DNA from: a virus
Taxonomy: Duplodnaviria > Heunggongvirae > Uroviricota > Caudoviricetes
DNA: 8,542 bases
IMG/VR virus record: IMGVR_UViG_2541047699_000003
Direction: 5' to 3' (one strand)
In this document: one piece after another, positions 1 to 8,542 of the stretch
Layout of the letters: every line of letters begins with the position of its first letter
How positions within the stretch are numbered: the stretch's first letter is position 1
Program-made: the position numbers and the translations under genes
Notes under the pieces: generated by a model
Database searches by the model: none
Seen by the model: the letters and a program-made list of their open reading frames with translations, nothing else
What the model was told of the DNA's origin: nothing

Positions 1-1458
1 GCGTATGACCTTGCTAACGGGAAATACACTGCACAGGATGCCACCACAGCGCGAAAAGGTCTTGTCCAGCTCAGTAGCGCCACCAACAGTGATTCTGAAA
101 CGCTGGCCGCAACACCAAAAGCGGTGAAGTCTGCCTATGACAATGCTGAAAAACGTCTTCAGAAAGATCAGAACGGTGCGGATATTCCGGGAAAGGATAC
201 CTTCACGAAAAATATCGGTGCCTGTCGTGCTTATAGCGGCGCTTTGAGCACTGAAGCCGGAAACTGGACAACCGCTCAGTTTATTGAATGGCTGGATTCC
301 CGTGGTGCATTTAATCATCCGTACTGGATGTGCAAAGGCTCCTGGTCATATGCAAATAACAAAATCATTACGGATACCGGATGTGGTGATATCAACCTGG
401 CTGGTTGTGTCGTCGAGGTCATGGGAACTAAATCTGCAATCACTATTCGAGTGACCACGCCGACAACATCAAGTGGTGGCGGTACAACCAGCGCGCAATT
501 CACTTACATTAATCATGGGGACGGCTACTCCCCCGGCTGGCGTCGTGACTGGAATCGTCAGGGCGACGCAATGACCGGAACGATTAATCAGGATGGCGGA
601 AGCCAGAATGCCTATATGTCTACGGCCTTATGTTCAGGCACCAGAGGCGGCAAAAAATATCTCAGAAAGTTTCGTGGTGGAGAAGGAGACATTATCTGGC
701 ATGAAACAGTACAGGGCGGGGTAATTCGCTGGGCGACAGGAAACTATGACGCTAAGGAAGAATTATCCCTCAGCTCCGCTTATGGTCTCCGTTCAAGAGG
801 TGAGATTACATCACTCAGTGCTAATGGTCTGCGCATTGCTTATGGCAATTATGGATTCTTTATCAGGAATGATGGCGGCAGAACATATTTAATGCTGACG
901 GCCTCTGGCGATAAATTTGGGACATGGAACGGTTTAAGGCCGCTGACTATCAATAACGCTAATGGCGGAGTGTCAATGGGGCATGGCCTGAGTGTTACTG
1001 GTGATATTGCCTCAAGTACCAAAGTACGTGCCGGTAGCGGGAAAAAATTCACGGTCAGCAGCAGCAATACATCCACGAAGGAAGCCGCATTCAATTTGTG
1101 GGGAAACTCAAGTCGTCCGGTGGTGGCTGAATTAGGTGATGATGCAGGCTGGCATTTTTACAGTCAGAGAAATACAGATAACAGCATCACTTTTGCTGTT
1201 AACGGGCAGGTATCACCATCTAACTATAGTAATTTTGATTCACGCTATGTCCGGGATATCCGGCTTGGTGGTGCTGCCACATACAAACCTGCGAACAATG
1301 GCATGACATGGACACATCAGGCACCGTCCGGGTGTGTATATTCCGGCATTATTGTTCAGGATACCAGCTCAAACTCTGCCGATAACATTGGTGGCGTATA
1401 TTACAGACCGGTGCAGAAATACATTAACGGGACTTGGTATAACGTGGCGCAGGTATAA
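1..1458 (+). CDS. H: Tail fibre protein, C-terminal ~485 codons (5' end lies upstream of the window)
   Basis: Frame 1 is open from base 1 (AYDLANGKYTAQDATTARKGLVQLSSATNSDSETLAATPKAVKSAYDNAEKR...), a motif I recognise from P2-type tail fibre proteins; the ATG at 124 in the ORF track is internal. TAA stop at 1456-1458 is followed 3 nt later by the chaperone start. Gly/Ser/Thr-rich repetitive composition typical of fibre shafts. Confidence 0.88.
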   Translation, partial: AYDLANGKYTAQDATTARKGLVQLSSATNSDSETLAATPKAVKSAYDNAEKRLQKDQNGADIPGKDTFTKNIGACRAYSGALSTEAGNWTTAQFIEWLDSRGAFNHPYWMCKGSWSYANNKIITDTGCGDINLAGCVVEVMGTKSAITIRVTTPTTSSGGGTTSAQFTYINHGDGYSPGWRRDWNRQGDAMTGTINQDGGSQNAYMSTALCSGTRGGKKYLRKFRGGEGDIIWHETVQGGVIRWATGNYDAKEELSLSSAYGLRSRGEITSLSANGLRIAYGNYGFFIRNDGGRTYLMLTASGDKFGTWNGLRPLTINNANGGVSMGHGLSVTGDIASSTKVRAGSGKKFTVSSSNTSTKEAAFNLWGNSSRPVVAELGDDAGWHFYSQRNTDNSITFAVNGQVSPSNYSNFDSRYVRDIRLGGAATYKPANNGMTWTHQAPSGCVYSGIIVQDTSSNSADNIGGVYYRPVQKYINGTWYNVAQV

Positions 1459-1461
1459 TTT

Positions 1462-1989
1462 ATGCAGCATTTGATAAATATAACGGCAGGTAATCCAAAA
1501 ACGGTTGAACAATATCAATTGACAAAGGACTTTGATGTTGTCTGGTTTTTTTCAGAAGATGGTAAGAACTGGTACGAAGAACAAAAGTATTTTGCTGATG
1601 ACACGATAAAAATAGCGTACGACAAAGATAATATTATCCGCTATGTGGAAAAGGATGTGACAGCTATCAGACCGGATGGATTAAGTGTGGTTGAAGTGGC
1701 GGATATTACTGCTAATCGGCGGGCGGACATTTCAGGGGGCTGGATGTTTAAGGACGGCAAAGTGATTAAACGCATTTATACGGCAGAGGAATTGCAGCAG
1801 CAGGCAGAAAATCGGAAAGCCAGACTTCTTGCAGATGCTGAATCCGTGATTTTGCCGCTGGAGCGCGCGGTCAGACTGAACATGGCAACAGATGAGGAGC
1901 GTAGCCGACTGGATGCATGGGAGCGTTACAGCGTTCTGGTCAGTCGTGTGGATCCTGCAAATCCTGAATGGCCGGAAATGCCGCAATAA
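1462..1989 (+). CDS. G: Tail fibre assembly chaperone (Tfa, P2 gpG-like)
   Basis: 175 aa, same length as P2 gpG as I recall it. N-terminus [22 protein letters not shown] and C-terminus ...[14 protein letters not shown] are characteristic of enterobacterial Tfa proteins. Start sits 3 nt after the fibre stop, consistent with translational coupling. Confidence 0.88.
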
Positions 1990-2023
1990 GTTGTATGAGC
2001 TCTGGTGTGAGCTTACATATCTA

Positions 2024-2065
2024 TGGCACAGAGTAAAGACTAATCTGACAGTCCGCTCTGTGCCA
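2024..2065. repeat. Perfect 10-bp inverted repeat (TGGCACAGAG / CTCTGTGCCA) with a 22-nt spacer, 35 nt downstream of the G stop
   Basis: Read directly: 2024-2033 tggcacagag and 2056-2065 ctctgtgcca are exact reverse complements. Followed by AAAAAC on the + strand, so not a canonical intrinsic terminator in either direction. Confidence 0.6.
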
Positions 2066-2131
2066 AAAACGGACATGTCAAAGCGCAGAGTGAATGGCTA
2101 AGTCTAGCTCATTAGAAATGTTCGCTTCATG

Positions 2132-2173
2132 AAAATGGCTGCAGCAAGGATCTATCTCACTGCGGCCTCTTTA
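2132..2173 (-). terminator. Putative intrinsic terminator for the minus-strand cargo gene, possibly weakly bidirectional
   Basis: Stem 2137-2144 (ggctgcag) pairs with 2160-2167 (ctgcggcc): 8 bp with one G-U, 15-nt loop. On the minus-strand transcript the stem is followed by AUUUUC (complement of 2131-2136), about 27 nt downstream of the cargo stop at 2194. On the + strand it is followed by a weaker UCUUU. Confidence 0.45.
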
Positions 2174-2193
2174 CAATAACGAAATTTTGCGAG

Positions 2194-2949
2194 CTATTCC
2201 TTGGCCTCTTTATTTTTCTCGCCATCGCCAATGTAAAGAAGATAATCGTTTAAGGATATCCTTCCGGAGGGGCCGGTCCATGTTATCCATCCGTTCTCAC
2301 GAAGATTAAATAATGCTTCCATGAACTCATTATCGTTAAAAGAATGATCCTCTGAGAACAGAATGTTCATTTTTCTCAATAGTTCTTCCACTTTAATCTT
2401 TTCATATCGCCTTATCAGACTTAGTGCTTTACGACGCATTAAGATTGTAGGTACTGCTTGTGAACGAATGGTTTTTTGTATTCCACTATCAAGAACTTTC
2501 TTGATCTTACTCTCTAACTCTTTGATTTTAGTTTCATTATCTCCATTGGACTTAAGCTTTTCATCAACGATGCAAATAATTTCCTGACTAATGCTGTTCT
2601 TGAGGTTGTTTATTTTTTCTTCATTGTTGAGAATCTCATCAGAGCTTCCTGCATGGGGTTTTTTCCATATGTGCTGACGCATATCCGTTACCGTATCTCT
2701 CATCATAGAGAATGTATCTGAATATAACTTGTCAAATATTTTTTCCAGTCGTTCGACACTTGCCTGGATGTCTTTTGCTGCTTTAGTTGTCTCTTTAGAA
2801 GCCTCATTCGACATTTTATAAAAAACAAAAGAAAGCCAAATAGCCCCAATGGCGAGTACTAATGAGGCTATTGTGGCAATAAAACCTATTATTGTTATTG
2901 CTGTATCTAATGTACCTGCTGCATCTGTGACTACTGTTTCTGCTGCCAT
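2194..2949 (-). CDS. Hypothetical membrane-anchored protein, 251 aa; cargo gene at the P2 Z/fun-equivalent locus, candidate anti-phage / abortive-infection or lysogenic-conversion protein
   Basis: Intact 251-codon ORF opposite to all flanking tail genes. ATG at 2949 is preceded by GAGGA (2957-2953) with a 3-nt spacer. Residues ~17-44 (AITIIGFIATIASLVLAIGAIWLSFVFY, nt ~2818-2901) form a 28-residue hydrophobic segment; the rest is K/E-rich, helical-looking and soluble. AT-rich relative to neighbours: my counts on 60-nt samples give 24/60 and 20/60 G+C inside the gene versus 38/60 in the sheath gene. Function is inference from genomic context only. Confidence 0.75.
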   Translation of the reverse strand: MAAETVVTDAAGTLDTAITIIGFIATIASLVLAIGAIWLSFVFYKMSNEASKETTKAAKDIQASVERLEKIFDKLYSDTFSMMRDTVTDMRQHIWKKPHAGSSDEILNNEEKINNLKNSISQEIICIVDEKLKSNGDNETKIKELESKIKKVLDSGIQKTIRSQAVPTILMRRKALSLIRRYEKIKVEELLRKMNILFSEDHSFNDNEFMEALFNLRENGWITWTGPSGRISLNDYLLYIGDGEKNKEAKE

Positions 2950-3110
2950 ATATCCTCAATATTTAACCATACAGGGTAGCGTGTTTTAACCGCGGGGAAG
3001 TCGGGGTGGTGACACCCTAGCCTTACCCCGATTCCAGAGTATTTATTTATCATACCATTGAAACTATTTAATTTTATCGAAAATTTTGTCAGAGCGTGAC
3101 TGAAAAGTCT
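2950..3110 (-). promoter_or_regulatory. Probable promoter / 5' leader region for the cargo gene
   Basis: Non-coding, very AT-rich block (3040-3100) directly upstream of the minus-strand start. -35/-10 elements could not be placed confidently by eye (a CTGACA-like hexamer in the reverse complement of ~3086-3091 is one possibility). Confidence 0.3.
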
Positions 3111-3336
3111 TCAGCACGTCAAGCATATCGTCGCCGTTCAATTAACACTGAGCCTTTTCTTAGAGGGGTGGGCTGCGCAGTTGCGAGGTTATGCCCCAGT
3201 TCCTGGTTCCTCACTACATTCTAATTAAGCCGGCCAACTAAATGTCCGCTTTTCGCTCAAAGCAGACTGTCAGATTTGATAGCGTTTGGGCTAGGTAAAT
3301 TGTCAGTTGAAAAATGAGTGAGTACAAATCAGGACG

Positions 3337-3363
3337 GGCGGGCGAGTTGCCCGCCTTTTCTTT
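3337..3363 (+). terminator. Rho-independent terminator (+ strand) immediately upstream of the FI promoter
   Basis: GGCGGGC (3337-3343), loop GAGTT (3344-3348), GCCCGCC (3349-3355): 7-bp GC-only stem followed by TTTTCTTT (3356-3363). The minus-strand version lacks a U-tract, so it is oriented for + strand transcripts. Confidence 0.7.
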
Positions 3364-3364
3364 A

Positions 3365-3445
3365 ATCTGTTGTTTCATCCACTGACCAGTCAGGTCAAAT
3401 AGCGTCTTATGCACTGCCCAACAGAAAATAGTTGCACCCATTAAC
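3365..3445 (+). promoter_or_regulatory. Putative Ogr-dependent late promoter (PF-equivalent) for the FI-FII-E-T-U operon
   Basis: Positionally equivalent to the P2 PF late promoter. Contains the dyad CTGAC-CA-GTCAG (3382-3393) roughly 70-80 nt upstream of the FI ATG. No exact TGT-N12-ACA match was found, hence low confidence. Confidence 0.35.
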
Positions 3446-3460
3446 CACGGAGTTAAACGG

Positions 3461-4651
3461 ATGAGTGACTATCATCACGGCGTGCAGGTGCTGGAGATTA
3501 ACGACGGCACCCGCGTCATTTCCACCGTATCCACTGCCATTGTCGGCATGGTCTGCACGGCCAGCGATGCGGATGCGGAAACCTTTCCTCTCAATAAACC
3601 TGTACTGATTACCAATGTGCAGAGCGCAATTGCAAAGGCCGGTAAAAAAGGCACGCTGGCGGCGTCGTTGCAGGCCATCGCTGACCAGTCAAAACCGGTC
3701 ACCGTTGTCGTGCGCGTGGAAGACGGCACCGGTGATGACGAGGAAACGAAACTCGCGCAGACTGTTTCCAATATCATCGGCACCACCGACGAAAACGGTC
3801 AGTACACCGGACTGAAAGCCCTGATGGGGGCTGAGTCGGTTACCGGCGTTAAACCGCGCATTCTCGGCGTACCGGGACTGGACACCAAAGAGGTCGCCGT
3901 CGCACTGGCATCGGTATGCCAGGAACTGAATGCCTTCGGGTATATCAGCGCATGGGGTTGTAAAACCATTTCCGAGGTGAAAGCCTACCGCCAGAATTTC
4001 AGCCAGCGTGAGCTGATGGTTATCTGGCCGGATTTCCTCGCATGGGATACGGTTACCAGTACCACCGCCACCGCGTATGCCACCGCTCGTGCGCTGGGTC
4101 TGCGCGCTAAAATCGACCAGGAGCAGGGCTGGCATAAAACGCTGTCCAACGTCGGGGTGAACGGTGTTACCGGCATCAGTGCATCCGTCTTCTGGGATTT
4201 GCAGAAGCCAGGCACTGATGCTGACCTGCTGAACGAGGCAGGCGTCACAACGCTGGTTCGCCGCGACGGTTTTCGTTTCTGGGGTAACCGTACCTGCTCT
4301 GATGACCCGCTGTTCCTCTTTGAAAGCTACACACGCACCGCGCAGGTACTGGCCGACACGATGGCTGAGGCGCACATGTGGGCTATTGATAAGCCCATCA
4401 CCGCAACGCTGATTCGCGACATCGTTGACGGCATCAATGCCAAATTCCGTGAACTGAAAAACAACGGTTATATCGTGGATGGCACATGCTGGTTCAGCGA
4501 AGAATCCAACGATGCGGAAACCCTCAAGGCCGGAAAACTGTATATCGACTACGACTATACCCCGGTGCCTCCTCTCGAAAACCTGACCCTGCGCCAGCGT
4601 ATTACTTCCAGATACCTGGCAAGTCTGGTCACTTCGGTTAACAGCAATTAA
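3461..4651 (+). CDS. FI: Contractile tail sheath protein (P2 gpFI-like)
   Basis: 396 aa, the length I recall for P2 gpFI. N-terminus MSDYHHGVQVLEINDGTRVISTVSTAIVGMVCTASDADAETFPLNKPVLITNVQ matches my memory of the P2 sheath protein. GGAG RBS at 3448-3451. Confidence 0.95.
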   Translation: MSDYHHGVQVLEINDGTRVISTVSTAIVGMVCTASDADAETFPLNKPVLITNVQSAIAKAGKKGTLAASLQAIADQSKPVTVVVRVEDGTGDDEETKLAQTVSNIIGTTDENGQYTGLKALMGAESVTGVKPRILGVPGLDTKEVAVALASVCQELNAFGYISAWGCKTISEVKAYRQNFSQRELMVIWPDFLAWDTVTSTTATAYATARALGLRAKIDQEQGWHKTLSNVGVNGVTGISASVFWDLQKPGTDADLLNEAGVTTLVRRDGFRFWGNRTCSDDPLFLFESYTRTAQVLADTMAEAHMWAIDKPITATLIRDIVDGINAKFRELKNNGYIVDGTCWFSEESNDAETLKAGKLYIDYDYTPVPPLENLTLRQRITSRYLASLVTSVNSN

Positions 4652-4663
4652 GGAGCCTGACCG

Positions 4664-5182
4664 ATGGCAATGCCGCGCAAACTCAAGTTAATGAACGTCT
4701 TTCTGAACGGCTACAGCTATCAGGGCGTTGCAAAGTCCGTCACGCTGCCAAAACTGACCCGTAAGCTCGAAAACTATCGAGGTGCGGGGATGAACGGCAG
4801 CGCACCGGTAGACCTCGGCCTTGATGACGATGCGCTGTCAATGGAGTGGTCGCTCGGGGGCTTCCCGGATTCGGTTATCTGGGAGCTTTACGCCGCAACC
4901 GGCGTGGATGCCGTGCCGATTCGTTTTGCTGGCTCTTACCAGCGCGACGATACCGGCGAAACGGTGGCCGTCGAGGTGGTCATGCGTGGACGTCAGAAAG
5001 AAATCGACACCGGCGAGGGTAAACAGGGAGAAGACACCGAGTCGAAAATCTCCGTGGTCTGCACCTATTTCCGGCTGACGATGGACGGTAAGGAGCTGGT
5101 CGAAATCGACACCATCAACATGATTGAGAAGGTGAACGGCGTCGACCGGCTGGAGCAACACCGCCGCAATATCGGCCTGTGA
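4664..5182 (+). CDS. FII: Tail tube protein (P2 gpFII-like)
   Basis: 172 aa, immediately after the sheath gene with AAGGAG RBS at 4651-4656. Sequence MAMPRKLKLMNVFLNGYSYQGVAKSVTLPKL... is typical of Peduovirus tube proteins; sheath-tube order conserved. Confidence 0.95.
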   Translation: MAMPRKLKLMNVFLNGYSYQGVAKSVTLPKLTRKLENYRGAGMNGSAPVDLGLDDDALSMEWSLGGFPDSVIWELYAATGVDAVPIRFAGSYQRDDTGETVAVEVVMRGRQKEIDTGEGKQGEDTESKISVVCTYFRLTMDGKELVEIDTINMIEKVNGVDRLEQHRRNIGL

Positions 5183-5238
5183 TTTTCATCCGGTCAGCCA
5201 GGCTGACCGGTTAACCCTGATTCAGAAGTGAGAAAACC

Positions 5239-5514
5239 ATGAACAAAGAAAATGTGATTACCCTGGACAATCCGGTCAAGCGTGGTGAGCAGGTTATCGA
5301 ACAGGTCACGCTGATGAAACCTAATGCCGGGACGCTGCGCGGTGTCAGTCTGGCTGCGGTCGCAAACTCCGAAGTCGATGCACTGATTAAGGTGCTGCCG
5401 CGCATGACGGCACCGATGCTGACCGAGCAGGAGGTCGCCGCGCTGGAACTGCCTGACCTTGTGGCGCTGGCCGGTAAGGTGGTCGGTTTTTTGTCTCCGA
5501 ACTCGGTGCAGTGA
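5239..5514 (+). CDS. E: Tail assembly chaperone gpE (zero-frame product)
   Basis: 91 aa ORF between the tube and tape measure genes, the conserved position of the tape-measure chaperone. Ends just after a T6G slippery run. Confidence 0.88.
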   Translation: MNKENVITLDNPVKRGEQVIEQVTLMKPNAGTLRGVSLAAVANSEVDALIKVLPRMTAPMLTEQEVAALELPDLVALAGKVVGFLSPNSVQ

Positions 5515-5666
5515 CGTTTCCGAAAAATCTGTCGGTCGATGACCTGATGGCAGATGTGGCAGTGATATTTCACTGGCCGCCATCAGAACTGTATCCCATG
5601 AGCCTGACCGAACTCATCACATGGCGCGAAAAGGCGCTCCGGCGAAGCGGAAGCACGAATGAGTAA
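5239..5666 (+). CDS. E+E': gpE+E' fusion chaperone made by -1 programmed ribosomal frameshift (join 5239..5490, 5490..5666)
   Basis: Slippery run GGTTTTTTG at 5485-5493. Slipping back 1 nt after the TTT codon at 5488-5490 opens a frame that runs 58 codons to TAA at 5664-5666. 84 + 58 = 142 aa, the size I recall for P2 gpE+E'. The E' stop overlaps the T start (ATGAGTAA, 5659-5666). Confidence 0.8.
5485..5493 (+). other. -1 programmed ribosomal frameshift slippery site (G GTT TTT TG)
   Basis: T6 run followed by G in the last codons of E; the -1 frame is open from here to 5666. Analogous to the P2 E/E' and lambda G/GT frameshifts. Confidence 0.75.
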
Positions 5667-8106
5667 CAATGTAAAATTACAGGTATTGCTCAGGGCTGTT
5701 GACCAGGCATCCCGCCCGTTTAAATCCATCCGCACAGCGAGTAAGTCGCTGTCGGGGGATATCCGGGAAACACAAAAATCACTGCGCGAGCTGAACGGTC
5801 ACGCATCCCGTATTGAGGGATTCCGCAAGACCAGTGCACAGCTCGCCGTGACTGGTCATGCACTTGAAAAGGCACGGCAGGAGGCCGAAGCCCTTGCCAC
5901 ACAGTTTAAAAACACCGAACGTCCGACCCGTGCTCAGGCGAAAGTGCTGGAATCCGCAAAGCGTGCGGCGGAGGACTTACAGGCGAAATATAACCGCCTG
6001 ACGGATTCCGTTAAGCGCCAGCAGCGGGAACTGGCCGCTGTGGGAATTAATACCCGCAATCTTGCACATGATGAGCAGGGACTGAAAAACCGTATCAGTG
6101 AAACCACCGCACAGCTTAACCGGCAGCGTGACGCGCTGGCGCGTGTCAGTGCGCAACAGGCAAAACTTAATGCAGTAAAACAGCGTTATCAGGCCGGAAA
6201 GGAACTGGCCGGAAATATGGCCTCAGTGGGCGCTGCCGGTGTGGGGATTGCGGCGGCGGGAACGATGGCCGGAGTTAAGTTGCTGATGCCCGGTTATGAG
6301 TTTGCGCAGAAAAACTCAGAATTGCAGGCCGTGCTGGGTGTGGCAAAAGACTCCGCCGAAATGACCGCACTACGCAAACAGGCGCGCCAGCTCGGCGACA
6401 ATACCGCCGCCTCGGCGGATGATGCGGCCGGTGCACAGATAATCATCGCGAAAGCGGGTGGGGATGTTGATGCCATTCAGGCGGCAACGCCGGTCACGCT
6501 GAATATGGCGCTGGCGAACCGCCGCACGATGGAAGAAAACGCCGCCCTGCTGATGGGGATGAAATCCGCCTTTCAGCTTTCAAACGATAAGGTCGCTCAT
6601 ATCGGGGATGTTCTCTCCATGACGATGAACAAAACCGCCGCCGATTTTGACGGCATGAGCGATGCGCTGACCTATGCCGCACCTGTGGCAAAAAATGCCG
6701 GTGTCAGCATTGAAGAAACCGCCGCAATGGTCGGGGCGCTGCATGATGCAAAAATCACAGGCTCAATGGCGGGGACGGGAAGCCGTGCCGTGTTAAGCCG
6801 CCTGCAGGCACCGACGGGAAAAGCATGGGATGCACTCAAAGAGCTTGGAGTGAAAACCTCAGACAGCAAGGGAAACACCCGGCCAATATTTACCATTCTG
6901 AAAGAAATGCAGGCCAGTTTTGAGAAAAACCGGCTCGGTACTGCCCAGCAGGCTGAATACATGAAAACCATTTTCGGGGAGGAGGCCAGCTCAGCCGCCG
7001 CCGTGCTGATGACTGCCGCCTCAACCGGAAAGCTGGACAAACTGACCGCTGCGTTTAAAGCCTCGGACGGGAAGACCTCAGAGCTGGTAAATATTATGCA
7101 GGACAATCTCGGCGGTGACTTTAAGGAGTTTCAGTCCGCTTATGAGGCGGTGGGGACTGACCTGTTTGACCAGCAGGAAGGCGCACTGCGTAAGCTCACG
7201 CAGACGGCCACAAAGTATGTGTTAAAACTCGACGGCTGGATACAGAAAAACAAATCACTGGCGTCAACCATCGGCATCATTGCCGGCGGTGCACTGGTGC
7301 TGACTGGCATCATCGGTGCCATTGGCCTTGTAGCTTGGCCGGTTATCACCGGCATCAATGCCATTATCGCGGCAGCAGGCGCAATGGGGGCAATCTTCAC
7401 GACGGTTGGTAGTGCCGTTATGACGGCCATCGGTGCGATTAGCTGGCCGGTTGTGGCCGTGGTGGCCGCTATTGTCGCCGGGGCGTTACTTATCCGTAAA
7501 TACTGGGAGCCTGTCAGCGCATTCTTTGGCGGTGTGGTGGAAGGGCTGAAAGCGGCATTTGCGCCGGTGGGGGAACTGTTCACGCCACTTAAGCCGCTGT
7601 TTGACTGGCTGGGTGAAAAGTTACAGGCCGCGTGGCAGTGGTTTAAAAACCTGATTGCCCCGGTTAAAGCCACCCAGGACACACTGAACCGTTGCCGTGA
7701 CACGGGCGTCATGTTCGGGCAGGCACTGGCTGACGCGCTGATGCTGCCGCTTAATGCGTTCAAAAAACTGCGCAGTGGTATTGACTGGGTACTGGAAAAA
7801 CTCGGTGTTATCAACAAAGAGTCAGACACACTTGACCAGACCGCCGCCAGAACTCAAGCTGCCACGTATGGCAGCGGTGGTTATATTCCGGCGACCAGCT
7901 CTTATGCAGGTTATCAGGCTTATCAGCCGGTCACGGCACCGGCTGGCCGCTCTTATGTGGACCAGAGTAAAAACGAATATCACATCAGCCTGACGGGTGG
8001 TACTGCGCCGGGGACACAGCTCGACCGCCAGTTACAGGATGCGCTCGAAAAATACGAGCGGGATAAACGTGCGCGCGCCCGTGCCAGCATGATGCATGAC
8101 GGTTAA
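5659..8106 (+). CDS. T: Tail tape measure protein (P2 gpT-like)
   Basis: 815 aa. N-terminal half is helical and rich in Q/R/A/K/E; then a long Gly/Ala/Ile-rich hydrophobic block (IGIIAGGALVLTGIIGAIGLVAWPVITGINAIIAAAGAMGAIFTTVGSAVMTAIGAISWPVVAVVAAIVAGALLI, ~nt 7260-7500). Located after E/E'. Start overlaps the E' stop. Confidence 0.93.
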   Translation: MSNNVKLQVLLRAVDQASRPFKSIRTASKSLSGDIRETQKSLRELNGHASRIEGFRKTSAQLAVTGHALEKARQEAEALATQFKNTERPTRAQAKVLESAKRAAEDLQAKYNRLTDSVKRQQRELAAVGINTRNLAHDEQGLKNRISETTAQLNRQRDALARVSAQQAKLNAVKQRYQAGKELAGNMASVGAAGVGIAAAGTMAGVKLLMPGYEFAQKNSELQAVLGVAKDSAEMTALRKQARQLGDNTAASADDAAGAQIIIAKAGGDVDAIQAATPVTLNMALANRRTMEENAALLMGMKSAFQLSNDKVAHIGDVLSMTMNKTAADFDGMSDALTYAAPVAKNAGVSIEETAAMVGALHDAKITGSMAGTGSRAVLSRLQAPTGKAWDALKELGVKTSDSKGNTRPIFTILKEMQASFEKNRLGTAQQAEYMKTIFGEEASSAAAVLMTAASTGKLDKLTAAFKASDGKTSELVNIMQDNLGGDFKEFQSAYEAVGTDLFDQQEGALRKLTQTATKYVLKLDGWIQKNKSLASTIGIIAGGALVLTGIIGAIGLVAWPVITGINAIIAAAGAMGAIFTTVGSAVMTAIGAISWPVVAVVAAIVAGALLIRKYWEPVSAFFGGVVEGLKAAFAPVGELFTPLKPLFDWLGEKLQAAWQWFKNLIAPVKATQDTLNRCRDTGVMFGQALADALMLPLNAFKKLRSGIDWVLEKLGVINKESDTLDQTAARTQAATYGSGGYIPATSSYAGYQAYQPVTAPAGRSYVDQSKNEYHISLTGGTAPGTQLDRQLQDALEKYERDKRARARASMMHDG

Positions 8107-8120
8107 GGAGGTGACGAAAA

Positions 8121-8542
8121 ATGATGCTCGCGTTAGGTATGTTTGTTTTTATGCGCCAGACGCTGCCACACCAGACCATGCAGCGTGAATCAGATTATCG
8201 CTGGCCGTCAAATTCCCGTATCGGTAAACGGGACGCTTTTCAGTTTCTCGGTGTGGGTGAGGAAAACATCACGCTTGCCGGTGTGCTTTATCCCGAACTG
8301 ACCGGCGGAAAGCTGACGATGACCACGCTCAGACTGATGGCAGAGGAAGGGCGGGCGTGGCCGTTGCTGGATGGCACCGGCATGATTTACGGCATGTATG
8401 TCATCAGCAGGGTGAGTGAAACAGGGGGGATTTTCTTTGCAGACGGCACACCCCGGAAAATTGATTTTACGCTGTCGCTCACCCGCGTTGATGAATCACT
8501 GGCCGCGCTTTATGGCGATATCGGTAAACAGGCGGAATCGCT
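8121..8542 (+). CDS. U: Tail protein gpU-like, N-terminal 140 codons (3' end beyond the window)
   Basis: AAGGAGG RBS at 8105-8111, ATG at 8121. MMLALGMFVFMRQTLPHQTMQRESDYRWPSNSRIGKRDAFQFLGVGEENITLAGVLYPELTGG... matches my memory of P2 gpU. Open to the window end. Confidence 0.88.
   Translation, partial: MMLALGMFVFMRQTLPHQTMQRESDYRWPSNSRIGKRDAFQFLGVGEENITLAGVLYPELTGGKLTMTTLRLMAEEGRAWPLLDGTGMIYGMYVISRVSETGGIFFADGTPRKIDFTLSLTRVDESLAALYGDIGKQAES

Follow-up and report, generated by a model that had tools for sequence, protein, structure and literature searches.

Analysis of an 8,542-nucleotide stretch of viral DNA (IMG/VR record IMGVR_UViG_2541047699_000003; hereafter the window), which belongs to a P2-like prophage, revealed a discrete unit at positions 1992-3326, between the tail genes G and FI, which is bounded by terminal inverted repeats of ~85 nt (type B on the left, type A on the right) with TGTA...TACA termini. 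This island is probably a resident copy of a family of non-autonomous cargo transposons, whose insertion became fixed at the G-FI site and whose cargo has been swapped in place. The Z-region locus and its flanking inverted repeats were already known from GenBank annotation; added to that picture here are the 7-bp target duplications, the two end types, and the copies located far outside P2. The wider question is that of the arrival and turnover of defence genes in phage and satellite hotspots.

Boundaries of the unit between G and FI

The interval and its flanks comprise the following features.

1462..1989, plus strand: G, tail-fibre assembly (Pfam Caudo_TAP, E = 1.3e-34), the terminal gene of the late V operon per the P2 annotation
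1985..1991: left target-site duplication copy, AATAAGT, abutting the TGTA terminus
1992..2076: type B arm (left terminal inverted repeat), beginning TGTATGAGCTC and pairing with 3242-3327
2024..2065: perfect hairpin inside the type-B arm (arms 2024-2033 / 2056-2065)
2077..3241: exchangeable cargo of 1165 bp, delimited by homology breakpoints and cargo variety
3242..3326: type A arm (right terminal inverted repeat), ending GAGTGAGTACA, assigned from pairing score and arm alignment
3327..3333: right target-site duplication copy, AATCAGG, 5/7 identical to the left copy
3336..3356, plus strand: V-operon intrinsic terminator, with a stem of 9 pairs (7 G-C) and a TTTCTTT tail
3364..3393, plus strand: homologue of the pF activator-binding site, with TGTTTCATCCACTGACCA at 3371-3388, from alignment to P2 17555-17583 and a pattern match
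3461..4651, plus strand: FI, tail sheath (Pfam Phage_sheath_1, Phage_sheath_1C, Gp18_domIII_N), which opens the F operon

The gap between the G stop codon (1989) and the FI start (3461) covers 1990-3460, or 1471 nt, and its sole substantial ORF lies on the minus strand at 2194-2949 (756 nt including the stop, 251 aa). A preliminary description of this DNA had put the spacing at ~1.47 kb with 756 bp coding and had called the stretch an AT-rich island, and both statements are borne out by calculation: the stretch 2077-3241 has a GC content of 0.396 and the cargo ORF one of 0.370 (GC3 0.345), as compared with 0.558, 0.572 and 0.562 for FI, FII and T (GC3 0.61-0.72). Values lower than those of FI-T are also seen in G (0.455, with 0.37-0.38 in its 5' half) and in H (0.482), so that the left compositional edge is soft and the right edge sharper. 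The insertion had been placed within the tail operon; this is not the case, since in the P2 annotation G closes the V operon and pF drives FI onward, which puts the island between two late operons. No known RNA family was found in 1900-3500 at E <= 1.

The actual bounds of the unit are given by a long inverted repeat, 1991-2076 / 3242-3327, which was absent from the preliminary description and which reaches a local score of 55, against 19.8 ± 3.8 (maximum 38) for shuffled sequences. The left arm aligns with the type-B arms of nine other contexts, and P2 itself carries a type A arm. The arms match the "left/right inverted repeat" annotated in GenBank AJ512677 and AJ512683, with window positions 1960-2073/2081 and 3241-3490 aligning at 89-98% to the repeat-bearing ends of these records. 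The arms hold hairpins and repeated CTGACRG motifs. Arm-like termini read TGTATTAGCTCAGA... The 7-bp target duplication that frames the arms (AATAAGT / AATCAGG) is decayed in the window; a left flank of the AATAAGT type is present in 27 of 51 Z-region loci, and the centre of the left copy is the G stop codon itself (TAA, 1987-1989).

Two structures which had been taken for the edges of the island do exist, but neither marks an edge. The perfect inverted repeat at 2024-2065 (10-nt arms, 100% complementary, 22 nt apart; fold -24.6 kcal/mol, z = -5.2) is internal to the left arm, which is conserved whatever the cargo. Its pairing is retained in 85.8% of cells across 19 type-B arms, as compared with 23-56% in the slid-partner control, and only two cells in those arms are compensatory. 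Structural selection on this hairpin was considered and set aside, as RNAalifold did not recover it and the explicit count amounts to good conservation with weak covariation. The GC-stem terminator on the right (fold -20.1 kcal/mol, z = -3.5) starts 3 nt past the right duplication copy, with two bases (3334-3335) between them. In loci with an empty site (L008, L011, L024 and L047, together with the Yersinia phages P37 and GMS190) the terminator stands directly 3' of the G stop, and it is therefore the V-operon terminator of the phage, which belongs to the backbone and lies outside the insert. As the exact late-promoter motif TGT-N12-ACA is absent, the pF site was located via its P2 homology instead; alignment to P2 17626-17628 would place the start of F-operon transcription at ~3435-3437.

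Cargo turnover at the G-FI site

The Z-region of P2 is described as a site of horizontally acquired genes (PMC3091744; PMC9122126), and a P2 hotspot within the late genes is on record (10.64898/2026.02.27.708500). P2 carries the Abi gene fun(Z) in this region, Fun/Z being a broad Abi system (PMC8594841). Peduovirus P22H4 and phage 9W match the interval of the window at 98% identity. The interval is not conserved in all relatives, the window's cargo being found in only 3 of 66 matching phage records and in 7 of 1713 E. coli genomes with shared flanks. Homology breaks at 2062-2081 and 3239-3253 in ~50 loci, and 51 G-FI loci contain 31 cargo types, placed between common arms and common flanking 7-mers. 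The earlier proposal of a horizontally exchanged accessory-gene cassette, whose defined edges would reveal where cassettes are swapped among relatives, is thus upheld. Occupants of the site include an OLD-like ATPase-Toprim, PARIS AriA/B, a reverse transcriptase, TIR, Shedu, RelA/SpoT, FRG and DUF5677 proteins; the G-FI gap is a hotspot that mostly holds anti-phage genes. One cargo was found with G alleles either 80% or 97% identical to the G of the window. Coupling between the inner ends of the two arms (the innermost 14 nt of each) was not detected (9.23 vs 8.96 ± 0.20; 1068 of 10000 permutations equalled or exceeded the observed value). Cargo common to the G-FI site and other contexts is limited to a single pair of elements (L070/L147, 83% at the amino acid level) and one 112-nt match.

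Several of these traits would suit an ordinary moron, that is, a single illegitimate acquisition which was later shuffled via the flanking phage genes, the arms being merely conserved intergenic DNA. The cargo is AT-rich, consists of one ORF on the opposite strand and is unlinked to the G allele, and the conserved G and FI flanks could support recombination. The breakpoints, however, are concentrated where the arms meet the cargo rather than inside G or FI, and further evidence against this explanation comes from outside the P2 group (see below).

In the empty sites, the G stop is joined to the equivalent of 3334 with 2 nt between, and a single AATAAAT is present. Such loci make up 4 of ~80 and all derive from somewhat diverged phages, so that the pre-insertion sequence is a reconstruction and not an observation in a sister genome. 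The empty site also occurs in the isolated phages P37 and GMS190, which indicates that a phage is viable without the insert.

Long inverted repeats beside tail-fibre genes also bring to mind an invertible segment of the kind found beside the tail-fibre genes of Mu and P1, with the repeats acting as invertase or recombination sites that flip the cargo. E. coli FEA3, in which an element sits behind another tail-fibre-assembly gene in the opposite orientation, might be read as such a reversed block. This copy, however, possesses its own perfect 7-bp duplication and therefore represents an independent insertion rather than an inversion. Furthermore, no cargo type was found in both orientations among the 51 G-FI loci, the type-B arm is the one beside G wherever it was typed (the window, WPhi and the left arms of ~17 other cargo types), and no invertase gene was seen. 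We therefore consider inversion to be extremely improbable.

The cargo gene of the window and its putative signals are as follows.

2129..2167, minus strand: predicted terminator-like hairpin (~2137-2167) with the U-rich tail AUUUUCAU, downstream of the cargo ORF
2194..2949, minus strand: cargo gene, 251 aa, predicted to comprise, from the N- to the C-terminus, a transmembrane helix, a juxtamembrane helix that is invariant, a helical linker and a winged helix
2953..2957, minus strand: Shine-Dalgarno-like GAGGA, 3 nt ahead of the cargo ATG

The architecture of the cargo protein was derived from an alignment, a structure model and a fold search. The AF2 model is mediocre (pLDDT 67.7, pTM 0.32), the C-terminus being modelled as a winged helix. 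The protein falls in PHROG 36054 (function unknown) and has 351 homologues, which are encoded by solitary genes in opposite orientation in four kinds of prophage and which share an invariant N-terminal module. Residues R67, E69, D73, Y76, D78, R91, H93 and W95 of the protein are invariant. No Pfam, NCBIfam or PADLOC family was matched (the best hit in PADLOC-DB 2.0.0 being PDC-M49B, E = 0.42), nor was there similarity to P2 Fun(Z) (BLASTP E = 8.7). The 251-aa ORF of a Pantoea element was considered as a relative and rejected as unrelated. The example of fun(Z) and of the site's further occupants makes the protein a tentative candidate for a role in phage exclusion or abortive infection that guards the lysogen.

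The cassette had also been credited with expression and insulation signals of its own, of which the expression signals are not supported by the data. Promoter-like matches are at chance level, with four in the region vs an expected 3.6 ± 2.0, one of them a sigma-70-like match at 3092-3063 on the minus strand; a terminator-like hairpin is predicted after the ORF. The minus-strand fold of 2100-2200 has an energy of -31.4 kcal/mol (z = -3.2), and 2130-2198 is conserved (75%) beside the Pectobacterium homologue.

Arm-bounded elements beyond P2

Outside the G-FI site, 52 convergent arm pairs were identified, in every case a type-A arm with a type-B arm. Of these pairs, 30 have a perfect 7-bp duplication and nine a match at 6/7 positions; duplication register controls gave 35-38/45 vs 8-19/45. 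The remaining 13 pairs match at <= 5/7 positions, and some of these are decayed or mis-paired, the copies beside ldtA having a 6-bp repeat (GCTATC) in a shifted register. The 20 distinct duplications conform to the consensus NNTNANN (P ~7e-17). Near-identical whole elements are present at unrelated sites with different duplications, at identities of 99.2%, 98.7%, 95.2% and 89.6%.

The arm core was found in 23 species of several orders, as well as in stretches of viral (31) and metagenome (100 reported) sequence; besides Enterobacterales, the family was encountered in Acinetobacter, in Neptunicella and in a MAG of Pseudomonadales. The elements lie after gpA, after P4-type integrases, in an island beside ldtA and in a CDI toxin array. 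Cargo differs between copies at these sites too: in the ldtA island the cargo is SEC-C in one strain but DUF6602 in a second, and two elements at a common site (L185 and L149) have partly different cargo. The 6.3-kb Pantoea copy carries LysR, MFS and dehydrogenase genes, which shows that non-defensive cargo exists in the family. Landing on the stop codon of the upstream gene was considered as a general rule and dismissed, as it applies to only 2 of 32 elements; the TNA centre is therefore a sequence preference, of which the TAA of G is one instance.

These observations weigh heavily against the ordinary moron. Conserved intergenic DNA would not be expected to occur as inverted A+B pairs, framed by 7-bp duplications, at over 20 unrelated sites without P2 genes in the vicinity, nor as whole elements which are 95-99% identical within unrelated flanks. 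Together, the arm pairs and the near-identical elements largely refute that explanation, which we judge to be highly unlikely.

It could also be argued that the arms are substrates of a tyrosine or serine recombinase, the unit being a cassette of conservative site-specific recombination and the 7-bp repeats a shared crossover core. A 7-bp overlap is typical of tyrosine recombinases, the two kinds of end are reminiscent of attL and attR, the hairpins and CTGACRG motifs described above are present in the arms, some elements adjoin integrase genes, and the repeat has a constrained centre, T-N-A. A paper by Nilsson et al. from 2004 reportedly points in its title to site-specific recombination. Such a reaction requires matching cores in both partners, however, and the 7-mers vary between sites at five of seven positions (20 sequences), even near-identical copies having different 7-mers. 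Furthermore, no recombinase gene is consistently linked, and the TGT...ACA termini are as in DDE transposons. A site-specific cassette appears, on balance, unlikely.

No transposase was found inside 42 non-redundant elements, no partner was identified outside them, and no protein recurs across the cargos. Since the cognate transposase was not found, transposition is read from its footprints alone. Candidates for an autonomous copy were rejected, since no transposase is encoded by the 6.3-kb Pantoea element, by the element next to gpA or by other cargos of a single ORF. Some loci do contain an insertion sequence of the IS30 family (HTH_38 + rve; the ORF of L106), which the window lacks. This insertion sequence was rejected as the mobiliser: it is a secondary insertion within an arm hairpin, and duplications of the IS30 type measure 2-3 bp, as opposed to the 7 bp of the present family. 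A literature search on the end sequences and on such a transposon returned nothing relevant.

Origin of the element and likeness to known systems

The preferred explanation, a resident copy of a cargo-transposon family, may be set out as follows. The family plan consists of a 7-bp duplication, a TGTA end of ~85 nt, the cargo, a different inverted end of ~85 nt, and the second 7-bp duplication. An ancestor shared by many P2-like phages would have received one copy at NN-TAA-NN, on the stop codon of G, at a point between G and the V-operon terminator and upstream of pF. As the left duplicate restores the stop codon of G, this insertion would have disrupted no essential function. The site has remained fixed afterwards, the cargo having been replaced many times, and the simplest route for such swaps would be homologous recombination with other family members, within the conserved ends. 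Mobilisation was presumably effected in trans by a DDE (rve-type) transposase. The cargo gene, on the strand opposite to the late genes, is presumably under its own promoter.

It is plausible, if somewhat short of probable, that the arms mark out a widespread family of cargo transposons without a transposase, one which current work on defence hotspots has not recognised. If so, the family would both seed and feed hotspots, namely those of P2-like phages (after G and gpA), P4-type integrases, islands and CDI arrays, and would offer a tangible carrier for the fast exchange of defence genes, with a trans-acting transposase implied. If hotspot occupants sit in a transposon shell, the question of hotspot turnover becomes testable, and the conserved ends could be used as a search key for candidate anti-phage genes such as the 251-aa membrane/winged-helix family. 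For annotation, the gain consists of exact bounds (1992-3326) and of the assignment of the adjacent terminator and pF to the phage backbone.

The closest counterpart is the Z-region of P2 (AJ512677-AJ512683), with which the window shares the position between G and FI, the same left and right annotated repeats, and AT-rich, variable, non-essential content. Those records annotate an AT-rich accessory ORF as a "putative lysogenic conversion protein", and such an ORF is present here too; the window differs in its cargo gene, which is unrelated to Fun(Z). Morons, as conceived by Hendrix and Juhala, resemble the unit in being an extra gene between phage genes, of deviant composition and on the opposite strand, which lytic growth does not require and which turns up again in unrelated prophages. 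They are defined, however, by their own promoter and terminator and have no set mobility apparatus, whereas the unit in the window has terminal repeats and target duplications.

Non-autonomous cargo transposons are known in the form of mobile insertion cassettes and MITE-like elements. Terminal repeats, duplications, the lack of a transposase, passengers, and copies at unrelated sites are shared with these; the ends described here differ in being long (~85 nt) and of two types, the duplication is a 7-bp NNTNANN, cargo replacement takes place in situ, and the elements have no known parent insertion sequence. Tn552, Tn7 and Mu possess an rve-type DDE transposase, TGT...ACA termini, and ends of ~90-150 bp with internal repeats which are distinct on the left and right. 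Their duplications measure 5 bp in Tn7 and Mu and 6-7 bp in Tn552. The likeness to these three would lie in the layout of the ends and not in an established similarity of sequence. The elements here are without tnsABC, MuAB or Tn552 transposase genes, and in no copy was tnsA, tnsB or tnsC present; their 7-bp duplication is unlike that of Tn7 and Mu.

Integron cassettes, too, are promoter-poor single-gene cassettes on a fixed platform with imperfect palindromes at their boundaries. They rely on one attC, an integrase and attI, in contrast to the two inverted ends of ~85 nt, the target duplications and the many insertion sites seen here; the window has no adjacent integrase. Finally, the accessory-gene hotspots already published (PMC9122126; 10.64898/2026.02.27.708500) are alike in their rapid swapping and in a mostly defensive cargo which is unlinked to the core genes. 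Arm-bounded elements directly after gpA and after P4-type integrases occupy precisely such published hotspot positions, with the difference that the cargo described here is enclosed in a transposon-like shell.

The element between G and FI and its edges

The window comes from a P2-like (Peduovirus) prophage and covers its tail region, where genes were called from ORFs and Pfam matches:

124-1458: H, C-terminal part
1462-1989: G (Pfam Caudo_TAP)
3461-4651: FI, sheath
4664-5182: FII, tube
Downstream set of the window: E/E' and T

The E and E' frames correspond to ORFs 5239-5514 and 5511-5666, which P2 annotation joins by a -1 frameshift. Along its full length, the G-FI interval shows 98.1% identity to that of Peduovirus P22H4 and Escherichia phage 9W, and the 2 kb that include it (1700-3700) are 97.8% identical to an E. 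coli O177:H21 prophage.

The gap measures 1471 nt and holds a single ORF of 756 nt (2194-2949, minus strand), across which GC content is 0.34-0.38 in 200-nt windows, as the preliminary description of an AT-rich island had it. The GC content of the cargo (2077-3241) is 0.396 and that of its ORF 0.370 (GC3 0.345), the values for FI, FII and T being 0.558, 0.572 and 0.562. The left compositional edge is soft because G (0.455), above all its 5' half (1401-1700; 0.37-0.38, as AT-rich as the island), is also low in GC. Identity to other loci is 75-97% for G and near 93% throughout for FI; the tail-fibre module (124-1989) has a mosaic make-up of its own and shows no linkage to the cargo.

Two nested sets of edges emerged when 80 related IMG/VR loci were compared to the window. 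In approximately 50 loci, homology ends at 2062-2081 (mode 2074-2076) and restarts at 3239-3253 (mode 3241-3245), with 0.84-4.1 kb of unrelated DNA between these breakpoints. Four loci represent empty sites, in which the G stop codon (1989) is joined to position 3334 with 2 nt between them, such that a single AATAAAT is followed by AC and the terminator as in the window. The isolated Yersinia phages P37 and GMS190 possess the identical empty junction, and the whole block is therefore dispensable. A long inverted repeat (1991-2076 / 3242-3327) delimits the block and scores 55, compared to 19.8 ± 3.8 (maximum 38) for shuffled sequences. The element is laid out as follows:

1985-1991: left copy of the target-site duplication, AATAAGT, centred on the TAA stop codon of G
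1992-3326: element, 1335 bp
1992-2076: type-B arm
2077-3241: cargo
3242-3326: type-A arm
3327-3333: right copy of the duplication, AATCAGG, a 5/7 match to the left copy

The two structures previously read as the edges of the cassette are both present, namely a perfect 10-bp inverted repeat (2024-2033 / 2056-2065; fold z = -5.2 against shuffles) and a GC-rich terminator (3336-3356; z = -3.5). Neither, however, is an edge: the hairpin (2024-2065) sits within the left arm (1991-2076), and the terminator lies just beyond the right end. Since it directly follows G in the empty-site phages, the latter is the V-operon terminator. Beyond it, 3364-3393 aligns with the annotated P2 pF activator site, and homology to P2 places the F-operon start at ~3435-3437. 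With the V terminator and then the pF site beyond its right end, the island is therefore located between two late operons, and not within one operon as had been proposed. The original observation stands and its interpretation holds in spirit, while its edges and operon context required revision.

A minus-strand ORF of 67 aa (3238-3441) matches PHROG 11095 (E = 2.6e-49), and is recorded as 'hypothetical protein' in several phage records. It runs across the right arm, V-operon terminator and pF promoter and is probably an artefact of annotation, held open by conserved regulatory DNA.

A probable transposon family beyond P2

A degenerate 22-nt core pattern of the arms matched 23 species, comprising many Enterobacterales together with Acinetobacter, Neptunicella and a Pseudomonadales MAG. 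Most of these loci are without a nearby G or FI homologue, and conservation spans the full arm of ~85-95 nt. Convergent arm pairs are the rule. Arms occur directly 3' of a P2-type replication gene A and of P4-type integrases (Pfam), in an island adjoining ldtA (where one E. coli strain has SEC-C and another DUF6602), inside a CDI/polymorphic-toxin array, and, in E. coli FEA3 (NZ_CM132924), at a prophage end behind a DUF4376 tail-fibre-assembly gene.

Alignment of 27 arms resolved two types, A and B, all with the outer end TGTA(T/C)T, each element possessing one A and one B arm. The 7 nt outside both termini are direct repeats, perfect in FEA3, Pantoea, Kosakonia, Acinetobacter, a MAG and Klebsiella; as a register control, 35-38/45 matches were obtained in the correct register versus 8-19/45 elsewhere. 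Searches for the outer terminus in the viral and metagenome collections contributed a further ~130 loci. Across all loci, the 52 convergent pairs, ranging from 731 bp to 7.5 kb, are without exception A+B (27 BA, 25 AB); 30 of them have perfect 7-bp repeats, and nine have repeats that agree at 6/7. Of the 20 distinct perfect repeats, 18 have T at the third position and 19 have A at the fifth (P about 7e-17), giving NN-T-N-A-NN as the consensus. Copies of whole elements at sites with unrelated flanks and different repeats match each other at 99.2%, 98.7%, 95.2% and 89.6% identity, and another pair shares a common site with partly different cargo. Comparison of 91 cargo ORFs revealed no recurrent protein, and no transposase was detected in the cargos checked. 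The arms are read as transposon ends, and the elements that they bound bear the footprints of a non-autonomous transposon family also subject to in-situ cargo replacement.

Several individual elements deserve description. The FEA3 element (L098:4225-5092) is complete at 862 bp, with perfect TATCATT duplications and two small ORFs, and its type-A arm adjoins the DUF4376 gene, the opposite orientation to that of the window. Within the orphan-module array of CDI/polymorphic toxins in E. coli CEC15 (L124:7001-9116) lies a 2.1-kb element with ORFs of 157 and 293 aa, a 99.2%-identical copy of which (L231) is found in metagenome data at an unrelated site, flanked by another duplication. Two 6.7-kb elements at different sites (L171:4447-11154 and L175:6598-13308) are 98.7% identical and bear multi-gene cargo (ORFs of 597, 422 and 401 aa); as the largest near-identical pair, they represent a good substrate for a mobility study. 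Finally, an IS30-family IS (386-aa ORF, HTH_38 + rve; end TGTGAGTTCAAYGGGTCGATGCAAC) interrupts the arm at L106:250-1535, in L101, L105, L115 and L123, and at the right junction of the Citrobacter cassette (L085-L087, ~5650-5701). In several genera it is inserted at the same position, the inner-hairpin loop after ...GCTTTGAGC, which suggests that this IS targets the inner hairpin of the arm.

Cargo turnover at the G-FI site

The 51 G-FI loci with both arms contain 31 cargo types (GC 0.32-0.45) between arms that are 82-100% identical, and none of these cargos was present in both orientations. The homology breakpoints bear out the earlier proposal of a horizontally exchanged cassette with defined edges. 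One cargo is paired with G alleles either 80% or 97% identical to that of the window. The flanks were found in 1713 of 5426 complete E. coli genomes, only 7 of which carry the window's cargo; other occupants annotated in E. coli genomes include Shedu, an HNH endonuclease and DUF5677. A scan of 34 proteins, with at least one ORF from each of 29 other cargo types, returned matches to OLD-like ATPase-Toprim, PARIS AriA/AriB, reverse transcriptase, TIR and Shedu, as well as RelA/SpoT, FRG, SMEK and DUF3800. The G-FI site is a genuine defence-gene hotspot.

The 7-mer pair of the window and its close variants together predominate among the 51 loci regardless of cargo, with 27 carrying the exact pair; the few odd left 7-mers are probably due to fuzzy matching of the terminus. 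That different cargos share a 7-mer pair points to a single ancestral insertion followed by cargo replacement. Reference P2 (L099, NC_001895, 15400-17800) possesses the right type-A arm, the terminator and pF, and its left side, where the left arm is absent, consists of different DNA that includes the annotated 'V operon terminator' and the 528-aa fun(Z). P2 itself is a carrier of a one-armed, rearranged version of the element.

The cargo protein and the known Z-region

The only match of the 251-aa cargo protein is PHROG 36054, for which no function is assigned; no family match was obtained in Pfam, NCBIfam or PADLOC, and there is no similarity to Fun(Z). Its 351 homologues are all unnamed. 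Alignment of 60 of these revealed an invariant N-terminal module, namely a hydrophobic helix (~residues 17-44) and a conserved run (R67, L68, E69, F72, D73, L75, Y76, D78, T79, F80, M82, M83, T86, V87, D89, M90, R91, H93 and W95), followed by a variable helical linker and C-terminus. The AF2 model is modest (pLDDT 67.7); in it, residues 6-95 form a single long helix and the C-terminus folds as a winged helix (pLDDT about 80). Fold searches returned winged-helix domains only, all at E > 0.01, and a profile search of PDB sequences returned the RPA32 C-terminal winged helix (E = 0.0016). A Shine-Dalgarno-like GAGGA precedes the ATG, and a predicted hairpin with a U-rich tail, conserved beside the Pectobacterium homologue, lies 3' of the stop codon. 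Promoter-like matches in the island do not exceed chance.

In each of the four settings in which homologues were located, the gene stands alone: in Citrobacter it lies at one end of a P2-like prophage, in Serratia it separates the terminase genes of a prophage, in Pectobacterium it neighbours a filamentous prophage, and in Alcaligenes it neighbours another filamentous prophage. The Citrobacter nucleotide match (89%; window 2055/2059-3257) extends past the cargo into the inner ~17-20 nt of both arms and lies directly against an IS30-like end. In Citrobacter koseri, ~40 nt from the cargo homologue, lies a 45-nt match (L085/L086:6923-6967) to what we take to be the 3' part of tRNA-Pro; ARAGORN detected no complete tRNA at this locus. 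The fragment looks like an att-site duplicate, which would place the Citrobacter cassette between att and the first prophage gene. From its location and architecture, our best guess is that the cargo protein has a membrane-anchored exclusion or abortive-infection role.

The Z-region locus as such is already known. Its repeats were reportedly described by Nilsson et al. in 2004; in the searchable literature, that paper aside, no cargo-transposon reading of the occupant was found. Two GenBank records of a 'proviral Z-region' (AJ512677 and AJ512683), to both ends of which the window aligns, carry annotations of left and right inverted repeats and of a putative lysogenic conversion protein. The Z-region has been described as a site of horizontally acquired genes (PMC3091744), P2-like phages have 'two variable loci ... 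anti-phage genes' according to Rousset et al. (PMC9122126), a defence hotspot among the P2 late genes is listed in a 2026 preprint (10.64898/2026.02.27.708500), and fun(Z), P2's own occupant, is a broad abortive-infection gene (PMC8594841). The present analysis adds the reading of the hotspot occupant as a cargo transposon, bounded by TIRs and target duplications, whose family extends far outside P2.

Follow-up and report, generated by a model that had tools for sequence, protein, structure and literature searches.

Phages and prophages carry small inner-membrane exclusion proteins such as lambda RexB, T4 Imm, P22 SieA and HK97 gp15. RexB, which depends on RexA, has several transmembrane (TM) helices; the injection blockers work at the membrane or from its periplasmic side, many of them with greater periplasmic exposure than the 251-aa protein described here. 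Another arrangement is found in the CARF-TM protein Cam1 of type III CRISPR and in the TM effectors of CBASS and Pycsar, which join a TM segment to a cytoplasmic sensor and depolarise the membrane by oligomerising. They answer a nucleotide signal made by partner genes. In phage P2, Fun(Z) is the product of a lysogenic-conversion gene, a cloned copy of which blocks T5.

The slot occupied by fun, between the tail genes G and FI, is regarded as a defence/accessory hotspot (PMC9519451, PMC13586616, bioRxiv 10.1101/2024.10.15.618418). Vassallo et al. mapped three validated systems, together with fun, to this slot (PMC9519451), and a tail-gene hotspot was reported by Moura de Sousa et al. to hold 16% of P2 defence systems (PMC13586616). 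iLund4u recovers the Z/fun hotspot again, and the tests of Rousset et al. were confined to the A-Q hotspot. Both the G-FI slot and its inverted repeats have been described before, as has the notion that defence cargo resides there. P2 hotspots also carry non-defence cargo, including toxins, partition systems and tail-fibre swaps. Among described single-gene systems, the DUF4041-type membrane-anchored nuclease proteins consist of an N-terminal membrane anchor, a central coiled coil and a C-terminal nucleic-acid-type domain (PMC9519451).

Here we describe a gene in the G-FI slot of a P2-like prophage. The window, that is, the whole stretch of DNA that was analysed, comprises 8,542 nucleotides of a Caudoviricetes record (IMGVR_UViG_2541047699_000003).

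Results

A minus-strand gene within the tail-gene block

Across the window runs a plus-strand block of P2-type tail genes: the 3' part of H followed by G, FI, FII, E and T. Phages P2_2H4 and 9W are ~97% identical to it. A preliminary description, made from the nucleotide sequence alone, had pointed to an AT-rich ORF of 251 aa on the minus strand, surrounded by plus-strand P2 tail genes. The ORF is present as described, starts with ATG and is the only minus-strand exception in the block; every other long ORF with a family match is a plus-strand P2 tail gene.

1-1458, plus strand: H, with a Gp34_trimer match
1462-1989, plus strand: G, with a Caudo_TAP match
FI, FII, E and T, plus strand: sheath, tube, TAC_7 and PhageMin_Tail (tape measure) matches, respectively
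2194..2949 including the stop codon, minus strand: 251-aa ORF with ATG start, member of PHROG 36054, predicted bitopic inner-membrane protein

The G+C content is 37.0% in the ORF and 39.4% in the cassette that contains it, against 55.8, 57.2 and 56.2% in FI, FII and T. The contrast in base composition is therefore real, but smaller than the preliminary figure of ~63% for FI had implied. H and G (45-48%) also lie below FI-T (56%). Many related phages align to the window only from ~1229 onward, and an identical cargo allele adjoins H genes of 728, 748 and 772 aa. Swapping of the receptor-binding tail-fibre end appears to have been independent of the adjoining cargo.

The gene occupies a variable cargo slot bounded by hairpins

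The gene lies between G and FI, in the Z/fun cargo slot, and is flanked by an inverted repeat of 35 nt (2042-2076 and 3242-3276, 86%). Hairpin elements were found at both boundaries.

2024..2074, no strand assigned: left boundary hairpin element (fold z = -4.29); P2 backbones agree up to here and the cargo differs beyond
3244..3276, no strand assigned: right boundary hairpin element, an inverted copy of the left (fold z = -3.43)

Both elements are annotated in AJ512677 as the left and right inverted repeats of the P2 'Z region', which bears out the earlier placement of the gene at the P2 Z/fun locus. When five P2-like loci were aligned (the window, P2, P2-EC31 and two E. coli prophages), the sequences diverged exactly at the hairpins (2024-2074 and 3244-3267) and were wholly different between them. 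The slot holds Fun(Z) in P2 and a Shedu SduA_C protein in P2-EC31. In other E. coli P2-like prophages, annotations place a Shedu nuclease, a Lit-family exclusion protein, SMEK, DUF5677, DUF4145 and DUF6615 in the same slot.

This particular cargo is rare. In its P2 context it was found in 7 of the 1,713 E. coli complete genomes that matched the region, and P2_2H4 and 9W, two distinct sequenced phages, were the only carriers among 50,697 phage records. Invariance between G and FI across P2-like phages, which the preliminary description had named as grounds for seeing a conserved phage function here, is contradicted by the absence of the gene from >99% of those with the same flanking genes. The claim that it is variable cargo was thus borne out.

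Expression signals of the cassette

The following elements were recognized upstream and downstream of the gene.

2953..2957, minus strand: Shine-Dalgarno-like GAGGA, 3 nt before the ATG, read from the sequence
2950..3243, minus strand: 5' leader and promoter region of ~290 nt, near-identical in the P2, lambdoid and Citrobacter koseri copies
3092-3063, minus strand: promoter candidate CTGACA-18-AATAGT, a consensus match only
3057-3049, minus strand: promoter candidate with extended -10 TGGTATGAT, a consensus match only
2137-2167, minus strand: terminator-like hairpin with an 11-bp stem and a 7-nt loop followed by AUUUUCAU, 27 nt past the stop codon

The ribosome-binding site, upstream leader and downstream terminator hairpin that had been proposed for the gene were all found, the leader being conserved even in the Citrobacter copies. 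The terminator hairpin has a fold z of -2.15 on the minus strand and -2.34 on the plus strand, where it can also form, after gene G. In a promoter scan of the leader, the candidates did not rise above shuffle expectation. An Rfam search of the leader gave no match and no fold signal was present (z = 0.07), so a structured RNA in the leader was dropped from consideration. A mini-hairpin at 2990-3025 (minus strand) reads GGGTG..CACCC in E. coli and GGCTG..CAGCC in C. koseri, with the 5-bp stem kept (alignment A2, columns ~375-400).

The cassette is self-contained, a 'moron' made up of a promoter leader (with promoter candidates recognized by consensus only), a ribosome-binding site, a single gene and a terminator. 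It lies between G and FI within a pair of inverted repeats, the content of the slot differs among otherwise alike phages, and the gene has its own transcription and translation signals, the promoter hexamers among these being consensus matches only, together with a deviating G+C content (37% versus 56%).

A further, strong terminator-like hairpin on the plus strand at 3336-3356 (GGGCGGGCGAGTTGCCCGCC, then TTTTCTTT) lies just upstream of the activator-binding and start sites of the late F-operon promoter (~3364-3437), which were transferred from the P2 annotation with the FI start as reference point. The region belongs to the backbone, not to the cargo, and is conserved in all of the aligned P2-like loci.

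Transfer of the cassette between P2-like and lambdoid prophages

Three pig E. coli genomes harbour the cassette in a lambdoid prophage. Positions 2024-3268 of the window are present there at 98.5% identity (99.2% over 2051-3268), and the left hairpin core (2051-2074) is retained. The site lies between a DUF977 replication-region gene and hokD.

Concerning this site, the DUF977-hokD interval (locus L003, 5300-7900; hits H217-H256) is itself a highly variable cargo slot in lambdoid prophages. A query with the interval matched 4,839 of 5,426 E. coli genomes, and the cargo found there includes QueH, an acetyltransferase, methyltransferases, DUF7167, and an ATP-binding protein with an alpha/beta hydrolase and DUF1627. 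Boundary element sites were located at 2024-2074 and 3244-3276 of the window, at 5975-6024 and 7193-7216 of L003, at ~3675-3725 of locus L084 and at ~975-1025 of locus L082. Irrespective of the cargo they carry, lambdoid prophages have a homologue of the left hairpin 3' of DUF977; in the two lambdoid loci that were checked, the right border is not shared. The cassette segment common to the window and the lambdoid prophage begins within the left hairpin and extends to where the core of the right hairpin stops. These results suggest that the boundary hairpins are exchange points between unrelated phage backbones.

Distribution and genomic neighbours of the family

Homologues were found in several other kinds of element. 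In a Serratia marcescens prophage the gene lies between the small and large terminase genes in opposite orientation, and in C. koseri homologues lie at prophage edges, adjoining dinI. An Alcaligenes homologue adjoins inovirus genes (Zot, secretin), and a second inovirus association was found on an enterobacterial contig, where the homologue adjoins a gpII-type replication gene. Three Klebsiella IncF conjugative plasmids carry a homologue beside an ISNCY transposase, with a SMEK gene ~5 kb away. Small chromosomal islets contain it in Limnohabitans, Methanoregula, Contendobacter and others, and some copies sit between core genes with no marks of a mobile element.

A 480-aa ISNCY-type transposase ORF is present in the flanking 6 kb of both the Klebsiella plasmid copy, where it lies directly upstream of the homologue (L017, transposase at 5433-6875), and the Buttiauxella chromosomal copy (L037). 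The Klebsiella plasmid allele is 58% identical. Within this branch, an insertion sequence may carry the gene along. In Candidatus Contendobacter (L015/L038, 7373-9461), a run of unannotated genes follows the homologue. One encodes a 346-aa protein with a faint precomputed match to Peptidase_U49 (Lit-like), not reproduced by a fresh Pfam scan, and another a protein with a sub-threshold DUF6377 match; together these genes may form a small conflict islet.

When one genome for each of ~185,000 species was scanned with a sequence pattern, 44 loci were detected in as many species of bacteria and archaea, distributed over Proteobacteria, Bacteroidota, Actinomycetota, Chloroflexota, Planctomycetota, Acidobacteriota, Bacillota, Campylobacterota and Archaea. 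We clustered all ORFs of 53 homologue loci and found no recurrent neighbour family, which argues that the gene works alone. A conserved partner gene was dropped from consideration, the sole recurrent 'neighbour' being an antisense ORF of ~100 aa opposite the conserved 5' part of the gene (13 of the 53 loci, for example L016 6979-7281, minus strand). The simplest reading is that this ORF shadows the strongly conserved coding sequence and is no second gene.

At the 38 cross-phylum loci, which lie outside enterobacteria, the four closest genes were mostly housekeeping genes. A known defence gene was present at about 3-4 of these loci and an integrase or transposase at about 5, numbers not clearly above background. 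The genes in question were Old, a true PD-T4-6 kinase and PDC-S26, in addition to three integrases, two transposases and two DUF5677 genes. Association with defence genes outside enterobacteria is weak.

A conserved membrane module and a fast-evolving cytoplasmic body

The protein matches PHROG 36054 over its full length (positions 1-251 of 251, E = 2.8e-176), a family without annotated function, so that membership says nothing on function. The 90% clusters contain 351 homologues, and at 50% identity there are 480 representatives; almost all are 200-260 aa long and unnamed. In the enterobacterial copies dN/dS over the whole gene is 0.17-0.20. Taken with the number of homologues, this indicates a real gene and not a chance ORF. 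No significant model for the 251-aa protein was found in Pfam, NCBIfam or PADLOC. Its regions are as follows.

2818..2901, minus strand, codons 17-44: single TM helix (Kyte-Doolittle peak 2.41; AF2 pLDDT 85-97)
2665..2817, minus strand, codons 45-95: amphipathic juxtamembrane helix (conservation 0.75 in 262 sequences; hydrophobic moment 0.43-0.53)
2440..2664, minus strand, codons 96-170: helical (coiled-coil-like) linker, variable in length and sequence (conservation 0.32)
2230..2439, minus strand, codons 171-240: basic helix (+6) followed by an acidic (-5) winged-helix domain

The hydrophobic segment at residues 17-44 that had been noted earlier is the only one in the protein. In 262 relatives, Lys and Arg residues average 0.12 ahead of the TM helix and 2.97 over the 15 positions that follow, and the N-terminal tail has a median length of 6 aa. 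The topology is therefore N-out/C-in, with nearly the whole protein in the cytoplasm.

Structures were predicted in two AF2 runs with 57 and 150 sequences. The models are all-helical up to the winged helix. The TM segment and the proximal helix are predicted confidently (pLDDT 85-97). Residues 71-170 have pLDDT values of 43-70, with the linker helices (103-133 and 139-182) at low pLDDT, and the C-terminal alpha/beta domain is at 78-87. This domain was the only part with the features of a winged helix, consisting of a three-helix bundle and a beta-hairpin wing and being superposable on solved winged helices. The membrane-anchored, helical cytoplasmic body without an enzymatic domain that had been described from the sequence is supported, but the C-terminal winged helix had been missed. 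In the fold search it was this winged helix that found matches; the helical body, modelled at low pLDDT, found none. With its acidic character (-5) and its resemblance to winged helices that bind proteins (cullin WHB, RPA32C), the domain is a doubtful sensor of DNA. A few relatives (P0084 and P0088; L016 7001-8008) possess an extra C-terminal OST-HTH/LOTUS domain (Pfam E = 8e-11), which hints at a nucleic-acid (RNA) association in that branch.

Conservation is distributed unevenly. Mean column conservation is 0.65 in the TM helix, 0.75 in the juxtamembrane helix and 0.31 in the winged helix. Residues 27-95 contain 26 columns that are invariant in 57 diverse sequences (…AIWLS…RLE..FDKLYSDTFSMM.DTV.DMR.HIW); the invariant positions include R67, E69, D73, D78, D89, R91, H93 and W95. 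The juxtamembrane helix has a broad hydrophobic/aromatic face, and invariant charged residues lie on the opposite face. By region, dN/dS is 0.02-0.04 in the TM and juxtamembrane segments, 0.09-0.28 in the linker and 0.18-0.40 in the C-terminal domain. In this last domain dN exceeds that of the membrane module by a factor of 7-29.

Comparison with known systems

The comparison with P2 Fun/Z and with catalogued defence systems that the preliminary description had suggested brought out no relationship. BLASTP against P2 Fun(Z) (NP_046777.1) gave no similarity (best E = 8.7), and membership of the Fun(Z) family was rejected. The two genes share the G-FI slot, the minus strand, the character of a single non-essential gene with its own expression signals, and the same bounding hairpins. 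They differ in the size of their products (251 aa against 528 aa for Fun(Z), which itself has no Pfam match).

In the PADLOC defence models there was no genuine match. PD-T4-6 is a 436-aa S/T kinase that constitutes a single-gene defence system. The 251-aa protein does not match the PADLOC PD-T4-6 models, and 46 of 57 relatives match a PD-T4-6 model with 13-21 bits, only over the non-kinase helical part (profile positions 235-390). As a control, reversed sequences scored 19-23 bits against LeoBC, another helical model, and shuffled sequences gave no match. The PD-T4-6 link was rejected as a coiled-coil artefact, because it covers the helical part only and reversed sequences match another helical model equally strongly. 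Weak PADLOC matches to CARF, Csa3, CasR, ZorA and LeoA, and Pfam matches to apolipoprotein, phasin, DHC_N1 and FUT8, were likewise set aside as sub-threshold helical or winged-helix look-alikes.

The overall layout, the single gene and the occurrence in mobile elements are shared with the DUF4041-type system (PMC9519451). The C-terminus here is, in contrast, a small acidic winged helix without a catalytic motif, and the conserved part is the membrane-proximal helix. No DUF4041 or nuclease domain was found in the protein (Pfam E <= 0.1) or among the 25 most frequent Pfam families of the 57 relatives (E <= 0.01), and a DUF4041-type nuclease identity was discarded.

As a working analogy, the protein may resemble the TM effectors of the Cam1, CBASS and Pycsar kind in combining an N-terminal TM segment with a cytoplasmic binding domain. 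Unlike Cam1-type effectors, it has neither a partner gene nor a CARF fold. The PADLOC CARF/Csa3 matches are either confined to the winged-helix region or score just 18 bits along the helical body, and with an all-helical model up to the winged helix and no CRISPR neighbours, identity as a CARF-TM protein was rejected. RexB, Imm, SieA and gp15 are likewise small, phage-carried inner-membrane proteins, with which a common role in exclusion is proposed here by analogy. The present protein differs from these in having one TM helix, virtually no periplasmic part and a large cytoplasmic body, and PADLOC and PHROG searches detected no sequence relationship to them.

Similarity to any validated defence protein was found neither by sequence nor by profile. 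The accessible literature, searched by accession, phage name and peptide motif and including DefensePredictor supplements, yielded no mention of the protein.

Discussion

Location and architecture raise the possibility that the gene encodes a single-gene phage-exclusion factor of the abortive kind, in which cytoplasmic recognition triggers a membrane-compromising TM/juxtamembrane effector. We tentatively favour this function and regard it as quite possible. The gene would be expressed from the prophage in a lysogen, giving a stand-alone inner-membrane protein whose body faces the cytoplasm. The fast-evolving coiled coil and winged helix may recognize a cue of an infecting phage or another mobile element, probably a protein and possibly nucleic acid. 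The TM helix and amphipathic juxtamembrane module would be the effector, oligomerising to compromise the inner membrane or a membrane-bound step, and the damage would abort the infection.

Several observations lead to this proposal. The location among defence genes, the occurrence in at least five kinds of element, the patchy cross-phylum spread and the low G+C content argue for a conflict (defence) gene; a distribution that is patchy and yet crosses phyla (44 species) is typical of such genes when they spread horizontally. An invariant membrane module, set against a cytoplasmic coiled coil and winged helix that evolve fast, is consistent with a sensor and an effector in one protein, and as almost no part is periplasmic, recognition would take place in the cytoplasm. 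Abortive exclusion is further favoured because the G-FI slot is a recognized cargo/defence hotspot and because the gene is variable, mobile and stand-alone with its own expression signals. On the other hand, it is disfavoured by the mostly housekeeping neighbours and few defence genes at the cross-phylum loci, by the lack of similarity to validated defence proteins, and by the copies between core genes that bear no marks of a mobile element. P2 hotspots hold non-defence cargo too, and a near-invariant membrane module would suit contact with a conserved cellular machine equally well. As to the pore-forming step in particular, a single TM helix can make a pore only as an oligomer.

Exclusion need not involve killing. 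The winged helix might bind a phage protein and so block a membrane-associated step of the incoming phage, for instance the translocation of its genome or the docking of a complex for replication or assembly. The evidence from genomic context serves this mechanism just as well, carrier phages would gain from keeping competitors out, the winged helix is of the acidic, protein-binding kind, and two associations are with genes of filamentous phages, whose replication and assembly are membrane-bound. Periplasmic exposure is however almost nil (median 6 residues), and such a mechanism leaves unexplained why the TM and juxtamembrane segments, and not the binding domain, are the most conserved. We consider non-lethal exclusion quite unlikely, and rank abortive exclusion above it because recognition must be cytoplasmic. 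A more serious competitor, although still rather unlikely in our estimation, is a membrane-tethered regulator or adaptor with no part in defence, which alters host physiology or aids persistence of the element; it might, for instance, sequester at the membrane a protein of the host or the element, or modulate envelope stress. Toxins, partition systems and tail-fibre swaps are precedents for such cargo in P2 hotspots. The membrane module is near-invariant across phyla and archaea, as if touching a universally conserved component, several chromosomal copies are found among housekeeping genes, and defence or mobile neighbours at the 38 loci are not clearly above background. A general physiological role is difficult to reconcile with the very sparse, patchy spread (44 of ~185,000 species in the pattern scan) and with carriage by at least five kinds of mobile element, and the slot-mates in P2 are predominantly defence-type genes.

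We also took into account that the gene lies among tail genes and could be a lysis or morphogenesis component of a P2 variant, whether spanin-like, holin/antiholin-like or a tail-assembly factor. An N-terminal TM helix followed by a coiled coil is superficially like an i-spanin, and there is a weak PHROG match to an Rz-like spanin (E = 1.1). By the positive-inside rule, though, the C-terminus is cytoplasmic, the reverse of an i-spanin, no partner gene is adjacent, and the gene lies on the opposite strand, outside the late operons; identity as an inner-membrane (Rz-like) spanin was rejected on the cytoplasmic C-terminus, the missing partner gene and the position among tail genes on the opposite strand. 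Absence from >99% of the P2-like prophages with the same flanking genes, and presence on plasmids and at non-phage chromosomal sites, already contradict a lysis or morphogenesis function, which we find hardly credible.

Returning to defence, a broader proposal is that the family as a whole is an unrecognised minimal one-protein immune module, ranging from enterobacteria to methanogenic archaea, in which a cytoplasmic winged-helix sensor would be coupled via the coiled coil to the near-invariant single-TM/amphipathic effector. It would be shuttled as a hairpin-bounded cassette among mobile elements, namely P2-like and lambdoid phages, siphophages, inoviruses and conjugative plasmids. We put this forward as speculation and judge it unlikely in this full form.

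The protein family is uncharacterised, and among the many passengers of the hotspot this one is a well-defined and easily testable candidate, with a membrane module that is unusually conserved. If the gene does not act in defence, it would be one more unexplained hotspot passenger. If it does, it would be a new architecture of a familiar kind, the single-gene, membrane-anchored exclusion protein. Phage exclusion, if true, would define a new and very small single-gene defence family, with an effector module conserved across bacterial phyla and archaea and matching no known defence domain, and would offer a simple system in which to study how a membrane effector of one helix is activated by a recognition domain in the cytoplasm. 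Whatever its function, the gene provides a clean example of a hairpin-bounded cassette that has been transferred with hardly any change between a P2-like and a lambdoid prophage, an event which bears on how prophage hotspots exchange their contents.

Follow-up and report, generated by a model that had tools for sequence, protein, structure and literature searches.

A P2-family hotspot junction at positions 2950-3336, joining phage backbone to a mobile cargo cassette with a putative filamentous-phage element

The window considered in the current analysis is a stretch of 8,542 nucleotides of phage DNA. Its interval 2950-3336, which the original prediction described as one non-coding leader of about 390 bp, is a junction of two mutually unrelated parts, namely a part of the P2-family backbone and the 5' part of a mobile cargo cassette. 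A break in conservation at 3241/3242 separates the cassette (2950-3241) from the backbone (3242-3460), and in megablast searches only the last ~220 nt (window ~3241-3460) are common to more than 60 P2-like phages with other cargos. Taken jointly, it appears reasonably likely that the region consists of the P2 terminator and late promoter, the promoter and leader of the cargo gene, and a decayed, probably origin-derived inovirus element. The features referred to below are as follows.

2042-2076, no strand: left inverted repeat of the Z/fun hotspot, inner arm, pairing with 3242-3276; phage backbone
2079-2096, minus strand: right-end inverted repeat (IRR-like) of the cassette, caaagcgcagagtgaatg, from nhmmer matches to transposon right ends
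2132-2170, minus strand: intrinsic terminator of the cargo gene, folding at -22.7 kcal/mol (z = -4.4)
2194-2949, minus strand: cargo gene of 251 aa (from the ORF list), with a TM helix at the N-terminus, a coiled region, and a winged-helix-like part at the C-terminus
2950-2985, minus strand: translation-initiation region, with the Shine-Dalgarno motif GAGG at 2954-2957
2986-3044, minus strand: GC-rich patch, matched by covariance model, blastn and nhmmer as a diverged inovirus three-hairpin element
3049-3057, minus strand: predicted extended -10 promoter TGGTATGAT, from a conserved motif, with a predicted start near 3042
3058-3158, minus strand: spacer homologous to transposon DNA (nhmmer, tblastn)
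3159-3241, minus strand: 5'-most cassette segment, holding the palindrome CTGCGCAG (3173-3180) and a 7-nt tandem duplication
3242-3334, no strand: right inverted repeat of the Z/fun hotspot, inner arm 3242-3276; backbone, from GenBank annotation and alignments
3336-3362, plus strand: intrinsic terminator of the phage backbone, from a terminator scan and folding
3366-3394, plus strand: site of the late activator Ogr at PF, with TGT-N12-CCA at 3370-3387
3435-3460, plus strand: PF transcription start (~3435-3437) and FI leader, from alignment to P2

The two arms of the hotspot inverted repeat (2042-2076 and 3242-3276) are 35 nt long and 86% complementary, and they align with the regions labelled "left inverted repeat" and "right inverted repeat" in the GenBank records AJ512677 and AJ512683. 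The left repeat is kept in P2-EC31, P2-EC58 and Wphi regardless of the cargo, and the right repeat (3242-3334) has been retained in 61 or more phage records. The repeats thus flank the variable region between the genes G and FI independently of its content, which is the arrangement of the Z/fun hotspot backbone.

Immediately after the right repeat, GGGCGGGCGAGTTGCCCGCC and TTTTCTTT occupy 3336-3363. A 9-bp stem containing 7 G-C pairs is formed at 3336-3356, and the T-run TTTTCTTT follows it; this is the GC-rich stem-loop and T-run of a Rho-independent terminator at 3336-3362. The original prediction of a strong plus-strand terminator was sound (it folds at -20.1 kcal/mol, z = -3.8), but the description of it as an orphan was not, because it is conserved as a part of the backbone in P2-like phages with any cargo. 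It is kept with small stem variants in P2, Wphi, P2-EC31, P2-EC58 and P22H4, the T-run being invariant in these five relatives, and it is the sole strong plus-strand terminator between gene G and PF.

The late promoter follows closely, the distance from the terminator to the annotated PF activator site being ~10 nt. An Ogr-dependent late promoter was taken to be a partial dyad TGT-N12-ACA ~55 nt upstream of the start, aligned to the mapped P2 site. The window has TGT-N12-CCA at 3370-3387 and a start at ~3435; the segment 3366-3394 aligns with the "activator binding site; activation of pF promoter" of P2 (AF063097), and the PF start aligns with the "transcription start site for F operon" in the same record. 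The ORF of FI, the sheath gene, extends from its ATG at 3461 to 4651. The terminator would stop transcripts that run rightward from the tail-fibre genes H and G across any cargo in the hotspot; since the P2 record annotates no terminator, this role rests on sequence and position. The seemingly orphan terminator could thus be read as the phage's own insulator ahead of the tail-sheath promoter, which removes the apparent mystery.

On the cassette side, the protein encoded by the cargo gene matches phrog_36054, a PHROGs family of unknown function, and has no significant match among the family models of Pfam and the defence-system models of PADLOC. The hairpin segment of its terminator recurs 350-2400 nt downstream of the element described below in more than 20 inovirus contigs. 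Among five cassettes of the window type, no other non-coding stretch is as well conserved as the translation-initiation region 2950-2985, whose mean pairwise identity is 92.8% as compared with 87.3% for the CDS. The extended -10 motif TGGTATGAT is intact in four of the five, the remaining one (L044) carrying TGGTACGAT, and the transposon units have a similar motif, TGATATTAT, at the equivalent place. The promoter and spacer together show 82.2% identity among the five cassettes, and a second promoter-like site is present at 3092-3063 within the spacer region. Transcription from the predicted promoter would give a 5' UTR of ~93 nt, of which the first ~60 nt correspond to the GC-rich patch and the last 36 nt to the ribosome-binding region. 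The suggestion of a long regulated 5' UTR is therefore borne out to the extent that the patch falls inside the predicted cargo UTR, but the length is ~93 nt and not ~390 nt.

The 5'-most segment, 3159-3241, is 75% conserved among the five cassettes, and no relative of it has been found outside the window cassette type in E. coli genomes or in transposon and inovirus loci. The 8-bp palindrome CTGCGCAG does occur at 3173-3180 as had been pointed out, but such palindromes are not above the chance level obtained from dinucleotide shuffles (2 observed and 1.5 expected, P = 0.46). It is conserved together with its surroundings. The earlier statement that the interval has no credible ORF agrees with our searches, in which the ORFs of 40, 42 and 67 aa gave no significant family matches; the frame of the 67-aa ORF (3238-3441, minus strand) is broken in Wphi, P2-EC58 and P22H4, and these small ORFs were rejected as genes.

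The GC-rich patch had been placed correctly. CGCGGGGAAGTCGGGGTGGTGACACCCTAGCCTTACCCCG is located at 2991-3030, and CGGGGT at 3002-3007 can pair with ACCCCG at 3025-3030 across a 17-nt loop. Judged by the same shuffles, GC-rich hairpins are above chance in the interval (2 perfect 6-bp GC-rich stems with a shuffle mean of 0.07, P = 0.005). The interval as a whole folds unremarkably (z = -1.4 for the plus strand and -2.0 for the minus strand), for the patch on its own z is -0.8 in the cargo sense and -2.1 on the plus strand, and the best Rfam match overlapping the interval is the L20 leader with 15.4 bits (gathering score 58.7) and E = 8.7.

A covariance model (R1) matches 2986-3044 on the minus strand with 17.4 bits (E = 0.004-0.011) and also matches the syntenic position, upstream of the homologous gene, in six relatives (L041, L044, L005, L133 and L134 among them). 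The scores are graded, from ~84-85 bits in canonical copies down to 17 bits in the window. The patch shares 65% identity with L050 (blastn E = 1e-12), and the patch region matches transposon units that carry the canonical core (nhmmer E = 1e-9 to 1e-17). Written as RNA, the window element comprises H1 (CUCUG-GAAU-CGGGG) and H2 (GGGUG-UCAC-CACCC), with H3 present only as a remnant.

The canonical form of the element has been identified in inoviruses. Successive pattern scans found this ~60-nt element in 21 and then in 57 inovirus-size IMG/VR contigs, and blastn located it in the "major intergenic region" of phage If1 and in an Alteromonas inovirus, with partial matches (51-65% of the query) in oral inoviruses and those of Vibrio records. 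In If1 it covers 64 nt, 5047-5110. The element is also present in 689 of 5426 E. coli genomes. Searches at permissive thresholds with window and canonical copies revealed no Rfam family for it, and where it is annotated, as in If1, it is named merely an intergenic region. Filamentous phages belonging to several bacterial orders share it with almost every base conserved. On the viral plus strand it reads GTTCGGG, the loop GTTCTGTGACA, CCCGAAC, then TTTA and a 6-bp palindrome enclosing N4. H2, including its 11-nt loop, is invariant across the inoviruses of Enterobacterales, Vibrio, Alteromonas and the oral cavity, and this invariance points to recognition of a specific sequence and not to a hairpin that merely stabilises. 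H1 covaries, with double changes in all 6 pairs; 87.7% of its cells are paired, as compared with 59% in shuffles and 28-45% in slid controls. The G.T and A.C mismatches of H1 show no strand bias and are for that reason uninformative on strand assignment; the unbiased covariation fits a double-stranded protein-binding palindrome and a hairpin equally well and is compatible with an RNA role.

The canonical element sits between a small regulator gene and a variable cargo slot. In all 54 contigs having a gpII-family rep gene it is oriented antisense to the cargo and in the same direction as rep, lying 330-864 nt upstream of rep in 50 of them. A nick-type hairpin with an adjacent inverted repeat, on the plus strand and upstream of rep, is the arrangement of a filamentous-phage origin, and by this analogy the canonical element is probably the core of the inovirus rolling-circle (+)-strand origin. 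If this is true, the element would be a simple marker to find and orient cryptic inovirus prophages and their cargo slots.

The copy in the window is much degraded. Its nick-type loop TGGTGACA (plus strand) has 8 nt as compared with the canonical 11 nt and lacks GTTCT, its H1 pairs through G.U wobbles only, and its palindrome is degenerate; no rep gene is present among the window ORFs. The window copy thus has neither the intact loop and palindrome nor the cognate rep of a gpII-type (+)-origin. In the window lineage the element diverges faster than synonymous sites, being the fastest-evolving part of the leader (69.6% identity as against 77.5% at CDS third positions among the five cassettes), and its indels fall inside the stems. 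It may still be under weak constraint, because it remains recognisable while the cargo proteins are at 65-70% identity. The patch is most likely a vestige that arrived with the cargo from a filamentous-phage slot, and not a riboswitch or a small RNA; for the window, the GC-rich hairpin would be inherited baggage rather than a regulator. Among the explanations first offered, the remnant of something earlier comes closest to the truth, the patch being a decayed copy of a filamentous-phage element.

The remaining non-coding parts of the cassette point to a transposon. On the basis of sequence matches, the 5' and 3' non-coding parts are homologous to the interior and the right end of a dif-targeting ISNCY/IS1202-like transposon. 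In nhmmer searches (E ~1e-22 to 1e-24) the 3' part corresponds to the right ends of two ISNCY-type units with other passengers, L088 and L089, and this match abuts the end of the P2 backbone conservation at 2076. The spacer 3058-3158 is homologous to the non-coding stretch between the transposase and passenger genes of the ISNCY-type transposon. In nhmmer searches, positions 129-342 of the profile have counterparts in L088 and L089 and in the second unit of L050, and positions 119-214 additionally match the transposase 3' end, the transposase-passenger stretch being a paralogue of the 3' end of the transposase gene itself. The alternative that the interval represents the decayed 3' end of a gene that relatives possess holds weakly for 3073-3186, which matches a transposase C-terminus (tblastn E = 0.006), but a closer homologue of this segment is the non-coding spacer after the transposase gene.

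Intact or pseudogenised transposon units have been identified in L050, L006, L088 and L089, and such units are situated beside dif or dif-like sites, at ~10-13 nt from the XerC arm, and show a long direct repeat. The window retains just the right-end repeat 2079-2096 and the internal spacer; of the DDE transposase, terminal inverted repeats, target duplication and dif-side insertion that mark an ISNCY/IS1202-like transposon, it shows neither a transposase ORF nor a detectable left end, and a dif-like site is absent as well. A resemblance of window ~3205-3241 to the transposon left end, noticed by eye, received no support from nhmmer and was rejected. The same leader also stands before homologues of the cargo gene on the Citrobacter koseri chromosome, in Serratia oryzae, on a conjugative plasmid and in a P2-like phage of Hafnia, there at a different site. 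The plasmid copies were considered as F-type leading-region single-strand promoters or ssi signals and this was rejected; the copy examined (H50 on NZ_CP103331) lies beside an ISNCY transposase pseudogene and a passenger, not in the leading region.

From these observations we infer a transfer route from an inovirus slot through a transposon to the P2 hotspot. The cargo gene would have left the inovirus slot between its two flanks, one being the origin-like element and the other the terminator hairpin; the dif-targeting transposon is the likely vehicle, and the cassette would then have settled in the hotspot. On the minus strand the proposed order of the cassette is the 3241-3159 segment, the transposon spacer 3158-3058, the extended -10 at 3057-3049 and the ~93-nt 5' UTR. 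The window element would have no origin function, because a P2-type double-stranded phage has no gpII-type initiator, and it would be drifting, its transcript simply forming the start of the cargo mRNA.

The patch could instead be a working 5' UTR RNA, such as an mRNA-stabilising stem-loop or a translation switch, that the cargo retains everywhere for this reason. It lies at the very 5' end of the predicted transcript in transposon-type and window-type cassettes alike, and in inoviruses the element is situated between regulator and cargo on the same strand, so that it would be transcribed there too. The patch has alternative pairings (CGGGGU/ACCCCG and GGGUG/CACCC), and the single compensatory change seen, a G-C to C-G exchange between the window (GGGTG/CACCC) and L041 (GGCTG/CAGCC), hints that some hairpin is kept. 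A generic structured regulatory UTR is however poorly consistent with a patch that is the least conserved part of the leader, diverging beyond synonymous sites with indels in the stems, and with a cargo-sense folding no better than shuffles (z = -0.8 and -1.0). The Rfam search is also negative, and the invariant H2 with its loop and the H1 mismatches without strand bias count against this explanation. We regard this explanation as unlikely. The small plus-strand RNA of the original prediction, ending at 3336-3362 and possibly antisense to the cargo leader, is hardly credible. It would give a purpose to a strong terminator preceded by no plus-strand ORF inside the island and to the conservation of 3277-3335 in all P2-like phages, but what is conserved there is the inverted repeat annotated at the hotspot, the flanks are P2 backbone, and neither a plus-strand promoter-like site within 2250-3600 nor an Rfam match was found. 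Insulation of PF from read-through explains a terminator ~10 nt before the activator site without a new gene.

Another explanation is that the conserved flanks are DNA sites at which cassettes are actively exchanged or mobilised, by homologous recombination between flanks or by nicking with a filamentous-phage initiator, the window copy being still such a site. In inoviruses and transposon units the same pair of flanks encloses at least 25 first cargo ORFs that are unrelated to each other, one dif-adjacent site of E. coli has either a SIR2 or a TM-wHTH gene behind the same element, and the cassette occurs with its flanks at several unrelated insertion points. Simple common descent, however, also predicts shared flanks; in the window copy, which is drifting, the canonical H2 loop and most of H1 are gone, the window has no dif-like site, and its cassette encodes no recombinase or initiator. 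A still active site is thus highly doubtful. The wider idea that the origin-like element and the terminator hairpin are the working ends of a cassette system shuttling single defence genes is likewise distinctly unlikely; if true, initiators or recombination would link dif-integrated inoviruses, IS1202-like transposons of plasmids and chromosomes, and P2-like hotspots, and the window copy would be a footprint of this traffic and perhaps a still usable site. The reading as phage backbone joined to a cargo leader with a decayed inovirus element is preferred to these alternatives.

In the (+)-strand origin of M13 and f1 a hairpin with the nick site comes first, and next an inverted repeat that binds the initiator; in the core of the Ff phages (M13, f1 and fd) these are hairpin D with the gpII nick site and hairpin E, the gpII-binding inverted repeat. 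The canonical element resembles the Ff origin in its position on the viral plus strand upstream of a gpII-family (Pfam Phage_CRI) rep and in its 7-8-bp stem closing an 11-nt loop. The loops of M13 (GTTCTTTAATA) and If1 (GTTCTGTGACA) are of equal length and identical at 8 of 11 positions, and as in M13 a short palindrome follows 1-4 nt after the nick-type hairpin. Unlike M13, it has no detectable overall sequence homology (the covariance model on the M13 origin gives 7 bits, E = 7.5), and unlike the Ff phages it has a reverse-oriented regulator gene between the element and rep. The window copy, with its 8-nt loop in a double-stranded DNA phage without rep, is not a functional member of this class. 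No copy of the element was found in characterised phages with a mapped nick site. A two-hairpin logic is also known for the phiLf origin, with SL2 for the nick and SL3 for binding (bioRxiv 10.1101/2023.12.30.573655), and the ori(+) of CTXphi adjoins rstR and is nicked in a hairpin loop (PMC4439123). A link to the CTXphi origin was rejected, the CTXphi records matching an unrelated flanking repeat only.

The Z/fun hotspot of P2 with its flanking inverted repeats has been described earlier (GenBank AJ512677-AJ512683; Nilsson et al. 2004, as cited in PMC6379469). The window shares with it the position between G and FI, and the inverted repeats, the Ogr site TGT-N12-CCA and the start align. Like fun(Z) in P2, the window cargo is on the minus strand with a leader of 170-290 nt, although the cargo gene and the leader themselves differ. 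The window cassette further differs in having a transposon-type right end and an inovirus-type element, and the innermost ~15 nt of each repeat accompany the cassette to non-P2 sites.

Insertion sequences of the IS1202 family that target dif have been reported (PMC10132070; bioRxiv 10.1101/2022.12.17.520857). Unlike these, the IS1202-like transposon considered here, with a transposase of 466 aa, bears a passenger gene and inovirus-type flanks, and its transposase-less derivative resides in a tailed-phage hotspot without a dif-like site. Hypervariable cargo regions (pHVRs) are known in inoviruses (PMC12715192), and similar to these the enterobacterial inoviruses have a single slot with variable genes, partly anti-phage (Shedu SduA_C, SIR2 and AbiJ-like). 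The same flanks surround Shedu, SIR2, AbiJ-like genes and the membrane protein of the window, in inoviruses as well as in a dif-targeting transposon and a P2 hotspot, and these shared flanks suggest a concrete route by which single-gene defences move among very different mobile elements.

The window is a piece of a P2-like (Peduovirus) prophage. It opens on the end of the tail-fibre gene H, and between G and the sheath gene FI lies a variable region that carries a single gene, referred to here as the cargo gene. FI is followed by FII (tube), E/E', T (tape measure) and the beginning of U. Between FII and T, ORFs at 5239-5514 and 5511-5666 overlap in the arrangement usual for E/E' of P2, where it involves a programmed frameshift. 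The features considered in the current analysis are as follows.

1462-1989, gene G
2042-2076 and 3242-3276, best-matching arms of the hotspot inverted repeats, counterparts of the repeats annotated in GenBank for P2-EC phages
2079-2096, transposon right-end repeat, adjoining the P2 repeat, whose end lies at 2076
2194-2949, minus strand, cargo gene of 251 aa
3049-3057, minus strand, predicted extended -10 promoter TGGTATGAT
3336-3362, plus strand, terminator
3366-3394, Ogr activator site with TGT-N12-CCA at 3370-3387, from alignment to the annotated P2 reference AF063097
About 3435-3437, F operon transcription start, from the same alignment
3461-4651, sheath gene FI

The original prediction had described 2950-3336 as a non-coding leader with a GC-rich patch able to pair into a hairpin and with a palindrome, and the sequences quoted in it were all found in place. 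Comparison with dinucleotide shuffles places the GC-rich perfect 6-bp stems beyond chance (2 observed against 0.07, P = 0.005) and the 8-bp palindrome at chance level (2 against an expected 1.5, P = 0.46). RNA folding of the entire interval on both strands revealed nothing unusual. The interval has no credible ORF, as had been proposed, its three short ORFs being without significant family matches. The longest of these, a 67-aa ORF at 3238-3441(-), extends across both terminator and PF promoter. A 1-nt indel in the T-run breaks its frame in Wphi, P2-EC58 and P22H4, so that it is unlikely to be a gene. Several GenBank records annotate a 'hypothetical protein' at this position.

The interval 2950-3460 is in fact two separate things, a backbone part and a cassette part. 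In a megablast search against phage genomes, what dozens of P2-like phages with other cargos have in common is limited to the ~220 nt that precede FI (~3241-3460), and the entire 1990-3460 is common to P22H4 and phage 9W only. Left and right inverted repeats flank the variable part in the GenBank P2-EC 'Z-region' records. The strong plus-strand terminator has been confirmed (9-bp stem, -20.1 kcal/mol, z = -3.8) and is the sole one from G to FI in the terminator scan. P2, Wphi, P2-EC31, P2-EC58 and P22H4 all keep this terminator, with minor differences in the stem, and its region matches 94 phage records. The alignment to P2 places PF about ten bases downstream of it. This terminator is not an orphan owned by the island, as had been supposed, but part of the phage backbone kept in P2-like relatives, and would stop rightward late transcription through H, G and any cargo, insulating PF.

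Homologues of the cargo gene at 65-89% identity have been located in a P2-like phage of Hafnia (between S and V), on the chromosome of Citrobacter koseri (adjoining the 3' end of a tRNA), in Serratia oryzae, on a conjugative plasmid (adjoining traI), in several filamentous prophages and at an E. coli site adjoining hipBA. A motif common to their upstream regions coincides with the GC-rich patch, and most of them also have an extended -10 promoter just upstream of this motif. In the window this promoter predicts transcription from about 3042, with a ~93-nt 5' UTR. A Providencia homologue (L056, ~2430-2480) has three tandem CCCCCGTAGTA repeats where the element would be. The segment 3159-3241, including the palindrome, has no relative outside this cassette type among the E. 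coli genomes and the transposon and inovirus loci compared. A 7-nt tandem duplication at ~3195-3208 (AGGAACC-AGGAACT in minus-strand reading), present in the window and P22H4 and absent from other cassette relatives, probably explains the 7-nt shorter match of the E. coli hits at 96.9% identity. At non-P2 sites the cassette is accompanied by the ~15 nt at the inner ends of the P2 repeats (ATGTCCGCTTTTCGC-like; window 2062-2076 and 3242-3256). They are found at both cassette ends in C. koseri (L041, 2202-2216 and 3375-3389), while the Hafnia phage has them downstream (L044, 3375-3389), with greater divergence at its upstream end. The boundary of the cassette seems to lie within the hairpin of the P2 inverted repeat.

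On sequence comparison the GC-rich patch is a homologous but decayed copy of an inovirus element of three hairpins (H1, H2 and H3). The covariance model of the element (R1) matches the window at 2986-3044(-) with 17.4 bits (E = 0.011 in 88.7 kb searched, 0.004 in 35.9 kb), and matches the equivalent position upstream of the homologous gene in five comparison loci (L041, L044, L005, L133, L134). The scores are graded, with 84-85 bits for canonical copies (L132, L054), 54-61 bits for transposon units and 17-29 bits for the rest. Direct alignment of the patch to a transposon unit gives 65% identity (E = 1e-12). H1 pairing in the window depends on two G.U wobbles, the H2 loop measures 8 nt instead of 11, and H3 can hardly be recognised. 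Mean pairwise identities among five cassettes of the window's type are given below.

5' segment (3241-3159), 75.0%
Promoter and spacer (3158-3045), 82.2%
Element (3044-2986), 69.6%
36 nt ahead of the cargo ATG (2985-2950), 92.8%
CDS (2949-2194), 87.3%
CDS third positions, 77.5%

The patch therefore evolves at least as fast as synonymous sites, a relic-like behaviour, and the sole hint of kept pairing in the window lineage is one compensatory change (GGGTG/CACCC vs GGCTG/CAGCC). The stretch before the ATG is more conserved than the CDS itself and may be a translation-control region. These ~36-48 nt immediately ahead of the ATG (within 2950-2997(-)) read GCGGTTAAAACA..ACCCTGTATGGTTAAATATTGAGGATAT.

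In plasmid and chromosomal copies the canonical core directly follows a transposase gene annotated as ISNCY (466 aa; HTH and a weak rve match) and precedes a variable gene. These IS1202-like units (L088 2341-5185; L089 4772-7570; L050 740-4752, a tandem pair; L006 1394-3863) have terminal inverted repeats, with an 11-13-nt direct repeat AAACATTGTAG in L088, and are ordered as transposase gene, origin-like element, one variable passenger, conserved terminator and right end. The passengers are AbiJ_NTD4/DUF7014, SIR2 or TM-wHTH genes. The units lie at a distance of ~10-13 nt from the XerC arm of a dif or dif-like site, and insertion beside dif has been published for the IS1202 family (PMC10132070; bioRxiv 10.1101/2022.12.17.520857). 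Different single genes are seen behind the same element near hipBA, namely SIR2 in E. coli strain 144 (L089 6092-7444) and the TM-wHTH cargo homologue in E. coli (L048 49-786) and an SRA contig (L132 385-1110). An exact dif site in this region was confirmed in L089 only, with none within the short L048 and L132 loci.

The profile of window-type cassettes matches the internal spacer and element of the transposon, its right end despite different passengers (E about 1e-22), and a terminator hairpin which, in over 20 inovirus contigs, lies 350-2400 nt past the element on its downstream side. Inoviruses therefore possess a slot for cargo genes, flanked by the origin-like element and the terminator hairpin. 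The window retains both slot flanks, the transposon spacer and the right-end repeat. It has no transposase, and a weak tblastn trace (E = 0.006 over 3186-3073) is better explained as transposon spacer, a paralogue of the 3' end of the transposase gene. The 53 instances of the slot's first ORF in enterobacterial inoviruses (IMG/VR loci L066-L129, e.g. L071 592-1500 and L067 7388-7982) form 25 clusters, of which one is a Shedu nuclease (SduA_C protein) and most have no known domain. Hypervariable cargo regions of inoviruses have already been described in Vibrio (PMC12715192).

The finding is real as sequence and ordinary in function; the interval comprises a backbone terminator and late promoter, then a cargo promoter and a leader with GC-rich hairpins as a relic. 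More interesting than this, and testable, are its by-products: a conserved, un-catalogued inovirus element, probably the rolling-circle origin, and evidence that single defence genes retain the element's flanks while moving among inoviruses, a dif-targeting transposon and a P2 hotspot.

A pattern derived from the common motif retrieved 21 IMG/VR contigs of 3-15 kb, and a broader pattern 57. The 57-nt consensus matches the annotated 'major intergenic region' of If1 and an Alteromonas inovirus over most of the query, and a Vibrio CTX region record and oral inoviruses over 51-65% of it. It is present in 689 of 5426 complete E. coli genomes and has no matching Rfam family. H1 is a 6-bp/N4/6-bp palindrome whose sequence varies by phage with complementarity preserved; double changes occur at all 6 pairs, the paired fraction of cells is 87.7% (shuffles 59%, slid controls 28-45%), and its mismatches have no strand bias. 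H2 has an invariant stem TTCGGG/CCCGAA with a loop of 10-12 nt, and H3 is a short hairpin.

Judged by its position and by analogy, the canonical element is probably the inovirus (+)-strand rolling-circle origin. In all 54 contigs with a recognisable gpII-family rep gene, its origin reading is on the strand that codes for rep; 50 of the 54 have it 330-864 nt upstream of rep, separated from that gene by a small regulator gene in reverse orientation. The 1.2-kb 'major intergenic region' of If1 appears to contain unannotated reverse-strand ORFs (L087, 5100-5310(-)), one a ~63-aa regulator-like gene whose end falls 12 nt short of H1, the other a small ORF past the element, in the layout of the prophages. 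No phage with a mapped nick site was found to carry the canonical element. The If1 viral strand reads GGTTCGGG[GTTCTGTGACA]CCCGAAC-TTTA-CCGTGG-TTTC-CCACGG and the M13 origin GAGTCCAC[GTTCTTTAATA]GTGGACTC-T-TGTTCCA-AAC-TGGAACA. Both have an 11-nt loop, with 8 positions identical, and a palindrome after the hairpin, although the M13 origin is not recovered by the covariance model built from the element. The published origins of phiLf, with a nick hairpin and a binding hairpin (bioRxiv 10.1101/2023.12.30.573655), and of CTXphi, whose ori(+) lies beside rstR with the nick within a hairpin loop (PMC4439123), follow the same logic as the canonical element.
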